Source: Promethearchaeota archaeon (GTDB lineage: Archaea; Asgardarchaeota; Lokiarchaeia; Sigyniarchaeales; SOKP01). Taken from it: a DNA stretch of 64,000 bases. The stretch lies in the NCBI GenBank assembly GCA_020343655.1, contig CP070805.1:1742458-1806457 (forward strand). The letters are read 5' to 3'. How positions within the stretch are numbered: position 1 is the stretch's first letter; each line of letters starts with the position of its first letter. The translations under genes and the position numbers were made by a program. The notes below the pieces were generated by a model. The model had not been told where the DNA came from. It made no database searches and saw nothing but the letters and a program-made list of their open reading frames with translations. Shown in pieces: positions 1-64,000 of this stretch.

Positions 1-180
1 TATTGGATTATAATCATCCTTTGAGAAATCCTCTGTTTTAAGGTGAGAATCATAAATAAGTGCATCAGAATTAAAACTTATACTTTTTAGAACTAACGGA
101 ATTAATATGACAGAAATAGTCAAAATAACTAGAAAGATCTTAATTTTATTAATTGTACAATTCCGTTTTTTATTTTCCAT
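1..180 (-). CDS. hypothetical membrane-anchored protein, N-terminal 60 codons only (ORF runs off window start)
   Basis: Reverse-strand ATG at 178-180 opens a frame that stays open to position 1. It reads MENKKRNCTINKIKIFLVILTISVILIPLVLKS..., a basic N-terminus plus one hydrophobic helix. Truncated, so absent from the ORF track. Confidence 0.3.
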   Translation of the reverse strand, partial: MENKKRNCTINKIKIFLVILTISVILIPLVLKSISFNSDALIYDSHLKTEDFSKDDYNPI

Positions 181-466
181 AATTAATTCTATAATTATAG
201 AGTATTTAGAACAGAAAATTAAAATAAATTAAATAATTTTTCTCTAGATTTTGTATGTTATCTATTTTACGTCATAAAACCTAAATGAAATCGGAATATT
301 TATAATTATAGAATTTATTTGGAATTTATTAGATTTTATTATGAGATAAAAATATTAATATAAGTCATTTTTAAAATTCATTTTTTAGATATTTGATCTT
401 GAGTGATACCTATACTTCCAACTATTGATTGAGAAATAATTTGAATAACTAAAATTAATGATGTAA

Positions 467-1846
467 ATGGTCAACAAATTAGATAAAACTAAGTTTTTAG
501 GGGTTCTCAACGGCGCAGTTGACCAATTCATGGATCACTCATTTACACATGTTATAAATATTTCTCATAACGATGCTGATGGAATAAGTTGCCTATACAT
601 CATCCAAAATTTATTATATAAGATGCATCTTAATTATGATTATTTTATTTACAATAGATCCGTTTCTTGGGAAAATTATCTTAAAGGAATTCTATCAAAT
701 AGGCAAACTGATAAAAATGCTTTTATCTTTACCGATGTGGGTTCAAACTTAAAAGATTTAATCCCAATTATTAAAAATAGAAAAGAATTTTTTTTTATCT
801 TAGATCACCATGAAGTAGAAGATGATTTACACATTGATGATCATCCTGAGAATCTTTTTTTTATAAATCCAAGTATTTATGGCTATGATGGCCTTGAACA
901 TATTGCTGGAGCAACTTTAACATATATGTTCGCAAGAAAAATAAGACCATCTATAATAAAACAAGGGTGGTTAGCAGTTATAGGAATTGCTGGAGACTCG
1001 TTAAAATCGATGGATAAACTTCAATCATTTAATCTAGAGATATATGAAGAATTGGTTGATGAAGAACTTATTTTAGATAAAGAAGGCTTAATTCTTTTTG
1101 GAAGCATGCATGAATCAATTAAAAAAGGCCTGCAATATAGTATATTACCTTTTCTTAAAGGATTTGGAGGGGAATCAGATCAGAAAATCAATTCATTTTT
1201 AAATAATATAACGATTAATCCAAAAACTAAAGTTATAGATTTAAGTAATGCTGAAATCAAATTGTTGCAAAATGAGGCTAAATTTGAAAGTCTTGGTCAT
1301 TATACTTTATTACCTCATAAATCTGGTTTATTAAAATTTGCCTTTGAACATGCACTTCTATTAAACATATTATGTTTCAAAAATATTAGTGCTGCCCTTT
1401 CTATGATTCAATTAAAATCAATAACGCGCTACGCCAAAAGCATCTATAGTGAGTATATAGACAATCTTGCTAAAAATTTGAGAACTCTTTCAATTGAAAC
1501 ACCTCATTATGAAACTGAAAAAGCGATATTTATGGAAGTAAAAGGAAAAATTCCCCCTAGTAATTGGTCGGATACAGCTAGTTTTAGTGCTGTAAATGAA
1601 CTATTTGACTCAAATAAAATTTTATTTTTAGGAGGTCCTGAGAAAAAATCAGGAACAATTAAATTAAGTATTCGATGTTCAAGAAATTATCTTAAGAAGA
1701 ATAAAGCTAGTGGAGTAAACATAGTAATTTCAAGAATAAAGAAAGAATTAGGAGGTGTAGGTGGGGGTCATAAACTAGCTGGAGGAATTAGGTTATCGAA
1801 ACCATCTTATAATCTCTTAAAAAAGAGAATAGACGAATTTATATGA
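467..1846 (+). CDS. DHH/DHHA1-family phosphoesterase (RecJ/GAN-like nuclease)
   Basis: DHH motifs HNDADGISC and ILDHHEV, plus C-terminal DHHA1 motif GGGHKLAGG; 459 aa. Confidence 0.7.
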   Translation: MVNKLDKTKFLGVLNGAVDQFMDHSFTHVINISHNDADGISCLYIIQNLLYKMHLNYDYFIYNRSVSWENYLKGILSNRQTDKNAFIFTDVGSNLKDLIPIIKNRKEFFFILDHHEVEDDLHIDDHPENLFFINPSIYGYDGLEHIAGATLTYMFARKIRPSIIKQGWLAVIGIAGDSLKSMDKLQSFNLEIYEELVDEELILDKEGLILFGSMHESIKKGLQYSILPFLKGFGGESDQKINSFLNNITINPKTKVIDLSNAEIKLLQNEAKFESLGHYTLLPHKSGLLKFAFEHALLLNILCFKNISAALSMIQLKSITRYAKSIYSEYIDNLAKNLRTLSIETPHYETEKAIFMEVKGKIPPSNWSDTASFSAVNELFDSNKILFLGGPEKKSGTIKLSIRCSRNYLKKNKASGVNIVISRIKKELGGVGGGHKLAGGIRLSKPSYNLLKKRIDEFI

Positions 1847-1874
1847 TTATAAATGAATATATATATTTTCAGCA

Positions 1875-2171
1875 ATGAATTTTTTAGAGAAATTTTCAGA
1901 TACTAAGTATGTAATAAGATTGAATATTAAAACAAACTCTAAAAGTCAAAAAATAGTTAATAACAACGATTTCTTAACAGTTTTTCTTAAAACAAAACCT
2001 GTAAAAAATACAGCAAATAAAGAACTGATAAACCTTATAAAAAGGAAGCTAAATATCTCATCAAATCAAATTCAAATTCTTTCAGGTTCAAAAAGTTCAG
2101 ATAAATTAATTAAACTAACTTTTTCAAAAAATATTGAAGAACAAGAAATAGTAAGAAAACTTGTTAATTAA
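1875..2171 (+). CDS. DUF167 (YggU/UPF0235) family small protein
   Basis: 98 aa. The pattern KTNSKSQKIV...KPVKNTANKELINLIKRKL...ILSGSKSSDKLIKL resembles the DUF167 consensus (P..G.AN ... G..SR.K). Confidence 0.5.
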   Translation: MNFLEKFSDTKYVIRLNIKTNSKSQKIVNNNDFLTVFLKTKPVKNTANKELINLIKRKLNISSNQIQILSGSKSSDKLIKLTFSKNIEEQEIVRKLVN

Positions 2172-2182
2172 AAATAATAAAT

Positions 2183-2533
2183 TTAGCTACCAACTTTTTT
2201 CATTTTTCCACATTTTAAGCAGGTTATAAAATGGGTCATTCCTTCATCAGCTCTCCTGGTTTGACGAGTTTCTAAATGTGCTTTGTCATACCCACAACGA
2301 GGGCATTTAAAATTTTTAATCGTACTTCTCAAATTCTCTTCCTTCCAGTTCATAATTTCAGCAAGATTTGTTACCTCATTTCTAATCGAATGCTCTATTT
2401 TTGTGGTTAATTTATAGGCTTTCGAATGTTCATCAGAAAAAGGTTTAATTGCTCCACACTTACATTTAAACACTTTTTCTCCATTTACATTTGAGGGTAA
2501 CATCATACTGCCACATTCATTGCAGAACTCCAT
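2183..2533 (-). CDS. tfs: transcription factor S / RNA polymerase subunit M-like zinc-ribbon protein
   Basis: N-terminal ribbon CNECGS...CKCG. C-terminal ribbon CPRCG...TRQTRRADEGMTHFITCLKCG carries the TFIIS-type (Q)TR.ADE loop. Confidence 0.7.
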   Translation of the reverse strand: MEFCNECGSMMLPSNVNGEKVFKCKCGAIKPFSDEHSKAYKLTTKIEHSIRNEVTNLAEIMNWKEENLRSTIKNFKCPRCGYDKAHLETRQTRRADEGMTHFITCLKCGKMKKVGS

Positions 2534-2613
2534 AATCTACGAAGACCAAGCAATTATTCTTAACTTTATCATTAGAAATATTAAATTATTCTTCTCAAAT
2601 ATTTTTTTTGAAA

Positions 2614-3588
2614 TCAAAATCTTATTCCAAAAAGCAAAGCACTAAATAATACTCCAGAAATGAGATCTGCTGTAGTTCCAGGATTTAATCTTCCATTCTC
2701 TTTTTGAAGTTCATTATCTAATTCTATTACTAATTCTAAACCTTTTTTGGAAGAAATTCCTCCATATTTCAAGATTTTTAGCGCCCTATTAGAGATGTTT
2801 AATGCTGAATTTATTCCTGATTTTCTTATAATAAGAGTGTCTGGATTTAAAGATAATAATTTTAGATAAGTATTAACCGTAGCAATATTGATATCACTAT
2901 ATTGACTAAATACTTTAAAAAAATATGGTAATCCTTCATTTAATATAATATTAAAACTGGTACAATATTCTAGACTTATTAAATCATATTCCTTTGAAAG
3001 GTCAAATATTCTTTTCAGATTTATTTTATCTGAAATTATGTCATTGATTGAATTTTCATCATTAATATCATATTGTTTAATTTTTCCCAAACCTCCCGGA
3101 TTACATAATCTTATTGCTTTGTACATATTTACTGTATCGTTTACTGTGGCTTTCTCAATGACTTTTTCTAAATTATTTTTTAAATCTTCTATATTATATT
3201 GCTTTGTTTTTAAACAAATTGTAGCTGCAGCAGCGAGAGGTGCTAAAATTAGTATATGTCCTAATAAAACATTACCTCCACCTTGCCATCTTATCATTTC
3301 TTCAATGGCATTCTTAAAAAAAAGACCCAATTCAATTTTTTTATAATCTTCCTCATTCTTAAAAGGGATTTGAAAGATCTTTTCACAAAATTCTCTAAAA
3401 TTTGGTTGGATTGCCACGATTCCTGCTAAAAAATGTTCAAACTTAGTATTTTTGAAATTTTTTGTTCGATGAACATTTCCTGGTTTAGGCCAACCAGCTA
3501 CCTCTAAAAGGCTTGCTAAACTCAAGCTTCGGATTAAATCATTAATAGATTTAATCGAAATATTAAAATTAGTTCCTTGTAAAGACAC
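2614..3588 (-). CDS. triphosphoribosyl-dephospho-CoA synthase (CitG/MdcB) family protein
   Basis: 324 aa. N-terminal GWPKPGNVHR motif and C-terminal NPGTTADL motif are typical of the CitG family. Confidence 0.6.
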   Translation of the reverse strand: MSLQGTNFNISIKSINDLIRSLSLASLLEVAGWPKPGNVHRTKNFKNTKFEHFLAGIVAIQPNFREFCEKIFQIPFKNEEDYKKIELGLFFKNAIEEMIRWQGGGNVLLGHILILAPLAAAATICLKTKQYNIEDLKNNLEKVIEKATVNDTVNMYKAIRLCNPGGLGKIKQYDINDENSINDIISDKINLKRIFDLSKEYDLISLEYCTSFNIILNEGLPYFFKVFSQYSDINIATVNTYLKLLSLNPDTLIIRKSGINSALNISNRALKILKYGGISSKKGLELVIELDNELQKENGRLNPGTTADLISGVLFSALLFGIRF

Positions 3589-3639
3589 ATTTAAATATAT
3601 TCTTTTAAATAATTTAACTATTTTGAAAGAGAATAAGAG

Positions 3640-3948
3640 TTAATAATAACTTAGCTCTGCAATTTTCTTTTCTTTCACAATATATCCTTCAGCTTCAGTT
3701 GTTTTGTGAAAAATTGGTCTAAAGTCATTATGCAATCCATTTTTATAAAGAAATTTTTTTATTCTAAGTCTCAACGCCCTTTTAGATAATTTCTTTGGCA
3801 TTTCTATATCGATATCATTTCCACTCCGGTTAAGGCTTATTTGTGGTAATGCCTCGGATAAGAACCTAATTAAATCAAGGACATGTTGCTCGTTCTTAAA
3901 ACTTAAGTCTTTAACGTTAATTATGAAAGATTTATTTCCTTCACTCAT
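3640..3948 (-). CDS. eukaryotic-type ribosomal protein eL22-like protein
   Basis: 102 aa. The segment LSKRALRLRIKKFLYKNGLHNDFRPIF aligns by eye with the eL22 core [27 protein letters not shown]. eL22 homologs are known in Asgard archaea. Confidence 0.5.
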   Translation of the reverse strand: MSEGNKSFIINVKDLSFKNEQHVLDLIRFLSEALPQISLNRSGNDIDIEMPKKLSKRALRLRIKKFLYKNGLHNDFRPIFHKTTEAEGYIVKEKKIAELSYY

Positions 3949-4091
3949 ACTATTATCACTCTGTAAAATAATTAAAAATATTATTAATTTTTTATGATTT
4001 TATTATAGTAATTTAATATTTGATTTTCTTCTAAGGAAAATTCTCTATTATAGAATAATTCTAAATTTTAAATAATAAAAAGTGACATAAA

Positions 4092-5366
4092 ATGGTGGAT
4101 TATGTAAATCTGGACTATAGGCCAAGCGAAAATGATTTGATTGCGATGTATTATGTGGAAATTTCACCAGATTGTAAAGATCTAGAACATGCTTCAGAAG
4201 AAATCGCAAAAGAAAGTTCAATCGGTACATGGACAGAAATTGCTACATTATCTACCGAAATAGCAGGACGGCTTAAGCCATCAACTTTCTACATTGACCC
4301 TGAAAATAATATTATAAAGATCGCCTACACTAAAGAACTTTTTGAAGCGTATAATTTACCACAGATTTTAAGTGCTATTGCGGGAAATATATATGGAATG
4401 AAAGTATTAAAATCGCTAAGATTATTAGATATAAATTTTCCTAAAGATATTATCCGCGCCTATAAAGGACCCAAATTCGGAATTGAAGGTATTAAAAAGT
4501 TAACCGAAGTAAATGGAAGACCTCTTCTCGGTACAATCGTAAAACCTAAAGTAGGGCTAAATGAATTCGAACACGCTAATATTTGTGGTGAAGCATGGAT
4601 TGGTGGATTGGATATTGTCAAGGATGATGAAAATTTGACTAGTATGGTTTTTAATAAGTTTGAGAAAAGAATCTCGGAAACATTAAAAATTAGAGATAAA
4701 GTTGAAAATGAAACTGGAGAAAGAAAATTTTATATGCCCAATATAACAGCACCTCTAAGTACCATGAAAAAACGAGCTGATTTTGTGATAGAGAATGGAG
4801 GAGAATATGTAATGGTTGATATTGTAACGATTGGATTTTCAGCTTTACAAGAACTTAGAGAATATCTTGATGATAAAGATGCGATAATTCACGCTCATAG
4901 GGCAATGCACGCAGCTTTTACACGAAATAAGAGACACGGAATGACTATGTTAATTTTAGCGAAATTGATGAGATTAATTGGTATGGACCAATTACACACA
5001 GGAACTATAATAGGAAAAATGGAAGGCGCTAAAAATGAGGTGTTAGAGATAAATAAGGTAATAACAGAACGGAAAATTAAAAATAACAATATGACAACGC
5101 TTAATCAGGATTGGAGAGATATTAAGCCTGTTTTGCCTGTTGCTTCAGGCGGTTTGAGTCCCTTACATATTCCTGAATTAATTGAGACACTAGGTAAAAA
5201 TATGGTTTATCAATTTGGAGGAGGGTGTCATGGTCATCCTGATGGAACTAAAGCCGGAGCGAAAGCGATAAGGCAAGCTACTGAGGCAGTTTTAGAGGGG
5301 TATGATTTAAAAGAATATGCTATGAAGAATGTTGAATTAGCCAGAGCGATTGAAAAATGGGGCTAA
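4092..5366 (+). CDS. rbcL: ribulose-1,5-bisphosphate carboxylase/oxygenase large subunit, form III
   Basis: 424 aa. Motifs GTIVKPKVGL, GGLDIVKDDENL (carbamylated Lys region), HRAMHAAF and a GGG loop. No small-subunit gene is adjacent. Confidence 0.9.
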   Translation: MVDYVNLDYRPSENDLIAMYYVEISPDCKDLEHASEEIAKESSIGTWTEIATLSTEIAGRLKPSTFYIDPENNIIKIAYTKELFEAYNLPQILSAIAGNIYGMKVLKSLRLLDINFPKDIIRAYKGPKFGIEGIKKLTEVNGRPLLGTIVKPKVGLNEFEHANICGEAWIGGLDIVKDDENLTSMVFNKFEKRISETLKIRDKVENETGERKFYMPNITAPLSTMKKRADFVIENGGEYVMVDIVTIGFSALQELREYLDDKDAIIHAHRAMHAAFTRNKRHGMTMLILAKLMRLIGMDQLHTGTIIGKMEGAKNEVLEINKVITERKIKNNNMTTLNQDWRDIKPVLPVASGGLSPLHIPELIETLGKNMVYQFGGGCHGHPDGTKAGAKAIRQATEAVLEGYDLKEYAMKNVELARAIEKWG

Positions 5367-5383
5367 TTTTGAGTTAAAATACT

Positions 5384-6316
5384 TTACACCATTTCCGGGT
5401 ATAATTTTACAAAATAATTAGTCACGTGACTAGAGGCAAAAATTCCTGCTTCTGTGATTAATCCGTCTATATACCTTCTACTTACTGTTTCAAAAGCTGG
5501 ATTTAGGATTTTTATGTTTTCTGGGGGATTTTCCCATACTTCTTTTGGATCTCTCATTTCAATAGTCTCCAAAATACCAAGATTGGTTTCTGGATTGTAT
5601 TTTAATAATGGAGATGCAACATAAAAAGGTACATGTTCTTCATGGGCTACTAATGCTAAGAGTCTTGATCCTATTTTATTGATAATAGTTCCCTCAGAAG
5701 TTATGCTATCTGCTCCGATTAAGATTAAATCAACTTGAAAATGTCTTACAGCCCATCTCATTGCACTATCGATAACGTGAATGACTTCAATACCCACGTC
5801 TAATAACCTTTGTGCTGTTTTCCTGCCCTGTAATCGAGGTTGAGTTTCGGTATTTATTACCCTGAAATTTTTTCCTTGCTTTCTTGCTTCCATTAAAATA
5901 GCTGTTACTAAAGAAGAGTGACAATGTGTCATCACAACATATTTTCTTTCAGCAGCAGGAATCCGTCGTGCTCCAATTTCCGCAATTTTCTTCTTTGAAT
6001 TTTGAAGCATGTCATAATATTGATTCTTGTATTTATCAATAATATCAGAAATATATTCAACAATAATATTTTCTTTTTCTTGTTCTAATTTATTCATTAT
6101 AAATTTCAAGCCATTTTTCATAGCAGGTTCCGTTGGTCTAGTATCAATTAAAATGTCTTGACCATTGTAAAGAAACTCAAAACATTTTTCAATATTCTCA
6201 CATTTTAATCTTTTGGCATAACTACTTAAAAAATCAATTGCACTAATAGCAATGTTACTAGCACCTTGGATCTCTAAGGATTTAATCTTTTGAGCATCTT
6301 TTAATAGTTGTTTCAT
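5384..6316 (-). CDS. ribose-1,5-bisphosphate isomerase (eIF-2B alpha/beta/delta-like family)
   Basis: 310 aa. The GADSITSEGTIINKIGS motif is typical of the e2b2/MtnA family. It lies convergent with, and 17 nt from, form III rbcL. Confidence 0.8.
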   Translation of the reverse strand: MKQLLKDAQKIKSLEIQGASNIAISAIDFLSSYAKRLKCENIEKCFEFLYNGQDILIDTRPTEPAMKNGLKFIMNKLEQEKENIIVEYISDIIDKYKNQYYDMLQNSKKKIAEIGARRIPAAERKYVVMTHCHSSLVTAILMEARKQGKNFRVINTETQPRLQGRKTAQRLLDVGIEVIHVIDSAMRWAVRHFQVDLILIGADSITSEGTIINKIGSRLLALVAHEEHVPFYVASPLLKYNPETNLGILETIEMRDPKEVWENPPENIKILNPAFETVSRRYIDGLITEAGIFASSHVTNYFVKLYPEMV

Positions 6317-6384
6317 GATAAATTCACAACTCCCATATTATCTTTCGGTATTTAAATAATATTTTATTATTATAACAAATTATG

Positions 6385-6567
6385 TTATTCTCTTGATGGT
6401 TTTTCTTGATCTAATTTATAATCTTCTGAATCTATTTCAATATAAAAGCGACCGACATAACCACAGGCAGTACATTCATATAAATCAGGTGCAAGCCAAC
6501 CTGTGACATTAACAGCACTTCTTAATTTTGGTTCCTTACATCGCGGACAAATTCTAATATTTACCAT
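6385..6567 (-). CDS. small zinc-ribbon protein
   Basis: 60 aa with CPRC...CTAC. Confidence 0.4.
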   Translation of the reverse strand: MVNIRICPRCKEPKLRSAVNVTGWLAPDLYECTACGYVGRFYIEIDSEDYKLDQEKPSRE

Positions 6568-6737
6568 TTTTAGTGCAAGATATTTTTATGTCAGAAGCTA
6601 AGTTATTATCTTATATTTAATAATAATAAATAACATTTACTCTCTTTATTTTTTAATATTGCTTGTATTCTTATATTGATAGAAATATAAAATTGATCAA
6701 ACTATTATATCACAATTCTCATTAAAATTTTTTATAT

Positions 6738-8561
6738 ATGATGGACATAGAGCTACAGAGAAAAAGTTTGCCAAATGAACCAGGTGTTTATTTATTTGGA
6801 GATAAAGACGGTTCAATAATTTATATAGGAAAAGCTAAAAACCTAAGAAAACGTGTAAATCAATATTTTCTAAAAACCCATTATATCGATCCATACTATG
6901 AGGAAAAAATTAAGGAATTAGTTAATAAAGTATGTACTATCGAATATATTGTGACAGAAAATGAAAAAGAAGCGTTAATCCTAGAAAATATCCAAATCAA
7001 GAAGTATCTCCCTCGTTACAATGTAATCATGAGGGATTCTAAATCGTATCCTTGGGTGGCAATTTTTTACAATGAGGACTTTCCAAGAATCCGTGTAATT
7101 AGGAATCCAGAAAAATACTCTCAAGATAATTTATTTCTTGGACCTTATACAGACAAAAAAGAAATTATAAGAATATTAAGGGATCTAAGAAAAATATTCC
7201 CGTATTGCTCATGTAAGAAACCAATTAAGAAAAGAAAAAGACCTTGTTTGTATTATCAGCTAAAACTCTGCCCGGGTCCATGTTTCACTAGTATTACTAA
7301 AGAAGAATATCGTGAAAATATTAAAAAAATTGAATTATTTCTGAAAGGAGAAACCAATGAATTAAAAAAACAACTTGAAGAAAAAATGCAGGAAGCAGCT
7401 CAAAAGCAAAAATTTGAGTTAGCAGCCTTCTGGAGGGATAAATTGGAAGATATAATTCATGCCACAGACCGACAACATGTTTTAATGAATAATGAAGAAA
7501 ATAAAGATATAGTTGGATTTTATAGTGATAATAAGTTTTTGGCTATGGTTATTATCCATATCCGAGAAAGTAGGATTTTAAATAGAAGTTCTTTTACTTT
7601 TGATTTACGGGAGAAATTAATTCAAAAAGATGAGATTTTAAATTCAATTTTAGAACAATATTATCAAGATTTTAAATCACAATTACCGGAGATTATTATA
7701 ATTCCTGAAGTGAATGAAAAATTTAAAGTATTAAGAGCTTTCTTAAAAGATATTTATGAAGAAATAAAAATAAGAACTCCAATGGATGATAATGAAGCAA
7801 GTTTATTGCGGATTGCTAGTAAAAACGCTATGGTAATAGTTGAGCAACAAGTCCAAATGGAAGAAATCAAGATGGATGATAAGGAATTTAGAGATGATAT
7901 TCTTGAGGAAACAAAAGATCTCTTGAATTTACCAAAAGTTCCTAAGATTATCGAAGGATTTGATATCTCTAATATTAATGGAACTGATGCAACTGGCTCT
8001 ATGGTCTATTTTCTTAATGCAAAACCTTATAATAAAAATTATAGACATTTTAAAATTCGTTCTAAATCTACTCCTAATGACGTTGCAATGATGAAAGAAG
8101 TCTTAAGAAGACGGTATGATATGCTTTTAAAAAGAAATTTAGAATTACCAGATTTAATTTTGGTTGATGGAGGAAAAGGGCAATTGAATGCCGGTATTTC
8201 AGTTTTAGAAGATTTAGGTCTTAATATACCTATTATTGGATTAGCTAAAAAATATGAAGAAATATACTTACCATCAAAGAAAGAATCAATCACGCTTCCT
8301 AAAAATTCTTCTGTATTGAAATTATTTCAAAGAGTTAGAGATGAATCGCACAGATTTGCGATAAGATTACAGAAAAAGCAGAGGAAAAAGCATGTAAATT
8401 CTATCTTAGATAAAATTAAGGGAATAGGTCCTACGACAAGAAATAAATTACTTACCCATTTTGGAAGTGTTGATAATATTAAGAAAAGTTCTAAAGATGA
8501 GTTATCACAAGTAATTGGACCAAAATTAGCTAAGATAATTATAGAAGAACTAAACAAGTAA
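6738..8561 (+). CDS. uvrC: excinuclease ABC subunit C
   Basis: N-terminal GIY-YIG (GVYLFGDKDGSIIYIGKAKNLRKRVNQY), a UVR-like helix (ELAAFWRDKLEDI), an endonuclease V-like domain, and C-terminal HhH (IKGIGPTTRNKLLTHFGS). Confidence 0.9.
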   Translation: MMDIELQRKSLPNEPGVYLFGDKDGSIIYIGKAKNLRKRVNQYFLKTHYIDPYYEEKIKELVNKVCTIEYIVTENEKEALILENIQIKKYLPRYNVIMRDSKSYPWVAIFYNEDFPRIRVIRNPEKYSQDNLFLGPYTDKKEIIRILRDLRKIFPYCSCKKPIKKRKRPCLYYQLKLCPGPCFTSITKEEYRENIKKIELFLKGETNELKKQLEEKMQEAAQKQKFELAAFWRDKLEDIIHATDRQHVLMNNEENKDIVGFYSDNKFLAMVIIHIRESRILNRSSFTFDLREKLIQKDEILNSILEQYYQDFKSQLPEIIIIPEVNEKFKVLRAFLKDIYEEIKIRTPMDDNEASLLRIASKNAMVIVEQQVQMEEIKMDDKEFRDDILEETKDLLNLPKVPKIIEGFDISNINGTDATGSMVYFLNAKPYNKNYRHFKIRSKSTPNDVAMMKEVLRRRYDMLLKRNLELPDLILVDGGKGQLNAGISVLEDLGLNIPIIGLAKKYEEIYLPSKKESITLPKNSSVLKLFQRVRDESHRFAIRLQKKQRKKHVNSILDKIKGIGPTTRNKLLTHFGSVDNIKKSSKDELSQVIGPKLAKIIIEELNK

Positions 8562-8623
8562 GCGTTTTGACATTATTCTTAATTCATGTCAAACTTATAG
8601 ATTTAAAAAAAAATTGATTTAAT

Positions 8624-9883
8624 TTATAAATATTCATCTTTTATTCTCGAGATTAACGTAAAAACAATTATTAAAGTTCCTAATAGTATGAATGTTATGT
8701 TTAAATTCCACATTACGAAATATCCAACAAGGGGATAAAGAATTGCCCTTATCAGACTTGCTATCATATTAATTGTACTTATAACAGTAGCTCGATTCTC
8801 AGTTTCTATTTGTTTATTAATTCCCTTAACGAATATCAAACTCCGTGAAAATCCGAATCCAATTACAATGAGAATTAAAGGAATGCTAATTGGAATGAAG
8901 AATATCACTGACATAAGAATAAATCCAATACCTGGAATCATTGTATATATTTGAAGAAACCTTCTCTTGTTATTAATCCTGTTTTCTAAAGTTGGAACTA
9001 CATTATTAAAGAGTATTTGTATCACTGTCATTGATGCACTTACGAATCCAAAATATATTAATTGAAAATTTAATGCTTCAAGGTAAACTTGATAAGTCCA
9101 TATTAAGAAAAATACCATAGACTCCGTTATTATCATTTCAAAAGCTAATAATCTCAAAGTTTGGTTATTCTTGAGTTCATTGAAGCCAGATTTTATCACT
9201 GTTAAATAATTATCAAGTTTTTTTCTCTCTAAATCGTGATTGGGTTCTTTTAATGTCATCGATAATAATGTTGCTAAGATAAATGGAATGAATATTAAAC
9301 TCATTACAAGATTTAATGATAAGTATGCACCGATTATTGAACCAACTGGAGCAGAAATTCCTATACCTAATAACATGAAACTCCTGTTTCTAGCCATGAC
9401 TTTTGAGATCTCATGTTCTCTACCAAGTTTTCTTAATGTGTCATATATAAAAGCTTGATTTGTCCCTGAAGTTAACGCTGCTCCAAAAGCCCATAATGTT
9501 TCACCAACAATAAATATGAATATATGTGGATAAGTTCCATATATTAAAGCGGCGAATGCGGTTGAAAGCGCTCCTAAAATTAAGGAAAATTTTCTACTTA
9601 TGTAATCTGCGATAGCTCCACAAGGCATCTCAAATACCAATATCATTATTGTAAAGTAGCTCTGGAGGAACATAACTTCAACAAAAGTTAATTTCCCCCA
9701 TGTTAAAAAAAATGGTAGTAGAATTCCTGAGATTAAATGAAAACCCTCTATAAATTGAATTAAGTATGATTTCCATATATTCGACTTCCATTTGCCTTGT
9801 ATGATTCGGTCTTCCTCAATGATTTTGTAGTTACTCTCGAAGTCTACTATTTCTTGCTTTAATTTACTCCTTTTCAATGTCAT
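8624..9883 (-). CDS. MFS-type transporter
   Basis: 419 aa with about 12 hydrophobic segments in two halves. Confidence 0.65.
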   Translation of the reverse strand: MTLKRSKLKQEIVDFESNYKIIEEDRIIQGKWKSNIWKSYLIQFIEGFHLISGILLPFFLTWGKLTFVEVMFLQSYFTIMILVFEMPCGAIADYISRKFSLILGALSTAFAALIYGTYPHIFIFIVGETLWAFGAALTSGTNQAFIYDTLRKLGREHEISKVMARNRSFMLLGIGISAPVGSIIGAYLSLNLVMSLIFIPFILATLLSMTLKEPNHDLERKKLDNYLTVIKSGFNELKNNQTLRLLAFEMIITESMVFFLIWTYQVYLEALNFQLIYFGFVSASMTVIQILFNNVVPTLENRINNKRRFLQIYTMIPGIGFILMSVIFFIPISIPLILIVIGFGFSRSLIFVKGINKQIETENRATVISTINMIASLIRAILYPLVGYFVMWNLNITFILLGTLIIVFTLISRIKDEYL

Positions 9884-10181
9884 TATTAACCACCTTTATT
9901 TTTTCATCCTCTAATATGAGATGAGGTTGTCTATAATAATCTCTCAGATACTCTTCATGACTCAAAAGCTGCTCATATTCCTCAACATATCTTGGATTTA
10001 ACTCTGATCTTTTCAAAAGCCCTAGGAGTTTGGAATTTTTAATTTTTAATTCATATTTTTGCTTTAATAATTGGTTGCCCTTATAATCAGTCAAAATTTC
10101 CTCCTTTAGCTTTTGAACTCTTTCTTGCTTCTGATTTTCTGTTTCTTCCAACAAATCCTTTAATTCTAACAATTTTTTCAC
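9864..10181 (-). CDS. hypothetical coiled-coil protein
   Basis: 105 aa, charged heptad-like sequence. Its stop overlaps the MFS gene start by 20 nt. Confidence 0.35.
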   Translation of the reverse strand: MKKLLELKDLLEETENQKQERVQKLKEEILTDYKGNQLLKQKYELKIKNSKLLGLLKRSELNPRYVEEYEQLLSHEEYLRDYYRQPHLILEDEKIKVVNNDIEKE

Positions 10182-10658
10182 CTCACTTTATAATTTTTTT
10201 TTAATAAACTATTTATAGAAACAAAACACATTTGAATAAGAAGAACTCTTGTATCTTTGTTATAAATGCGTATAAGAAATTACGAAAAATAGGATTTAAA
10301 TCTAATTAATAGATCTTTACATAAAAGATGTAAACACTCTTAAAGAATAAGTATCTAAGTTTTGTTGATTTCAGTGAAATATAAGATAATGTAATAAGGA
10401 TCTATACTAAAAACCCAATATACATATATGTCATGGTTGCTGAATTACAAATAGACGGATTATTGACTAAGGTATCTCCACAATCCAACCCAATCCATCC
10501 ATGATCTTTAATTAGCATGATCTTATCAACAAATGTGTTTAAATTAAATATATTATAATTAAATATTTAAATTTAACGGAAGATTAAACTTTCTTAAAGA
10601 AAAATGGGAAAATAATGGGACGATTAAAACATAATTCTCTTTAAAAATTAAAATCGCA

Positions 10659-12095
10659 TTACATTCTATCGATTACAAGTTTCACAAGTTCAGAAGTTGC
10701 TTCACAATAAACTCTTGCTAGTGACTCCCTTTTTGCTTCAGTTATAACCCTAATTATTGTTTCTGTATTGGAGGGATGAATAAGAACAAACCACTCCTTT
10801 TCTTGGCCAAACCTAAGATCCTGGTCTATTTGTTCTACTAATTCTCCCTCTTGCTTCAGCTCAGTTTTTAAATTGTCAATAATCAATTTAGTGTTCATAT
10901 TTTTAATATTAATTTTCGCTCGATAAGAATAATATTTAGGTAACTTTTCTACTAATTTTGAAACCTTCTGTCCCGTTTTTACCAATATTTCGATAATTTT
11001 TGCAGCAGCAAAAATTCCATCTCTTGTCATATTGAAATATGGGAACATAACACCTCCACATGAACCTTCTCCGCCAAAAACTAAACGATTTTTTGATGGA
11101 TCTTTTAAGAGATCCCCCATTTTTTCTGTTAAAAATTTCTCTCCTATTGGAGTTCGAATAACTTGAGTATTATATTTTTCAGCAATCGCTTCAAACCTTA
11201 AAGAAGATGCTAAATTTGTAACAAAAAATAATTCTTTTTTATTATCTTCTTGTGTTTTTAAAAAATAATCTGTTATCAGTGCTAATCCGATATCTTCTGG
11301 ATAGCAAACACCATTTTCTCCAATAATTGCTAATCTATCAGCGTCTGTATCATGAGCAAATCCAATATCATATTTCTCTTGCCACACTTCCATTATTAAG
11401 TCTTTGAGATTTCGCACTACGGGTTCAATTTCTCGTGGAAAGTCTTTATTTACAAGCAATTCATCATTAATGAGTTTTACTTCACAACCCAATTCGCCCA
11501 ATACTTTAGGAGTTACAAATTTCCCGGCACCTGCACCTGTGTCGATTACCGCTTTAAGATTATTATGTTTTTTTACCTGTCTATAATCAATATGATTAAA
11601 TAAATCTTGAATATAATTTTTAATTGGATTTAGATTTTCTATATTATTTTTTGAACTTGATTTGATTTTTTGAAAAGAATTTAAATCGACCTTCTTAAAA
11701 TGGTTTGAGATTATTTCTAAATCAGCATTACCCAAAAAAGTTTTTGTAGACAATAATTTTAAACCGTTCCATTCTTGAGGGTTGTGAGATCCTGTAATAA
11801 TTATCCCCCCTGGTACACTTAATTTATTTTTGGTATGTATTATTACAGGTGTTGGGCAAATTCCAAGATTTAACAATTTAAAGCCTGTTGCTATTAATCC
11901 TTCAATGACAGCCCGCTCAATTATTGTCCCACTTGGTCTTGTATCTCTGCCTATTACAACTTTTCTATCAGTTCCCTCAAACCATAATCCATAAGCAATT
12001 GCTATTTTTTTAACAGTATTGAAGTTTAGATCTTTATTCGGTAATCCTCTAATTCCACTCAATGTAAAGACTAAATTATCTTGTTCCATCATCAT
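10659..12095 (-). CDS. phosphoglucomutase/phosphomannomutase/phosphoglucosamine mutase family protein
   Basis: Active-site loop ITGSHNPQEWNGLK, metal loop FAHDTDADRL, sugar loop GGEGSCG. Confidence 0.85.
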   Translation of the reverse strand: MMMEQDNLVFTLSGIRGLPNKDLNFNTVKKIAIAYGLWFEGTDRKVVIGRDTRPSGTIIERAVIEGLIATGFKLLNLGICPTPVIIHTKNKLSVPGGIIITGSHNPQEWNGLKLLSTKTFLGNADLEIISNHFKKVDLNSFQKIKSSSKNNIENLNPIKNYIQDLFNHIDYRQVKKHNNLKAVIDTGAGAGKFVTPKVLGELGCEVKLINDELLVNKDFPREIEPVVRNLKDLIMEVWQEKYDIGFAHDTDADRLAIIGENGVCYPEDIGLALITDYFLKTQEDNKKELFFVTNLASSLRFEAIAEKYNTQVIRTPIGEKFLTEKMGDLLKDPSKNRLVFGGEGSCGGVMFPYFNMTRDGIFAAAKIIEILVKTGQKVSKLVEKLPKYYSYRAKINIKNMNTKLIIDNLKTELKQEGELVEQIDQDLRFGQEKEWFVLIHPSNTETIIRVITEAKRESLARVYCEATSELVKLVIDRM

Positions 12096-12108
12096 CTGTT
12101 AAATTTAT

Positions 12109-13113
12109 TCAAGAGATTATTTTTTCTTTATCTATTTTATATTTCACAAGAGCTAATGCCCCTCTTAGCCCAATCTCATCTTTATATTTTGTTAATTTAA
12201 TCTTCGGTGGGTGATTAATAGTAAATCTAATAGAATCCTTTTCAAATTGTTTAATTAAAGAAGGTATTATCTGTTTATGATCTTTCATCATTGCACCTCC
12301 AAAATATATTGAAGAGCAATCATAAAAATTATTAATTATGCCAATGCCTACTTTTGAATAGAATACACAATCATCAACAATTTTTTTAGATAATTCATCT
12401 CCTTCTCTTGCTGCCTGGAAAACTTCTTTTGCTGTGATCTTGGATTTATCATTATTAACAATCCTCATCAATATTTCTGCATTTAATTCTCCCTCATCTA
12501 AAGCATCTAAAGCTCTATTTTGCACTCCTGTACCAGAGCTAAAAACCTCCCAACAACCATGAGCTCCGCAATTGCATACAAATCTACTTCTTGGTTCGAC
12601 TAATGCATGTCCCACTTCCGCAGCATTACCTTCTTTTCCAATTAATAGATGACCGTTGCAGATTACCCCACCACCTATTCCAGTAGACATTGTTATATAA
12701 ACCAGATTGTCCTTCTCATCATCTTCCGCCTCAAAATAATGTACACCTAAAACACTTCCATTACAATCATTAACGAAATACAATGGAATTTCTGGAAATT
12801 TCTTTTCAATAGGTTTTTTTAGAGGAATTACACTAAATCCAAGATTAGAACTATTAAATACTTCACCTTTTTCCATATTTAAAGGACCCGCTGTAGCTAT
12901 CCCAATTCCTAAAATTTGATCCTTATTAATATGATTTTCAGATAATAATTCTGATAGAATTTGACATATTGAATTGCTAATTGAATATTTGGTTTCCTTT
13001 AATGTTCTAGTAATTTTCTTTTTTATATTTTTCTCAATTAAGTCTGCTGTACAAAGAGCAACTCGTACCCAAGTACCTCCAATATCTACCCCAGCAATAA
13101 ACTTTACATTCAT
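12109..13113 (-). CDS. ROK-family sugar kinase (glucokinase-like)
   Basis: GVDIGGT phosphate loop; ROK zinc motif CNCGAHGCWE; 334 aa. Confidence 0.85.
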   Translation of the reverse strand: MNVKFIAGVDIGGTWVRVALCTADLIEKNIKKKITRTLKETKYSISNSICQILSELLSENHINKDQILGIGIATAGPLNMEKGEVFNSSNLGFSVIPLKKPIEKKFPEIPLYFVNDCNGSVLGVHYFEAEDDEKDNLVYITMSTGIGGGVICNGHLLIGKEGNAAEVGHALVEPRSRFVCNCGAHGCWEVFSSGTGVQNRALDALDEGELNAEILMRIVNNDKSKITAKEVFQAAREGDELSKKIVDDCVFYSKVGIGIINNFYDCSSIYFGGAMMKDHKQIIPSLIKQFEKDSIRFTINHPPKIKLTKYKDEIGLRGALALVKYKIDKEKIIS

Positions 13114-13219
13114 TATTATATCTTCTCAAAATTTTCAGTTATTTCCTAAACCTGTTAATAATCAAAAAGGATTCGATTACTTCAAAATATTTTTATAGAA
13201 TTAAAAGTTTTTCTTTGAT

Positions 13220-14020
13220 TTAATAAATATTTATTTCAATTTTGTCATCGTTGATTATTTCTTTAAAGATATAGCCAATTTCTTTTTTCCTTTCATTATC
13301 TATTGCGAAAACAAAATATTCTGCTGGAATTCTAGCAGTTGAATAAATTTGTATAATATTTGGTTTTATCCTCTTCAACGCATGAGCAACATCATAAATA
13401 TTTTTGGAATTATTATTTGGTAGAAAATCCTTTTTGTATGAATTATAAACTAAGATTTGAATAGCTAATTTATTTTTTTTAGGCATTTCTTGTTTCAATT
13501 TCATTAAGGACTCAATTATAATTTCGATATCAGGAACTTCATTTTGAGGACGATTAGTTCTCTTAAAATCATCATTATTAGCCACATCTAATTTTGCTAA
13601 AACTAATTCAAATTTCTTAACTCTTTCTCTTATCTCGTCAAAAAATAAAGTACTGGAATTTGTGAACAATGTAAGAATTGGTTTTTCATGTGTCCAATTT
13701 AGTTCACTCCTCACATCTGAAGCAATATTAAGAAAATCTACTAAATTTTCATTCAGAGTAGGTTCTCCATTATAACCGAAAGTAATTGAGTTTAAATGTG
13801 GGACATAATTAAAAATCGATTTTAACTCTTTTCTAAAATTAGGGGATGGTGGCAAACTTATTCTATAATTAGGAGAAACTAAATTGTCTTTTTCAGTTAA
13901 ACCAATTTCACAATATACACAATTATAAGTACATAATTTAAATTTAGCTAAAACATTAATGCCTAGAGATAGTCCTAGTCGTCTTGATTGAAATGGACCA
14001 TATGTATATTCTCTAGGCAT
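13220..14020 (-). CDS. radical SAM protein
   Basis: CTYNCVYCE (Cx3Cx2C) near the N-terminus; 266 aa. Confidence 0.75.
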   Translation of the reverse strand: MPREYTYGPFQSRRLGLSLGINVLAKFKLCTYNCVYCEIGLTEKDNLVSPNYRISLPPSPNFRKELKSIFNYVPHLNSITFGYNGEPTLNENLVDFLNIASDVRSELNWTHEKPILTLFTNSSTLFFDEIRERVKKFELVLAKLDVANNDDFKRTNRPQNEVPDIEIIIESLMKLKQEMPKKNKLAIQILVYNSYKKDFLPNNNSKNIYDVAHALKRIKPNIIQIYSTARIPAEYFVFAIDNERKKEIGYIFKEIINDDKIEINIY

Positions 14021-14032
14021 TTATTACTTGTT

Positions 14033-14674
14033 TTATAAATAATTCTTAATAAAATTCACTATTGCTTTATTTACTTGTTTAGGTTTTTCTAACATAACAG
14101 CGTGACCTGCTTTGCTAATTAAATGAAGTTCTGATTTTTTAATTTTATTATGAAAAAATTGTGAATATTTAATAGGTGTCATGATATCAGCCTTGCCACA
14201 TATTATTAAACATGGAACTTCAATTGAACTTGTTTTATCTAATGTATCAAAAGCATCGCAGATTTTAAAATCGTTATAGATTACCTCTGGATCTATTTGA
14301 GATGCCTCCAAAATCGCGTTTTCAATGATTTCTTTAGAAGTTTTCCTATAAAATAACCCCTCTCTCAAATTATTCAAAAAAAGTTGATAGTTAGGCTTTA
14401 TAGAATCAAAAATGTCTTGTTTTACTCGCATTCTTCCTCCTGTAGCACACAAAATAAGAGCAGAGACATAATTAGGGTATCTAAAGTAATATTCTTGTGT
14501 AACAACGCCCCCCAAAGAATGACCTCCTAAAATTAATTTTTCAGGTTTTAAAAAATCGATGAGTTTCTTAAGAACATCAACATATAAGTCTAGAGATAAT
14601 TCTGGAAATGTATTAGATTTATTATGTGAAGGTAAGTCAATTGCAATTATATTATAATCTATATTTAAATACAT
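14033..14674 (-). CDS. alpha/beta-fold hydrolase (true N-terminus probably upstream, see findings)
   Basis: Nucleophile elbow GGHSLGG. The same frame stays open upstream to about 14797 and encodes the oxyanion-hole motif FIHGSGGNS, but has no ATG/GTG/TTG. Confidence 0.7.
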   Translation of the reverse strand: MYLNIDYNIIAIDLPSHNKSNTFPELSLDLYVDVLKKLIDFLKPEKLILGGHSLGGVVTQEYYFRYPNYVSALILCATGGRMRVKQDIFDSIKPNYQLFLNNLREGLFYRKTSKEIIENAILEASQIDPEVIYNDFKICDAFDTLDKTSSIEVPCLIICGKADIMTPIKYSQFFHNKIKKSELHLISKAGHAVMLEKPKQVNKAIVNFIKNYL

Positions 14675-14870
14675 TTGATTCTCCCAGATATTTGAATTAC
14701 CTCCTGACCCATGTATGAATATAATAGTATCTTGTGAATTGTTTTCTTTAATTTGGTAAAAAATTTGCTTTCCAGAATATTCGTAGTATGGTATTATGAA
14801 GCACCAATATATTAAATTTAATATGTAGAATATAAAAAAAGAATTAAATTTAGTTTTTTTGATAAATAAT

Positions 14871-15656
14871 TTATTGACTTATTTCCATTTTATTAAATGA
14901 CCTGGCTCCAATTAGTATTAATATTGCTCCAAAGCTTGCTGTAACTAGAATATCAATCCAAAATGGAAAATATGATACACCTAGCATAACAAATCGGAAT
15001 AGATCTACACTATAAGTGAAAGGATTAAATATAGTAATCTGTACAGGGAGTGGTATTAAAGCTCCTGAAAGCCACATCATCGGCATTACGATGAAAGTTT
15101 GTATTAACCCAAAAGATTGCATATCGTTTAATCGTGTACTAATTGTTAAACCAATCCCTACGATTCCAATACTTGCTAAAAATGCTACTGGTAAAATAAG
15201 CATTACACGCCAAATTAAACTAAGATCATAACCAAAAAATTGAAATGCAACACTTAGTGCTATGATAATGGAAACCTGCAGCATAGTTTGTAAAGCTACT
15301 CCCACTGTTCTTCCTAACATCAATGTTCTACGACTTACCGGCGCTACTAATAACTCCTTCATAAATCCAAACATTTTATCTCTAAAAATTGACATTCCGC
15401 CAAATATACCTGTAAACAAAATAACCATCGCCGCAATTCCTGACGCGCTAAATGCTCTTGAATCAACGCGAGTAATACCAATAAATATCTCTACTTGAGA
15501 GAATCCTGCTCCAAATACAAAAAGAAATAATATACCCTGGGCTATTGATGATATTACTCTTGATTTATTCCTCCAAAAACTTAGTAACTCTCTTTTTGCT
15601 AATATCCACATTGCATTGTAATTTACCTTTGATTTCTCAATATATAAATCAGACAT
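14871..15656 (-). CDS. ABC-2 type transporter permease
   Basis: 261 aa with 6 predicted TM segments; 6 nt downstream of an ABC ATPase gene. Confidence 0.8.
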   Translation of the reverse strand: MSDLYIEKSKVNYNAMWILAKRELLSFWRNKSRVISSIAQGILFLFVFGAGFSQVEIFIGITRVDSRAFSASGIAAMVILFTGIFGGMSIFRDKMFGFMKELLVAPVSRRTLMLGRTVGVALQTMLQVSIIIALSVAFQFFGYDLSLIWRVMLILPVAFLASIGIVGIGLTISTRLNDMQSFGLIQTFIVMPMMWLSGALIPLPVQITIFNPFTYSVDLFRFVMLGVSYFPFWIDILVTASFGAILILIGARSFNKMEISQ

Positions 15657-15662
15657 TTATTA

Positions 15663-16994
15663 TCACTTCCTCAATTGCCTCATTTGTATCATTTTTCTTA
15701 TATCTTTTGAATGATTTGATGACTCTTCTCTTATCGCGGTCCCTACATAATGAAGAAACACATCTTCTAAGGTGGGTTGATGCATATTCACAGTTTTTAT
15801 CTTAAGACCATTTTCATTGATTTTTTGAATAATCAATGGGAGTTGTTTTCCACCACTTTCACATGAGATTGAAATAGAAGGTTCTAATTCCTCTTCCTCT
15901 TCTTCAAATTCTCCATTTTTTATTCTTATTATCTCTTCTTTTATTGAACCTGGAACTTCTTCTAATAGATTATCATCAAACATATTTGCTATTTTTTTCT
16001 TCATTGTTAATGGAGCATTTAGAAACATTCCAGCAGCCATTGGCATACGTTTCCATGCCATGATTAATTTATTAGGCTCTGATAATATTTCTCGCATTCT
16101 AGCTTGAATCATAGCTGGATCAATATTAGGCATTCCTGGAGGAGGTTGAAAATTAGGCATAATTTCCTGTTCTCCCTCAGCAGTTCCAAATGACACATTT
16201 TTCACTCCATTAATTTCTTTTATTTTTCTAATGATTCCTGAAATCATAAACCTCTCCTCCACATTTTCAAATTGAATATCAATAACATCTCCAGATAATT
16301 GTCTTTTAAGATTCTCTGAAGTATCCATAGCAATAATTTTGCCATGATCCATAATACATATTCTATCTGCGAGCTCATCCGCTTCCTCCATATAATGTGT
16401 GGTTATGAGAATTGTTATTTTTGAGTTTCCTTTATTCAATTCTTTAATCTTATCCCATATCTTTCTACGTGTTTGAGGATCTAATCCCAAAGTCGGTTCA
16501 TCTAAAAATAGGACTGTTGGTTTGTGAATTAATCCGCGAGCGATCTCTAAGCGCCTTTTCATCCCACCAGAATAATTCTTTACAAAAGTGTTTGCCCTAT
16601 CATCAAGATCAACTAATTCTAGCACTTCTTGTATTTTAACTTGTCTTTCTTTCTTAGGCATCCCATAAAGAATTGCATGCAATTCCAAATTCTCCCATCC
16701 TTTCATTTCGCCATCTAAAGACGGTTCTTGAAAAACAATGCCAATACTTTTTCTAACTTTATCAGAATCTTTATTGACATCATAATTGTTTACAAATGCT
16801 TCACCTTTAGTGGAAGAAAGTAGTGTTGCTAGTATACTTATAGTAGTAGTTTTACCAGCACCATTCGGACCTAATAAAGCGAAAATTTCACCTTTTTTAA
16901 TGTTGAAGCTAATATCATCTACTGCTAGCACATTCCCTTCTTCATAGATCTTCGTCAGATTTTTTACTTCAATTAAATTATTATTCTCTGTCAT
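15663..16994 (-). CDS. ABC transporter ATP-binding protein with long insertion in C-terminal domain
   Basis: Walker A GPNGAGKTTT, signature YSGGMKRRL, Walker B VLFLDEPT. It ends in the TLEDVFLHYVG motif typical of ABC-2 ATPases. Confidence 0.85.
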   Translation of the reverse strand: MTENNNLIEVKNLTKIYEEGNVLAVDDISFNIKKGEIFALLGPNGAGKTTTISILATLLSSTKGEAFVNNYDVNKDSDKVRKSIGIVFQEPSLDGEMKGWENLELHAILYGMPKKERQVKIQEVLELVDLDDRANTFVKNYSGGMKRRLEIARGLIHKPTVLFLDEPTLGLDPQTRRKIWDKIKELNKGNSKITILITTHYMEEADELADRICIMDHGKIIAMDTSENLKRQLSGDVIDIQFENVEERFMISGIIRKIKEINGVKNVSFGTAEGEQEIMPNFQPPPGMPNIDPAMIQARMREILSEPNKLIMAWKRMPMAAGMFLNAPLTMKKKIANMFDDNLLEEVPGSIKEEIIRIKNGEFEEEEEELEPSISISCESGGKQLPLIIQKINENGLKIKTVNMHQPTLEDVFLHYVGTAIREESSNHSKDIRKMIQMRQLRK

Positions 16995-17162
16995 TTTCTT
17001 AACTTGTTAAAATGTTAATTCCAAAAATAATTTTTGATTTTATTTCATAAAACACAGGGATAAACCCTAAAAAAATTAAATGATTATTTTCTAATGTTAT
17101 ATTTAAGATAATCATAATGTTCCACCTTTATAATATAAAAAATAATAAAAAATAAAAGGAAT

Positions 17163-18143
17163 TTATTTATTTCTATTCCTTATTTTATTAATCCTAAGTT
17201 TTCTGAAAATTAAATAAGCACTTAAGCCCCCAATGCAAATTGCAATTATGACGATTATTGTATAAAATACCCAATCTGAATTACTACTGACAATTTGGTA
17301 TATTATATTATTATCTTCATCTTTTACAGTAAAAGAAGACATAATTCCTTCAGAACCGTAACTAATTTCTACAGTATAGTTTGTTTCACCAGTGCGGTTT
17401 ATTATAAGAACATTATCGCTAACTGTTGCATTTTCACAATCGAGTGTAGTAATAAGTTCTGCTAAATAATACGCAAATGGAAAACCTAATGTAAACCCAT
17501 TGAAGATAAATAACCATAGAAATTCTTCTGCATTCAAGATTGGAAAGCTATATCCTGAAAACTGGAATGCAGGAAGACTGTTTAGTTCTACTGATAAATT
17601 ATTGTAGTTATTGAGAATATCATCGAAATCTGTAGGATTTTTAAATATTAAAAGTGCATCATTTGTATTTGTAGGATCTTCCTCAAAAATTCCAATCGTA
17701 AAATTCCAAGCTGCACGTAGGCCAACCCATAGATTGTATGTATTTGTATAATTAGTATTTATAGTGGTTTCGTTATATCCTTGGCTGTTCATTAAACCTA
17801 ATAGAGTTATAAGTTCTTCAGATTCAAACAATAATGGTAAAAATAATGAAACAAATACATCATATGTATTCCAAGTAACAAAATTCCAACCTTTCATCGT
17901 ATATTTACTTTTCGCACCAGTTTGATTTGAGTCTCCTTCGAACCAATTTGAAGGTGTTGTAGAGGCATTTACTGTAGTTTTCCAAGCAGCTTCATCATAT
18001 TGTGAAACAATAAGCACTTCTGTGCCTTTAGTTAAAGCAACATTATAATTTCCATTGGCAACGATGGATGTCGATAACATCCCTAATAAAATTATGCAGA
18101 ATAATGATACTCCAATTGTCCTAAATTTTGTATTTTTCATCAT
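17163..18143 (-). CDS. secreted, C-terminally anchored hypothetical protein rich in N-glycosylation sequons
   Basis: N-terminal signal-like helix, C-terminal TM plus basic tail (RKLRINKIRNRNK), about 10 N-x-S/T sequons. Confidence 0.5.
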   Translation of the reverse strand: MMKNTKFRTIGVSLFCIILLGMLSTSIVANGNYNVALTKGTEVLIVSQYDEAAWKTTVNASTTPSNWFEGDSNQTGAKSKYTMKGWNFVTWNTYDVFVSLFLPLLFESEELITLLGLMNSQGYNETTINTNYTNTYNLWVGLRAAWNFTIGIFEEDPTNTNDALLIFKNPTDFDDILNNYNNLSVELNSLPAFQFSGYSFPILNAEEFLWLFIFNGFTLGFPFAYYLAELITTLDCENATVSDNVLIINRTGETNYTVEISYGSEGIMSSFTVKDEDNNIIYQIVSSNSDWVFYTIIVIIAICIGGLSAYLIFRKLRINKIRNRNK

Positions 18144-18144
18144 C

Positions 18145-18999
18145 TTATAATTGCCTCCGCTTGAATAGATAAGCTGCTAATAGAAAATAAAACACTATAA
18201 AAACAATTAGTAGTGCAATTCCCATCTCGATACTTGGCGTTACCCATTGACCAAATGAAAAATCACCACCCATACCACCTGGACCCATACCACTAAATGA
18301 AAATTCAGAATATCTTGGATCTGGAAAAGGATATTCAAGTATTCCAGTAATTAGATTACCTAAATATGCTAAAGAGTATAAAGGTTCAAAACTTTCCTTA
18401 AACACCAATGTCACAATCTGATCAGCAATATTGAATCCAATTAAAAGAAGTATTAAAGTAGATATAATTGTTAGATTTACACTTCTCATAAATGAACTGA
18501 AAAATGTTACAAAACTGCTTAATGCTATTACATATAATATTGCAATACCGTATGAATAAAATAGTCGGATGTTAATTGGTCCACCATAATAGAAAAATCC
18601 GAGAATTCCTAAAATAAAATAGTAAAGTGTTATAATCGAAACAACAAGTATTAAATTACCAAAATATTTCCCTAGTATCAGTTTGTATTTGTTTATTTTG
18701 GGAAAAACTATAAAACCCGTTTTTTTATCAAATTCAGAACAGATTATCCCTGAGAAAAACAAGCATGCAGAAAATAGAGTTATGAATGAAATAAATTGTA
18801 AACCATTATTAAAGAATTCTGCTTGTGTATCTGATAAAAGATAACCGGGGATTAATTGTAGAACATAACCTAATAAAATTGCTACAATTATTGCGATAAA
18901 AGAAAAGAAATAAAATTTTCTTCTTTGTTTTTTAATTTCAAAAACTATAGTGTAAAAAATTGGCTTTATTCCATTAAAACTATTTTTTCTGTTTTCCAT
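18145..18999 (-). CDS. ABC-2-like membrane permease
   Basis: 284 aa multi-pass membrane protein, 5 nt downstream of an ABC ATPase. Confidence 0.6.
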   Translation of the reverse strand: MENRKNSFNGIKPIFYTIVFEIKKQRRKFYFFSFIAIIVAILLGYVLQLIPGYLLSDTQAEFFNNGLQFISFITLFSACLFFSGIICSEFDKKTGFIVFPKINKYKLILGKYFGNLILVVSIITLYYFILGILGFFYYGGPINIRLFYSYGIAILYVIALSSFVTFFSSFMRSVNLTIISTLILLLIGFNIADQIVTLVFKESFEPLYSLAYLGNLITGILEYPFPDPRYSEFSFSGMGPGGMGGDFSFGQWVTPSIEMGIALLIVFIVFYFLLAAYLFKRRQL

Positions 19000-19004
19000 T
19001 TTTT

Positions 19005-20081
19005 TTACACCTCTTTATTTAATATATTTTTTTCTTTTGAATCGTTATCTTTTACCATTTCAGCATAAACTCTTTCTAGTTGAGACGTTCTTGGCTGAGT
19101 AAATGAGATCACAGTAAAATCTGATTCGAACTCCTTGATCAAAGTCTTTAAAATATCTCCTTTTGATTCATTTCTTCCATCATAAAAAATCTTTAACCCT
19201 TGTTGCTCAGGATAATACTTCACTGGAATTTTTGATACCATTGGATCTAGATCTTTATCAAGGTATGGATCAAGTCTTTCAGTTAAAAGATTTATTAAGG
19301 GTTCTAATTCACTTGGTTTAATAGGCTCAAGTAATACGCAGTTTAATTCACTAGTCTTTAATGTGAGTGCTAAATTCTCTACAGTATCAAATCCTATAAT
19401 GGAGCCATAATTGATTAGCGCAATTTTGTCACATACTTCAGATATTTCATATAGCATATGAGAAGCTACAAATATTGTTTTTCCTAGTGATTGAAGTTCT
19501 CGGATATATTTCCTAATTTCAACACGTGCTAATGGATCTAAACCTGTTTGAGGTTCGTCCAATATTATAATTTCTGGATCATGTATAAGTGCTTGAATAA
19601 TTCCTATTTTCTGTGTCATTCCTTTTGAAAAAGTTTTAACTGGCTTATATTTCCATTCAGAGAGCTTGAAACGTTCTAAAAGCTCATCAATCCTTTGATT
19701 TATCTTATTCTTTGGATAATTTTGGAGATTTGCGAAATATCTCAATAATTGATATGCGGTCATGTTGTAAAAAGCAGGAATATCGATTAGAAAACCGATT
19801 TGACTTATAGTTCTTGAGATCTTATTTAAATCCTGTAATTCGCTATGATTAGACCTAATAAGTATTCTCCCTGAATTAGGTCTTAGAATTTTAGCTATCA
19901 TCTTTATTGTAGTTGTTTTGCCGGCTCCATTAGGACCAACTAATCCTATGGTTTCCCCTCTATGTACTTCAAGATTTATATTATTGACTGCCGTTAAATC
20001 GCCAAATCTTTTGGTTAAATTTTCTAACTTTAAAACAATTTCAGATTTGTCAACTTTTTCTTCTTTAATCATTAATATCAT
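19005..20081 (-). CDS. ABC transporter ATP-binding protein
   Basis: Walker A GPNGAGKTTT, signature FSKGMTQKI, Walker B IIILDEPQ. Confidence 0.85.
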   Translation of the reverse strand: MILMIKEEKVDKSEIVLKLENLTKRFGDLTAVNNINLEVHRGETIGLVGPNGAGKTTTIKMIAKILRPNSGRILIRSNHSELQDLNKISRTISQIGFLIDIPAFYNMTAYQLLRYFANLQNYPKNKINQRIDELLERFKLSEWKYKPVKTFSKGMTQKIGIIQALIHDPEIIILDEPQTGLDPLARVEIRKYIRELQSLGKTIFVASHMLYEISEVCDKIALINYGSIIGFDTVENLALTLKTSELNCVLLEPIKPSELEPLINLLTERLDPYLDKDLDPMVSKIPVKYYPEQQGLKIFYDGRNESKGDILKTLIKEFESDFTVISFTQPRTSQLERVYAEMVKDNDSKEKNILNKEV

Positions 20082-20811
20082 ATTCCTCGTTTTGTTGAAT
20101 TGCTTTATTAACCATTTCTATTACTTTATCTTTATTTAAGGATTCCATATTTTCAATTTCTTCAATTATCTTATCTAAGTTGGCTTTAACACCTTTAAAG
20201 TTTTCAATTCTCCTTTCTATTTGTTGAAGCATACCTTTCATCCAAGATCTCACGCCTCTAAAAAAATCAATCGCATCATCTTTAGACTCAAATTCATTTA
20301 TTTTCTCTGATAATATCAATCTTAATCCCTTAGAGGGCGATATCTCTGACATCATGCTAAATAAATTTGCCCATCTCAGTTTTAATTCATCTAAGAATTT
20401 TCTTCCAAGATCCGTTATTATATAGAATTTATTGGCTCGCCCTTCAATAATTTCCTCTTTAGATTCTAAATATTTCTTCTCTTCCAATTCCTGTAGAGTT
20501 CGTATCAAAGTTCCTCTTGGAAAATTATATTTATCTTGTAATTGGTAACCAGTAATTCCATCGGGATACTCAGAAATTATCAATAAAATAATAAAATCTC
20601 TTATTTCTTGAAATGATTCCCGCCCTATCGGTAAAGGAGGTTTGAAATGTCCTTTTGAAAATGGTCGAAATGATCCAAATGGTGGAAAACCACCAAATGG
20701 AGGTTGATATGGAGGTCCATGATGTTCGGGTGGACCTTGCCCCATGAACCTATTTGGTCTATTATCAAACCTTAATTGATCTATATCTCTTTTAAACACT
20801 GTAAATATCAC
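20065..20811 (-). CDS. PadR-family transcriptional regulator with Pro/Gly/Phe-rich N-terminal region
   Basis: wHTH segment ITGYQLQDKYNFPRGTLIRTLQELEEKKYLES...NKFYIITDLGRKFL. Overlaps the downstream ABC ATPase gene by 17 nt. Confidence 0.7.
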   Translation of the reverse strand: MIFTVFKRDIDQLRFDNRPNRFMGQGPPEHHGPPYQPPFGGFPPFGSFRPFSKGHFKPPLPIGRESFQEIRDFIILLIISEYPDGITGYQLQDKYNFPRGTLIRTLQELEEKKYLESKEEIIEGRANKFYIITDLGRKFLDELKLRWANLFSMMSEISPSKGLRLILSEKINEFESKDDAIDFFRGVRSWMKGMLQQIERRIENFKGVKANLDKIIEEIENMESLNKDKVIEMVNKAIQQNEEYDIND

Positions 20812-20994
20812 CTAAGGATCAGTATAATTGAATAAAATGTACTTAATACTATAAAAGAAATCATCATATTTAAAAGTTGCCCAATCTGGACATATGTCAA
20901 ATACCTATTTTTTAATATTATATAAAAAAATAACTACATAAAATGATATAAATTATCAACTTTAAGATATTATTATTAGAAAAAGTGAATAATT

Positions 20995-22332
20995 ATGGCA
21001 GAAGCATACATTGAAGATACAAATCAAGGGATTAAATCAGCTGTAAAGCGAATTTTTAATCAAATTGAGAAAGCTGGAGTATCAATCCTTAAAAAATCAA
21101 AAGAAGTTTACATCAAAGTGAATGGGATTGATTTTAAAAAGCATACATACACTTCCCCTGAAGTGTTAGAAGCTGTTATTCTTTATCTAAAAGAGAAAGG
21201 AGCGGCTATTTATTTTATGGAAAATTCCACACAAGGGAATTTCACACGGCTTGTTTTTACTGTCAATGGTTATAAAGACGTGTGTGAGAAAACTGGAGCA
21301 AAAATTATATACTTAGATGAAGAAGACACAGAAACATTCGAATTTAGAGGTAAACCTTCAGTAAAAAAAGACCCTATAGGATATAATTTAATGACTTTTA
21401 GATTACCACAAACAGTTGTAAAAATTATGTAAAACAGAGATTCAGTAACATATATTAATATCCCAAAATTTAAGACTCATTCTATGGCAGTGGTTACATT
21501 AGGTATAAAAAATCAATGGGGCTTTACTCATCATGCAGATCGTGGAAAAGACCATAATTACAACTTGCATTCAAAACTTATTGATATGTATGAATTATTA
21601 CAACCAGACATAACTCTTATAGATGGTACTGAAGGAACTATTCATGGGCATTATCCTCCTTCAGCTTGGGAAGACAAAATAATAATTCCATTTAATATCC
21701 TTATTGGAGGTATTGATACTTCAGCTGTTGATGTTGTAGGAGCAAGAATTTTTGGCTTAACAATTGATATAATTCCACATCTAAAATTAGCATCTGAACG
21801 AGGATTAGGAGAAGGTGATTTGAGTAAAATTAAGGTTATTGGAAAGGATTTGGAAGAATATAAAGAAATTTATGAATGGAATTTGTTCCAAAAATTTCCT
21901 GAAGATATAAAAATTATTAAAGCTAAAGATTTATTGTGTAGAGAGGGGTGCCAAGATAATCCATTAATCTTTTTGCAGAGTTTAGCTTTTGATTATCCAG
22001 AAAAATTCAAAGGGGAATGGTTCATAATAATGGGAAAAGGACATGATGATGATCTAATCGAAAAATTGAGATCAGAAGGATATACTAGAGGATTAGTAGC
22101 AGGTTATTGTGCTATAAACGAAGTTGGAAAAGTTCTTAGAAAAGAATTTGGTAGGAGAAATGTATTTTTTTCAGGTGACTGTAATAATATGGCAGAAACA
22201 ATTAGAGCCGAATTAAAATTAGCTGGTATGAGTGCATTTGATTTAGTCCCTTTACCATATGAAGAATCAATGAAAATACTTCAAGAAGCTCAAAAACATG
22301 GCACTAAAGCATTAATCCCTATAACATTCTAA
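20995..22332 (+). pseudogene. DUF362-family protein gene interrupted by one in-frame TAA (21430-21432)
   Basis: ORFs 20995-21432 and 21484-22332 are in the same frame. Translating across the stop gives ...TVVKIM*NRDSVTYINIPKFKTHSMAVVTLGIKNQWGF..., which restores the conserved DUF362 core (INxPKxKTH...KN..G). Confidence 0.75.
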
Positions 22333-22401
22333 GATAAATTTTCTTAGCTTTTTTATTAAAATAAATAAATTTTTTTAAAGATATTTAACAAATAAATTAT
22401 T

Positions 22402-23151
22402 GTGGATTTAAGTTCTATATATTCTGAGCTAAAGGAACTCTTATCAATTTCTGATGATAAATTCAATTTGGAAAGAGATATTAATCAGCATTTTAACACG
22501 GAACCCGATGAGAATAAATTAGAAATTCTAGGGGACATTTTAAATTTTGTAAATAAATTTTCAATTTTTAAAGAAATTAAACCATTCATGGATTCAGTAT
22601 ATAGTTGTATTAATAAAACTCTTAAAATTAGACCTGATTCTATCTTTGATTTTGAAGAATTATTAATAAAAAATTCAATAATGCATTTTATCCAAGAATA
22701 TATCAGCTATTCTAAAATAACACAAAAAGATCAAGTTTTTAATTTTTTAGTAGATTCATTAGAAAAACTTCAACTAGAACCTTTAGTTATGAATCTTGGA
22801 TTATTACTAAAACCATTGTATCAAGATCAGAGTCATATCAAAAATCTAGAAAATCTAAAGGAAGTTGAAATAACTTACAATTCAACTAATGGAACAGAGA
22901 TTCAAATTAAAAATGAAATTGATAACTGGTTTAAAACTCAAAATATCAGTTTAGATAACCAAGATGAGTTACGAGAACTCTTAAAACAAGAATTTGAAAG
23001 ATTAATAACAAAACATAACCTAACAAAAGAATCCGAAAAATTAAAGAGATTAGAAATAGAAGTTATGGAAATGCTCACTATGAAATTAACAATGCTAAGT
23101 CTCGTGGAACATATTACAGATGATTCTTTTGAGCCCATTCCAATAAAATAA
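22402..23151 (+). CDS. hypothetical acidic protein
   Basis: 249-aa ORF with GTG start and coding-like composition; no recognised domain. Confidence 0.4.
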   Translation: MDLSSIYSELKELLSISDDKFNLERDINQHFNTEPDENKLEILGDILNFVNKFSIFKEIKPFMDSVYSCINKTLKIRPDSIFDFEELLIKNSIMHFIQEYISYSKITQKDQVFNFLVDSLEKLQLEPLVMNLGLLLKPLYQDQSHIKNLENLKEVEITYNSTNGTEIQIKNEIDNWFKTQNISLDNQDELRELLKQEFERLITKHNLTKESEKLKRLEIEVMEMLTMKLTMLSLVEHITDDSFEPIPIK

Positions 23152-23291
23152 ATATGGATTTATTTAATATTTATGTTAAGCATGTTAGATACTTCTCTAA
23201 TTTAAAACTTATATATAGTATAAACATAAAAATAATTAAATACGAATTTTGATTTTATATTTAAAAAAAAAAATTCAAAAATTAATTTAAA

Positions 23292-24659
23292 GTGAAAATT
23301 TTGGGTGAAAATGAAAAACAGTTATCAAGTGAAGAAATAGAAAAACAAAAGAAAATTGTTGGTGACCTTTATAAGAAAGAAAAAGAAGAGAGAGAAGCGT
23401 ATTTAAAAAGCACTAAAGAAGAGAGAATAAGAATTTTTGAAGAAGTTAAAGAACAAATCTCAGATTTAATTGATGAGAAAGCTTTTAGAATTGATCGTCA
23501 AAAAGAAACTGCTGTTCAATTAAAAGAATTACATCCTGACAAGGATAAGGTGGCAGAAGCTATCGAGGGTTCTATTTCTGAGAAAGCATTTAGAATGGAC
23601 AAACAAAGAGAATTAGATGAGCGGCGTATTAGTTTGTATCCTGACAAGGACAGAGTGGTGGAGGCTATCGAGGGCTCTGTTTCTGAGAAAGTATTTAGAA
23701 TGGACAAACAAAGAGAATTAGATGAGCAGCGTATCAGTTTGCATCCTGACAAGGACAGAGTAGTGGAGGCTATCGAGGGCTCTGTTTCTGAGAAAGCATT
23801 TAGAATGGACAAACGGAGAGAATTAGATGAGCAGCGTATTAGTTTGCATCCTGACAAGGACAGAGTGGTGGAGGCTATTGAGGGCTCTATTTCTGAGAAA
23901 GCATTTAGAATGGACAAACAAAGAGAATTAGATGAGCAGCGTATTAGTTTGCATCCTGACAAGGACAGAGTGGTGAAGGCTATCGAGGGCTCTGTTTCTG
24001 AGAAAGCATTTAGAATGGACAAACAAAGAGAATTAGATGAGCAGCGTATAAGTCTACATCCTGACATTGATAAAGCAGCAGAAGCTATAGAGGGTTCTAT
24101 TTCTGAGAAAGTATTTAGAATGGATAAGCAAAGAGAATTAGATGAGCAGCGTATTAGTTTACATCCTAAAATGGATAAAGCAGCAGAAGCTATAGAGGGT
24201 ACTATTTCTGAGAAAGCATTTTTAATTAATCGTGAAAAAGAAAAATTTAAAGACATTCATCTAGATTTAGAGAAATCAGCCGAAGCAATCAGTAAATCAA
24301 TTGGTGAGAAAGCATTTATGATAGAAAAACGTAGAGAACTAGATGAACAACGTAAAGAGATTCATCCGAATATTGGAAGTACAGCAGAACAAATTGAAAC
24401 ATCCATAGGGAAGAAAGCCTTTCGAATTGAAAAATTAAAGGAATTAGATGAACAGCGTACTAAGTTACATCCAAATTTTGATGCTGTAGAGGAGAAAATC
24501 ATCGGTACAATAGAAAAACATGTAGAAAAAATTGACGAACAGCGTGAAATTGATGAAAAACGTATTGAAATAAAAACTGACGCAAAAAGTATTGTTAAGA
24601 AATTTGAATCTGAAGTTGAGAAAATCAAAAAGGATGAAGATGATGAGAAAACTTCTTGA
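23292..24659 (+). CDS. hypothetical protein made of about eleven 35-aa tandem repeats
   Basis: Repeat unit EKAFRMDKQRELDEQRISLHPDKDRVVEAIEGSVS. The central units are almost identical. Confidence 0.7.
   Translation: MKILGENEKQLSSEEIEKQKKIVGDLYKKEKEEREAYLKSTKEERIRIFEEVKEQISDLIDEKAFRIDRQKETAVQLKELHPDKDKVAEAIEGSISEKAFRMDKQRELDERRISLYPDKDRVVEAIEGSVSEKVFRMDKQRELDEQRISLHPDKDRVVEAIEGSVSEKAFRMDKRRELDEQRISLHPDKDRVVEAIEGSISEKAFRMDKQRELDEQRISLHPDKDRVVKAIEGSVSEKAFRMDKQRELDEQRISLHPDIDKAAEAIEGSISEKVFRMDKQRELDEQRISLHPKMDKAAEAIEGTISEKAFLINREKEKFKDIHLDLEKSAEAISKSIGEKAFMIEKRRELDEQRKEIHPNIGSTAEQIETSIGKKAFRIEKLKELDEQRTKLHPNFDAVEEKIIGTIEKHVEKIDEQREIDEKRIEIKTDAKSIVKKFESEVEKIKKDEDDEKTS
23475..24617 (+). repeat. 105-bp in-frame tandem repeat array (about 11 units; central 6-7 units nearly identical)
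   Basis: The string gagaaagc recurs at 23475, 23580, 23685, 23790 and 23895 (period exactly 105). Degenerate units start at 24210, 24306, 24411 and 24513. Confidence 0.9.
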
Positions 24660-24663
24660 TTAT

Positions 24664-25161
24664 TTAAATATGAATATTAAATTTGATTAGTTTGTTTAAA
24701 TTCATTCTTTCTAATCTTTTTTTATAATTTTGAATTGATGGGTCTACTGCACCATTAAAATTATTAATGAAACTTTTAAATCTAATATAGAAATCTTCTA
24801 CAATCTCACGCAATATTCCTCTCTCCATATGTAAATTTGTTTTTTTTGTAATCGCGATAGCTAAGAGCCTACCTTCTCTTTCATATAAGATCCTTGTATC
24901 TTTAAAATTAATTTCTTGAAGCTCTTCTTTGACTCCCTTATTTATTTCATTGATAAATAAATTTATAGCGTTTAGAAAACTGCAGATTAAATCATCGCTT
25001 AAAAAACTCAAATCATTTGAATATCTATTGCTTACGAATAAAGCACCAGTTTCGTAATCAATGAAATATATCGCATGAAACCTACACTCCTTGGAATTAA
25101 ACTTTTCAAGATTAAATCCAAATTTATTATCACTTTTATTAAAATTATTTTGGAATTCCAT
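24664..25161 (-). CDS. hypothetical protein, longin/roadblock-like fold suspected
   Basis: 165 aa. The beta-beta-helix-beta-beta-beta-helix pattern includes the helix DDLICSFLNAINLFINEI, as in small GTPase-associated alpha/beta proteins. The fold call is an inference. Confidence 0.4.
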   Translation of the reverse strand: MEFQNNFNKSDNKFGFNLEKFNSKECRFHAIYFIDYETGALFVSNRYSNDLSFLSDDLICSFLNAINLFINEINKGVKEELQEINFKDTRILYEREGRLLAIAITKKTNLHMERGILREIVEDFYIRFKSFINNFNGAVDPSIQNYKKRLERMNLNKLIKFNIHI

Positions 25162-25416
25162 TATTGAAGCTAAAATTAATTTTTTATAGATGGTGATGTT
25201 AAGTATTGAAAAAGGGATTTGAATATAAAATACAAATAATATCTTAATATTACTGGGAGTTTAAAAGTCGAAAATTAAAATTGTTTTAGAATGATATAAA
25301 TTTAATGAATTATCATATCTCTTCTAAATCAAACTATTTAAAACGTATAAAAAAATAAAAATAAACAAACTTTATATATCGTTACTCAAATATAACTTTT
25401 AATTACCTTTAGGTTT

Positions 25417-25887
25417 TTGATTATTATGGAAACAGACAAAAGTGCTCAAAAAAATAAAATTTCTATAGGTCTTATTATTAACAATAATGAACTTAACAAA
25501 AATCCTATTTTTCCTTCAGAAATTAAAGAAGAGATATTAAATTCCCCCTATTACTTATTAATTTTCATATCACGTGAAGATGTTGTTAAAATAAGTTGTT
25601 TTCCAACAAAAAATAAAAATATTAAAAAGATTCTTGTAAAATTAAAAGAATTTTCGCCAGATCTCGTTAAAGGAATATCTAATGTATTGAATGAATTAAA
25701 TTTAAGCAAAGAAATCTTACATACAACTGGATTATGTTATGAAATGGAAAAATGCTTCTACGAAACTTATCTTATTGGAGATATGATAGATACTGGTGAA
25801 TTAACTGTTGATACTATTAAGAATAAATTTATGTCTGTTGCGAATGTTCTTAGCGTTATAATTGAAGATATTTATACTCTAATCTAA
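25417..25887 (+). CDS. hypothetical protein (C-terminal ACT-like segment possible)
   Basis: 156-aa ORF. The TTG start is from the ORF track; an ATG lies at 25426. The segment ILVKLKEFSPDLVKGISNVLNELNLS resembles an ACT beta-alpha unit. Confidence 0.35.
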   Translation: MIIMETDKSAQKNKISIGLIINNNELNKNPIFPSEIKEEILNSPYYLLIFISREDVVKISCFPTKNKNIKKILVKLKEFSPDLVKGISNVLNELNLSKEILHTTGLCYEMEKCFYETYLIGDMIDTGELTVDTIKNKFMSVANVLSVIIEDIYTLI

Positions 25888-25973
25888 TAAAAAAAATTTT
25901 CAAAATAATTTTTAGTTTTTTATAAAAAAAGAACCTTAAAAAAATTTAAATTAATAGTATTTTTCGTGATTCA

Positions 25974-26180
25974 ATGAGTGATAAAGAAGTTCCACCTCCA
26001 CCAGTGCTCCCTCCCCCCTTCAAAATAAATGAATATTTTTGCCTATTCCATAAAGGTGATATCCAAGGTGAAACCTACACATGTCCTGCTTGCAAGACAA
26101 AATATTGCTTAGAATGTGCTAAAAAAGCAAAAGTTGAAGGAAAACTATGTGTCAAATGTAAGCAAATGATATTAGTATAA
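25974..26180 (+). CDS. small proline-rich protein with 8-ligand RING/PHD-spaced zinc finger
   Basis: 68 aa. N-terminal PPPPVLPPPF, then CLFH-x11-CPAC-x4-CLEC-x10-CVKC. Confidence 0.55.
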   Translation: MSDKEVPPPPVLPPPFKINEYFCLFHKGDIQGETYTCPACKTKYCLECAKKAKVEGKLCVKCKQMILV

Positions 26181-26218
26181 AATAGAATTAAGAGTTTAAC
26201 TTTTTGCTTTATTCTCTT

Positions 26219-26638
26219 TCATGTTTTCACTTGTTTAATTGATGATAGAGATCTCCATGTCTTCCAAAAAATCAACCATAAAATAATGAAAATAAAAAAC
26301 GATGTAGCAAATGTATACCATCCAATAAATAAATCTCCATATGGCGGATTTAAGAAGGAGAAAGGAATTCCAGCTATTGCGAAACCAAATAAATATCCGT
26401 ACCCCCAATACCGATTTTTTAAAGCAATGATCACTGTAGGTATTATTGTTGTAAAAATTATAGTTAAGTATGACCAGATCTCCATAGAACCTAACATGAT
26501 CAGCATATTTACCCAAGATACAACAAAACCAAAAATTATCCATATTATAGTTAAAATATCAATTTTAAATTCCGGCTCGGGTCTTCCTACAGTTTGTTCT
26601 TTCTTTTTACTCGACATGGTTGATCTATGTACATACAA
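26219..26638 (-). CDS. small integral membrane protein
   Basis: 139 aa, about 4 TM helices. This frame is chosen over the overlapping ORFs 26235-26543 and 26286-26657 because it gives coherent TM segments. Confidence 0.5.
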   Translation of the reverse strand: MYVHRSTMSSKKKEQTVGRPEPEFKIDILTIIWIIFGFVVSWVNMLIMLGSMEIWSYLTIIFTTIIPTVIIALKNRYWGYGYLFGFAIAGIPFSFLNPPYGDLFIGWYTFATSFFIFIILWLIFWKTWRSLSSIKQVKT

Positions 26639-26861
26639 TAATTTATTTTTTCTTTAAAACATAATTGATACAAATGAATACCTAATAAGATCTAATGATT
26701 TCATTTATAAACTCTTAGTCATATATTATCTTTAAGATAAAAATTTAAATTTGATATATCAATAAAAATAAACACCAATTTAGCAAAAACTAAAATTATT
26801 TCAAAAAATAATAAACAAAAAATTAAAAAAACCAAGTTAATTAACCAAAAAAACATAAAAT

Positions 26862-26980
26862 GACTCCTGCCTACACCCTGGATTTTTGTCTTTTGGTAGT
26901 GTAAATTCTTACACTCTGATTTCGCCCTCCTCCCCCTATTTTATTTTTGACGCTTACTTGCGTCTCGTAGGGCAGGAGTC
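26862..26980. ncRNA. candidate structured ncRNA of unknown class (strand undetermined)
   Basis: A GC-rich island in an AT-rich divergent intergenic region. A perfect 10-bp closing stem pairs gactcctgcc (26862-26871) with ggcaggagtc (26971-26980). Internal hairpins lie at 26899-26914 and 26949-26964, and a pyrimidine tract cgccctcctccccc at 26923-26936. Confidence 0.4.
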
Positions 26981-27369
26981 ACCTTTAATAAATAATAATC
27001 ATATTAAGGATCAAAAAAGCTATCCTTCTTTCTGAAGTAAAACTATAAATTGCTTTTTATAACAGTTATTACCTAATAATTAGGTTTGATAAAGAACTTT
27101 CTATGAAATTTTTAGAAATTTAACGATTAGAGTTAGGAGAATCTCAATAATTTGATATTGTTCATATTTTATAGAGATCGCTATATTAATCCCTCAAAGA
27201 TTTTTAAAAAATGAAATATTGTTTTCAATTTTATTAAGAATTTCAATCTTTTTTAATAATATCGATAATATTTATAAAGGTATTATAAGGTTTTTAAGAG
27301 TAGAAAGGTTAATTAGTAAAATAATTATTCAATAAAACATTTATTTGTTTAAAAAATTTATAGAATATA

Positions 27370-29109
27370 TTGATTCATATGACTGAAGGAATTACTCAAA
27401 CTACTAAAAGTGAAGTAGAAATTATCCGAACAACTACAAGCATTTGTCCAGAATGTGTAAAACATATTGCAGCTGAAATTTACGTTGATCCTGAAACAAA
27501 CTGGGTAATGATGCGAAAAACTTGCAAAGATCATGGAGAATTCAAAGATAAACTTTCTATTAACCCAGAAGATTATAAATGGCAACAAAATTTTACAAAT
27601 GAAATCGGATCCACTATAAACAATTCAACTCAACCTGAATATACTTTATCTGGCATTAAAGAAGTAAATAAAGGATGCCCTTATGATTGTGGTTTGTGTA
27701 CAAACCATAAAAGCGCTCCAAATATATGTTTGATTGATATCACCAATAGGTGTAATTTGACGTGTCCTATTTGTTTTGCTAATGCATCGGCAAAGGGATA
27801 CGTTGTAGAACCTACTTTCAAAGAATTAGTTAGAATTATGGAACATTTCAGATCAATGGAGCCTATTCCAGCAGTTTTACTTCAATTGTCTGGAGGTGAA
27901 CCAACAGTAAGGGATGATCTTCCAGAAATAATCCGTAAGGGTAAAGAACTAGGCTTTACAGAAGTCATGGTAACCACAAACGGAGTTAGATTTGGTAAAT
28001 CACCTGAATTTATGAAAAAATGTATGGATGCCGGAATGGATGCTATTTATCTACAATTTGATGCTACTGATGCTCCCGAAGTTTGGAAAAAGATTAGGGG
28101 AGTTAATTTATGGCCACTTAAAAAACGAGTTATTGAAAATGCTCGCAAGATTGGATTTTATGGCATTATGCTAGTACCAACTGTAGCTAAAGGAGTTAAT
28201 GACAATCAAATCGGGAATATCTTAGATTATGCAAGAGATAATTGTGATATTATCTCAGGAATTATCTTCCAACCTGTCTCATTGACTGGACGTATTAGTT
28301 TTGAAGAATTGATGGACATTAGATATACGACCTCTGATTTAAAGGAAGCCATTAATGCACACACAAACGGCGCAGTAACCAAATTTTATCCGATCGCTAC
28401 TACAGCAAAAATGACGAAATTGTTAGCATGGTTCGATGATATGCCCCCATTTAGTATGACAAGCCATCAAGATTGCGGTTTTTGTACCATATGCATCGTT
28501 AATGATAAAAATCAATGGGAACCTATAGAAAATTACTTCGATGCTGAAGGTTTGATTCGCTGGTCCAACAAAGTATGGGATATGGTTGAAAAGCAAGAAG
28601 TTCCAAAGCCTACCGGTTTACTTAAAGGGATTAACTTAAATGATTTTGGTCAACTTATTGCCAAAATTGGGAATTTCGTAGACGACATGACAAGTTTAGG
28701 TTACCGTCAAGCAATCAAAGCTTATTATTTTGCTGGCGCTACACGATTTATTAAACATCCCGAAAAAATCATTACAAACAAAACTTACCAAGCATTTGCT
28801 CGTTTGGTAATGGCCCCAAACCTAAAATCCGCGGGTGATTTCCTCCATAATCGCAATCTAATGGTTTCATCAATGCATTTCCAAGATAGCTACAATTTCG
28901 ACCTTGATAGAGTATGTAATTGCCTTGTGCATTACGGAGTCATCGATCCAGACGATCCTGCAAAAGTTCGCGAAATCCCGTTCTGTTCTATGAATACACT
29001 TCATCGTCCGATTGTAGAAAGACAACTTGCGTTAGCTGGACAAACAGCAAAAAAGCCTGAAGTAATTCAAGCTGAAATTGAAGAATTGTTACAAACTATT
29101 AAAGAATAA
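27370..29109 (+). CDS. radical SAM protein with N-terminal zinc-ribbon (possible tetraether lipid synthase Tes/GDGT-MAS family)
   Basis: CNLTCPICFA (Cx3Cx2C); N-terminal CPEC...CKDH; 579 aa. The likely true start is the ATG at 27379. The family-level call is tentative. Confidence 0.75.
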   Translation: MIHMTEGITQTTKSEVEIIRTTTSICPECVKHIAAEIYVDPETNWVMMRKTCKDHGEFKDKLSINPEDYKWQQNFTNEIGSTINNSTQPEYTLSGIKEVNKGCPYDCGLCTNHKSAPNICLIDITNRCNLTCPICFANASAKGYVVEPTFKELVRIMEHFRSMEPIPAVLLQLSGGEPTVRDDLPEIIRKGKELGFTEVMVTTNGVRFGKSPEFMKKCMDAGMDAIYLQFDATDAPEVWKKIRGVNLWPLKKRVIENARKIGFYGIMLVPTVAKGVNDNQIGNILDYARDNCDIISGIIFQPVSLTGRISFEELMDIRYTTSDLKEAINAHTNGAVTKFYPIATTAKMTKLLAWFDDMPPFSMTSHQDCGFCTICIVNDKNQWEPIENYFDAEGLIRWSNKVWDMVEKQEVPKPTGLLKGINLNDFGQLIAKIGNFVDDMTSLGYRQAIKAYYFAGATRFIKHPEKIITNKTYQAFARLVMAPNLKSAGDFLHNRNLMVSSMHFQDSYNFDLDRVCNCLVHYGVIDPDDPAKVREIPFCSMNTLHRPIVERQLALAGQTAKKPEVIQAEIEELLQTIKE

Positions 29110-29193
29110 TTCTTTTATATTTTTTCAAATTTTACTTTTGAATTTTAGATTTTTTTTAACTAATATTTTAATATAGAAAAAACTAGAAGAAAT

Positions 29194-29337
29194 TTATTTT
29201 ATTTTCCAGCGGGTTCCATTTGATATATCTTCAAGTTGTATGCTCGCACTTTTTAATTTATCTCTGATTTGATCACTCAATTCGTACATTTTTTCTTATC
29301 TTGCTTTATCACGAATATTTATGATAATATCCATCAA
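29194..29337 (-). pseudogene. relic copy of the cysS 3' end (last 48 codons) with internal stop
   Basis: The reverse strand translates to LMDIIINIRDKAR*EKMYELSDQIRDKLKSASIQLEDISNGTRWKIK*. The cysS C-terminus is LMEIIINIRNKARKEKMYKLSDEIRDKLKEAGIQLEDTPEGTHWKIAS*. Confidence 0.8.
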
Positions 29338-29351
29338 CTATGTTAATTATG

Positions 29352-31088
29352 TTATTTCTTAACCTTTTCCCTCTTAGTATTGGCTAATTCTCCCTCTTGT
29401 TTTAAGGATTTTACCGGTTTTGATTTATCAATGGGAGATTCACACATCCAACACGTGTTATCAATGTCAATTAGTGCTCGTGCACAGTGTTCACAATATA
29501 CTGAATCACAACTTGAGCATATATAGTTATTAAATCCCTCTATATTTCCCTTACAAACCAAACATTTTTTTTGTTCCTTGTATACAGTAATACTTTTTTC
29601 GGAAACTTGAGCTACCTTAATCAGTCTAGATCGAATTGATTTGACAAAATCTTTGCCTAGATGTGCTAATTCCATTCGTTTGGAAACGGGTGCATTTATT
29701 TCTTCTAAATCATCCCACATTTCCAATTGTTGCATAATATCTTCGTGAAGACTTGATATTTCAGTGACTAACTGAACCAAACCGTGTCTCTCGGCTATTC
29801 TTTCTGCCTGTGTTAAAAATCGTCTAGCCTCTTTTATTTTAAATGTAATTAATGAAATTTTTCCCTGCAATAAATATGTTTGAGCTTGCAAAGAGTAAGA
29901 ATTCGTGCGTTCAGATTCTTTTAGCAATCTTGAAATAAGTGGTTGAATATCATCTAGAATTTTCAAATCGTTAGTTAATCGTAATTCCTCAATATAAAAA
30001 TCACAAAGCTCGATCAATGTTGGTGTCCATTCCTCACCTGTACTTCGATTTACACTTTTTTTTGCCGCGTCATACCGGTCAATAAGTTCTATTAGAAGTT
30101 TTTCGGCTTCGGCTCGGTTTCGGATTCGAGAACTTGATTTTAATAACCTTGCTTTTGATAAGATATACGCCCAAAAATCCTTTGGAAGCTTATTTTTTTC
30201 AATTAATTTCTCAAAGCGATACAAATACTCTTGTGCTTTTGCAACAGAATCTTTATCTAGTACTATTCTTATCAAATTATCATATATCAAACCCACTTCC
30301 GATTGAATGAGAAAAGATTTAAATGATTCATGAATTTCCAGGCTTTTTTCAAGATTCTCAACAGCGAGATCCAATTTCCCCTGTTGGTAGTAAATTTGCC
30401 CAATATTACGAAAAGAGAATCCATTAGTTATTTTATATATTTTATAATTCCCTTTGGTAAGCTCAAAATTTCTTTTGTGATATTTTAAGGCTAGCTCTAT
30501 TTCTCCTTTATCAACATATACACTCCCCATTCCTGTTAAAAGAGGTGGTATCAAAAAGGAATATTTTTCATGGTGTTCAAGAATTGCTAAAGTTTTTTTA
30601 TAATTCTCCAAAGCTTGATCGTTGTCACGCTGAGTAGTATATAAATGACCTTTCATATAATAATATAACGCGTTTCGTGGTTCAATTTCTAATAATGGTT
30701 CTTGAAATGCGAGTTTAAGCAATTTTTCACAGTCGTCAACAACTCGCCATAGATCATCACTTCTATGGCGCAAGATTAATTTTTGGTTCCAATATGCCCA
30801 AAATTTAAGATATAATGCATCAAATGAATATAGAGGATTCTCACTTTCTTTATAAATCTGTTCAGCTATTCTCAGTAAATCTTCAATTCTCCATGAAGCC
30901 ATATAATAAATACCTTTAAGGAACTGAAAGTAATGTTTATCTTTTGGGTTGAGATCATTTCGTTTTTCTAAATTAGTAATTAATTGTATTAATGCTTCTT
31001 CTTTGCCTTCATTTAGCAATTGATATCCTCTATCTATTAAATCCGATATTGATTCGGTCATTTTTCTCGGTAAACTAGTTTTGGACAA
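29352..31088 (-). CDS. TPR-repeat protein with C-terminal 8-Cys RING/PHD-spaced zinc finger
   Basis: TPR-like units (e.g. GQIYYQQGKLDLAVENLEKSLEI). C-terminal CLVC-x11-CSSC-x4-CEHC-x10-CWMC. Confidence 0.75.
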   Translation of the reverse strand: MSKTSLPRKMTESISDLIDRGYQLLNEGKEEALIQLITNLEKRNDLNPKDKHYFQFLKGIYYMASWRIEDLLRIAEQIYKESENPLYSFDALYLKFWAYWNQKLILRHRSDDLWRVVDDCEKLLKLAFQEPLLEIEPRNALYYYMKGHLYTTQRDNDQALENYKKTLAILEHHEKYSFLIPPLLTGMGSVYVDKGEIELALKYHKRNFELTKGNYKIYKITNGFSFRNIGQIYYQQGKLDLAVENLEKSLEIHESFKSFLIQSEVGLIYDNLIRIVLDKDSVAKAQEYLYRFEKLIEKNKLPKDFWAYILSKARLLKSSSRIRNRAEAEKLLIELIDRYDAAKKSVNRSTGEEWTPTLIELCDFYIEELRLTNDLKILDDIQPLISRLLKESERTNSYSLQAQTYLLQGKISLITFKIKEARRFLTQAERIAERHGLVQLVTEISSLHEDIMQQLEMWDDLEEINAPVSKRMELAHLGKDFVKSIRSRLIKVAQVSEKSITVYKEQKKCLVCKGNIEGFNNYICSSCDSVYCEHCARALIDIDNTCWMCESPIDKSKPVKSLKQEGELANTKREKVKK

Positions 31089-31130
31089 TTAATATTGAAT
31101 TATCTTTTATAAATAATGTCCTATCAAATC

Positions 31131-32579
31131 TCAAGAAGCAATCTTCCAATGAGTTCCTTCTGGTGTATCTTCAAGTTGTATTCCTGCTTCTTTTAATTTA
31201 TCTCTTATTTCATCACTCAGTTTGTACATTTTTTCTTTTCTTGCTTTATTACGAATATTTATGATAATCTCCATTAATTCATTTAATTTAATATCGACAC
31301 CCTCTTCTTTCTTCATGAAATCAAGACCAAAAATGCCGAGGAGTTCAAGTAGCGTTTCCCTTGCTTTAATAAGGATTTCTTTTTTGTTATCTAATGAACT
31401 ATTAATGTTTTTTATAAACTCATAAATTACAGCAAGAGCTTTTGGATTATTAAAATCATCATCCATCGCTTCTTCAAAATCTTTTCTCACATTTTCTATT
31501 GCTTGTTCGAGCGTTTTTTCACTTCCACCAGATGAGTTTTCGATTGCACTTAAACAATTTCTTATTTTTTCTACATTATTTTTAGCAATTTCAATTACAT
31601 CTTGATTCCAATCCACTGCAGAACGATAATGACCACTTACAAGTCCCATTCGCACAACAAGACCTCCGTGCTTGTCAATTAATTCCCAGGCAGTTACATA
31701 ATTTCCCAAGCTTTTGCTCATCTTTTTTCCATTTAACGTAATAAATTCAGCATGCATCCAATAATTAACAAATTTCTTTCCAGTGGCAGCTTCAGATTGC
31801 GCAATTTCATTAGGATGATGAGTAGGGATGTGGTCAATTCCTCCTCCATGGATATCTAATGTATCTCCTAAGTATTTCATACCCATTACAGAACATTCAA
31901 GATGCCACCCAGGATATCCCTCTCCCCAAGGAGAGTTCCATCTCATAATATGAACTTGATCCCCCTTCCGTGCATTTAACCATAGGGCAAAATCAAAATA
32001 GTTTTTTTTCAAGGGATCTTGATCTACACGTGCTCTAGCTTTCTCTTCATCAAGTTTTAATCTCCCAAGTTTTCCGTATTCTTTAAATTTAGTAACATCA
32101 TAATACACATTACCTTGTACTTCATAGGCATATCCTTTATCTAACAAAATTTGAATAATTTCTATCATTTCAGGAATGAGAGCTGTTGCTCTTGGGCTTA
32201 CATTTGGTCTTTGAATGTTTAAGTAATCTACGACTTGCCAATATTCTTGAATTTGTTTATCAACCAGTTCCCAAGGGTTGATTTTTTGCTCTCTTGCTCT
32301 TTTCTCTACTTTATCTTCTCCTTGATCTGCATCATCGGTTAAGTGACCAACATCAGTAAAATTCTGAACATGAAAAACATCATAACCCTTGTATCGAAGG
32401 TATCTTATAATTACATCCCAGGAACTATAGGTTCTAGCATTACCGATATGGACATCATCATAAACAGTCTGTCCACAAGTGTAGATTCTCACTCGACCCT
32501 CTTCTATAGGTTTAAAAACCTCTTTTTGCCGAGTCATCGTGTTATAGATTTCAAGCATAAAATAATAAAGATAAGACAA
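31131..32579 (-). CDS. cysS: cysteine--tRNA ligase
   Basis: HIGH motif HIGNARTY, KMSKS motif, class I core; 482 aa. Confidence 0.92.
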   Translation of the reverse strand: MSYLYYFMLEIYNTMTRQKEVFKPIEEGRVRIYTCGQTVYDDVHIGNARTYSSWDVIIRYLRYKGYDVFHVQNFTDVGHLTDDADQGEDKVEKRAREQKINPWELVDKQIQEYWQVVDYLNIQRPNVSPRATALIPEMIEIIQILLDKGYAYEVQGNVYYDVTKFKEYGKLGRLKLDEEKARARVDQDPLKKNYFDFALWLNARKGDQVHIMRWNSPWGEGYPGWHLECSVMGMKYLGDTLDIHGGGIDHIPTHHPNEIAQSEAATGKKFVNYWMHAEFITLNGKKMSKSLGNYVTAWELIDKHGGLVVRMGLVSGHYRSAVDWNQDVIEIAKNNVEKIRNCLSAIENSSGGSEKTLEQAIENVRKDFEEAMDDDFNNPKALAVIYEFIKNINSSLDNKKEILIKARETLLELLGIFGLDFMKKEEGVDIKLNELMEIIINIRNKARKEKMYKLSDEIRDKLKEAGIQLEDTPEGTHWKIAS

Positions 32580-32624
32580 AAATAAGTATTTTACGGTAAT
32601 TATAAGAACTTCCTATATTTTTTC

Positions 32625-34616
32625 CTATTCATTCAAAAAAATATAATTATGAGCTATTTTTCTTTTATCTCTGCCTGCAAGGATATGTATATGTTTAATT
32701 GTCTTAAGTGATTCTTTGCTAAAATTATCTACTGGGATATATACTAACTCACGATTTTTTTTCCCTGCAAGTGAATAGAAATATTTGCGTGGAGGTTCTT
32801 TTGCTACATATGCTATATAGCGCTCTTTTGAATAAATGATAGCAGCTTTAAGAAGGCGTTCTGCTTTATTTTTGGTATCCCTATATTCATAATCCATATA
32901 AAAATCAAAAATTGGACGTAGAAATATGGCAGGAAATATTGAGAGTAGTCCTCCAACTTCAACATGCGTAATCCCTGGTCCAATAATATAATCTCCTGGA
33001 TTCGTTGAATAAAATGCCATATCGCTTTCTCTATCGTGTTCCGACCACCAAGTTAATTTATAAGGATATTTTTCCACCTCTCCATCATCCTTATCAAATA
33101 TTACAACAAGTGTATCGATTTTACCTTGAATTTGTTGTATGTTTTGAACATAGATCTTTTTCTTAAAAGCCCAATTCCTAATAGTTTCTTTAATTGCTAT
33201 CCCATCCATTAAGCTGGATTTAAATTCTTCGATCTTGATCCGCTGATTTTTTAAATTTTTGATAGTCTTTTTCCTTATAAAGGCAAAGTAATCCTCTTCT
33301 AAGATATCTTCAGGAGGCCAGGAAACTGTAAAATCCTTACCTTCTTCCCATTTATCCTTCCATTCTCCCGGATATTTTTCTTTAGGTCTTTCTTTTAAAG
33401 GAACTTCTTGTTCTTTTCCATAAGAATAAGGATGATGCCTGCGTAGTTTTATATAACGACCACTTGGATCAAATGCGCCTTCTGTTCTCATTTTCAATGT
33501 TTCATAATTATCACTCTCATCATCATAAGGATATTTGGTAGCTTTTTCCAAGACTTTCCATGCATAGTCATCATCAACAATATTTTTTGAAGCTATTAAC
33601 AGTTGATATAAGTTTGGCAATAATCTCTGATCTGTTAATGAGAGATTCCTTGAATATTGAAATAAAGTTTTCAATTTATGGAGATCTACAAATTCTTTAA
33701 ATTCCTCTTCATAATCATATTTTGCTTTAATTAAGATCTTATTTATTAGTTCAATTTTGTTATATGAATTTAGAATTTCATATAACTCTTCAGGCGTTTC
33801 TACGCTTTCTAATCTTTTTTTTGAAAATTTATTCCTAAAGTTCATCCATTTGTAGGTATGATATGGTAATTCTCTTAAAAGAAATCTAGCATCTGAACCT
33901 TTTATATTATAAATTTTTACATATTTGTGGGGTATTAAATCCAATTCCACATCTTCCACTTCTTGTGGATTCTCTAGATAGTATTTCACGTTATCCCAAT
34001 GTGCCATACCAATAATAAGTAAAATTCTATGATATAATGGCATCATTTTTAAAAGATGAGCCGCCATATATTTTTCTCTAAGAATATCTTTTTCTAAATA
34101 ATCATATTCATTATTAACATTTTCTTGATTTCTAAGGAAATCTTCTAAATTCACCTTATTTCTAAGTGCGTTTTTTTTATGTCGATTCTCTTTCTTAAAA
34201 TAATCCGAAATTTGTTGATAGAACTTATAAAGCCCAATTTGATTAATAGCATAATCATCAGGAAGTTTGAAACTGGGTGGTAAATATTCTGAGACTGAAA
34301 GGTCAATGAATCCAATTGGAATATTATGCTCAAGACCGATTCTTATTCCTTCCATTATGGAATCTCCAGGATCTATTGGAATAAAGTTCAATTTTTTGGG
34401 ATTTAATGTATCAGCAAATCCTATTAAAGACAAAAAAGGCAATCTTTCAACAGCCTCAATAACTTCTTCTTGTACATTATTCGGTAATTCAACGGCGATT
34501 ACATCAGGGAATACTTTAAATAACGCTATACGAACTAATTTCGCAAACTCTATTCGCGAATGGAATGTTGGAATAATGTAGATATTGCTAAATTTAATAT
34601 AGGGATTCTCATCCAT
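32625..34616 (-). CDS. large hypothetical protein with N-terminal TraB/PrgY/GumN-like domain
   Basis: N-terminal motifs IIPTFHS, PDVIAVELP, EKYMAAHLL and LLIIGMAHWDNV parallel the TraB-family GTAHVS / PDxVxVEL / ERDxxMA / VGxGHxxG motifs. The remaining roughly 430 aa are unassigned. The start overlaps the MoxR gene stop by 8 nt. Confidence 0.5.
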   Translation of the reverse strand: MDENPYIKFSNIYIIPTFHSRIEFAKLVRIALFKVFPDVIAVELPNNVQEEVIEAVERLPFLSLIGFADTLNPKKLNFIPIDPGDSIMEGIRIGLEHNIPIGFIDLSVSEYLPPSFKLPDDYAINQIGLYKFYQQISDYFKKENRHKKNALRNKVNLEDFLRNQENVNNEYDYLEKDILREKYMAAHLLKMMPLYHRILLIIGMAHWDNVKYYLENPQEVEDVELDLIPHKYVKIYNIKGSDARFLLRELPYHTYKWMNFRNKFSKKRLESVETPEELYEILNSYNKIELINKILIKAKYDYEEEFKEFVDLHKLKTLFQYSRNLSLTDQRLLPNLYQLLIASKNIVDDDYAWKVLEKATKYPYDDESDNYETLKMRTEGAFDPSGRYIKLRRHHPYSYGKEQEVPLKERPKEKYPGEWKDKWEEGKDFTVSWPPEDILEEDYFAFIRKKTIKNLKNQRIKIEEFKSSLMDGIAIKETIRNWAFKKKIYVQNIQQIQGKIDTLVVIFDKDDGEVEKYPYKLTWWSEHDRESDMAFYSTNPGDYIIGPGITHVEVGGLLSIFPAIFLRPIFDFYMDYEYRDTKNKAERLLKAAIIYSKERYIAYVAKEPPRKYFYSLAGKKNRELVYIPVDNFSKESLKTIKHIHILAGRDKRKIAHNYIFLNE

Positions 34617-35568
34617 TTGAATCTTTATCAGGCTTTTTTACAAATTCATCATAATAATCATTAACTTCTTCAATATTTTTGAATATTTTAAAAGAAATTG
34701 TTTCCTTCTGCTCTTTCAAAAATTCTTCATAATTTCCAGGTAAATACTTTAATGCAGCCTCTTCTAATACCTGAATTGAAGCATTTTCAAATGTTTTCTT
34801 TTCTAATATATCTTGGTTTTGTTTATTCATCAATCTTGATTTAATATAATATCTTATAATATTAATACCGTCTCTGACTGTATATGGCTCATCATGGACA
34901 TGAGCATTTTGAAGAAAATCTACACAATATTCTAAAATCTCTTCTGAAGCAAATGGTAAATTATACTTTAGAATTTTAAGTTCATCTACTTTATTTGGGA
35001 ATTCAATCAATATTTTGGGTTGCAAACGTGATTGAATATATTCTGGAATCTCATAAGTACTCGAATCAGCATTCATAGTAACACATAATCTGAATTCAGG
35101 ATCAGCATAAATTCTAATACCTGCTATAATACTCTCAACATAACGTCTTTTATCCATTAAAGGTGCTAGGGATGCCCAACTTTTTTCACTCATTCTATTT
35201 CCCTCATCTAAAAGACATATACCCCCCTTTACCATAGCAGATACTAAAGAACTAGCAACATAAGCAATTTTATTACCTGAAGCGATGACAGGACTGATTA
35301 GTAAATCTTCTGGGCGTGTATCCATTGTACATTGAAACATATATACATCCTTTCCCAATCTTTTTCCTGCGGCATAACCAAGTGTAGTTTTACCAACTCC
35401 TGGTTTACCAAGAATCCGAGGATTCAAAGGAAGATCATCCTTATCGACAATCATCCAAGCTGCTTTTAATTGATTAATTAAATCATCATTTCCAACCCAT
35501 TCCATGTCTACTTGAGCTGGCTCAGATAATAATAACTCTACACCTGATATTGTAACTTTCTCTAGCAT
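34609..35568 (-). CDS. MoxR-like AAA+ ATPase
   Basis: Walker A GKPGVGKTTL, Walker B ICLLDEGNR; 319 aa single AAA module. Confidence 0.8.
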   Translation of the reverse strand: MLEKVTISGVELLLSEPAQVDMEWVGNDDLINQLKAAWMIVDKDDLPLNPRILGKPGVGKTTLGYAAGKRLGKDVYMFQCTMDTRPEDLLISPVIASGNKIAYVASSLVSAMVKGGICLLDEGNRMSEKSWASLAPLMDKRRYVESIIAGIRIYADPEFRLCVTMNADSSTYEIPEYIQSRLQPKILIEFPNKVDELKILKYNLPFASEEILEYCVDFLQNAHVHDEPYTVRDGINIIRYYIKSRLMNKQNQDILEKKTFENASIQVLEEAALKYLPGNYEEFLKEQKETISFKIFKNIEEVNDYYDEFVKKPDKDSNG

Positions 35569-35702
35569 AATTTTTCATATTCTAATCTACTAATAATGGT
35601 TATAAAAGTTTACTATAATTAATTTTTCGAAATGGAGATAAAATTATTATTTGTAGCATATACATAAAAATATTTTCTATAGCTCAACTATAAAAAATAT
35701 GA

Positions 35703-35960
35703 AAATATCTTAACTATAAAAAATTAAAAAGGATTTTTAAAGCGACACAAGAATTAGCTTTTATTTTAATAGGAAATGAAATTGACCTGCAAGATACAAG
35801 AGTAGTATTTACCGAAGATGGAAGGGAGCTTGCTAAAAAAATTAATGCAAGTGATTTTTTCGAAACAAGCGCTAAATATGGGGATACAGTTGAATAGACA
35901 TTTAAGAACTTAGTAGATAGAGTTTTGGGAAATTTAGATATTGGAATTGAATTTTTTTAA
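35703..35960 (+). pseudogene. relic of a Ras/Rab-like small GTPase gene (C-terminal half, in-frame TAG at 35895-35897)
   Basis: The frame translates ...ELAFILIGNEIDLQDTRVVFTEDGRELAKKINASDFFETSAKYGDTVE*TFKNLVDRVL. It has G4-like GNEID and G5 ETSAK. The G1-G3 part is absent. Confidence 0.6.
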
Positions 35961-35992
35961 TATAAATATATAAAATAATTAATGGTGTTTGT

Positions 35993-36421
35993 TTGAGAAG
36001 TATTGAAACTAAAATTACAAGAGTAATTGTTGGAAAAATAGAACCTGATGAGGATTTAATTAACTCAATCATTGATTTAGTGAAAAAATATAACATTAAA
36101 TCGGGAATTGTTAATTGTATTGGTGCATTAAAAAAAATAACAATTGGATATTTTGATATTGAGTCTAAAGAATATTTAACTAGAACAATTGAGGAATATG
36201 TTGAATTAGTTTCATGTATAGGAAACATCACCTTCATAGATGGAAATCCAATAATTCACTTACATGCTTCCATAGGAGCAAGAGATTACAGCATAATTGG
36301 AGGACATTTAATCCAACCAACTATAGTTTCAATAACAGGAGAAATTTACATTTTGGAAGTTGATAAAAAGATAAAACGGGCTACTAATCCTCAATTTAGT
36401 TTATCATTATTAGCAATATAG
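35993..36421 (+). CDS. PPC (DUF296) domain protein
   Basis: 142 aa, TTG start. GKIEPDEDLINSI...IGALKKITIGYFD...IHLHASIG...GGHL matches the PPC/DUF296 pattern. Confidence 0.7.
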   Translation: MRSIETKITRVIVGKIEPDEDLINSIIDLVKKYNIKSGIVNCIGALKKITIGYFDIESKEYLTRTIEEYVELVSCIGNITFIDGNPIIHLHASIGARDYSIIGGHLIQPTIVSITGEIYILEVDKKIKRATNPQFSLSLLAI

Positions 36422-36438
36422 AAAATGGTTAACTTGAA

Positions 36439-36915
36439 ATGTTAGAAGTAATAGAAAGGAAATGGGCTTTAAAATTAACATTAGGAGTTGATATAACACT
36501 TAAAGATATTATTCTCAACGAAATTAAATCTGAGGTTCATCTAATTATGTGGGATATCGTAGGGCAAAATAAGTATGAATTAACATTTAGAATGTTTTTT
36601 CAAGGATCCTCTGGGGCATTACTTATCTATGATATAACACGTTATTCAACCTTTAAACAGATAACATCAAAATGGTTGGGAGATTTCAAGAATTTTGGTA
36701 GATCAGATGGAGTATATATATTGATGGGTAATAAATCAGATTTGAAAGATTCAATTATTGTAGCATATAAAGAAGGAAAAAAGTTATCTGAAGAGATAGA
36801 TGCTGTTGATTTTGGTGAGACTAGCGCAAAATATGGTGAAAATGTTGAAAAAGCATTTAGGAGTTTAGCTACTCTGGTACTGAATAAAAGCGGTACTAAA
36901 ATTAAATTAGATTAA
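36439..36915 (+). CDS. small GTPase paralog lacking the P-loop (G1)
   Basis: Begins at the switch I region (LTLGVD). G3 WDIVGQ, G4 GNKSD and G5 ETSAKYGENVEKAF are present. An in-frame TAA lies 9 nt upstream of the ATG, so no GxxxxGK[ST] can be encoded. Confidence 0.65.
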   Translation: MLEVIERKWALKLTLGVDITLKDIILNEIKSEVHLIMWDIVGQNKYELTFRMFFQGSSGALLIYDITRYSTFKQITSKWLGDFKNFGRSDGVYILMGNKSDLKDSIIVAYKEGKKLSEEIDAVDFGETSAKYGENVEKAFRSLATLVLNKSGTKIKLD

Positions 36916-36962
36916 AAAAATATTACATAATTTTAAAAATTAGGTTATAAAGATTAACAGAA

Positions 36963-37523
36963 ATGATTGGAGATTATAAAGGATTTGTAAAAAATAAGGT
37001 TGTCGTAGCGCTTCTCCAAGCATATCAGGATACACTTGATTATGATGGGATGAAATCAATCCTAAGAGAAGCAGAGATGTTATATTTAAAGGATATAGGA
37101 GAAGAAGATCCTAATAATACATTAGATTTCTTTTATTTTAAGAAAATCATTTCTGCTCAAAATTGTTTATTATACGATTCTTCCGATCTTCTTTATGAAA
37201 TTGGAAAGAAATTCTCGTTCTATTTATTCCCGTTTGGGAAAAGTTTTAAAGAAAAAATTTATGAAATTAATTCTTCTATTATTACAGATTGGAAAGTTAA
37301 TATAATAGAAAATAACGAAAATGAAATAATTCTTCAAGTACACAGGTGCATCTTCTGTTCGGAGATCGGAGTCCCTTGCACTTTATTTAAAGGATTCTTA
37401 GTTCATTCATTACAAAAATCATTACCTTCAGGACATAGGATTATTTATGAAAGGGATAAAGAAGATGTATATGATCTAAATCATAATAGTTATATTGCAA
37501 AATTGAAAATTGAAAAGTATTAA
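36963..37523 (+). CDS. V4R-like domain protein
   Basis: 186 aa. C-terminal Cys-containing segment HRCIFCSEIGVPCTLFKGFLVHSL resembles the V4R (4-vinyl reductase) core. Confidence 0.5.
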   Translation: MIGDYKGFVKNKVVVALLQAYQDTLDYDGMKSILREAEMLYLKDIGEEDPNNTLDFFYFKKIISAQNCLLYDSSDLLYEIGKKFSFYLFPFGKSFKEKIYEINSSIITDWKVNIIENNENEIILQVHRCIFCSEIGVPCTLFKGFLVHSLQKSLPSGHRIIYERDKEDVYDLNHNSYIAKLKIEKY

Positions 37524-37607
37524 ATACTTATATTATCGAAAATTATATTGTAAGTTATTGATGAAGAAATCCTTATAAATACTTACAACAAAATATTAAA
37601 TTGCATA

Positions 37608-38162
37608 ATGACAATAGAAGATGCTAAAGATTTGCGAGAATTCGTTTTTAAAATAACAATTCTTGGAGATGCAGCGGTAGGCAAAACTTCATTAATAAAC
37701 CAATTTGTAGAAGGTTCATTTCAAGAAGATTACAAACCTACATTGGGTGCTAATATTGTCCGAAAAGATGTAAATTTCGATAATACAAGAGTTAGATTAA
37801 TCATGTGGGATTTAGCGGGCCAAGAGAAATATCGAGTGGTTCGTAGTATGTACTTTCAGGGGTGTGAAGGAGCTCTACTTGTCTATGATGTTACTCGATA
37901 TCATACCTTAGAGAGTATAAATTCTAAGTGGTTAAGAGACTTTAAGAAACATGTAAAAAAGAAAGGGGCGTATATATTAATTGGTAACAAAATTGATTTA
38001 AAAGATCAGAGAGTAATACCTACAGAGAGAGGAAAAGAATTAGCCGCAAAAATCAAAGCTAGTCATTTTATTGAAACGAGTGCAAAGCTCGGAGAAAATA
38101 TCGAAGAAGCTTTTTCTCTTCTTGTGAATCAAATTTTAAGTAATCATGGAGTAGATATTTAA
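37608..38162 (+). CDS. Ras/Rab-like small GTPase
   Basis: G1 GDAAVGKTS, switch I PTLG, G3 WDLAGQE, G4 GNKIDL, G5 ETSAKLGENIEEAF. Confidence 0.88.
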   Translation: MTIEDAKDLREFVFKITILGDAAVGKTSLINQFVEGSFQEDYKPTLGANIVRKDVNFDNTRVRLIMWDLAGQEKYRVVRSMYFQGCEGALLVYDVTRYHTLESINSKWLRDFKKHVKKKGAYILIGNKIDLKDQRVIPTERGKELAAKIKASHFIETSAKLGENIEEAFSLLVNQILSNHGVDI

Positions 38163-38250
38163 AAAGTTTTAATAACCTCAAAAAACTCTTTTTTGTATCT
38201 GTCTATTAACGAGAAGATTTTATTAAAAAATTAAATCAAGAGAATCAATT

Positions 38251-39402
38251 ATGAAAGAAACCTCTCATAAAGTTTCTAAAGCCCCAAAATCAGCTATTAG
38301 AGAATTGTTTGATCTTGCTTTAAGTCGTTCAGATGTTATTAGTCTCGGGATTGGGCAACCAGATTTTACAACACCCGAACCAGCGATACAAGGAAATATA
38401 AATGCATTGAAAAAAAATATTACTATGTATGCTCCAACTAGAGGAGTTCCAGAGTTATTAGAATTAGTAGAGAAAAAAATAAACAAAATTAATAATATCA
38501 AAGCCAATTGGAAAGATAATATTATTATTACTAATGGAGGTAGTCAGGCTATTACTTTAGCTTTTGCTTCAATATTTAACCCCGGAGATGAAATGATTAT
38601 TTGTTCACCAAATTTTGTTTCCTACTTTTACTGCGCTTTATTTTTTGGTGTTAAAGTAATAGAGGTTGAACGAAATAAAGATTTTAGTCTTAATATTGAA
38701 AAAATAAGAAATTCAGTTACAATTAAAACTAAAGCAATGCTGATCAATACTCCAAATAATCCTACTGGTCATGCTCTAAGTCTAACAGAGTTAAAAGAAA
38801 TTGTAGATATTATCATCAAAAATGATTTGTATTTAATCACAGATGAAGTTTATGAAAATTACATTTACGATGGATTAATACATATAAGTCCTGCTTCTCT
38901 AAATGGTATGTTTGAAAGAACTATTACCGTGAATGCAATGTCAAAATTATTCTCAGCTACTGGTTTTAGATTAGGTTATGTTGTTGCTTCAAAAGAAATT
39001 ATAGATTTAATGGAGAAATATCACCAATATACCGTGGCAGGAACTAATCATCCTGCCCAGTATGGCTTTATTGAAGCGTTAAAAATGGGAACTGATTTTT
39101 TTAAGGAAATTTGGGAGAGTTTTGATAAAAGACGAAATTTTGTGTATAATAGATTAAACGAGATTGGATTTGACATAATAAAACCACGGGGAGCATTTTA
39201 CATAATGCCCTCAACTGAAAAATTCAATTTGAGCGGGACAAAATTCTCAAGAGATATTATGAAAGAAAAAGCTGTAGCAATTGTACCAGGAGGAATTTTT
39301 GGATCCTTTTCACATTATATGATACGAATATCTTACGCTACAGAAATGAAGAAACTTAGTGAAGCCATGGAGAGAATTGAGAAATTTGTACAAAATTTAT
39401 AA
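38251..39402 (+). CDS. class I/II pyridoxal-phosphate aminotransferase (aspartate aminotransferase-like)
   Basis: TPNNPTGHAL, and PLP-lysine region NAMSKLFSATGFRLGY; 383 aa. Confidence 0.85.
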   Translation: MKETSHKVSKAPKSAIRELFDLALSRSDVISLGIGQPDFTTPEPAIQGNINALKKNITMYAPTRGVPELLELVEKKINKINNIKANWKDNIIITNGGSQAITLAFASIFNPGDEMIICSPNFVSYFYCALFFGVKVIEVERNKDFSLNIEKIRNSVTIKTKAMLINTPNNPTGHALSLTELKEIVDIIIKNDLYLITDEVYENYIYDGLIHISPASLNGMFERTITVNAMSKLFSATGFRLGYVVASKEIIDLMEKYHQYTVAGTNHPAQYGFIEALKMGTDFFKEIWESFDKRRNFVYNRLNEIGFDIIKPRGAFYIMPSTEKFNLSGTKFSRDIMKEKAVAIVPGGIFGSFSHYMIRISYATEMKKLSEAMERIEKFVQNL

Positions 39403-39458
39403 TCTCAATTTTTCGAAACAATAAGAATATTAAATTAAACATAATCAACAAAATTTGG

Positions 39459-41768
<2,310 letters not shown>

Positions 41769-41851
41769 TCAAATTATAACTATCTACATATCACATGTGA
41801 ATAAAGTAATGATGGTTTATTTTCTTTTTCTTTAATTTTTATAATTGTTTG

Positions 41852-42661
41852 TTATAAGTGCTTTTGAGAAATTTCAATGTTTAAACGTTCTTCTAAAAAC
41901 TTTTTAAATGATTCTAAAATTTCTTTTTGTCTTAGTGCTTTGTTCTTATTTTGTTTCACAAAGATTTTTCTTAATTTTATAATCTTTTTCTTTAAGTTGA
42001 TATGATGAGCGTTAAGTAAGAGTTTTCCAACATAAATTCTTGTGGTTTTGTCTAGAGATTCATTATCCACATTCGAAAATTGATCTACAATTGTACTTCT
42101 TAATTCACGCCTTAAAACATCCATTTTCTCTATAATACTATCTAATAGATCATCAATTACTCCATTTAGATCCGATATTTGTGAGAGATCATATGTAGCT
42201 TCCGCAAAATCCCAATTATATTTATTGAATTTATCAAATTTTTCATTAATTTTGTCAATTACTGTGCTTGGAATAGGTTCCCCTCGATTTTTATTCCACT
42301 TCATACAGATTTCAATAGGTGTTGCTATATGAACTATAAAAAAGCTTAAATTTAGAGTGTTAGCGATCTCTCTTAAATCATGCCTCATACTAGAATAGTA
42401 GTTTAAATCATCACTAATCACAATATTTCCTTTTTCTAACTCCTCTCTTATTATTTTCAGATTTCTAAGTCTAACCAAATGTTCTTTTTCATGAATAAAT
42501 TTATCTGGAGTTATTATCTGTCTAATTATATCTGGATCAATAATTTTAACATCCAGATTATTAAACCTTCTCTTGAGAGCAATTTTTAATGTATTTGCAA
42601 ATGTGCTTTTACCAGAAGCAGGTAATCCTACTAAACAAACTAAAAAATTTTGGTTGGTCAA
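41852..42661 (-). CDS. pstK: O-phosphoseryl-tRNA(Sec) kinase / KTI12-family P-loop kinase
   Basis: P-loop GLPASGKSTF. DDLNYYSSMRHDL and RGEPIP...KFD...KYNWD closely parallel archaeal PSTK as I recall it. The paralogous KTI12 assignment cannot be excluded. Confidence 0.65.
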   Translation of the reverse strand: MTNQNFLVCLVGLPASGKSTFANTLKIALKRRFNNLDVKIIDPDIIRQIITPDKFIHEKEHLVRLRNLKIIREELEKGNIVISDDLNYYSSMRHDLREIANTLNLSFFIVHIATPIEICMKWNKNRGEPIPSTVIDKINEKFDKFNKYNWDFAEATYDLSQISDLNGVIDDLLDSIIEKMDVLRRELRSTIVDQFSNVDNESLDKTTRIYVGKLLLNAHHINLKKKIIKLRKIFVKQNKNKALRQKEILESFKKFLEERLNIEISQKHL

Positions 42662-42673
42662 GAATCAATTCAT

Positions 42674-42949
42674 CTAATTTGCTTTAATATTTATAGTCTT
42701 TATTAGTTCTCTCTTCTGTTGCTTAGAAAAAGATTTTATTTGCAATTCTCTTCTCATTGCCTCCTTTCTATTTTGAAATGTTTCAAAATATTTTAACTCT
42801 ATATGTTTTCTCCCACGACAAAATTTAGCCCCTGTTCCACACCGGTGTTCATGCCATCTCCTATAGAGATTGCTGGTGTATCCTGTGTAATAACTTTTTC
42901 TTCCAGTCTTCGCAATAACCTCTAAAATATATACATAGAATACAACCAT
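42674..42949 (-). CDS. GIY-YIG domain small nuclease-like protein (UPF0213-like)
   Basis: YVYILE...YYTGYTSNLYRRWHEH...; 91 aa. Confidence 0.75.
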   Translation of the reverse strand: MVVFYVYILEVIAKTGRKSYYTGYTSNLYRRWHEHRCGTGAKFCRGRKHIELKYFETFQNRKEAMRRELQIKSFSKQQKRELIKTINIKAN

Positions 42950-43161
42950 ATTAAATCCTCTATGTGATAAATCAATATCGTCTTATTTATTTTTTTAGGT
43001 AATTTCTGTAAGTATAGTTAAATTTTACCCTTTTGCGGTCAAACATATATTATATCGATATCATAATTGATTAATTAAGTAAATAAAAATTAAATTAATA
43101 ATAATAAAAGACTATTTAATTATTAGGATTAAAACTAGATTGCATTAAAATTAAGATTGAT

Positions 43162-43797
43162 ATGCCTACAGGGATCTTTCTAATTCGTTGGGATGAGGTT
43201 GAAGGAGGTAAAATCTATTTAAAATACCCAGAAAATCTAGAAATCCCGAATCCAGTAGTGCAACAAATAACAATATCGCATAACTTTACGGAATCTTATA
43301 TTATTACAGAAGAGAAGAACTGGAATTCTGTATCTTATTATAATGAAAATAAGGAAATGATTATCGTTCTAGTTTTAAGTAGGTACGATGATGGTAATGA
43401 TTATTTAGAAATTCTCGAAAAATTTAATAAAGAAATTGATAAAGAAACGGAACATGAGAAAATAAAAGAACATTTAGAAACCATGTTTCATATTAGTTTA
43501 GATGCCTTCCGTACCACTGATGAAGTAATAACAAAATTAAGCAATGAAGTTGCATATTTAAAGACAAAAGAGTATGATTATGAAGTAAAATTCGATTTTA
43601 TTACAAAATTGAATCATTTGTCTGTAAAAAGTAAAATCCTATTTTTATTAACGATAAATGATTATCTTACTCTTAAAGATTTTGAGAAATCAATAAAAAC
43701 AAGTAAAAAGTGGTTATTTAATGTCCTTGAAACATTGATAAAAAATGAAGTTGTTGGATACAACTCTAAGAAAAATATTTATTATTTGAATGTATGA
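43162..43797 (+). CDS. hypothetical protein, N-terminal alpha/beta (longin-like?) region plus C-terminal winged-helix
   Basis: 211 aa. C-terminal SKILFLLTINDYLTLKDFEKSIKTSKKWLFNVLETLIKNEVV looks like a wHTH. The stop overlaps the acyP start (ATGA). Confidence 0.4.
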   Translation: MPTGIFLIRWDEVEGGKIYLKYPENLEIPNPVVQQITISHNFTESYIITEEKNWNSVSYYNENKEMIIVLVLSRYDDGNDYLEILEKFNKEIDKETEHEKIKEHLETMFHISLDAFRTTDEVITKLSNEVAYLKTKEYDYEVKFDFITKLNHLSVKSKILFLLTINDYLTLKDFEKSIKTSKKWLFNVLETLIKNEVVGYNSKKNIYYLNV

Positions 43798-44072
43798 AGG
43801 AGTCTAAAATAATAATAAAAGTTTTTGGATACGTTCAAGGCGTGTTTTTTCGGTATACTACTCGAAAGGTTGCCCGAAATTTAGGTTTAACGGGATATGT
43901 TAAAAATATGCCTGACGGTACTGTATATATCGAAGCAGAAGGTCCTAATGATAAATTACTTGAGCTTTTAGAATTTTCGAAAAAAGGACCTAGGCACGCT
44001 CACGTAGAAAGAGTTGAACATAAATTTACTCAACCTACAAATGAATTTGAAGGATTTGATTATGCATTTTAA
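43794..44072 (+). CDS. acyP: acylphosphatase
   Basis: VFGYVQGVFFRYTTRKVARNLGLTGYVKNMPDGTV signature; 92 aa. Confidence 0.88.
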   Translation: MKESKIIIKVFGYVQGVFFRYTTRKVARNLGLTGYVKNMPDGTVYIEAEGPNDKLLELLEFSKKGPRHAHVERVEHKFTQPTNEFEGFDYAF

Positions 44073-44164
44073 ATTACCCATTATAAATTTATTTTGATAA
44101 TCCAATTGATAATAATATCCTAGTAACACTTTCTTTCAATAACGAATATCTAAATTCTATATTT

Positions 44165-44503
44165 ATGTCGGTTTCCTTAAAACAAAATAAATATTTAAGG
44201 ATATTTCAATCCTTACAGCATAATAAAATTAAATTTCAAACACCTTTAATTTTAAGAATGTTTGGAGCATTGAACAAAATTAATATGAGAAATGAAAATA
44301 GGTATATTTTATGTAATTTCCTTGACCAACATAGTGATAGATTAGGTCTAGGTGATGATATTTACGAAATCAATAATGATAAAACACTTAATCAACTATT
44401 TCTATTAGCCTTTAATAAAGCTAAAAAATTTAAACTGGTTGAAGCATTATATAATGAATACATCAATTCTATTAATGCAATTAATAGGAAAAAGCCAATT
44501 TAA
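44165..44503 (+). CDS. hypothetical protein
   Basis: 112-aa ORF with no recognised domain. Confidence 0.3.
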   Translation: MSVSLKQNKYLRIFQSLQHNKIKFQTPLILRMFGALNKINMRNENRYILCNFLDQHSDRLGLGDDIYEINNDKTLNQLFLLAFNKAKKFKLVEALYNEYINSINAINRKKPI

Positions 44504-44698
44504 ATTAGATGTTATCTCTGGAATCTTTACAGCAGTTAAAATAAATTACGAAAAATGGGCAAATATGCTGTAAGAACTCGCAGAAAAGATTAGAAAAAGT
44601 TATCCTAGACCTTATCAATTGATGAGAACAGTTGCTTTTCTAAAAATGAGAAAATAATAAATTAAATTGATTAGAATATATTTTTACTATTCCAAATT

Positions 44699-45382
44699 TT
44701 AAATAAAGGTAATATCTTGATATTCAGAATCTCCAATATCTTTTTTAGCTACACCTAAATCTCTAACTTGTTGATTTAATTTCAAAACAGCCTCCCTTAC
44801 AATTTCTTTTTGTTTTGCACCAGTGCAAACTATGCGTCCTGTGCTGAATATTAGAAAAACTGTCTTAGGATCTTGCATTCTATAAATAAGTCCAGGGAAC
44901 ACTTCTGGTTCATACATGGCATATTCCATCACGATTGCAGCCATGTTTAAGTCAATGTTGGTATGAAGATCACCCGAAGCTACGATATTTTGAATCGTAA
45001 TTTCTGGATTGGATAATTTTATTCCTGCTTTTCTAATGTTTTTTACTACCTTATCTACAACCCGTTCTGCTTCTGCTGCTTGTCTAAGACCTGTAACAAC
45101 CATTTTTCCAGTTGAAAAAATTAAAATAGTAGCACGTGGCTTTTCAATTCGCATTACGAGACCAGGGAACCGTTCTGGATTATACTCTACCTCTGCATGT
45201 CGTCTTGCTATTTGATTTAAATCAATTTTTTCTGTAATCTCTACTGTTACTGTTGCGACTACGTTTTCGATTTTATAATCTAAATCAGTTTCATAATCAT
45301 ATTCTCCTTCTTCCCCTTCTTCTCCTTCCTCCTCTTCTTCTTCAAGTTCGTCATATTCGTCTTCAAATTCTTCTTCTGACAT
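44699..45382 (-). CDS. tbp: TATA-box binding protein with about 37-aa acidic N-terminal extension
   Basis: Two TBP repeats (IENVVATV...FPGLVMRI...ILIFSTGKMVVTG and IQNIVASGDL...FPGLIYRM...FLIFSTGRIVCTGAK), preceded by MSEEEFEDEYDELEEEEEEGEEGEEGEYDYETD. Confidence 0.92.
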   Translation of the reverse strand: MSEEEFEDEYDELEEEEEEGEEGEEGEYDYETDLDYKIENVVATVTVEITEKIDLNQIARRHAEVEYNPERFPGLVMRIEKPRATILIFSTGKMVVTGLRQAAEAERVVDKVVKNIRKAGIKLSNPEITIQNIVASGDLHTNIDLNMAAIVMEYAMYEPEVFPGLIYRMQDPKTVFLIFSTGRIVCTGAKQKEIVREAVLKLNQQVRDLGVAKKDIGDSEYQDITFI

Positions 45383-45615
45383 GATAATTATGAGTGATAA
45401 TTATGATTAAAAAATTGAAAAATTAAATTATTCTTTATTTCAAGGTTTTTTTGTTAATTTTATTTAAATAAATCTTCCTTTATAAAGGTGGTAGATTTAA
45501 AAAAGATTAGTGCCAAAATCACCGATTTTTAATAGTTATTAAGTTATTTAAAATTCTTTTCTATCTAAAAATTAATAAAGAAAAAGTAATAGACTAAAAA
45601 TCTTTTAAAAAATTT

Positions 45616-46143
45616 CTAAATACTTGAAATCTGATCTAGAATTCTTTTCGTTAATTCTATAAATGCCTCTTCAACATTTTGGCCAGTTTTAGCTGATGTA
45701 ATAATCAATCCCATATTATGTGCATTTGAGTATTCAATTGCTTCATTTTTAGTTATTTTTATTTGGTTTTCTAGATCAGATTTATTCCCAATTAGTATTA
45801 TAGGAGCATCATCTCTTGCATCTTTAAAACTTTGGACCCAATCATCAAGTTTTTCAAAAGTTTTAATTTTAGTTGTATCGTAAACTAATAAAGCTCCATT
45901 AGCACCCTCAAGATAGAGTCTTCTTAATGATTTAAACGATTCTTGTCCTCCGAGATCCCATATTTGAGCAGAAACTTCACCATAGCCTGATATATTCATA
46001 TCCTTCTTTAGAAGGTTAACTCCTAATGTTGATTTGTAATTTTCTCTAAATTTGTTTTCGATCCATCTATAAACCAAAGATGTTTTACCTACATTTGCCT
46101 CTCCAAGAAGTACTATTTTAATAATATATGTTGGTTCGCTCAT
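45616..46143 (-). CDS. Ras/Rab-like small GTPase
   Basis: G1 GEANVGKTS, G3 WDLGGQE, G4 GNKSDL, G5 TSAKTGQNVEEAF. Confidence 0.88.
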   Translation of the reverse strand: MSEPTYIIKIVLLGEANVGKTSLVYRWIENKFRENYKSTLGVNLLKKDMNISGYGEVSAQIWDLGGQESFKSLRRLYLEGANGALLVYDTTKIKTFEKLDDWVQSFKDARDDAPIILIGNKSDLENQIKITKNEAIEYSNAHNMGLIITSAKTGQNVEEAFIELTKRILDQISSI

Positions 46144-46292
46144 TGTTAATCATACAATATAAAACATACAATTTTATTTTATATTCTAAGTATAGTTTAT
46201 AATTATTAATAATTTTCTAATAACACTTCAAAATTAAAAATTAACCTTTTAATTAAGTAAAAAAATTACTAATGAAAAAATTGTAATGATTA

Positions 46293-46772
46293 TTAGTCTT
46301 TTTGGAATACGAGCATAAATTCACAATAATTCTGCCCTGTTTGTAGACTACATCCAAGTTCTTGAGCAAAACAATGACGATCACTTAATTTTTCTACAAC
46401 TCCTGCTAATAATCCAGCTTCAAATGAACAAAAGCTTCCTGATGTTTTAATTCCTTTTTTTATTAAATCTTTTATAGAAGAATGATCTTTTAGTTTTAAT
46501 TGTAATATTTCTTCTGTACTTTCAGTTATTTCAGCTGAACCAAGATTAAATTCAGCAATAATTCGTTTTAATTCATCTGGAATTTGAGATATATCTTTAA
46601 CTGGTTTAATTTTTAAGATAGTTCCTAGTTCATGTCCTAAATAGTAAAAAATCGCTTCTAGTTGGTGACCTAGAGCTAATAGAGCCCCAACTTTCATATC
46701 TCCTATAGATTTGCCATCTTTTAAATTCTTTCTCATCTGAGCTAGAATTTTGGAGAGTAATTGTCTATCCAT
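46293..46772 (-). CDS. V4R domain protein
   Basis: 159 aa. C-terminal SGSFCSFEAGLLAGVVEKLSDRHCFAQELGCSLQTGQNYCEFMLVF fits the V4R Cys pattern. Confidence 0.65.
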   Translation of the reverse strand: MDRQLLSKILAQMRKNLKDGKSIGDMKVGALLALGHQLEAIFYYLGHELGTILKIKPVKDISQIPDELKRIIAEFNLGSAEITESTEEILQLKLKDHSSIKDLIKKGIKTSGSFCSFEAGLLAGVVEKLSDRHCFAQELGCSLQTGQNYCEFMLVFQKD

Positions 46773-46827
46773 TAATTTTCACTTTATTTTTATTTTTTTA
46801 TAAATTTTATTTATCTTTATTTAAAAA

Positions 46828-47127
46828 TTATATTTTAACTGAAGATATAAACGCATAAAGAATCGCATCTATAATTTCTTCTTCTTGTATATTTAGAGAA
46901 AGTCTTTTATCTGCTATAATTAAAGTGGGAACTGAAGTGATACGATACTCTTGTGTAAACTGACGATTATCTTCCAAGTCAATCGAAATTTTTTCTATTC
47001 TCAATTTTTTTCCGAACAGGGATATATTTATTCTTTTTAACATATCTTCTACTGGTTTGCAAGGTGCACAATGATTTGAAGAGAAAAATAAAATTTTGGG
47101 ATATCCTTGATTGATATCATCATACAT
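46828..47127 (-). CDS. thioredoxin-like protein
   Basis: 99 aa. CAPC active-site-like motif after a beta strand (ILFFSSNHCAPCKP) and a cis-Pro-like SVPTLII. Confidence 0.6.
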   Translation of the reverse strand: MYDDINQGYPKILFFSSNHCAPCKPVEDMLKRINISLFGKKLRIEKISIDLEDNRQFTQEYRITSVPTLIIADKRLSLNIQEEEIIDAILYAFISSVKI

Positions 47128-47130
47128 TTT

Positions 47131-47670
47131 CTATTCTTCTTTATATTTGTAGTATAATTCTTTTATAATTGCTTGGAATGCTTCATACACTCCACTTCCT
47201 GTCTTCGCACTTGTCTTATAATATCCAAGGAAACCTCTATCTTCAACTATTTCTTTTACCATTTCATCATCTAAATCTTTTTCATCAACCAAATCAGTTT
47301 TATTACCAAACAAAACAATCGGTAGATCTCCTGTGTATTTTTTAATATCTTCATGCCATTCCTCTATATGATTAAAGCTATCATCATCAGTATGCGAAAA
47401 AACTATAATTGCTGCCTTACTACCCTTATAGAAGGTAGGACGCATGAAATCGAATTCTCGTTGACCAGCAATATCCCAAAAAAATAATTTGCAATTATCT
47501 CCCTCAATTTCTTCATCATATTTCGAAAACTGGGCCCCTAACGTCTTAATATAATCCTTCTGAAAACTACCTTGAGTATATTTTTTAATTAAGGAAGTTT
47601 TCCCTACTGCCCCATCACCAATTACAGTTATTTTAAATACGAATCCTTTAGTAACATCATCCTTTCCCAT
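47131..47670 (-). CDS. Ras/Rab-like small GTPase
   Basis: G1 GDGAVGKTS, G3 WDIAGQREF, G4 GNKTDL, G5 TSAKTGSGVYEAF. Confidence 0.88.
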   Translation of the reverse strand: MGKDDVTKGFVFKITVIGDGAVGKTSLIKKYTQGSFQKDYIKTLGAQFSKYDEEIEGDNCKLFFWDIAGQREFDFMRPTFYKGSKAAIIVFSHTDDDSFNHIEEWHEDIKKYTGDLPIVLFGNKTDLVDEKDLDDEMVKEIVEDRGFLGYYKTSAKTGSGVYEAFQAIIKELYYKYKEE

Positions 47671-47820
47671 TTAAATCACTTTAATGGTTTTTTTAGTTCA
47701 ATTCTGTTATTAATGCAATATATTTCAAAAGTATACAAATATTATTTTTTTATTTATTTTTATTTGTTATTAATTTATAATAATAATAACAACTCGCTTT
47801 AAAATTTTACATTGAGTTAG

Positions 47821-48267
47821 ATGGTTCAAGATCCAAACAATATGATGTTTTGTGAAAGTTGTAGGATGAATGTTTATCCAACAAGACAGAGATTTAATAT
47901 TAAAATATTTGGAATTTTTGCTATTCTTATGCTGAGTTTATTTATCTCAATTACTATCGTTTCTTTCTCAATTTTTTCAGAAATTTTTCTAATTATTTTT
48001 ATCATGTGGGGATTTATGATACTCAATCCATATCTTTTATATTACGGATTACAGAAAAAGCAACATTGTCCGAGATGCCTTAAAAGAACTGTTGAGAAGA
48101 ACTTAGAATATAAACCTTTTGGAGTTAAAGAACCAGAAATTTATAAAATTTTAGCCCCTAGTAAAACATCTTTAATAATCTGGCACTGTCCATATTGTGG
48201 TACTCCATTAAGTGAACGAGCAAAATTTTGCAGGTCATGTGGGAAAAAATTTGAAATTCAAAGGTAA
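47821..48267 (+). CDS. membrane protein with N- and C-terminal zinc ribbons
   Basis: CESC at the N-terminus, two TM helices, then CPRC...CPYC...CRSC. Confidence 0.5.
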   Translation: MVQDPNNMMFCESCRMNVYPTRQRFNIKIFGIFAILMLSLFISITIVSFSIFSEIFLIIFIMWGFMILNPYLLYYGLQKKQHCPRCLKRTVEKNLEYKPFGVKEPEIYKILAPSKTSLIIWHCPYCGTPLSERAKFCRSCGKKFEIQR

Positions 48268-48275
48268 TTGAATTT

Positions 48276-48761
48276 ATGGGTATTTTAGAGAGAATAGAGA
48301 AAATAATTCGTAAATTATCTGATAGAAATAAGCAGATTGCCGTTGCTGAGTCGTGTACAGGAGGATACATTTCTCATATGTTTACTAATATATCTGGAGC
48401 ATCCAAAGTTTTTGAAAGAGGAATTGTGTGTTATAGTAATCAGGCAAAAATAGATTTATTAAATGTAGATCCTAAGGTTATTGAGAAATATGGAGCTGTA
48501 TCAGATAATGTTGTTAAACAATTAACTTATAATATAAGAGTGCTTTCTAAAGTTGATATTGGAATAGGAATTAGTGGTATTGCTGGGCCAAAAGGTGGGA
48601 CTCCAGAAAAGCCAGTTGGTCTTGTATTTATCGGTTTTTCAACTGAGAGACAAACAATTACACAGAAATACAATATTAAGGCCGAACGCATCACTTTTAA
48701 AGAAGAAGTATTAGAAAAAATAGTACAATTCTTAGAAGAATTACTCCAAAAGGAATTTTAA
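48276..48761 (+). CDS. CinA C-terminal domain protein (nicotinamide-nucleotide amidase PncC-like)
   Basis: AVAESCTGGYISHMFTNISGASKVFERGIVCYSNQAK signature; 161 aa. Confidence 0.85.
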   Translation: MGILERIEKIIRKLSDRNKQIAVAESCTGGYISHMFTNISGASKVFERGIVCYSNQAKIDLLNVDPKVIEKYGAVSDNVVKQLTYNIRVLSKVDIGIGISGIAGPKGGTPEKPVGLVFIGFSTERQTITQKYNIKAERITFKEEVLEKIVQFLEELLQKEF

Positions 48762-48794
48762 AAAAACAAATTATTTTTGAATTTTTATGAGAGT

Positions 48795-49985
48795 TTATTT
48801 ATCAATTAATTTTCCATTTTCCATTATGTCCCTTTTGGAACCATCTATATATTCAACTGTTATATTAACTTTAGGAGCTGTAACAAAATCCCAGTGCATT
48901 AGAGAATTTGAAGTTCCTCCGAAATGGTTATTAGATCCAAAAGCAACGTGAACACTACCGTTAATCTTTTCATCTGTATTAATATAGCCAATTGCTTTGC
49001 TAATTATAGGGTTACACCCTATACCAAGCTCGCTAACGTTATATGTTCTTAGCTCTGGTAAATTCATTTCCCTATCAAGTTCTTCACGTTGTTTAAAACA
49101 AGAAATCAACTCTTCAATATCATTGTCTGCTGAGATTTTATCTATCAATAATTTACCATTTTTAAAGACAAGTTCAACATTTTTCAAAATCTTTTGACTA
49201 TAATATCGTACCTTTGTCAATGGACAAAATATTGTGCCCTCTCCTTGTTTTTCATGTGTAGCGAAAAAAACTTCACCAGCAGGTAAATTTCCTCCTAAAT
49301 CTCCTCGAGCAATCTGTTCATCTGAAAGTACTCCATCATCAAGATTTCTAACTCTATCCTCTATTGAAACCCAGAAATCTGTGCCAAAATCATCATTAAC
49401 GTACACTTTTTTAGCATTCTCAAAATGATTACCCACATCCTTGGTGATATTACTTAATTGTTCGGTTGGAATGCTCATACCGTCAACAATAAATTTTTCA
49501 AATAAATCATAATCAACATTATAGAAAGCTGCAGCCTTTTTCGAAGGCCATGTAGCATAACACCATTTCTTTCCTGGAGCATATTCTTTTTTCATTCCAT
49601 AGAGTATTTCTCTCCAAGCAGTTTCTGATTTTTGAAACGCTTTTAGTTTTTCTTTTGGTACATCATTACGAATAGAAGGATCCTCGAGTGGTTCTATTGT
49701 AATGTATGCATCTATATTTTCAAACATTTTTATATAATGTGATGGGATTATTCCAATTGTTTCAACCTTTATTTGATCGTCTTTAAATCTTGATTCATCA
49801 AAATAATCACTATACGAGAAAATGTGAGGAATCCCTCCTTTTCTAAGAACACTTAATCCTATTTCCTCGAGTAATTCATAACAATAGAAGCCACCTTTTA
49901 TGAGAACGAATTCACCCTTTTTCTTGATATTTATACTTCTTGCGATATTTTCAGCACATAATTTAATTTTTTCCTTAGGAATCAT
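48795..49985 (-). CDS. M29-family aminopeptidase (AmpS/PepS-like)
   Basis: 396 aa. GGNLPAGEVFFATHE and HVAFGSN motifs are typical of thermophilic metalloprotease M29. Confidence 0.7.
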   Translation of the reverse strand: MIPKEKIKLCAENIARSINIKKKGEFVLIKGGFYCYELLEEIGLSVLRKGGIPHIFSYSDYFDESRFKDDQIKVETIGIIPSHYIKMFENIDAYITIEPLEDPSIRNDVPKEKLKAFQKSETAWREILYGMKKEYAPGKKWCYATWPSKKAAAFYNVDYDLFEKFIVDGMSIPTEQLSNITKDVGNHFENAKKVYVNDDFGTDFWVSIEDRVRNLDDGVLSDEQIARGDLGGNLPAGEVFFATHEKQGEGTIFCPLTKVRYYSQKILKNVELVFKNGKLLIDKISADNDIEELISCFKQREELDREMNLPELRTYNVSELGIGCNPIISKAIGYINTDEKINGSVHVAFGSNNHFGGTSNSLMHWDFVTAPKVNITVEYIDGSKRDIMENGKLIDK

Positions 49986-50160
49986 ATCATAAAGAAATAT
50001 TGAATAAATAATATTTCTTATTAAATACCTAAATTAAAATCAGTTAGTTAAATAATCAAAGAATTTATTATAAAAAATCATTATAATTAAAATAGTGAAT
50101 TTATTATAGTTATGAAAGTTTATACGTAGAAACTCAAAATATTAATTTAATTTCATAATA

Positions 50161-50622
50161 ATGGTTATTCGAGAAGCAGGGCTGTTATTCAGAGGATTTA
50201 CTTTAGTAAAAAAGAGTTACCATAAAACTACAAAAGGAAAAATAGATACAGATCTAAGAAGTGGATTACTTACGGCTATTTTAAATTTTGCTCAATCTAC
50301 TTTTTCGAAAGATTTAATTGAATATTTTGAAGGAAAAAAATATCTTATTGCATTTATAGATGATAAAATTGAAGGTGAAGACAGTCTTGAACCTGAATTA
50401 ATAATTTCTTATGCTATTTTGGATAAGGAAAAAAAAATTGAAAAATATATTCACAAAATATTACGACCGCTATTAAAAGAAGTGTTAAAAGAATTTAAAA
50501 CATTAAATGAAGGGAAGAATTTGTCGGAAATTACTCAATTTAAAGGTTTTAAACAAAATCTTGACAACATTTTTGGAACTGATACTCAAACTATTGACCA
50601 AAAATTAAAAAAAATATTTTAA
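50161..50622 (+). CDS. hypothetical protein, longin/roadblock-like fold suspected
   Basis: 153 aa. Same architecture as 24664-25161 (helix SGLLTAILNFAQSTF after two N-terminal strands). Confidence 0.4.
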   Translation: MVIREAGLLFRGFTLVKKSYHKTTKGKIDTDLRSGLLTAILNFAQSTFSKDLIEYFEGKKYLIAFIDDKIEGEDSLEPELIISYAILDKEKKIEKYIHKILRPLLKEVLKEFKTLNEGKNLSEITQFKGFKQNLDNIFGTDTQTIDQKLKKIF

Positions 50623-50655
50623 AAAAATTCTTAAGCGTCTCTGGGATAAATTACT

Positions 50656-51612
50656 TCATTTTTGAGTTAAGTTTTGCATTTTTTTTAAATACCAAAATAT
50701 TAATGGCAAAGCGATAGTCGCATCAGATATAACTGTTGAATATTTTGCTCTTTCACTTATCTTTCCCCATGAAATTGCTTCCCTCAAAGTCGCACCACTC
50801 AATCCTCCTGATTCTGGCCGATCCATTGTAATTTGAATGGCATACATAGCAGAATTCGGGCAAAATTGTAATGCCTGCATTATAAAATTCTTTGGAACTC
50901 CTCCTCCTACAATGCAAATCCCGGCATTCTTTGCATCCCATGCTAGATTTACCAAATCTGACATATCTTTAAAATGATTTAAATTTAGTTTCTGGCGATG
51001 AAATCCTAATTGCATTGCCAAGCCAGAATCAGTAAAAGCAGGACAAAAAATCGGAACACTTTTCTCAGCACAAATTTTTAGGATAGAATAAATACCATTA
51101 GGAAGTTGATTTCCAAGAAATTTTAAGAAAGAACTAACAGACATTTGATAATCTTGAATTTCTAGTTTTGAGATAAAATCTTCAATTCTTTCATATACTT
51201 CATTTGGCATGTAAACATCATAGATTCTATTGATTTCTTCCCTATGTAAAGATTTATCATCAAATTCATCAAATTCAAGGTCTCCTTGTAAATGATGATA
51301 CCCCAAAGCCTCTGCAAGATCATGAGTTAAATTTGCTCCTGTAGTAACTAAAATGTCGATAAAACCTTCTTTTATAAAATCATATATGATTCTTTGCATT
51401 CCTGCTGGAACAATTGCTCCCGCTAATCCAAAAAACTTAACACAATCATCATCATTAATCATTTCACTGTATATTTCGCAAGCTAAAGCTAATCTTTTCG
51501 CATTAAATCCTGTATCTTTCAGAGAAGTTATCAGATCAATAATGTCTGTATTTTCAGTGATTCGGATTTGATTTACTTTTCTTAATAATTCTTTTAGACT
51601 TTTATCTGGCAA
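50656..51612 (-). CDS. dys: deoxyhypusine synthase
   Basis: 318 aa. TTGANLTHD and GGGVPKNF motifs and overall DHS family pattern. Confidence 0.88.
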   Translation of the reverse strand: MPDKSLKELLRKVNQIRITENTDIIDLITSLKDTGFNAKRLALACEIYSEMINDDDCVKFFGLAGAIVPAGMQRIIYDFIKEGFIDILVTTGANLTHDLAEALGYHHLQGDLEFDEFDDKSLHREEINRIYDVYMPNEVYERIEDFISKLEIQDYQMSVSSFLKFLGNQLPNGIYSILKICAEKSVPIFCPAFTDSGLAMQLGFHRQKLNLNHFKDMSDLVNLAWDAKNAGICIVGGGVPKNFIMQALQFCPNSAMYAIQITMDRPESGGLSGATLREAISWGKISERAKYSTVISDATIALPLIFWYLKKMQNLTQK

Positions 51613-51617
51613 CTAAA

Positions 51618-52523
51618 TCACAATTTATTTTTGTTGGCAATGAATGAAATAAATTCTATAATTAGTTTTGCTGCTAAATTACATGTCATCTTATTTTTTA
51701 AATCTAAATTTGGAGCAACTTCAACAAGATCAAATCCTGTAATCTCAAAATTTTCTGCAATATCTTTTAAAATTTTCCATACTTCTCGATAAGTGAAACC
51801 ACCAGGAATTGCAAAACCGGTACCAGGAGCAATAGATGGGTCTAATGCATCAATATCTATAGAAACATACAAGTTATGGATGTTAGAGTTTTTAAAAAAG
51901 CTTATTATTTTTTCTATATAGCTATTTAACCCTTCAGTCAACTGATACGCGCTTAGATATTTTATATTTTCTGACTCTGCTATTTCTAACTCTGGAATAT
52001 CAATATCTCTTGCTCCTACTATCAAGAGATTGTTATTATTTATGTATGCAAAATCAAATATCCTGTGTGAAATTGTCGCATGTGAATACACACCTTTATC
52101 CCATTTTTGGTAAAAATCTAAATGTGAGTCAAGTATAAGGACACCAAATTCCTTTTTATTTATAACATGATCTCCAACAGATTTTATTACAGGGTAAGAG
52201 CAGAAATGATCTCCTCCTATCATTACAGGAATTATATATTCATTTTCTTCATATAAATCTCTAATGAAATTCTCGATTGTATTGAGATTTTTTTCTACAT
52301 TAACTTTTTGAATCGATATATCTCCAACATCAACGACTTTAAATTTGGTTATATGATCTCCCATTTCTGTTGTCCAGCCAATATCATTTGTCACATTCCT
52401 AATACTTTCAGGAGCGATTGAGGAATTGGGTAAATCAATTGAAGTTAAATAATCCCAAGGTATTCCGAAAATCACGAATTGAGTATCATCTTTAATTTTT
52501 TCATTAAAATCAAAAAACTTCAT
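51618..52523 (-). CDS. speB: agmatinase (arginase/ureohydrolase family)
   Basis: Metal ligand motifs GGDHF, DSHLD, SIDIDALDP. Confidence 0.85.
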   Translation of the reverse strand: MKFFDFNEKIKDDTQFVIFGIPWDYLTSIDLPNSSIAPESIRNVTNDIGWTTEMGDHITKFKVVDVGDISIQKVNVEKNLNTIENFIRDLYEENEYIIPVMIGGDHFCSYPVIKSVGDHVINKKEFGVLILDSHLDFYQKWDKGVYSHATISHRIFDFAYINNNNLLIVGARDIDIPELEIAESENIKYLSAYQLTEGLNSYIEKIISFFKNSNIHNLYVSIDIDALDPSIAPGTGFAIPGGFTYREVWKILKDIAENFEITGFDLVEVAPNLDLKNKMTCNLAAKLIIEFISFIANKNKL

Positions 52524-52552
52524 TTCACTTTATCTCTTTTTAAGTTTTTTTC

Positions 52553-54268
52553 TCACATTTTATCAAGTGTTTCAATTCCTAAGATATTTAATCCAATTTT
52601 GATAACAATCTGTACGCATTTTATAAGAAGTAATCTCGCTTTTTCTAGTTCTCTATTATCAGATATTACTTGACAAGATGAGTAAAAAGAATTAAATACT
52701 TGACACAAGGTTAATAAATATTGAGCAATTAAATGAATATTGTATGTTTTTTCGGCTGAGTCTATGAATTCAGGGAAATATGCCAATTGTTTCATTAAAA
52801 ATAATTCATGTTCATGGTTTAATAAATCCCAATTAATATCATTACTAATTTCTATTCCCGATTTTAAAATTATTGATGCAATCCTTGCATAGCAATACTG
52901 GATATAAGGTCCAGTTTCTCCTTCAAATGAAATACTTTCATCTGGTTTAAAAACAAATCCTTTAGTAGCGCTGTACTTTAATATGTAGAATTTAACTGCT
53001 GCTAGTCCAATGATTTTTGCCCTTCTTAACTTTTCAGATTCAGAAATATTAGGATATCTTTTATTAACCTCAATTAAGGCAAGATTTTCTACTTCTTCGA
53101 TAACATCATCTCCATCAACAACCGTTCCCTCTCGACTTTTCATTTTTCCACTGGGTAAACTAATCATGCCATAAGAAAGATGATAGTTATCTTCTTTAAA
53201 TCCTAACAGATCTAATATTGCGAATAACCATTTAAAATGTTGATTTTGTTCATCTGCAACAACATAAATAGATCTGTCATAATTATAATCTTCCTTCTTT
53301 TTATAAGCAAGATATATATCCTGAGTAATATAAATAGATGTACCATCACTACGGATGAGGAATTTATCAGGTAGATTATACCTTTCCTTTAATCTTACAA
53401 AAATAGCTCCATCTTCAGCCTTTTCAAATTTATTATTTCTCAAACCTTCAAGAATAATCTCTTTTCCTTTTAGATATAAGTCAGATTCGAAATACTCCTT
53501 ATCAAATGAAATATCAAGTTTTTTGAAAGTATCCTTAAAACCTTCTATAGCCCAGTTATTCATTTTTTTCCACAAATTCAATGTCTCCTCATCACCACTT
53601 TCCCATGATCTTAATATTTTGTAGGCTTCTTCCTCAAGATGTTCATCTTTTTTTGCCATTTCACTATATTTTACGTAAAAGTCTCCCACAAAATGATCGC
53701 TTTTCTTATCTGGTTCCTTATTATTCCCCCATTTTTTATATGCGAGCATACTTTTACAAATATGAATACCACGATTATTATATAGATTTACCTGAAAAAC
53801 ATCATGTCCCTTATATTCGAGCAAATTAGAGAGTGATTTACCAAGTAAAATATTTCTAATATGACCAAAATGAAGAGGCTTATTAGTATTTGGAGAAGGG
53901 TATTCAATTACAATTCTTAGCTTCCCTTTTTTCCTTTTCTCGATAACATCTCGAATCCTTCCATAATCATCTTTATATTCAAATATACAATCAAGGATAT
54001 ACTTCGGGTTAATTTTTAAATTTAAATAAGGACCAATAGCTTCAACATCAACTAAAAATTTAGTATGTTTAACTTCATTTTCTAATTCTTTTGCTATTAT
54101 ATCAGGTGATTTTTTTTTAAGTTTTGCTATCTTAAAACAAGGAAAAGCATATGTGAAATCAATCTCTGAAGGAGGTATTTCTAATAGAGCTTCAATTTCT
54201 TCTGTTCTAAGATCTGAAAGATGTTCAACTAAAATCTCAGCTATGGTTTTCTTGTCGATGAATTTCAT
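52553..54268 (-). CDS. argS: arginine--tRNA ligase
   Basis: HIGH-region SPNTNKPLHFGHIRN; C-terminal anticodon-binding DALR-like domain; 571 aa. Confidence 0.92.
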   Translation of the reverse strand: MKFIDKKTIAEILVEHLSDLRTEEIEALLEIPPSEIDFTYAFPCFKIAKLKKKSPDIIAKELENEVKHTKFLVDVEAIGPYLNLKINPKYILDCIFEYKDDYGRIRDVIEKRKKGKLRIVIEYPSPNTNKPLHFGHIRNILLGKSLSNLLEYKGHDVFQVNLYNNRGIHICKSMLAYKKWGNNKEPDKKSDHFVGDFYVKYSEMAKKDEHLEEEAYKILRSWESGDEETLNLWKKMNNWAIEGFKDTFKKLDISFDKEYFESDLYLKGKEIILEGLRNNKFEKAEDGAIFVRLKERYNLPDKFLIRSDGTSIYITQDIYLAYKKKEDYNYDRSIYVVADEQNQHFKWLFAILDLLGFKEDNYHLSYGMISLPSGKMKSREGTVVDGDDVIEEVENLALIEVNKRYPNISESEKLRRAKIIGLAAVKFYILKYSATKGFVFKPDESISFEGETGPYIQYCYARIASIILKSGIEISNDINWDLLNHEHELFLMKQLAYFPEFIDSAEKTYNIHLIAQYLLTLCQVFNSFYSSCQVISDNRELEKARLLLIKCVQIVIKIGLNILGIETLDKM

Positions 54269-54509
54269 TTTCTAAAATAGAATATAATCCCAATAATTTA
54301 ATTAATTATCAGTTTGTAATATATTTCTGTTTTGTTAAATTTATCTAAAATAGCTCATAAAATTTATGATATTCAAGTTAAATGGATTTAATGGTTAAAA
54401 TAAGATTAAATATTATTAATTTCATATTAAAAACTAAAAAAGTCAAAATTTTTTAAGAAAATATCAAATTTAATTTCTTATAACCTAAAAGTTAAATATT
54501 GGTTAAACA

Positions 54510-54857
54510 ATGACAGAAAAAAAAGACCATTTTATGTTGAAATGGAATGATGATACTGGTCAATTTGTACCAATCGAATCTAACGCAGATATGAACGAAG
54601 GAATTTTTATAGAACTGGTTGAAGAAGAAGAAAAATGGAGATATTTTTACATTAAGGGGGCATCTCTAATTGCTAGACGCACAGCATTAAGAGCAGCTAA
54701 TGGGATTTCAAAAACAGGATATGTTCACCCTAAAACAAACCTACGTTATGGAGTTGATTGTAAACTCAAAGAAGAAATATCTCCATATGAAGATATGCCA
54801 AAGGATCTTAGAAAAACCCAAAGATCATGGTATAAAGGTGAATATAAACAATATTAA
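54510..54857 (+). CDS. hypothetical protein
   Basis: 115-aa ORF with no recognised domain. Confidence 0.4.
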   Translation: MTEKKDHFMLKWNDDTGQFVPIESNADMNEGIFIELVEEEEKWRYFYIKGASLIARRTALRAANGISKTGYVHPKTNLRYGVDCKLKEEISPYEDMPKDLRKTQRSWYKGEYKQY

Positions 54858-54900
54858 GTTATTGCTTTTTTATTTTCTTTCCTTTATTTCTTTAAATTAA

Positions 54901-55995
54901 TTAATCTTTACTCCAAAATTCATCAGGAGTTAAGAATTTTGAGATTTTTGAAAAAGGACATACCGCAATACAGTTTCCACAATCACTGGAATTTTCAACC
55001 CAGAATTCAAAACACTTTTCTACGTCAACATAATATTTCTTCACTCCTGGATTGTTAGAAATCGAAAAGGGTTTAAAAGTAGGGTTTGATTCTCTTGTAA
55101 TGGCATCGTTTTCACAAGCTTCAGCACATTTGGAACAATTCTTACAGAAGTTTTTAACTTTCTCAATGAATCCTTGGTTTGGTTCATCAGAAATTATTGG
55201 TAAATCTGTAAAAACCTTGCATATTCGCACACGTGGACCAAATTCAGGAGTAAGTAGTAATCCATTCCTACCTAAAGCGCCGAGTCCCGCATCAATTGCT
55301 AACGGTATACTAAGAGCGGTATCATTACCACATTGAATAGCCCTATATCCTAAATTTCTTATAAACTCTCCTAAACATGAGATAATAAACGCCATTTTTG
55401 AATATGCAATTGCTGTGGCTGCAGCTGCTGGTTGAGTTGGTGCAGTCGAAATTGCTTCTTCATCCATTTCAACGCCCATCACTATCACTTTATTTATTCC
55501 ATCTGGTAATTCTATAGGTTGATCATATATTGAATCGGGGGCTATTCCACCACGAACTTCCTTTTTAGCCTTGGCTTCACTAACATCGTTGGGTCTCATA
55601 AATCCTGTTTTATAGATCCATTTATCATTAACATCTGCGATACCCACTAAAGATGCCCCATATAATTTTGCCACCTTTTTTATTTTCTTCGTAAAATTTT
55701 CAATATCTTCTATTTTGTATTTAGATTTCATCCAATTTACACCGTAACCAATATCCATCAAGCTTTTCCTTTCCCATTTGAAAGCATAAGGAAATCTTTC
55801 ATAAACAGTCCAACCTGCCGCCACTAAAGCAAAATCTATCCTTGAATAACCATCTTTTTTTGATTCGATATGCCCCTCAAGATTCGTATCAAGCATTTGT
55901 TGGTAAGTTGGTAAAGTATTATCCCACAATCTTCTAAACAACATATTATTTTTCTGCTTAAAACGCTTGTAAACTGTATTATCTATTTCATACAT
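54901..55995 (-). CDS. reductive dehalogenase / epoxyqueuosine reductase-like Fe-S protein
   Basis: Two C-terminal ferredoxin-type motifs, CKNCSKCAEAC and CGNCIAVCP. 364 aa with no signal or TAT motif. Confidence 0.55.
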   Translation of the reverse strand: MYEIDNTVYKRFKQKNNMLFRRLWDNTLPTYQQMLDTNLEGHIESKKDGYSRIDFALVAAGWTVYERFPYAFKWERKSLMDIGYGVNWMKSKYKIEDIENFTKKIKKVAKLYGASLVGIADVNDKWIYKTGFMRPNDVSEAKAKKEVRGGIAPDSIYDQPIELPDGINKVIVMGVEMDEEAISTAPTQPAAAATAIAYSKMAFIISCLGEFIRNLGYRAIQCGNDTALSIPLAIDAGLGALGRNGLLLTPEFGPRVRICKVFTDLPIISDEPNQGFIEKVKNFCKNCSKCAEACENDAITRESNPTFKPFSISNNPGVKKYYVDVEKCFEFWVENSSDCGNCIAVCPFSKISKFLTPDEFWSKD

Positions 55996-56108
55996 AATTC
56001 AAAATTTAATCCACTAAATAATGTTACATTATTATTTTATGGCAAATAATAAAAGTTTTTGACAAAAGAAATATAACAATTTATATAATATATTCAAATT
56101 CCTAAAAT

Positions 56109-56498
56109 GTGCATAAAAACGTGAAAGAGAGAAGGTTTATCAATCAGATAGGTATAGGATCTGACCAACATGGGCATAATGATGATTGCACTAATGCTGC
56201 TATTAAAGCAGTTAAAAATGCCATATCAAATAACTGTTTATGTGGTCTTTCAGAGATTTGTGAATTAAGAGAACCCAAGGATCTAGCAAAAATGAAAGTT
56301 CATGTGAAAATTGGTGCGCCATATCCTGAAAATATTGATGAGAAGAAAGTATTAAAGGCAATACCTTTTGGTGAAAAAACTATTGAAGTAGTAAAAGGAG
56401 GATTAATTGCTCAGGGGATTATGATTAAGGAATTGGGAGATACATCGGATAAAATTATCGTATGTAATGCTGCTGTAACGGTATTTGTTTCAAATTAG
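56109..56498 (+). CDS. Lin0512-family-like small conserved protein
   Basis: IGIGSDQHGHNDDCTNAAIKAVKNAISNN resembles the Lin0512_fam N-terminal pattern. GTG start is from the ORF track. Confidence 0.4.
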   Translation: MHKNVKERRFINQIGIGSDQHGHNDDCTNAAIKAVKNAISNNCLCGLSEICELREPKDLAKMKVHVKIGAPYPENIDEKKVLKAIPFGEKTIEVVKGGLIAQGIMIKELGDTSDKIIVCNAAVTVFVSN

Positions 56499-56776
56499 AT
56501 TGGCATTTTTAGAATCTTTAAAAAAAAATATATAAAAGAAGCACACAAGTACGTTGACAAATCTATAAATAATTATGACATAAAATTTTAAACTGATATT
56601 ACAATTTTTTTAATATACAACTTCAAAATATTTTATATAGAAAGAAAAAGATATTAATTATTAAAATTTTAATAGTAATCAAATCAAAAAAACATTAAAT
56701 CTCTCTAAATGAAACTAAAATACGTAGAAACAATCAAAATCGAAAATACTTAAAAAGAGGGAGGTAACCAAGCAAA

Positions 56777-57307
56777 TTGTATGATGCAACATATAAAATT
56801 GTGATTTTCGGAGATGCTGGTTGTGGCAAAACAACTTTAACTCAGAGATTTTTAACTAATTTATTTAAGTCAGATTCTAAAATGACTATTGGTGTTGATT
56901 TCGAAGTAAAAAGTCTGGAAATCAATGGAAAAAAAATAAAACTTCAAATTTGGGATTTTGGTGGGGAAGAACGATTTAGATTTTTATTACCAACATATGT
57001 TAGAGGAGCTAATGGAGCCCTTTTTATGTATGATGTTACGAATTATAGTTCACTTGCTCATATAGATGATTGGCTTATGGTGATTAGAAAAGAACTTAGA
57101 GCTGAAGATCAATTTCCTATTATTGTTGTCGGAGGAAAGGCAGATCTTGTAAACGATCGTGAAGTTACAGGAGATGAAGGTATTAATATTGCAAAGTCAA
57201 GAGCAGTAAATGGTTTTATTGAATGTAGTTCGAAAACTGGTGAGAATGTTGAAGAGACTTTTGAAGCTTTATCACGGTTAATGATGCAAAAGTCTAATTT
57301 ACTTTGA
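56777..57307 (+). CDS. Ras/Rab-like small GTPase
   Basis: G1 GDAGCGKTT, G3 WDFGGEERF, G4 variant GGKADL, G5 CSSKTGENVEETF; TTG start. Confidence 0.85.
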   Translation: MYDATYKIVIFGDAGCGKTTLTQRFLTNLFKSDSKMTIGVDFEVKSLEINGKKIKLQIWDFGGEERFRFLLPTYVRGANGALFMYDVTNYSSLAHIDDWLMVIRKELRAEDQFPIIVVGGKADLVNDREVTGDEGINIAKSRAVNGFIECSSKTGENVEETFEALSRLMMQKSNLL

Positions 57308-57384
57308 TAAAATAAAACCTTTTCACTCACTAATTTAATATTTAACTTATTTTTGAAAAATAATATTTTTAATATAACTCTAAA

Positions 57385-58323
57385 TTACAATTCTATGTTT
57401 TGTTCTTCTTGTGCTAATTTTTGCTTCAATCTTAAATCTTTTCTTCTTAGTGATACCATAATTTGAAAATCTAGGTCTTTTTTATACCCAACAGAACACC
57501 TTAATATTTCCTTGACAATTTTTTTTTCACTATCACTACTTTTAATGTTGAATCCATTAAACATTGGTATTTCTGAGAAATTCTCAATCACATTTTCCAA
57601 TAGTTCTTCTGGTAATACATCCGATCTGTCTTTAATTGCTACACTAATTATCTCTTCTAATTTGTTATAGATTTCTCTCTTACTAAACTGACAAAGTATA
57701 CATTTTGAGCTACGATTTTTAAATATATTTAAAATTATTAATCCTGTTATAAATTTAAAATTTCGAATATAAACATCATTTTCCACACTACTATAATCGT
57801 TAATAAATTGTTGTACATATTTCTCAGCATTAATGTATAAATTAGAAAAATAATTTGCTCTATCAAAATAAGCAGGAACTATACAAAAGATTCTGGTAAA
57901 CCAAAATGGTTCGATTCCTATTGGTGGATCTTCATAAAAAATATAATAGACTATTCTCCCATCTCTTTCTTTGTATAACGTAGATTCCTTTTTTAGCATA
58001 TTTAAATAAGTTGAAATTGTAGAACGAGCAATTTCCTTAAAATACCGTTTATATTCTCGCTCAACTTCCCCAGTTTTGATTTTTTTCTTTCCTTCTAAAT
58101 AAAATTTCAAAATAATACCTAGAATACGATTTTCATGAAGGCGTCCTGTTTTTATCTGTTGTTCTTCTGATTCATCTTCTCTGATTTGATATAAATATGC
58201 TATTTCTGGAGCAAATTCTTGAATTACCTTATCTATTAATTTAAGTTTGGAATCTTTTATTTCTGCCCCTTCTAATTTCGCACTTTCTATTAATAGTTTT
58301 TCTAATTCTGAATTTTCAGACAA
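57385..58323 (-). CDS. hypothetical protein with probable winged-helix segment
   Basis: 312 aa. EIARSTISTYLNMLKKESTLYKERDGRIVYYIF looks like a wHTH recognition helix plus wing. Confidence 0.4.
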   Translation of the reverse strand: MSENSELEKLLIESAKLEGAEIKDSKLKLIDKVIQEFAPEIAYLYQIREDESEEQQIKTGRLHENRILGIILKFYLEGKKKIKTGEVEREYKRYFKEIARSTISTYLNMLKKESTLYKERDGRIVYYIFYEDPPIGIEPFWFTRIFCIVPAYFDRANYFSNLYINAEKYVQQFINDYSSVENDVYIRNFKFITGLIILNIFKNRSSKCILCQFSKREIYNKLEEIISVAIKDRSDVLPEELLENVIENFSEIPMFNGFNIKSSDSEKKIVKEILRCSVGYKKDLDFQIMVSLRRKDLRLKQKLAQEEQNIEL

Positions 58324-58603
58324 ATTTAAATAACTCTTCGAGTGGTTAATAATTTAAATCTAGTATTGCATTATTAAAAAAAATTTAACTTTTTAATAAT
58401 TTATATTCTATTCTACTAGAATTTTTAGATATATTTATCTTTCTATGTATTTGATATATATTTTATAATATTTGAAAAGATTTGTTTTAATATTCTTAAA
58501 TTATACTGGTTATAATTATGTAAATCTGCTAAAGTAAAAAACCTATTTATAATTTGAGATTATATAATAGTTATGGAAAAATTTTATTGATTTTAGCTAA
58601 AAA

Positions 58604-60394
58604 TTATTTACCTTTTCTGTATTTTTCTTTCCAAATTGGATCTGCTTCTTGTAATGCTCTTCTCTGGACTTTTCCAATTAAGTTTTTAGGGAGTTCACCA
58701 ATTATAGCAACACTATGAGGTACTTTATAGTGAGTCATATTATTTTTGGCCCATTCCTTTATTGCTTGAGGTGAACAATCACAATCTTCTTCAATCGCTA
58801 CCCAAGCTTTTATTATTTCTCCACATTCCTCATCAGGAAGACCTGCCACGGCAACCTCTATAATGTCTGGATGTTTCATTAATAGTTCTTCTATTTCCTT
58901 AGGGAAAACAGAATAACCCCTGCATTTTATGAGCTGTTTTTTCCTATCTCTTATTTCAATCGTCCCATCTTCATTCATAAATCCAATATCCCCAGTTAAA
59001 AGCCACATTTTTCCCTCATACTCAAACATAGTTTCTGCTGTTTCATCAGGCTCATTGAGATACTCTAGCATTATTTGTGGACCAGTAATACATATTTCAC
59101 CAGTATGTTCAACCCCAAAATTTGTATCTTCAGGATTTCCCAAACATATAGGGTCATCATTAAAATCATCAATGGGCCAAATACCCCATTCTGTTCCGGT
59201 AAACGGCATTCCAATACTTCCAATTGGGCTCTCACCGAATAAATTTCCAGCACTCGCAGCGGGACTAGCTTCAGATAAACCATATCCTTCTACAATTCTA
59301 CCTCCTGTGTTATTAACAAAAGCATCTCGAACGGGTTTATGTAACGGACCTGCGCTTGAAATACATAAGACTAATTTACCCATTACTCCTGGAAATCTTC
59401 TTTTAATATTTTTGAGTTCTGATAGTCTTTTAAACAATATTTCAGTTCCAGCATAAATTAATCCTTCTTTACATGGTAATCTCTCGATCTGTTCACATAA
59501 TTCAGCTTGTGAAGGAGGAGTTGGAAAGAGCATCATCCAACCTCCAACAGCTAAAGTAGTATTCATTATTACAGTATGGGCAAAACTATGAAAAAGAGGT
59601 AGTATACCAATATTACCAATTCCGGGTTTTTCGCCACCAAGCCATAATTTGCATTGCTTTGTGTTTGAAACAACATTAAAATGAGTTAATACCGCTGCTT
59701 TTGGCAAACCTGTTGTTCCACCAGTCATGATATAAGTTGCAGGATGAATTTTCACGTCAATCTTCACATCTGGAATGTTTACTTCAGTTTTCAGAAGATC
59801 TTTAAATTTAAGTGCTCCGGGAAAATCTACTTTACCAGTTGGTATTTTTTTTACAAATTTTCCAATTACTTTTCTTACACCTTTAATTTCTGCTAAATCC
59901 GTAAGATTAGTATAAACAATAATTTCTATTGTTGAATCTTGAATTATTGGCTTTATAAATGGTACATAAAGGGCATCTAAAACAATAAGCATTTTAGGTT
60001 TAATTATATGTAGTTGATGAAGTACTTCCACAGCTTGGTATGTAGGATTTATTCCACTAGCAATTGCTCCAATCCTAGTAATGGCATAATACGCAACAAC
60101 ATATTGGGGACAATTAGGCATATGTATCCCAACAACATCACCTTTTTCAATCCCTAGATTAGATAACGCTGTAGCAAAGGATTTTACATATCCTTGAAAT
60201 TGCCTATAAGTAATCCAAGCATCTAAAAACCAGATGAAATTTTCTTCGCTGTATTTTTCAACTTGTTCATCTAGTAATTCATTTGTCGTTTTCTCTTCAA
60301 AGCTGGTATTAAAAGGTACACCTTTTGGCCACCATTTCTTAAACCACCGTTTGTTTTCATCAACATAAAAAGGTCTCTGCATTTTTAATGTCAT
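58604..60394 (-). CDS. AMP-dependent acyl-CoA synthetase/ligase
   Basis: AMP-binding motif YIMTGGTTGLPKAAVLTH and GYGLSEA; 596 aa. Confidence 0.88.
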   Translation of the reverse strand: MTLKMQRPFYVDENKRWFKKWWPKGVPFNTSFEEKTTNELLDEQVEKYSEENFIWFLDAWITYRQFQGYVKSFATALSNLGIEKGDVVGIHMPNCPQYVVAYYAITRIGAIASGINPTYQAVEVLHQLHIIKPKMLIVLDALYVPFIKPIIQDSTIEIIVYTNLTDLAEIKGVRKVIGKFVKKIPTGKVDFPGALKFKDLLKTEVNIPDVKIDVKIHPATYIMTGGTTGLPKAAVLTHFNVVSNTKQCKLWLGGEKPGIGNIGILPLFHSFAHTVIMNTTLAVGGWMMLFPTPPSQAELCEQIERLPCKEGLIYAGTEILFKRLSELKNIKRRFPGVMGKLVLCISSAGPLHKPVRDAFVNNTGGRIVEGYGLSEASPAASAGNLFGESPIGSIGMPFTGTEWGIWPIDDFNDDPICLGNPEDTNFGVEHTGEICITGPQIMLEYLNEPDETAETMFEYEGKMWLLTGDIGFMNEDGTIEIRDRKKQLIKCRGYSVFPKEIEELLMKHPDIIEVAVAGLPDEECGEIIKAWVAIEEDCDCSPQAIKEWAKNNMTHYKVPHSVAIIGELPKNLIGKVQRRALQEADPIWKEKYRKGK

Positions 60395-60580
60395 AAATTA
60401 TCACAGAATTTAAAATTAATTATAGTTCTTATGTCACTTAGATTTTACAAAATTTAAAACTTTATAAGAATTATAATTTTGAAAAAAGTACTAATTTCAT
60501 GCAAAAAACGTCGTAATCTGTATAAAAATTAACAAAATATATAAAAAAATGAAAAAAAAAAGAAAAATTAAAATTTGATT

Positions 60581-62680
60581 TTAAAACCTTCTGTCTTTTC
60601 TCCTTTTGATCAAAATAGTAGCAACACCAACTAATCCGACTCCCGCTATTAACACTATTAATGCCCAGAATCCTTCAGATTCAAATGTCATATAGACACT
60701 GAAAGTTGGATCATGCCAGATTCCGCTCCCGTCTTCGAATTCAGGATAACATACTGCCCACACCATTACGCTTAATTCCGTTTGGATTCTAATATCAGAA
60801 GAAAAGGTGCTAACCTCTTCCCCTCCCGCTATTACATAAGTATCATGCCTATCATGCTCCATTAACCATACCAAAAGTGGAATGATACTTGTACTAGCAT
60901 TAGCTAGCGATCTACTAGATTCACTTCCGTATTCATATTCTGGTCCAGCAATATCAACAAACTCGAGCTTATCATGAGCAGAGCCACCAATGTAATTTCC
61001 AATCATTAATTTATGTTGTGTACTCCTATAATCTTCTTGTTTTAAAAGTTCTGGAGGAGTTTCTGGAGGACTATCTAATGCTTGTTGTCGCGTAGCTATA
61101 TTAAGTTCAAAATGTAGAACTGTAGACACATATAGAATTGCTAGATCTAAATTTGGTATCGCTGCCTTAGCACCATAAGATTCAGGATGATTCCAGGGAG
61201 CAAAAAATTGATTTAATTTAACTAACCCATGTGCTGCACCTAACGTTGCATTAGCCTTTGGTTCGAATGTGAAACCAAAGTGAATATAATCGAGATTTTC
61301 TTGCGGTGCATTCAAATAAGAATGTAAATCAACACCTAAAGGAACAGCGGATATATTAGCATCTAAAATATCAATTCCCCATGAAACACTTTTATTACTT
61401 GGATCAATATTCGGGTTATCGAACATAAAGCCACCATTCACAGTTCCTAATATTAATCTATGCGTAAGTTCGGTACTATTAGGTACGTTAACAGTAGAAT
61501 TATCAATCATAATAGACTTGTAATTAGCTGAGATACCATCATCAGAATTAGTATCATTATATAAGAATGCTCCTGCTAAGTGATGGGTAAATAAATAGAA
61601 ATCGATATTGCATCCTTTAAAAGCATTTGCAATAAGGCCCTGTGCGTCCCCTCCACTATCTCCAGTAACAGCATCAAAAAGTGCGGCAATATCGATATGA
61701 ATCTCGAAATTCTTAATCCAAAGTTGAATTAAATCAAATGAGAATTGAGTCCAAATTGTTTCAGCAACGTTTCCATGTGTTGGGGTTAAAAGCCATTGCA
61801 TATAATTATCATTTCTACTATTAGCAGTATCGTTCCAAGTGGTTAACAGGTTTTCTCCAGCCGCACCGAAACTATTAATAGTCTGGTCAGCTAAAGGATC
61901 TAAATCCATATCATTTCCAGTCATATACCATTTTTTTGTAATATTAAATCCTTCTCCTGGAATTATATCTAATCTTTGCCACGTAATAGGATTTAAAATG
62001 AATAACTCATCTCCAGTAAAAATATCGTTGATGTGGATTATAAACCAAGTAAGCAATGAAATCCCATCCCGAATAAGGTCTACGGGAATTGTTCTACCTA
62101 AAAATTGATAGTCCAATACTTGCTTGAAAAAATTGAGTAATTTGGTTACAGCTGTAATAAATGATCGGTCATTATCCCAAATAATTAGAGTAACTGCTGC
62201 TCCTATCTCTATTGTATAATTATATTCACCTTGCTTTTCTACTACGCAATATGCATGCCCAAAATCTCCTAACATTGAAGTTGCTTCATCATTATATTCA
62301 TGAGGAGCAAAATAAATTTCACGGGAATCATTTTCAGCAGCGAAATTGTATTTACCCATAGGGATACGATGGGTTCGATTAGCGCTTAAAACAAACACAT
62401 TATCTAACATCTCATGTGATGTAAGATTTAATCCTTGAAGAAAAAGGGTTTCAAAAATCGATCCTAAAATTTTACCTCCATATCCCAAATGATTACCAAA
62501 TATCGCACCAAAACCCCCTCGAAAACCTTCAAAGATCCCGACATTAACTTGATCAATATTGAAAATATCATCGTAATCCTTTTCTTGACCCATGACTACC
62601 ATAGGCATTGAAAGTACAGAAGTGAAAACAATCGTAATGACCATCAGAGATTTTGTATTTAAATTTTTCATATTTCTCAC
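60581..62680 (-). CDS. large secreted, C-terminally anchored hypothetical surface protein
   Basis: N-terminal signal-like helix, C-terminal TM plus basic tail (IKRRKDRRF), at least 12 N-x-S/T sequons. Confidence 0.5.
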   Translation of the reverse strand: MRNMKNLNTKSLMVITIVFTSVLSMPMVVMGQEKDYDDIFNIDQVNVGIFEGFRGGFGAIFGNHLGYGGKILGSIFETLFLQGLNLTSHEMLDNVFVLSANRTHRIPMGKYNFAAENDSREIYFAPHEYNDEATSMLGDFGHAYCVVEKQGEYNYTIEIGAAVTLIIWDNDRSFITAVTKLLNFFKQVLDYQFLGRTIPVDLIRDGISLLTWFIIHINDIFTGDELFILNPITWQRLDIIPGEGFNITKKWYMTGNDMDLDPLADQTINSFGAAGENLLTTWNDTANSRNDNYMQWLLTPTHGNVAETIWTQFSFDLIQLWIKNFEIHIDIAALFDAVTGDSGGDAQGLIANAFKGCNIDFYLFTHHLAGAFLYNDTNSDDGISANYKSIMIDNSTVNVPNSTELTHRLILGTVNGGFMFDNPNIDPSNKSVSWGIDILDANISAVPLGVDLHSYLNAPQENLDYIHFGFTFEPKANATLGAAHGLVKLNQFFAPWNHPESYGAKAAIPNLDLAILYVSTVLHFELNIATRQQALDSPPETPPELLKQEDYRSTQHKLMIGNYIGGSAHDKLEFVDIAGPEYEYGSESSRSLANASTSIIPLLVWLMEHDRHDTYVIAGGEEVSTFSSDIRIQTELSVMVWAVCYPEFEDGSGIWHDPTFSVYMTFESEGFWALIVLIAGVGLVGVATILIKRRKDRRF

Positions 62681-62962
62681 ATACTTTTTGCAATTATAAA
62701 ATTAAGTTTAGTATTAAGGTAATAATCAAAATCTGACTTTTTAATAATTTTTGTTCTAATATAATAGAATCTTAAAATTTCCAAACTTTCACCATAATCC
62801 TAAGATACTAATGGAGCCATAATTGCATATATGCTTATTTCTTTATACCTATTATTATTATTTTATAATAGCTCTTTATAATAACAGTTAAAAATAAATA
62901 TTAATATATAAATATGAAAAAAGTTGTAAGATTTCCATTAAAGTTGTTAATCTTAAGTATTT

Positions 62963-63967
62963 TTATTCTACCTGAAAAAATGTATAAAAAAAAACGAAAA
63001 CATATAGTACTGCTGAAATCATCAAGCTTGAAAATCGTAAAAATCCAGATATTTCTGCAGTTGAGAAAATTACATTTGAGCCTATAAATATAGCAGCAAT
63101 AATATATCCTATCAAATGGCTTTTAAAGCCTTTAATTTTGCTTTTACCTTGAAAAAAGTTAATGATTGATGTGATAATTATAAAAATAAATCCCGCCAAA
63201 TAGAAAAGGCTAATCACTTCATAATTTCCAAGATCCAAAAAGAGAAAAAAGGCAAATAGGAATATTTCAAGAATTTTAATATTCCAAAAAGTTCGCTTTT
63301 TTGAAGGTTCTATTAAAAATTGCTCATACTCACTTATTCCAGCATTATAAAATAATAAAATGAAAGTACCAATTGCTAATGCAGTAAATAATGAATATGA
63401 AATAATAAAAAGATAAGGAAGTATCGGAAGCCAAATATCATTTAATAAGAAAGATGCTAAATTGAAGTATTCAGGTAAGACACTAATAGCACAGAAAATT
63501 GGTATTATTGATGATAAGACTATCATAAATCTCGTTATAAATGAAACTTTTGAATCTTCATCCCAAGCTTTTTTTCTAAAAGTTGTCAATCTCCATGCCA
63601 TAGAAGCAAAGCTAAGAATAGAGATAATTGGCGTAATTAATGGGAATATAAAAACAAGTAGAATATATATTGCATTTATCCCATAGAAGAACTTTAACCT
63701 TGATGGAACTACGCTTATTGTTTTATCAAAATTATCGAGAGTAGTAACAAATCGATTAATGAATAGAATCAAGAAGAATAACCACGAAATACTAAATATT
63801 GAAGGAGATAAAATCTTAATGACCACTAACGTAAGTAAATCATCGCTCGAATACCATAAATTAAAATCAGCAAAGTAATAAATCAAAAAAATTACTATGG
63901 GAACTGCGATTATTGAAATCAATATAATTAAGCGACTAATTATGATTCCTTTTATCTCCCTAGGCAT
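62963..63967 (-). CDS. polytopic integral membrane protein
   Basis: 334 aa with about 9-10 hydrophobic segments. Confidence 0.5.
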   Translation of the reverse strand: MPREIKGIIISRLIILISIIAVPIVIFLIYYFADFNLWYSSDDLLTLVVIKILSPSIFSISWLFFLILFINRFVTTLDNFDKTISVVPSRLKFFYGINAIYILLVFIFPLITPIISILSFASMAWRLTTFRKKAWDEDSKVSFITRFMIVLSSIIPIFCAISVLPEYFNLASFLLNDIWLPILPYLFIISYSLFTALAIGTFILLFYNAGISEYEQFLIEPSKKRTFWNIKILEIFLFAFFLFLDLGNYEVISLFYLAGFIFIIITSIINFFQGKSKIKGFKSHLIGYIIAAIFIGSNVIFSTAEISGFLRFSSLMISAVLYVFVFFYTFFQVE

Positions 63968-64000
63968 AATCTGTTTTAATAAATAGAATTTTTAATAATA

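What the first reader, a model, noticed from the sequence alone, without database searches (positions are those of the whole stretch)
29194..31295. Diverged duplicate of the cysS 3' end brackets the TPR/zinc-finger gene (integration scar?)
The last 48 codons of cysS (31131-31277) recur at 29194-29337 on the same strand. By eye I counted about 14 mismatches over the best roughly 108 nt. The copy has a one-codon length difference near the stop and an internal TAA replacing a Lys codon. Weaker similarity continues about 15-20 nt further, into the end of the TPR gene.

The only gene between the two copies is the 578-aa TPR + RING/PHD-like zinc-finger gene (29352-31088). This geometry is what site-specific integration into the 3' end of a host gene produces: the incoming DNA supplies a replacement 3' end and the displaced original decays at the far junction. 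No integrase remains, so the roughly 1.9-kb segment would be a remnant or an unusual small cassette.
Basis: seen in the sequence. Interest (0 to 1): 0.62.

Follow-up and report, generated by a model that had tools for sequence, protein, structure and literature searches.

The report
Displaced cysS tail marks gene insertion
In this Loki-type Asgard archaeon, one TPR/RING-like gene was spliced in at the tail of the cysteinyl-tRNA synthetase gene and the old 47-codon tail was left behind as a decaying scar; this footprint of gene gain is already known and recurs in this genus, so it is informative but ordinary.

Summary
The repeat is real. cysS codons 436-482 (31131-31274) recur at 29194-29334 on the same strand, 84% identical over a 132-nt core (blastn E 8e-35). 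These are the only two copies in the 2.27-Mb genome. Logan contigs from sediment metagenomes of five studies contain one or both junctions.

The downstream copy has one premature TAA. It is still joined to the spacer that follows cysS in the closest relatives, so it sits at the ancestral position. About 30 congeners keep cysS and the radical-SAM gene convergent, with a spacer of 102-5214 nt holding different cargo. None has this TPR gene.

The nearest homologue of the TPR gene (84.6% nt) lies elsewhere, beside an RM gene. It shares 19 nt past the stop codon, which fixes an illegitimate junction at 29333/29332 (microhomology AT).

The insert encodes no integrase, and the genome has a single Xer-like recombinase. 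Equivalent scars at two other genes have different breakpoints in different species, and their copies differ almost only synonymously, which indicates DNA imported from diverged relatives.

Verdict: this is an integrase-independent insertion scar of the "long target duplication" / homology-facilitated illegitimate recombination / 3'-end displacement kind, at a gene-flux hot spot. Site-specific integration is not supported.

The parts
31131..32579 (-). cysS, cysteinyl-tRNA synthetase (482 aa), intact
   Evidence: ORF. Pfam tRNA-synt_1e E 1.7e-105, DALR_2 6e-15. 75-93% aa identity to congeners.
31131..31274 (-). R1: live 3' end of cysS (codons 436-482 plus stop), the upstream copy of the repeat. 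Its last three codons (IAS) and the flank beyond do not align with the ancestral tail or flank.
   Evidence: Flank test p=0.44-0.77. Contigs X1, X3, X5, X7 and X8 span the TPR-R1-cysS stretch.
31062..31130 (-). 69-nt spacer between the cysS stop and the probable ATG of the TPR gene. It contains a TATA-like TTTATAAA at 31106-31113. It is part of the inserted DNA.
   Evidence: Read from the sequence. Not alignable with any relative's cysS downstream spacer. The promoter role is an inference.
29352..31088 (-). Inserted gene: TPR protein with a C-terminal 8-Cys RING-like zinc finger. The ORF is 578 aa from TTG; the probable start is the ATG at 31061.
   Evidence: Pfam TPR_12/TPR_1/TPR_MalT; zf-C3HC4_3 at 21.6 bits, below its 27-bit cut-off. 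Weak RING matches in PDB, best E 0.0026. The family is expanded in the genus, 27 matches at E<=1e-20 in one genome. Best homologues are 81% aa (P0005) and 57% aa (P0004), both in other genomic contexts.
29333..29351 (-). The TPR gene's own 3' flank (19 nt), which came in with the gene. It ends at the illegitimate junction 29333/29332.
   Evidence: Homology with the TPR homologue on L071 continues 16/19 past the stop codon and then stops. Loose ends of R2-bearing contigs begin at the equivalent of 29334.
29194..29334 (-). R2: displaced relic of the cysS 3' end (47 codons). It has one premature TAA at 29296-29298 and its own TAA stop at 29194-29196. Bases 29333-29334 (AT) are shared microhomology.
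   Evidence: About 11-12 substitutions are derived in R2, spread over all codon positions, against 5-6 derived in R1.
29110..29193 (.). Ancestral cysS/radical-SAM spacer, still attached to R2. It includes a T6 run on the minus strand (29177-29182) that probably was the cysS terminator.
   Evidence: Collinear with the spacers of G020 (L041) and G015 (L057): blastn 29162-29348 vs L041 at 78.7%, alignment, flank test p=0.0005. The terminator role is an inference.
27370..29109 (+). Convergent radical-SAM gene (579 aa; Zn_ribbon_HMPTM plus Radical_SAM). It forms the other wall of the hot spot.
   Evidence: Pfam. Convergent neighbour of cysS in every congener where both genes are on one contig.

Best explanation
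This is a recombination scar of gene gain, not the remnant of a mobile element.

The ancestor had cysS followed by a spacer of about 85-350 nt and the convergent radical-SAM gene, as the three closest relatives still do. A piece of DNA then became fixed at the tail of cysS. It carried a cysS 3' end, a 69-nt promoter-bearing spacer, one TPR/RING-like gene and 19 nt of that gene's own 3' flank.

One side of the event was anchored by homology within cysS. The other end was joined illegitimately (microhomology AT, imperfect 5/7) to cysS codon 436 of the resident chromosome. cysS therefore stays intact (R1). The resident last 47 codons (R2), still attached to the old spacer and terminator, were pushed 1.94 kb downstream and have since decayed.

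This is the process called homology-facilitated illegitimate recombination. [quoted passage not shown]

What is shown: the repeat, its ancestral position, the insertion, the junction, the absence of a recombinase, and the recurrence of the pattern. What is inferred: that R1 came from a donor rather than from a local duplication, and which side carried the homologous anchor.
For: - R2 plus its flank is collinear with the cysS end plus spacer of G020 and G015 (p=0.0005). The R1 flank is not (p=0.44-0.77).
- The TPR gene is absent from this spacer in about 30 congeners. There is no homologue above 70% nt in 54 genus genomes.
- The nearest homologue (84.6% nt over 1399 nt) lies beside a type IIG RM gene on metagenome contigs. 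It shares 19 nt past the stop codon, which places the junction at 29333/29332.
- The insert has no integrase, and the genome has one Xer-like recombinase.
- The same geometry occurs twice more in this genome, and there the copies differ almost only synonymously. For the vWA-like gene, 26 synonymous versus 3 non-synonymous differences, pS 0.58 and pN 0.017. For the Roadblock gene, 41 identical residues over the tblastn match and, in the 36 codons scored, 19 synonymous and 1 non-synonymous step, pS 0.77. The two copies must therefore have evolved as working genes in different lineages.
- G010 carries the vWA cargo ORF at 97% identity, against about 85% for the flanking genes, and has no relic.
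- Further scars occur at the same hot spots in other species: G005 (rSAM end), G023 (810 nt), G020 (vWA) and G018 (Roadblock). Their breakpoints differ from those in G000.
- The structure is present in metagenomes of five studies, with no empty-site joints.
Against: - For cysS itself a donor origin of R1 is not shown. R1 and R2 share a derived ATG-TAC (Met-Tyr, versus Asn-Tyr/Phe in 18 of the 19 relatives aligned and Glu-Tyr in one), which makes them look like sisters.
- pS 0.29 / pN 0.13 between the copies does not differ from what working orthologues show in this weakly constrained tail (ratios 0.18-0.46).
- No genome with a cysS-TPR adjacency lacking the relic (a donor-type arrangement) was found in 54 congeners, the 5.8-billion-protein collection or the metagenome contigs.
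- The drop in identity of cysS to G020 from 98-99% to 88% at about 31320 could mark the homologous crossover. But the whole gene is mosaic (79-99%), so this is weak evidence.
- The mirror version, in which R2 plus spacer is the ragged end of a tract imported from the radical-SAM side, fits equally well.
- HFIR has been demonstrated experimentally only in bacteria.
Confidence: 0.5

Rival explanations
1. In-situ duplicative insertion, i.e. a true long target duplication. The TPR cassette (promoter, gene, 19 nt) was copied or ligated into cysS in one step. This could happen by replication template switching that returned about 139 nt upstream of the departure point, or by fill-in of a staggered break. 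On this reading R1 and R2 were identical at birth. R1 acquired its last codons (IAS*) from the insert, and R2 has decayed since.
For: R1 and R2 share a two-base derived state (ATG-TAC) absent from the 19 relatives aligned. Polarised changes are about 11-12 on R2, spread over all codon positions, against 5-6 on R1. That ratio fits one neutral and one constrained copy since a common origin. The repeat ends 2-3 codons before the ancestral stop, as expected for a random breakpoint. It needs only one event. It matches 'insertion with long target duplication' as described for RM genes (PMC2853133).
Against: The other two scars in the same genome cannot have arisen this way (pS 0.58-0.77 with nearly no amino-acid change). 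The R1 tail WKIAS* resembles the 5-residue tails of other species (WNITS*, WKITT*; 14/18 nt identical to G001), as a donor allele would. Five of the six R1-derived changes are non-synonymous. Gene conversion between the copies could explain the shared ATG-TAC.
Confidence: 0.22
2. Campbell-type 'pop-in'. A circularised fragment carrying a cysS tail plus the TPR gene integrated by a single homologous crossover within the cysS tail. The whole homologous stretch of the circle was thereby duplicated, and the TPR-flank/cysS joint is the circle's closure point.
For: It explains both repeat boundaries at once. Homology ends near the stop codon, and the other boundary abuts the cargo. It uses the same topology as laboratory pop-in constructs in archaea (own knowledge). 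No recombinase gene is needed.
Against: No circular form or second integrated copy was seen. Contigs show no joints. It needs a pre-existing joint between the TPR flank and cysS codon 436, which only moves the illegitimate event elsewhere. The closest TPR homologue carries no cysS fragment.
Confidence: 0.12
3. One reading: site-specific integration of a small element into an att site in the 3' end of cysS by an integrase that has since been lost or acts in trans. The 1.9-kb segment would be a remnant or a non-autonomous cassette.
For: The geometry (intact gene end, cargo, displaced end) is what integrase-mediated islands in tRNA or protein genes show. Relatives have an empty site. The site is a hot spot with three scars among about 30 species.
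Against: No integrase or transposase lies in the insert or its neighbours. There is a single Xer-like recombinase in the 2.27 Mb. The three scars in the hot spot use three different genes' ends (cysS, the rSAM gene, an HdrD-like gene). At the vWA and Roadblock genes the breakpoints differ between species (75 vs 54 codons; 41 vs 32 codons). The longest exact match between R1 and R2 is 18 nt (read), with no shared core motif among scars. The same TPR gene elsewhere lacks such flanks.
Confidence: 0.07
4. Chance similarity in AT-rich DNA, or a chimeric assembly joining two strains.
For: The genome is 29% GC, and it is a scaffolded MAG with 13,800 N.
Against: E 8e-35 to 2.5e-37. The similarity follows the cysS reading frame. 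R2 begins abruptly at codon 436 and carries a stop, so it is not another strain's gene. Error-free contigs from other samples span both junctions.
Confidence: 0.01

Closest known systems
Insertion with long target duplication (Nobusato et al. 2000; Furuta, Abe & Kobayashi 2010, PMC2853133)
   Same: A few genes are inserted with no mobility gene and flanked by a direct duplication of 46-423 bp of unique target sequence that is single-copy in the empty-site genome. The repeat often overlaps the 3' end of a gene.
   Different: It was described for restriction-modification genes in bacteria, and no archaeal case survived that screen. Here the cargo is a TPR/RING-like gene in an Asgard archaeon. 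The copies are 84% identical, not near-identical, and one is a decayed gene tail.
Homology-facilitated illegitimate recombination (de Vries & Wackernagel 2002; Prudhomme et al. 2002; Meier & Wackernagel 2003, as summarised in PMC5361080)
   Same: One end of the incoming DNA is anchored by homology in a conserved gene. The non-homologous end joins at a short microhomology nearby. No dedicated recombinase is involved.
   Different: It was shown experimentally in naturally transformable bacteria. Here it is only inferred from sequence. The homologous crossover point and the DNA uptake route in this archaeon are unknown.
C-terminal (3'-end) displacement at rhs/CDI loci and T6SS effector-immunity arrays (Jackson et al. 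2009; Kirchberger et al. 2017, PMC5361080)
   Same: An incoming module supplies a new gene end and shifts the old 3' end downstream, leaving orphan 3' fragments. The process recurs at the same loci.
   Different: Those systems exchange functionally different toxin tips together with immunity genes, under diversifying selection. Here the two tails are allelic versions of a housekeeping enzyme's end and the cargo is an unrelated gene.
Integrase-mediated genomic islands and proviruses in the 3' ends of tRNA or protein genes (attL/attR duplication); Asgard elements integrate next to tRNA genes (PMC8813620)
   Same: An intact gene end, cargo and a displaced partial copy; relatives have an empty site.
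   Different: There is no integrase, no fixed crossover core, variable breakpoints and a 1.8-kb single-gene cargo. The Asgard elements described so far are 8-44 kb and tRNA-linked.

Membership tests
Site-specific integrative element (integrase plus att) | A tyrosine or serine recombinase gene within or next to the element | tested here: not met
   The only ORF between the copies is the TPR gene. The neighbours are cysS, a radical-SAM gene, a 663-aa protein and MoxR. One PF00589 hit in the genome, at 298390-298908.
Site-specific integrative element (integrase plus att) | A fixed crossover position or common core in independent insertions at the same target gene | tested here: not met
   vWA gene: the relic starts 75 codons from the end in G000 and 54 in G020. 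Roadblock gene: 41 codons in G000 and 32 in G018. The cysS/rSAM hot spot uses three different gene ends.
Site-specific integrative element (integrase plus att) | An empty site in related genomes | tested here: met
   cysS and the rSAM gene are convergent with no TPR gene in about 30 congeners. G020, G010 and G015 have spacers of 145-349 nt.
Insertion with long target duplication | A direct repeat over 30 bp flanking an insert under 20 kb; the repeat is unique in the genome and single-copy in the empty-site genome | tested here: met
   139-141 nt repeat, 1.8-kb insert, two copies only. Relatives have one copy that aligns with both.
Insertion with long target duplication | No mobility-related gene in the insert | tested here: met
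Insertion with long target duplication | The two copies derive from one resident target (identical at birth) | tested here: inconclusive
   The shared derived ATG-TAC favours it. The different tail and flank of R1, and the synonymous-only divergence at the other two scars, argue for a donor allele.
Homology-facilitated illegitimate recombination | An illegitimate joint at a short microhomology close to the homologous anchor | tested here: met
   TPR flank ...TTGAT | GGATATT... cysS codon 436. The exact overlap is AT, and both parents match 5/7. The loose-end position at 31274 agrees.
Homology-facilitated illegitimate recombination | A donor-derived tract extending from a homologous crossover in the anchor gene | tested here: inconclusive
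   Identity to G020 falls from 98-99% to 88% at about 31320, but cysS is mosaic throughout. No donor was found.
Homology-facilitated illegitimate recombination | Dependence on the host's homologous recombination machinery and on DNA uptake | not testable with these tools
   Needs genetics in a cultured relative.
RING-type zinc finger (for the cargo protein) | Cross-brace eight-ligand motif scoring above the family threshold | tested here: inconclusive
   Eight Cys with spacing 2-11-2-4-2-10-2. Pfam zf-C3HC4_3 scores 21.6 bits against a cut-off of 27. Best PDB match is a RING of ZNF183-like 1, E 0.0026. No structure was predicted.
Class I cysteinyl-tRNA synthetase (for the host gene) | Catalytic domain tRNA-synt_1e plus DALR anticodon-binding domain, full length | tested here: met
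   The ORF is intact through R1.

The most novel reading that the evidence does not exclude
In Promethearchaeota (Loki-type Asgard archaea), recombinase-free insertion addressed by homology to the tails of conserved genes may be a regular route of gene gain. Small cassettes, often members of the hugely expanded TPR, LRR and beta-helix repeat-protein families, would enter the spacers behind conserved convergent genes using the gene tail as the homology arm. Displaced tails would then serve as datable footprints of inter-species DNA import. Seven such scars were seen in five species at only three loci.
Probability: 0.2. Interest if true: 0.55.

Novelty: new member of a known kind. Interest (0 to 1): 0.3.

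Why it matters
The scar shows concretely how one member of a rapidly expanding Asgard repeat-protein family reached its present place. It arrived without any mobile-element machinery, at a spacer that turns over in every species of the genus.

Displaced gene tails whose copies differ only synonymously are direct evidence of DNA import from diverged relatives. They could be counted to measure recombination-driven gene flux in Asgard archaea, whose large accessory gene sets are of interest for eukaryogenesis.

For annotation, the finding warns that 29194-29334 is a relic and not a gene. It also shows that the last codons of cysS may be of foreign origin.

Tried and rejected
1. Extending the duplication past the stop codon through a 9-nt indel looked plausible by eye. 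Local alignment of the R1 flank against the R2 flank or the G020/G015 spacers was no better than shuffles (p=0.44-0.77), so this was rejected.

2. dN/dS to decide between donor allele and local duplicate. For cysS the ratio (0.46) equals that of working orthologues in this tail, so it is uninformative. It was decisive only for the other two scars.

3. Mapping the homologous crossover from the identity profile against G020. cysS is mosaic (79-99%), so the step at about 31320 is only suggestive.

4. Searching for a donor arrangement or a closer TPR orthologue. I tried 40 relatives by protein, 54 genus genomes by DNA, the 5.8-billion-protein collection, contexts of the two best hits and metagenome contigs. 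Only a 5'-truncated, split copy beside an RM gene and a 57% homologue beside RFC were found.

5. Compositional contrast: none. GC is 0.324 against 0.342 and 0.360; GC3 is 0.242 against 0.236 and 0.260.

6. Own-genome paralogues of the TPR gene flanked by host-gene duplications: none. No direct repeat lies near 1457373, 1130837 or 512739.

7. Empty-site or circular forms in public runs: no joints.

8. The inverted repeat 27295-27327 / 29344-29376 (79%) was treated as chance in AT-rich DNA and not pursued.

9. For the Roadblock scar, neither copy is closer to any sampled species, and there the flank of the live copy is the conserved one. The direction of import can therefore differ between scars.


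Full report
**1. The observation**

The window holds a direct repeat, 29201-29348 / 31141-31288: 148 nt without gaps, 82% identity, spacing 1940 (MAFFT alignment). Self-blastn of the region gives 83% over 149 nt, E 8e-35. A search of the whole 2.27-Mb assembly finds only these two copies (E 2.5e-37 for the second).

The upstream copy in gene orientation is the real end of cysS. This is ORF 31131-32579 on the minus strand, 482 aa, with Pfam tRNA-synt_1e at 1.7e-105 and DALR_2. The second copy reads in the same frame as a recognisable but broken cysS tail.

Logan contigs from sediment metagenomes of five studies carry the structure:
- Error-free contigs span 29050-29608 and 31064-31459 (X1) and 30619-31320 (X5).
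- R2-bearing contigs laid on R1 run off at exactly 31274 into the end of the TPR gene in X5, X8 and X13.
- No contig skips the insert.

The repeat is therefore real, significant and not an assembly artefact.

**2. Exact anatomy**

The best relative of the TPR gene at the DNA level lies on metagenome contigs L071-L073 (84.6% over 1399 nt). There it is 5'-truncated, split into two ORFs, and sits behind a type IIG restriction-modification gene, not near cysS.

The window and L071 stay alike for 19 nt past the TPR stop codon (16/19) and then part. From that point the window follows cysS. The joint is therefore ...TTGAT | GGATATT... at 29333/29332. The exact shared overlap is only AT, and each parent matches 5 of 7 bases in the junction zone.

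The cysS-derived relic (R2) is thus 29194-29334, and its counterpart (R1) is 31131-31274. Over the 132-nt core they differ at 21 sites, 84.1% identity. Two of the three in-frame stops I first counted lie in that flank.

At the other end, similarity between R1 and R2 stops at Trp-Lys(-Ile), two to three codons before the ancestral stop. The R1 tail (IAS*) and the 69 nt up to the probable ATG of the TPR gene (31061) do not align with R2's flank or with relatives' spacers (p=0.44-0.77 against shuffles). R2's flank does align with the spacer of the closest relative (p=0.0005; blastn 29162-29348 vs L041; alignment).

The inserted DNA therefore runs from about 31140 to 29333. It comprises a spacer with a TATA-like TTTATAAA (31106-31113), the TPR gene and 19 nt. 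The promoter and terminator assignments are inferences from the sequence.

**3. Relatives**

The assembly belongs to a Loki-type Asgard genus. The contigs carrying the closest cysS homologues are mostly titled Promethearchaeota or Promethearchaeia MAGs.

In all 19 congeners first fetched, and in about a dozen more, cysS and the 579-aa radical-SAM gene are convergent neighbours. The spacer between them ranges from 102 to 5214 nt and holds different things:
- nothing, in the three closest relatives (145-349 nt);
- an SRPBCC-like ORF;
- an SDR plus hydrolase pair;
- a NosD-type beta-helix protein;
- an LRR protein;
- an aldolase-like gene next to a 303-aa ORF (named from their sequences, not scanned against Pfam);
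- an HdrD-like gene plus four others.

None holds a homologue of this TPR gene. Across 54 genus genomes the best DNA match is 68-70%. By protein, the family is hugely expanded in the genus, 27 matches at E<=1e-20 in one genome, but the best congener hit is 44%. The gene shows no GC or codon-usage contrast with its neighbours.

The TPR gene is thus a lineage-specific insertion into a spacer that is a hot spot of gene turnover.

**4. The same footprint elsewhere**

Self-comparison of the spacers shows two more scars in this hot spot:
- In G005, the last 98 nt of the radical-SAM gene plus 58 nt of flank recur 2 kb on, across a beta-helix gene (156 nt, 93%).
- In G023, the last 810 nt of an HdrD-like gene recur 3.9 kb on (94.7%).

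A scan of the whole G000 genome for local direct repeats gave 34 pairs, mostly tandem paralogues. Two further pairs have the cysS geometry:
- A vWA-like 474-aa gene. Its last 75 codons recur 992 nt downstream across a 111-aa ORF, with 26 synonymous and 3 non-synonymous differences (pS 0.58, pN 0.017, one stop).
- A Roadblock/LC7 gene. Its last 41 codons recur 2.6 kb downstream and encode an identical peptide. In the 36 codons scored there are 19 synonymous and 1 non-synonymous step (pS 0.77).

Fragments cannot keep a peptide by selection. In those two cases the two copies must therefore have diverged as working genes in different lineages and been brought together recently, which means one is imported DNA.

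G010 carries the vWA cargo ORF at 97% identity, while the flanking genes are about 85% identical, and it has no relic. This is a donor-type arrangement and shows recent exchange.

G020 has its own relic of the vWA tail, and G018 its own relic of the Roadblock tail. Their breakpoints differ from those in G000: 54 vs 75 codons, and 32 vs 41 codons.

**5. Mechanism**

Several observations speak against a site-specific integrase and for general recombination:
- variable breakpoints at one gene;
- three different gene ends used in one hot spot;
- a microhomology joint;
- no recombinase in any cargo;
- a single Xer-like tyrosine recombinase in the assembly.

The best-fitting process is homology-facilitated illegitimate recombination. 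Incoming DNA from a relative is anchored by homology in a conserved gene, and its non-homologous end is joined nearby. If that joint falls inside the resident gene, the resident tail survives downstream as a relic. This is the explanation proposed for orphan 3' ends at rhs loci and in Vibrio T6SS arrays (PMC5361080). The product is what Kobayashi's group called 'insertion with long target duplication' (PMC2853133).

For cysS itself, the step 'R1 came from a donor' is not proven. R1 and R2 share a derived ATG-TAC that none of the 19 relatives aligned has. In addition, the polarised changes (about 11-12 on R2 over all codon positions, 5-6 on R1) fit a local duplication followed by decay of one copy.

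On the other side, the R1 tail resembles the five-residue tails of other species, and five of its six derived changes are non-synonymous. pS/pN between the copies (0.29/0.13) is uninformative because this tail is weakly constrained even between working orthologues.

My probabilities are:
- import by HFIR-like recombination, 0.5;
- in-situ duplicative insertion, 0.22;
- single-crossover integration of a circle, 0.12;
- integrase-mediated integration, 0.07.

The mirror possibility, that R2 plus spacer is the ragged end of a tract imported from the radical-SAM side, is included in the first figure.

**6. Age**

R2 has about 0.1 derived substitutions per site. cysS of G000 and its nearest sampled species differ at pS 0.37. 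The event is therefore younger than that split. It is nevertheless old enough to be present in every sample examined that holds this stretch, including variants about 95% identical.

**7. The cargo**

The cargo protein has TPR repeats (Pfam TPR_12 5e-16, TPR_MalT 7.5e-14). It ends in an eight-cysteine finger with spacing 2-11-2-4-2-10-2. That finger scores below the RING threshold in Pfam (21.6 vs 27 bits) and weakly against solved RING domains (best E 0.0026). 'RING-like' is a fair label, but E3 ligase activity is untested.

**8. Comparison with what is known, and novelty**

The geometry is known from integrase-borne islands, from long-target-duplication insertions and from 3'-end displacement. 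The mechanism proposed is known from bacteria. The screen of PMC2853133 found no archaeal case among RM genes.

Earlier unchecked notes of this scan report the same footprint in Promethearchaeum and in many CPR bacteria. I used them only as a lead to the literature. The Asgard mobile elements described so far are large and tRNA-linked (PMC8813620).

I classify this as a new member of a known kind. It is of moderate interest mainly because the pattern is recurrent and datable in an Asgard genus.

Noticed in passing
window 29110-31130, compared with loci L041-L059 and L141-L172: The spacer between convergent cysS and the radical-SAM gene is a gene-flux hot spot. It ranges from 102 to 5214 nt in about 30 species. 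Its contents vary: an SRPBCC-like ORF, an SDR plus hydrolase pair, a NosD beta-helix protein, an LRR protein, an aldolase-like gene next to a 303-aa ORF (named from their sequences only, not scanned), an HdrD-like cluster, or nothing.
   Followed up: yes
L047 (G005) 203-358 / 2208-2363 of the extracted spacer; L052 (G023) 801-1610 / 4700-5508: There are two more tail-duplication scars in the same hot spot in other species. One is the rSAM end plus 58 nt of flank (156 nt, 93%, cargo a NosD-like gene). The other is the last 810 nt of an HdrD-like gene (94.7%, cargo four genes).
   Followed up: partly
own genome C1:1517797-1518027 / 1518789-1519019 (outside the window): The last 75 codons of a vWA-like 474-aa gene are duplicated 992 nt downstream across a 111-aa ORF, with 26 synonymous versus 3 non-synonymous differences. 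G010 has the same cargo ORF at 97% identity without the relic. G020 has an independent relic starting 54 codons from the end.
   Followed up: partly
own genome C1:1446835-1446957 / 1444219-1444341 (outside the window): The last 41 codons of the Roadblock/LC7 gene recur 2.6 kb downstream and encode an identical peptide (36 codons scored: 19 synonymous and 1 non-synonymous step). Here the flank of the live copy is the conserved one, so the relic may be the ragged end of an imported tract. G018 has its own 32-codon relic.
   Followed up: partly
window 31131-32579 vs L041 (G020): cysS is a mosaic relative to the nearest species. Identity in 90-nt windows swings from 79% to 99%, with a 98-99% tract at 31320-31470. 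This suggests frequent short recombination tracts between species.
   Followed up: partly
L071 7653-9023 (also L072, L073, L220, L221): The closest homologue of the TPR gene (81% aa, 84.6% nt) is a 5'-truncated copy split into 112-aa and 340-aa ORFs. It lies directly behind a type IIG RM gene (N6_Mtase/Eco57I/TaqI_C) on contigs from marine sediment metagenomes, including LAZR01015560.
   Followed up: partly
genus genomes G001-G069: The TPR family of the cargo is massively expanded in this genus, with 27 matches at E<=1e-20 in one genome, often in tandem (for example G024:C68 80.9-85.9 kb and G006 3.208-3.218 Mb). G000 itself has only four matches.
   Followed up: no
window 27295-27327 and 29344-29376: A 33-nt inverted repeat (79% complementary) links the region upstream of the radical-SAM gene with the TPR-stop/R2 junction. 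It is probably chance in AT-rich DNA.
   Followed up: no
own genome C1:640427-640507 / 641325-641406: An 82-nt intergenic direct repeat (90%) spaced 898 nt. It is not part of a gene tail, and its nature is unknown.
   Followed up: no

Follow-up and report, generated by a model that had tools for sequence, protein, structure and literature searches.

The window, that is, the whole 64-kb stretch of DNA analysed here, contains two loci in which genes for small GTPases lie beside a gene for a protein of the V4R superfamily. In the first, locus A, the open reading frames placed five elements on the + strand: the relic of a Rab-like GTPase gene (G1, 35747-35960), a gene for a PPC/DUF296 protein (35993-36421), a Rab-like GTPase paralog with an internal deletion (G2-delta, 36439-36915), a gene for a stand-alone V4R-superfamily protein of 186 residues (V4RL, 36963-37523) and an intact Rab-like small GTPase gene (G3, 37608-38162). 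This layout had been described in an earlier note on this DNA, and the ORF positions together with the Pfam matches bore it out. The idea of a five-gene cassette did not survive, G1, the PPC gene and G2 being accessories that are variably present. Of 68 related loci that could be scored, 43 have the gene of the PPC protein (142 residues; Pfam PCC, PF03479, E 7.5e-31) upstream of V4RL and 25 lack it. In these 68 loci, the genes preceding V4RL were GTPase-PPC-GTPase (19 loci), PPC-GTPase (12), PPC alone (10), GTPase-PPC (2) or none of them (25). The conserved core of locus A is two genes, V4RL followed by G3, and the remainder is a lineage-specific elaboration made up of the PPC gene and the tandem GTPase duplicates G1 and G2.

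Both duplicates are damaged in this genome, as observed by alignment to the related locus L001. The upstream (promoter/5') region of G1 is retained at 35641-35746 (+ strand) and is 85% identical at the nucleotide level to L001 97-202, the stretch that leads up to the start codon of G1 (L001 204). What follows in the window is a pseudogene on the same strand that retains the final ~70 codons of a Rab-like GTPase gene (the G4 and G5 regions); it aligned with L001 551-794 at 80% nucleotide identity and with residues 117-183 of the L001 G1 protein at 76% identity. The 348 nt corresponding to L001 203-550 are deleted, and with them the start codon and 116 codons. Frame 3 of ~35747-35957 matched positions 97-160 of the Ras profile (Pfam, E 4.5e-13), with one in-frame TAG (35895-35897) and NEID replacing NKxD as the G4 motif.

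The second copy, G2-delta, lacks a P-loop, as the earlier note had said, but it does not start at switch I: a normal N-terminus of 14 codons (MLEVIERKWALKLT) is kept, and protein and DNA alignment to the 186-residue L001 ortholog revealed an internal, in-frame deletion of 84 nt with its junction at 36480/36481. The 28 missing codons encode the P-loop (GDxAVGKT), helix 1 and the start of switch I, leaving a match to positions 29-160 only of the Ras profile and the motifs G3 (DIVGQ), G4 (NKSD) and G5 (TSAK). In L001, a direct repeat, TTAGGAG, flanks the segment that is deleted from G2-delta, and slippage between the two copies is probably how G2 lost its 28 codons. We considered whether G2-delta represents a conserved family of P-loop-less pseudoGTPases and rejected this reading because the truncated form was carried by no other genome: all 35 GTPases found at the G2 position elsewhere are full length (179-193 residues) and have a P-loop. 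Nor can a P-loop-less paralog be taken as a designed part of a cassette, since G1 and G2 are here deletion derivatives. The dN/dS of 0.16 between G2-delta and its L001 ortholog gives no sign of relaxed selection, so that a very recent deletion and a residual function of G2-delta are indistinguishable. This genome is in the course of losing both duplicates, G1 having lost 116 codons and gained a stop, G2 having lost 28 codons.

G3, by comparison with these remnants, is complete. Its product (184 residues) matched positions 1-161 of the Ras profile (E 2.8e-52) and has the full set of GTPase motifs (GDAAVGKT, PTLG, DLAGQ, NKID and TSAK). The closest PDB sequences were Rab11A/B and Thor-Rab 7EZB (E ~4e-37), and its best solved relatives are Rab11/Ypt31/32 and Rab1/8. 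The C-terminus, ending in SNHGVDI, contains no Cys and so no prenylatable motif; "Rab-like" therefore denotes similarity only, and no Rab-type membrane cycle is evident.

V4RL was modelled by AF2 with a pLDDT of 91.5 and a pTM of 0.89. The best PDB matches of the model in Foldseek were H-NOX proteins (TM 0.53-0.64, E ~1e-5), followed by YslB, TRAPPC3/Bet3 and the V4R protein MJ1460, with AxCeSD also matched. TRAPPC3/Bet3 chains were retrieved with a probability of 0.97-1.0, the superposition on Bet3 giving a TM of 0.40-0.49 and an rmsd of 5-10 Å, and the V4R structure 2oso with a probability of 0.99 and a TM of 0.43-0.49; the 7YH chains were absent from the top 50 fold matches. At the sequence level, V4RL alone gave no match to Pfam V4R (PF02830) at E <= 0.1, none to Pfam TRAPP, nothing useful in the NCBIfam scan and no match to any TRAPPC3 chain among PDB sequences, 7YH1-3 included, and a profile of its close family (A1) matched no PDB sequence. 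The connection to V4R was made through the family. The A1 profile reached a protein, P0265 (E 3.4e-10), that itself matches PF02830 at 45 bits (cut-off 31), and a second profile, A5, in which V4RL is included, reached MJ1460 (2osd, E 8.9e-5). Thirteen of the 39 members of the A5 family matched PF02830, and HNOB was matched, weakly, by two members only (E 0.0047). The label "V4R-like" given in the earlier note consequently holds through the structure model and the family profile only, not as a direct Pfam match, and the V4R/Bet3 fold foreseen there was recovered as one of H-NOX/V4R/Bet3 type. On the strength of the model, V4RL is a small-domain protein of this fold class.

Alignment A1 showed C68, C129, C132, C139 and H174 to be invariant in the Loki-type V4RL family. 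V4RL probably carries a Cys4 (zinc-type) site like those of Thor-TRAPPC3 and PoxR; in Thor-TRAPPC3, Zn is coordinated by four Cys (PMC10933270). The wider family does not keep the Cys4 motif, its invariant residues being D28, G29, S32, E79, G81, F84, P90 and G92, so that an input through Zn or redox state cannot be the universal mechanism of the pair. As to haem, none of the residues invariant in A1 is a His in helix 95-105 that could stand for the haem ligand of H-NOX, and the H-NOX motif YxSxR is not present in V4RL, positions 129-135 reading CIFCSEI.

We examined how far the association between V4RL and G3 extends. All 80 related genome loci had a co-directional G3 ortholog directly downstream of V4RL, with a median spacer of ~96 nt. 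Over all loci, in which the two genes always share a strand, the spacers range from -14 to 251 nt. These close relatives are syntenic over the whole region, including CDC48, the aminotransferase gene and locus B ~13 genes away, so the 80 loci alone are weak evidence. The taxon labels of many of the MAGs (Hod-, Thor-, Odin- and Hermodarchaeota) were left unused because they were attached to near-identical Loki-type sequences. A distant set consisted of the 10 V4RL relatives with room downstream, Helarchaeota and Sigynarchaeum included (~25-35% identity, profile E 1e-9 to 1e-24). All 10 had a Ras-like GTPase gene immediately downstream, with gaps of 245, 2, 47, -14, 1, 30, 20, 12 and 20 nt, amid unrelated flanking genes (CDC48/KTI12, the rpS13 operon, LeuRS, sugar epimerases), and all the GTPases beside these distant homologs were closer to G3 than to the other paralogs of the window. 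These sequence comparisons support the view that the linkage of the V4R-type gene to the gene of a Rab-like GTPase is non-random and conserved. The earlier note had argued that the linkage is not due to chance and had named its conservation in related genomes as a test; both points were confirmed, the former also by the observation that, of the window's six GTPase genes and remnants, five lie in the two V4R loci.

The transcription signals around the pair were read in the same loci. In the window, the 84-nt spacer between V4RL and G3 (37524-37607, + strand) contains no run of five or more T but has a TATA-like TTATAAAT at 37573-37580, ~30 nt before the G3 start, so that G3 may have its own promoter. 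Downstream of G3, a T6 run (38189-38194, + strand) is a candidate archaeal terminator, and the aminotransferase gene (38251-39402) comes next. A run of at least five T was present in 58 of 76 spacers between G3 and the aminotransferase gene (76%) versus 30 of 78 spacers between V4RL and G3 (38%), and a TATA-like motif preceded the aminotransferase gene in 50 of 76 loci versus G3 in 18 of 78. V4RL and G3 are probably co-transcribed, with termination at the oligo-T tract that precedes the aminotransferase gene. That gene, kept in 76 or more close loci, was considered as a third operon member; it was rejected on two grounds, namely that no distant pair has it as a neighbour and that oligo-T and TATA-like signals stand in front of it.

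A second GTPase-V4R-GTPase locus had been proposed at 45616-47670. It exists and is conserved, except that the upstream GTPase gene is separated from the V4R gene by a thioredoxin gene. On the - strand, locus B comprises a Rab-like GTPase gene (47131-47670, 179 residues; Ras, E 7e-45) and, 3 nt after it in a conserved position, a gene for a thioredoxin-fold protein with a CxxC motif (46828-47127, 99 residues; Pfam Thioredoxin_2 and Thioredoxin). These are followed by a gene for a canonical V4R/TRAPPC3-like protein (V4R2, 46293-46772, 159 residues) and by a further Rab-like GTPase gene (45616-46143, 175 residues; Ras, E 2.3e-47). The assignment of V4R2 came from NCBIfam, where it matched the C-terminal (V4R) region of MsvR (E 2.2e-9), and from its AF2 model (pLDDT 80), for which the top Foldseek matches were MJ1460 V4R, YslB, Bet3, MopR/PoxR and Thor-TRAPPC3 (7yh3); in Pfam, V4R (24 bits) and DUF2507 were both under the cut-off. 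The co-directional order GTPase-thioredoxin-V4R2 was observed in every related locus reaching far enough upstream. The downstream GTPase gene follows V4R2 in the same direction in the clade with V4R2 at least 80% identical and, in a more distant clade, lies within an inverted [GTPase-TBP] segment. Neither BLASTP nor hhalign aligned V4RL with V4R2 beyond a common FCS motif, so the two V4R genes are not recent duplicates. Locus B can be read as a second, parallel module whose members are other paralogs: a GTPase, a thioredoxin and an MsvR-like V4R protein.

The invariant cysteines of V4R2 (C114, C133, C140 and C149) are spaced similarly to those of MsvR, whose V4R domain has redox-sensitive cysteines that the thioredoxin system reduces (PMC3729527, PMC7278568). 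The thioredoxin gene right before V4R2 suggests that the V4R2 cysteines may likewise be controlled through their thiol or redox state. Unlike MsvR, a redox regulator of methanogens, V4R2 has no DNA-binding domain and has GTPases as its neighbours. The thioredoxin-containing locus B suggests a candidate input for such modules, namely thiol or zinc redox state.

Stand-alone H-NOX sensors control enzymes encoded beside them, and MglB controls MglA. By analogy with these two cases, we propose, at about even confidence, that the real unit of locus A is the conserved V4RL-G3 module, in which V4RL would act as a sensor or regulator coupled to G3. A probably dimeric V4RL would make direct contact with G3 and would couple an input to the nucleotide state or the output of G3; either a small hydrophobic ligand or the state of the V4RL cysteines, redox or metal, would serve as that input. 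Bacterial stand-alone H-NOX proteins are the best structural match to V4RL, have the same size (~185 residues) and are likewise sensors whose gene lies beside that of the partner, but V4RL lacks the conserved haem-ligating His and YxSxR, and its partner is a GTPase where that of H-NOX is a kinase or cyclase. MglA and MglB resemble the pair in that a gene for a single-domain Ras-superfamily GTPase stands beside one for a small dimeric alpha/beta regulator, in a conserved two-gene arrangement; MglB has a Roadblock/LC7 fold, whereas V4RL has a V4R/H-NOX-type fold and may act as a GAP, as a GEF or otherwise.

The direction of control could also be the reverse, with G3 as the upstream switch and V4RL as a carrier of a small molecule or lipid; G3-GTP would then control either where V4RL is localised or the release of its ligand. 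The conserved pairing is evidence for this as much as for the sensor reading, which the present data fit equally well, and the V4R-then-GTPase gene order is uninformative on direction. V4R/TRAPPC3 folds do have hydrophobic cavities, holding palmitate in TRAPPC3 and phenols in PoxR, and ligand binding or transport has been proposed for the Asgard proteins (Tran et al. 2024, PMC10933270). A membrane-targeting feature, on the other hand, was seen in neither V4RL nor G3, and we regard the carrier model as unlikely. That the two genes act independently, their adjacency being inherited synteny in a GTPase-rich genome, appears very improbable. It would suit the 80 close loci, which belong to one long syntenic block (aminotransferase gene, CDC48, locus B), the abundance of small GTPases in Asgard genomes, the TATA-like motif before G3 in the window and the finding that most ESP genes lie outside conserved neighbourhoods (Liu et al., bioRxiv 10.1101/2020.10.19.343400). 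It does not sit well with a pair that survives among wholly different flanking genes in 10 of 10 distant relatives, mostly with gaps of 1-50 nt or an overlap, with a partner GTPase that is always of one ortholog type, or with an independent V4R paralog, V4R2, that is also tied to a GTPase.

The remaining alternative, to which the earlier note had leaned, takes V4RL as a Bet3/TRAPPC3-like subunit of an exchange factor for G3 and as a forerunner of the control of Rab by TRAPP. The eukaryotic TRAPP core (Bet3/TRAPPC3 with Rab1/Ypt1 and Rab11/Ypt32) shares a fold class with V4RL and has a Rab-like partner, and in TRAPP a copy of Bet3 reaches the nucleotide pocket of the Rab with its C-terminus (PMC10152722). 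The high-probability TRAPPC3/Bet3 matches of V4RL, the resemblance of V4R2 to Bet3 and Thor-TRAPPC3 7yh3 by fold, the conserved V4R-GTPase pairing and the inclusion of TRAPP substrates among the best solved relatives of G3 are all in keeping with such a role. Yet the Rab-binding surface of TRAPP is mainly formed by the longin subunits Trs23 and Bet5, and subcomplex activity needs Trs31 (PMC10152722), whereas a Pfam search found no longin or roadblock gene adjacent to the pair or elsewhere in either locus. Moreover, the sequence links of V4RL lead to prokaryotic V4R only, with none to Pfam TRAPP/Bet3; its model is closer to H-NOX than to Bet3, by the TM and rmsd values given above; and G3 lacks a C-terminal prenylation Cys. 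The exchange-factor reading is without specific support, and we consider it quite unlikely. Equally doubtful is the broader conjecture that the link between V4R/Bet3 and Rab-like proteins predates eukaryotes, a ligand- or redox-gated sensor and GTPase switch of Lokiarchaeia being the seed of the Bet3-Rab relationship in TRAPP, and the P-loop-less and decayed copies reflecting birth-and-death dynamics of the paralog family.

Rab-, Arf- and Rag-like GTPases number in the dozens in Asgard genomes, and to our knowledge few regulators have been matched to individual GTPases. A V4R-fold gene constantly paired with one Rab-like ortholog group offers a concrete one-to-one candidate pair for an Asgard GTPase. 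Genome layout was of no help in matching regulators to GTPases in the study of Tran et al. 2024 (PMC10933270), which described Thor-TRAPPC3 (7YH1-3) and the TRAPPC3-like and PoxR-like proteins of MK-D1. These, too, are stand-alone Asgard V4R/TRAPPC3 folds with Cys-based Zn sites, but no operon link to GTPases was reported in MK-D1, in which the V4RL pair differs. The Asgard operon of LAMTOR1-like, Rab-like GTPase and DENN genes (bioRxiv 10.1101/2020.10.19.343400) is likewise a conserved neighbourhood of a Rab-like GTPase and candidate regulators with eukaryote-like folds; its partner proteins are other than V4RL, and the text of Liu et al. makes no mention of V4R. V4R was proposed as the ancestor of Bet3 in 2008 (PMC2253512), and the V4RL-G3 pair opens this proposal to experiment, since one can ask in the first place if any contact is made between a V4R protein of a prokaryote and a Rab-like GTPase. 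As for G1 and G2, their clean deletions illustrate turnover in the large GTPase families of Asgard archaea.

In this window of about 29% G+C, all five + strand reading frames that the earlier note had assigned to Locus A were recovered with matching coordinates: a GTPase relic (G1; 35721-35957, frame 3), a PPC gene (35993-36421; Pfam PCC/PPC domain, E 7.5e-31), a Ras-family GTPase without a P-loop (G2; 36439-36915; only profile positions 29-160 covered), the V4R-like protein V4RL (36963-37523) and a full-length Ras-family GTPase (G3; 37608-38162; E 2.8e-52). The relic matches Ras profile positions 97-160 (E 4.5e-13); its frame is interrupted by one stop, and NKxD reads NEID. A tblastn search with G3 detected six small-GTPase genes or remnants in the window, of which five fall in Locus A and Locus B, a second cluster on the - strand. 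The five elements do not form a unit as had been proposed. In Locus A, a core V4RL-G3 pair is accompanied by three variably present elements: a PPC gene specific to the lineage and two GTPase copies duplicated in tandem.

The persistence of the V4RL-G3 adjacency was examined in related loci, scanned at one genome per species (n=80). A co-directional G3 ortholog followed V4RL in 80/80 loci (median spacer, about 96 nt). Upstream of V4RL, the 68 scoreable loci carried GTPase-PPC-GTPase (19), PPC-GTPase (12), PPC only (10), GTPase-PPC (2) or neither (25). Since these 80 loci are closely related (61-86% identity) and have a long block of synteny in common, distant relatives were sought. Searched by profile against 1.84 billion representative proteins, the V4RL family proved narrow (29 representatives, about 15 of them distant full-length relatives), and a second search from the latter brought in "V4R domain-containing" proteins from Helarchaeota, Sigynarchaeum and elsewhere. 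Every distant V4R homolog with downstream sequence had a Ras-like GTPase directly downstream on the same strand; L084, whose contig stops at the V4R homolog gene, is outside this count. The gap was 245 nt in L083 (CDC48 context), 2 nt in L085/86, 47 nt in L087, where GTPases lie on either side, 1 nt in L169/170 (Helarchaeota), 30 nt in L171, 20 nt in L172/173 (Sigynarchaeum, LeuRS context), 12 nt in L174 and 20 nt in L175/176; in L088, which adjoins the rpS13 operon, the two genes overlapped by 14 nt. All of these GTPases were closest to G3 among the window paralogs, and the aminotransferase gene that follows G3 in close relatives was absent at all distant loci. Selection thus maintains the V4R-then-G3-type pair but not the remainder of Locus A.

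The closest relatives have both G1 and G2 at full length, in the order G1, PPC, G2, V4RL, G3, aminotransferase. Alignment with the nearest locus, L001, showed that the window G2 does not begin at switch I, as had been claimed: it starts normally and retains codons 1-14, after which exactly 84 nt are missing. The lost segment encodes TVLGDQAVGKTSLIKKYVTGTFDQNYHP, from the P-loop through helix 1 into the beginning of switch I, and is bounded in L001 by a TTAGGAG direct repeat, a signature of slippage deletion. In other genomes, the GTPase occupying the G2 position is invariably 179-193 aa long (35/35), so that the P-loop-less form is a private deletion and a conserved pseudoGTPase family was excluded. 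The dN/dS of the window G2 versus L001 (0.16) is not above that of intact G2 pairs (0.13-0.20) and, with dS near saturation, shows only that the deletion is not old. The relic is the ortholog of G1: its upstream region (35641-35746) and last ~70 codons (35747-35960) are 80-85% identical in nucleotides to L001, while the intervening L001 positions 203-550 (348 nt, the start codon plus 116 codons) are absent. The relic has also acquired a stop codon, and the K of NKxD has become E. Both duplicates are in the process of being lost from this genome.

An AF2 model of V4RL (186 aa; 32 homologs; pLDDT 91.5, pTM 0.89) consisted of five helices, then a sheet of four strands into which one helix is inserted. 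Compared with the PDB by Foldseek, it matched H-NOX domains best (E ~1e-5, TM 0.53-0.64), YslB/DUF2507 second and TRAPPC3/Bet3 chains third (E 5e-3 to 0.2, TM 0.40-0.49), with the V4R protein MJ1460 and AxCeSD also among the matches; this is the fold set listed by Tran et al. as relatives of Thor-TRAPPC3. A haem H-NOX identity was ruled out: the equivalent helix of V4RL lacks a conserved His, and the YxSxR motif is absent. The close-family profile found no match among PDB sequences; a profile including distant relatives (39 members) matched MJ1460 (E 8.9e-5), and 13 of the 39 matched Pfam V4R (best E 1.3e-17), indicating that V4RL is a divergent V4R-superfamily protein. The V4R-like label given earlier to 36963-37523 is therefore borne out by fold model and family profile, although the protein itself has no Pfam V4R match. 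A Promethearchaeota MAG (Loki-type Asgard) encodes a hypothetical protein 100% identical to V4RL. Invariant in the Loki-type family are C68, C129, C132, C139 and H174; such cysteines bind Zn in Thor-TRAPPC3 and PoxR (Tran et al. 2024, PMC10933270). The four cysteines are not conserved in the wider family, which has D28, G29, S32, L69, E79, G81, F84, P90 and G92 invariant.

G3 carries the full set of five G motifs, lacks a C-terminal Cys and has Rab11A/B and Thorarchaeota Rab 7EZB as its closest solved relatives. The 84-nt V4RL-G3 spacer contains no T5+ run and carries TTATAAAT about 30 nt upstream of the G3 ATG; a T6 run lies downstream of G3 (38189-38194). Across loci, T5+ runs occurred in 58/76 G3-to-aminotransferase spacers versus 30/78 V4RL-to-G3 spacers of similar length, and 50/76 loci had a TATA-like motif before the aminotransferase gene, while 18/78 had one before G3, counts that are indicative only because the loci are interrelated. 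These sequence signals fit a V4RL-G3 transcription unit whose end lies ahead of the aminotransferase gene and which may contain an internal promoter.

These data support a functional coupling of the V4R-fold protein and the Rab-like GTPase. Most economically, V4RL, as a stand-alone sensor or regulator domain, would act on the GTPase encoded downstream. A specifically TRAPP-like GEF role is possible, but the Rab-binding surface of TRAPP is formed mostly by longin partners (PMC10152722), and no longin gene lies near either locus. Podar et al. (2008, PMC2253512) proposed V4R as the Bet3 ancestor and did not discuss GTPases. Liu et al. (bioRxiv 10.1101/2020.10.19.343400) found no conserved neighbourhoods for most Asgard ESP genes and described a LAMTOR1-like/Rab-like/DENN operon, V4R being unmentioned. 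Tran et al. (2024, PMC10933270) solved Thor-TRAPPC3, modelled two MK-D1 V4R/TRAPPC3-like proteins and concluded that MK-D1 GTPase genes generally do not share operons with genes for RB, longin or TRAPPC3 proteins, making regulator-GTPase matching from genome layout difficult. The literature searched yielded no description of a conserved pairing of V4R with a Rab-like GTPase.

A second GTPase-V4R-GTPase arrangement had been described at 45616-47670. Its GTPases (47131-47670 and 45616-46143, both -) and V4R protein (V4R2, 159 aa; 46293-46772, -) are there and conserved, but a thioredoxin gene (46828-47127, -) lies between the upstream GTPase and V4R2, with gaps of 3 nt and about 50 nt. This GTPase-thioredoxin-V4R2 order is preserved wherever, among 82 related loci, the contig extends upstream. 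The downstream GTPase is co-directional in the closer clade only; in the more distant clade (L125-L168) it lies within an inverted GTPase-TBP segment beside V4R2, and some genomes have two tandem TBP copies. The window TBP gene (44699-45382, -) encodes an acidic N-terminal tail of ~40 residues. V4R2 is a canonical V4R: besides sub-threshold V4R and DUF2507 matches and a weak sequence match to MJ1460, it has a match to the MsvR V4R domain (E 2.2e-9), and its AF2 model (pLDDT 80) is closest to MJ1460, YslB, Bet3, MopR/PoxR and Thor-TRAPPC3 (7yh3). It has no detectable sequence similarity to V4RL outside an FCS motif, and ~12-16 genes separate the two in several genomes, by locus tags. In MsvR, V4R cysteines mediate redox-dependent DNA binding and are re-reduced by the thioredoxin system (PMC3729527, PMC7278568), from which we reasonably infer, by analogy, that V4R2 may be under thiol control. 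Divergent from the Locus B GTPase, in a position kept in related loci, 47821-48267 (+) encodes a 148-aa predicted membrane protein with C-terminal zinc ribbons and a zf-LITAF-like match exactly at the Pfam cut-off (23.8 bits).

Elsewhere in the window, a fourth intact small GTPase gene (56777-57307, +; TTG start) lies near genes for a Lin0512_fam protein (56109-56498) and for a protein of 312 aa that gives a faint winged-helix match; no V4R gene is nearby. The genes for CDC48, a KTI12-like kinase (41852-42661) and a GIY-YIG protein (42674-42949), in window region 39459-42949, are near the V4R-GTPase pair even in distant L083-L085, in varying order and orientation. In L087 (4405-6184), the upstream flanking GTPase has ADVASQ for DxxGQ, a degenerate switch II. 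Several JBHL* MAGs (L002, L007, L023-L025 and others) are labelled Hodarchaeota, Thorarchaeota, Odinarchaeota or Hermodarchaeota; their V4RL is 72-81% identical to the window's Loki-type protein with identical synteny, and these taxon labels look unreliable. The PPC/DUF296 gene, here and in related loci, typically sits between two GTPase paralogs with gaps of 10-40 nt and may encode another protein linked to GTPases in this clade. Two genes overlapping by 8 nt (32625-35568, -), for a 663-aa protein with a faint TraB-family match and a MoxR-like AAA_5 ATPase, lie upstream of the cluster here and in many relatives.

Follow-up and report, generated by a model that had tools for sequence, protein, structure and literature searches.

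The window, i.e. the entire stretch of DNA analysed, comprises 64,000 nt from a Promethearchaeota archaeon (assembly GCA_020343655.1, contig CP070805.1, positions 1,742,458-1,806,457 of the forward strand; GTDB lineage Archaea; Asgardarchaeota; Lokiarchaeia; Sigyniarchaeales; SOKP01). Its locus B contains four open reading frames, all located on the minus strand and separated by 3, 55 and 149 nt, in agreement with an earlier sequence-only reading of this DNA. The functional unit consists of three of these genes (G_B1, Trx and V4R_B, hereafter the trio) and not of four. The features of locus B and of the parallel module in locus A are:

47671..47760, minus strand: 5' region of the trio, presumed promoter and leader
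47131..47670, minus strand: G_B1, Rab-like small GTPase of 179 aa, first gene of the trio (Pfam Ras, E 7e-45)
46828..47127, minus strand: Trx, 99 aa, thioredoxin fold, CAPC active-site motif and VPT in the cis-Pro loop (Pfam Thioredoxin_2 and Thioredoxin)
46293..46772, minus strand: V4R_B, 159 aa, V4R sensor domain of the MsvR type occurring as a separate protein (V4R/Bet3 fold superfamily)
45616..46143, minus strand: G_B2, 175 aa, the other Rab-like GTPase of locus B, preceded by an upstream region of its own (Pfam Ras, E 2e-47)
36963..38162, plus strand: parallel module of locus A, V4R_A followed by G_A2, recognised by fold search and by synteny in relatives
36963-37523, plus strand: V4R_A, H-NOX-like member of the V4R superfamily by its predicted fold, with a CxxC...C...H signature (AlphaFold pLDDT 91)
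37608-38162, plus strand: G_A2, Rab-like GTPase following V4R_A

Both GTPases of locus B are strong matches to the Ras family. G_B1 carries intact G1-G5 motifs (GDGAVGKT, T43, DIAGQ, NKTD and SAK, read from the sequence), and its switch II segment MRPTFYKGSKAAIIVFS is nearly invariant among 82 orthologs. Its best matches among PDB sequences are Rab23, Rab21, Rab14 and Rab1 and also Thor-Rab 7ezb; those of G_B2 are likewise of the Rab type. A prenylation cysteine is absent from the C-terminus of both proteins, which end in ...YYKYKEE (G_B1) and ...DQISSI (G_B2), and hence "Rab-like" rather than "Rab" is the fitting term. Other Asgard Rab-like proteins have also been reported to lack a C-terminal cysteine (PMC10933270).

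The thioredoxin-fold protein exceeds the Pfam cut-offs for Thioredoxin_2 (33.9 bits versus 27) and Thioredoxin (29.8 bits versus 23.5). Its CAPC motif aligns with the CGPC, and its VPT with the IPT of the cis-Pro loop, of solved thioredoxins, which confirms the initial call of a CAPC thioredoxin-like gene. At the DNA level, CxPC is present in 86/86 Trx orthologs. The window ORFs that were scanned include no recognisable thioredoxin reductase.

V4R_B had been called a clear V4R protein. As a single sequence it scores below the Pfam thresholds for V4R (PF02830, 24.2 bits versus 31) and DUF2507 (26.9 bits versus 35), and the call is borne out by its family profile, its predicted fold and its NCBIfam affiliation. 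The profile matched only two PDB sequences, MJ1460 over the full length (E 2e-13) and YslB (E 4e-6). The AlphaFold model (pLDDT 87.9, pTM 0.76) predicts the two-layer alpha/beta architecture of V4R proteins with four helices and a four-stranded sheet. In a Foldseek search of the PDB the model retrieved, in this order, MJ1460 (2osd/2oso), YslB (3njc), the MopR/PoxR/DmpR group (TM 0.57-0.63) and Bet3/TRAPPC3 (2j3w_E, 1sz7, 1wc8, 6aq3, 7b6d and the Thor-TRAPPC3 7yh3; E about 1e-5, TM 0.5-0.6), all with a probability of 1.0. The sole NCBIfam match is MsvR (NF053755, E 2e-9), covering positions 118-235 of the 236 in that profile, i.e. its V4R half; divergent members of the V4R_B family also match this model.

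MsvR is a methanogen-specific V4R-domain regulator with which V4R_B has the V4R sensor half and three cysteines in common. Unlike MsvR, V4R_B has no ArsR-type HTH (profile positions 1-117 are unmatched) and therefore cannot be a DNA-binding regulator of the MsvR type; given in addition its score of 37 bits against an equivalog cut-off of 220 bits, it is not MsvR itself and only represents an MsvR-type sensor domain. It also differs in its genomic partners, a Rab-like GTPase and a dedicated Trx, and in its occurrence in Lokiarchaeia and not in methanogens. Among its orthologs, C115 is invariant (87/87) and E138 nearly so, and C141 and C150 both occur in 84 of 87. C134 is clade-specific, being invariant in the main clade and replaced by Val in loci L102 and L103. 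C115, C141 and C150 align with the three V4R cysteines of the MsvR-like HTH-V4R protein P0143, and they are spaced by 26 and 9 residues as compared with 26 and 8 for C206, C232 and C240 of MaMsvR (PMC3729527). The V4R cysteines of MsvR are redox-sensitive (PMC3729527); H2O2 oxidises the MsvR thiols and the NADPH-TrxR-Trx system returns them to the reduced state (PMC7278568), a reset that finds its parallel in the Trx co-encoded with V4R_B.

The C...E...C...C metal-site signature of V4R_B predicts a zinc site. The same Cys/Glu/Cys/Cys pattern of zinc ligands, together with the V4R fold, is found in DmpR, PoxR and MopR (Cys151/Glu172/Cys177/Cys185 in DmpR; PMC7264223), and Thor-TRAPPC3 also binds Zn through cysteines (PMC10933270). 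The cysteines alone are hence no proof of sensing, since in DmpR, PoxR and Thor-TRAPPC3 they are structural zinc ligands for which no redox role has been shown. The DmpR/PoxR/MopR domains are located N-terminally in sigma-54 activators and bind phenols, whereas V4R_B is a stand-alone protein without an AAA+ or DNA-binding output domain.

Podar et al. 2008 (PMC2253512) established the homology between V4R proteins and Bet3, which is one of the core subunits of TRAPP, a group of exchange factors for Rab GTPases. V4R_B belongs to the same fold superfamily as Bet3/TRAPPC3, including the crystallised TRAPPC3 of Thorarchaeota (7YH2/7YH3), and as TRAPP acts on Rab GTPases, so is the V4R_B gene linked to a Rab-like GTPase. 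By both sequence and structure it is nevertheless nearer to the prokaryotic V4R proteins MJ1460 and MsvR than to Bet3, without a match to Pfam TRAPP, and TRAPP has no counterpart of the thioredoxin partner. This result agrees with the "more distant superfamily V4R proteins" described for Loki by Tran et al. (PMC10933270).

The region 47671..47760 upstream of G_B1 presumably acts as promoter and leader of the trio, as suggested by its sequence. It contains a conserved element, AATAATATTTGTATACTTTTGAAATA, at about 47721-47746 (roughly -75 to -50 from the ATG of G_B1) and an SD-like AGTGAT at 47675-47680; the element and a GAGTGAT motif recur 5' of G_B1 orthologs in related loci. A further SD-like motif, AGTGAAA, precedes the start codon of V4R_B, and such motifs are conserved ahead of both G_B1 and V4R in related loci. 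The T5 run after the Trx stop codon and the TATA-like strings in the 55-nt gap between Trx and V4R_B are uninformative, since T-runs and TATA-like strings are ubiquitous at a GC content of about 27%. No Rfam family reached its gathering score in the whole window. A defence-system origin was also considered and rejected, as PADLOC returned nothing meaningful beyond a marginal similarity between G_B2 and LeoA in the P-loop.

The trio is intact, with unchanged order and strand, in 80/80 species-level Promethearchaeota genome loci with enough flank. Median gaps across loci are 3 nt between G_B1 and Trx and 53 nt between Trx and V4R, followed by 167 and 217 nt at the next two junctions, and the three genes probably form one transcript. 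Synteny among these 80 genomes is insufficient as proof of coupling, since the unrelated housekeeping genes for an M29 peptidase, CinA, acylphosphatase and KTI12 are equally syntenic across the same loci, and for this reason divergent loci were searched. The trio was retained in divergent metagenome contigs, with sequence identities of 38-50% for V4R, 44-57% for Trx and 51-59% for the GTPase. In three of the divergent loci (L101-L103) the order is permuted to GTPase-V4R-Trx, in L094 the GTPase lies on the flipped strand, and in L094, L096, L098 and L102 the flanks are unrelated. All GTPases linked to Trx and V4R fall into one clade in a neighbour-joining (NJ) tree (100/100 bootstrap). The arrangement of the trio in locus B is far beyond chance. 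If the genes lay side by side merely through conservation of the entire region in close genomes, the equal synteny of the four housekeeping genes would be accounted for; yet the trio alone outlasts unrelated flanks, a permuted order and a strand flip in the divergent contigs, and Trx and V4R are joined in a single polypeptide in other Asgard lineages. It is thus hardly credible that the synteny was simply inherited and the genes are not functionally coupled.

The trio proteins are also more conserved than their neighbours, with mean distances of 0.24-0.27 versus 0.37-0.44 for M29, CinA and G_B2. Mirror-tree partial correlations, from which the phylogenetic background was removed, ranged from 0.54 to 0.69 within the trio versus 0.52-0.58 with G_B2 and do not sharply single out the trio. 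A longin (Bet5/Trs23-like) partner gene was not identified in the trio unit. A recurrent neighbour of locus B is orf211 (43162-43797). It was rejected as a longin or Roadblock partner, having no match in Pfam or NCBIfam and only non-significant winged-helix matches.

The sequence-only reading had described a cluster of all four genes that repeats the GTPase-V4R-GTPase logic of locus A. As a model, this would be a GTPase-Trx-V4R-GTPase cassette that arose by duplication and in which both flanking GTPases act on V4R. In its favour, the four genes are co-oriented in the window and in the closest clade, a G_B2-type GTPase lies near the trio in the divergent locus L097, and the partial correlation between V4R and G_B2 (0.58) is not lower than some values within the trio. 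Against it, the link of G_B2 to the trio is loose, as judged from the wide gaps on both of its sides (median 167 nt to V4R) and from its inversion as a block with TBP in a sister clade. G_B2 is furthermore missing from the trio flanks in L094, L096, L098 and L102, and in L097 the G_B2-type GTPase is located upstream of the trio and paired with a Roadblock/LC7 gene. The functional coupling claimed earlier is supported for at least G_B1, Trx and V4R_B, whose linkage outlasts permuted order, strand flip and new flanks.

The proposed duplication fares no better. In the NJ tree, G_A1 and G_A2 are sisters (99/100 bootstrap), i.e. tandem paralogs, while G_B1 and G_B2 form separate clades (100/100 for G_B2). 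A whole-cassette duplication would have paired A1 with B1 and A2 with B2, which is not seen; pairwise identities rule against it as well. V4R_A was likewise rejected as a close paralog of V4R_B: the two have no BLAST similarity, hhalign gave a probability of 31%, and in Foldseek the V4R_A model retrieved H-NOX ahead of YslB, TRAPP and MJ1460. V4R_A had no match among PDB sequences, and it is by its modelled fold alone that V4R_A is placed in the V4R superfamily, in an H-NOX-like subfamily different from that of V4R_B. In relatives, the constant core of locus A consists of V4R_A followed by a GTPase (G_A2) and an aminotransferase, and the GTPases upstream are variable or decayed. Phylogeny and synteny largely refute the four-gene cassette, which we regard as very improbable. 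What the two loci do have in common is that one V4R-superfamily protein is paired with one Rab-like GTPase.

A second connection between thioredoxin and V4R was found in a family of uncharacterised Trx(CxxC)-V4R-V4R fusion proteins (e.g. P0139, P0278 and P0305), which comprises 54 clusters from Heimdall, Thor, the "Asgard group" and one Promethearchaeota MAG. As in the trio, the hosts are Asgard archaea, and the two domain types of the trio, here in one polypeptide, retain the CxxC and C...E...C...C signatures; the fusions also match the MsvR model. They differ from the trio in carrying two tandem V4R domains, possibly an intramolecular pseudo-dimer, and in their gene neighbours, which are a peroxiredoxin gene or an ESCRT-III gene pair. 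The peroxiredoxin gene follows or overlaps the fusion gene in four loci (L088, L089, L105 and L106). No GTPase neighbour was present among the fusions examined, which makes the link to a GTPase lineage-specific and perhaps an added layer of regulation. The fusions tie Trx to V4R independently of the trio, and this coupling runs across Asgard archaea. Together with the alignment of C115, C141 and C150 to the redox cysteines of MsvR, they back the earlier suggestion that the V4R cysteines might be under redox control.

Starting from the identity, fold, conserved residues and persistent linkage of the three proteins, we read the trio as a V4R sensor that operates through thiols and zinc, is reset by thioredoxin and is coupled to a Rab-like GTPase of its own. 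This is the best of the readings considered, and we hold it with about even confidence. V4R_B would probably be a homodimer like other V4R/TRAPPC3 proteins. By analogy with MsvR and DmpR, Cys115, Glu138, Cys141 and Cys150 could form a zinc-thiolate centre whose oxidation state shifts the conformation of the protein. The co-encoded Trx would re-reduce this centre and thereby reset the sensor, as suggested by the MsvR-Trx biochemistry and by the Trx-V4R-V4R fusions. In place of the DNA-binding output of MsvR, V4R_B might act on G_B1 by promoting nucleotide exchange, by binding one nucleotide state specifically or as an effector, so that the redox state of the cell would switch a single, specific Rab-like GTPase on or off. 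We infer the contact between V4R_B and the GTPase solely from the obligatory gene linkage and the Bet3/TRAPP precedent; that a GTPase and a V4R-superfamily protein are paired a second time, independently, in locus A is counted in favour of the GTPase link.

DmpR and PoxR bind phenols and Bet3 binds palmitate, and V4R_B might correspondingly be a ligand sensor or carrier with a cavity for a small hydrophobic molecule. The cysteines would then merely hold structural zinc, the GTPase would be regulated by the occupancy of the cavity, and Trx would either protect the zinc site or be unrelated. The fold of V4R_B is equally close to the ligand-binding MopR, PoxR and DmpR, and its C...E...C...C pattern is the one by which DmpR holds its structural zinc (PMC7264223). 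In L092, L094 and L102 the V4R gene moreover adjoins a gene for a ligand-binding (RAM) domain of the Lrp/AsnC type that forms a protein by itself, and Asgard TRAPP/V4R proteins probably bind ligands according to Tran et al. (PMC10933270). A ligand sensor, however, leaves unexplained both the obligatory linkage to a CxPC thioredoxin and the Asgard-wide fusion with its downstream peroxiredoxin gene, and the closest curated family, MsvR, is a redox sensor and not a ligand sensor. We consider this alternative unlikely. Trx and V4R might otherwise serve primarily in peroxide detoxification or repair, with a GTPase that is co-regulated but has no direct contact with V4R. Such a role in oxidative-stress defence would fit the peroxiredoxin genes adjoining the fusion genes, the lack of GTPase neighbours of the fusions and the control of oxidative-stress genes by MsvR (PMC3729527). 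In Lokiarchaeia, however, the GTPase is the most tightly joined gene of all, 3 nt from Trx, and belongs to a dedicated orthologous clade that stays linked through rearrangements, and neither in the window nor in the 80 genome loci does a peroxiredoxin or other detoxification gene adjoin the trio. Such a defence role appears distinctly improbable.

Asgard archaea encode dozens of Rab/Ras-like GTPases, and we know of no assignment of regulators to individual members. In MK-D1, the GTPase genes are generally located outside operons with Roadblock, longin or TRAPPC3 genes (Tran et al. 2024, PMC10933270), so that GTPase-regulator pairings are hard to predict from genome layout. The trio, of which we found no published description, is a clear exception, in that the genes of one orthologous GTPase clade are obligatorily accompanied by those for a thioredoxin and a Bet3-superfamily protein. 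An Asgard GTPase and a TRAPP-related protein are paired here in a way that lends itself to testing, which is rare, and the obligatory linkage defines a set of two or three small proteins amenable to experiment. The logic of a small Ras-superfamily GTPase gene beside that of a small dimeric regulator is known from MglA/MglB and from Roadblock/longin-GTPase pairs, to which the Roadblock and G_B2-type genes beside the trio in L097 also belong; the trio differs in that the partners are a V4R-fold protein and a thioredoxin and not a Roadblock or longin protein.

A thioredoxin-reset sensor coupled to a GTPase would extend the MsvR paradigm, the V4R thiol switch having its output in a GTPase rather than in DNA binding. 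If the contact between V4R and GTPase is real, it bears directly on the origin of TRAPP-type Rab regulation. On a more speculative view, which we think rather unlikely, the trio would be a living relative of the step before Rab-TRAPP coupling, in which a V4R dimer controls the nucleotide exchange or state-specific binding of a dedicated Rab-like GTPase and is itself gated by a thiol/zinc redox state that Trx resets. Redox sensing would then be an ancestral input to the GTPase-controlled remodelling of membranes or cytoskeleton in the lineage of archaea nearest to eukaryotes.

Locus B comprises four genes, which lie exactly where the sequence-only reading had placed them, separated by gaps of 3, 55 and 149 nt:

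47131-47670 (-), G_B1, Rab-like GTPase
46828-47127 (-), Trx, thioredoxin-like protein of 99 aa
46293-46772 (-), V4R_B, V4R domain protein
45616-46143 (-), G_B2, small GTPase

The flanking proteins G_B1 and G_B2 match the Ras family strongly, and the switch II segment of G_B1, MRPTFYKGSKAAIIVFS, is near-invariant. Trx scores above the Pfam thioredoxin cut-offs. Its CAPC motif, noted in the sequence-only reading, lines up with CGPC in solved thioredoxins, and VPT falls on the cis-Pro loop, confirming the thioredoxin-like assignment; at the DNA level CxPC is kept in 86/86 orthologs. In three orthologs (L061, L066 and L083, ~5700-5760), the frame including CGPC runs on upstream, but no ATG, GTG or TTG follows the in-frame TGA that precedes it. 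This points to a non-canonical start, readthrough of the stop codon or a mistake in the assembly. V4R_B fell under the Pfam cut-offs when searched as a single sequence. The profile of its family matched the archaeal V4R protein MJ1460 over the full length (E 2e-13), and its AlphaFold model (pLDDT 87.9) gave fold matches to MJ1460, YslB, the sensor domains of MopR/PoxR/DmpR and Bet3/TRAPPC3, including Thorarchaeota TRAPPC3. Both results uphold the original V4R call.

Orthologs of the window genes were mapped onto 80 loci taken from genomes at species level; evident mislabels apart, these were all Promethearchaeota. The order, strand and adjacency of G_B1, Trx and V4R (the trio) were constant in every locus with enough flank; the Trx position, whose conservation the earlier reading had proposed to check, is between G_B1 and V4R in all of these. 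G_B2 follows V4R on the same strand in the window-like clade, and in a sister clade G_B2 and then TBP (window 44699-46143 (-)) are inverted as a block (L001-L003, L052, L055, L058-L082). The spacing agrees with this split between the trio and G_B2, with median gaps of 3 nt (G_B1-Trx), 53 nt (Trx-V4R), 167 nt (V4R-G_B2) and 217 nt (G_B2-TBP). SD-like motifs before G_B1 and V4R are conserved, as is an element that precedes G_B1 by ~50-75 nt. A separate promoter-like element, CCTTTATAAAGG, is strongly conserved ~100 nt ahead of TBP, and a conserved leader comes after it. TBP also carries an N-terminal acidic extension of ~40 aa and occurs as two tandem copies in some loci (L058, L065, L072). A 148-aa membrane protein with zinc-ribbon motifs, transcribed in the divergent direction to G_B1 (47821-48267 (+)), occurs only in the window-like clade and is therefore not part of the trio. 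According to the record titles, fully syntenic Loki-type orthologs with 75-94% identity are found in many MAGs labelled Hermodarchaeota, Hodarchaeota, Thorarchaeota or Odinarchaeota (L006, L013, L015, L018, L027, L038, L044, L060, L068 and others), L060 being labelled Nanopelagicaceae bacterium; such labels are probably taxonomic mislabels or binning errors.

Since unrelated housekeeping genes were equally syntenic at the depth of the 80 loci, more distant relatives were examined. In an exhaustive search the V4R_B family proved narrow: clustering at 50% left 36 representatives. On contigs of a branch with 38-50% identical V4R proteins, the three genes were always together but rearranged: L087, L092, L093, L095-L098 and L104 have the order GTPase-Trx-V4R, L101-L103 have the permuted order GTPase-V4R-Trx, L094 carries its GTPase on the other strand, and the flanks are unrelated in L094, L096, L098 and L102. 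The trio-linked GTPases form one clade (100/100 bootstrap) apart from the G_B2 clade. A linkage that survives rearrangement and changed context indicates selection for the trio; a mirror-tree test did not set it apart sharply. The functional coupling argued earlier for all four genes is therefore supported for the trio, whose linkage outlasts permutation, strand flip and new flanks, and G_B2, which inverts with TBP and keeps the wider 167-nt gap, is only loosely associated with it. L097 has the order Roadblock/LC7, G_B2-like, G_B1-like, Trx, V4R; here a classical MglB-like protein is the partner of the G_B2 type, and Trx-V4R that of the G_B1 type.

Two further proteins recur in divergent loci. 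A 211-aa protein (window 43162-43797 (+)) is found convergently beside the V4R gene with 31-36% identity (L087:1972-2619 (-), L092:1968-2618 (-), L100:986-1471 (-)); it has no Pfam or NCBIfam match, and winged-helix matches of its C-terminus were non-significant. A stand-alone Lrp/AsnC ligand-binding (RAM) domain protein of ~85 aa, absent from the window, adjoins the V4R gene in three trio loci (L092:1672-1920 (+), L094:5404-5676 (+), L102:1581-1832 (-)).

The sole NCBIfam match of V4R_B was MsvR, at profile positions 118-235 of 236, which is exactly the V4R half; the HTH part was not covered. Divergent members of the V4R_B family also matched MsvR. In an alignment with a full-length MsvR-like protein, C115, C141 and C150 of V4R_B fall on the three cysteines of its V4R domain, and their spacing of 26 and 9 residues is close to the 26 and 8 of C206/C232/C240 in MaMsvR, which govern redox-dependent DNA binding (PMC3729527). 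As reported in a paper citing Sheehan et al. 2015, the NADPH-TrxR-Trx system returns H2O2-oxidised MaMsvR cysteines to the reduced state (PMC7278568). C115, C141 and C150 of V4R_B, taken with E138, correspond to the Cys/Glu/Cys/Cys pattern of the DmpR zinc site (PMC7264223), and Thor-TRAPPC3 binds Zn through cysteines (PMC10933270). All V4R_B orthologs have C115 and C134, and 84/87 have C141 and likewise C150; across divergent relatives C134 is clade-specific.

Three cluster representatives among the distant V4R relatives are proteins of ~500 aa in which two V4R domains are joined to a thioredoxin/glutaredoxin-like domain at the N-terminus (CYAC, CVHC, CGPC), and domains of these fusions likewise matched MsvR. 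The fusion family comprises 54 clusters from Heimdallarchaeota, Thorarchaeota, 'Asgard group' MAGs and one Promethearchaeota MAG. In four loci a peroxiredoxin gene follows or overlaps the fusion gene, and none of the fusion loci examined has a GTPase neighbour. Trx-V4R is therefore the older, Asgard-wide pairing, and the GTPase is an addition of the Loki lineage. Along with the MsvR alignment, the fusions favour the earlier suggestion that the V4R cysteines may be redox-controlled. In two Heimdallarchaeaceae loci (L107:2472-5557, L108:1007-4107), two tandem Snf7 (ESCRT-III) genes precede the fusion gene on its strand at a distance of ~250 nt, and an archease gene comes after it. This neighbourhood, confined to a single lineage so far, hints that V4R may be connected with membrane remodelling.

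In the best-supported model, V4R_B would sense redox through its thiol/zinc site, be reset by its dedicated Trx and act on the co-encoded Rab-like GTPase G_B1, whereas the output of MsvR is DNA binding. The putative GTPase step is proposed on three grounds: the trio is persistently linked and has a 3-nt G_B1-Trx junction, switch II is near-invariant, and V4R is homologous to Bet3, one of the core subunits of TRAPP, which acts as a Rab exchange factor (PMC2253512). The parts of the trio are all of known kinds; what is new is the way they are combined and the implication that a V4R sensor reset by Trx would have a GTPase as its output. Neither the trio nor the fusions were found described in the full-text literature on V4R with thioredoxin, small GTPase, Lokiarchaeota or Asgard. 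According to the closest paper, the GTPase genes of MK-D1 generally do not share an operon with genes for Roadblock, longin or TRAPPC3 proteins (PMC10933270).

Locus A had been read as the same GTPase-V4R-GTPase architecture, of which locus B would be a repeat:

35742-35927 (+), GTPase remnant similar to a GTPase C-terminus, upstream of a PCC-domain gene
36439-36915 (+), G_A1, GTPase beginning at Ras profile position 29, without P-loop
36963-37523 (+), V4R_A, V4R-superfamily protein, 100% identical to JSV23_08990
37608-38162 (+), G_A2, GTPase

The AlphaFold model of V4R_A (pLDDT 91) matched H-NOX best (TM ~0.62 to the heme domains), followed by YslB, TRAPP and MJ1460; Pfam and NCBIfam gave no match. 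The Y-x-S-x-R motif is not present, and the invariant residues C129, C132, C139 and H174 suggest a metal site and not heme. V4R_A and V4R_B thus belong to a common superfamily and to separate subfamilies. Locus A shows signs of gene decay in the window genome; relatives L110 and L111 encode full-length GTPases at both decayed positions. In relatives the layout is either GTPase-PCC-GTPase(full length)-V4R_A-GTPase or V4R_A-GTPase only, with a constant order of V4R_A, GTPase and class I/II aminotransferase. In the bootstrapped GTPase phylogeny, which had been proposed as a check on whole-cassette duplication, G_A1 and G_A2 are sister tandem duplicates, and G_B1 and G_B2 fall in separate clades. 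Given this tree, the decay and variable layout of locus A and the distance between the V4R subfamilies, duplication of a cassette is unsupported and was rejected. Locus A is instead a real second case, independent of locus B, in which a V4R-superfamily protein and a Rab-like GTPase are paired, and this strengthens the general V4R-GTPase theme.

No Rfam family reached its gathering score in the 64-kb window (1-64000). A fifth Rab-like GTPase (56777-57307) has a Lin0512-family protein as upstream neighbour and no recognisable regulator gene beside it. A reductive-dehalogenase-like Fe-S protein is encoded at 54901-55995 (-).
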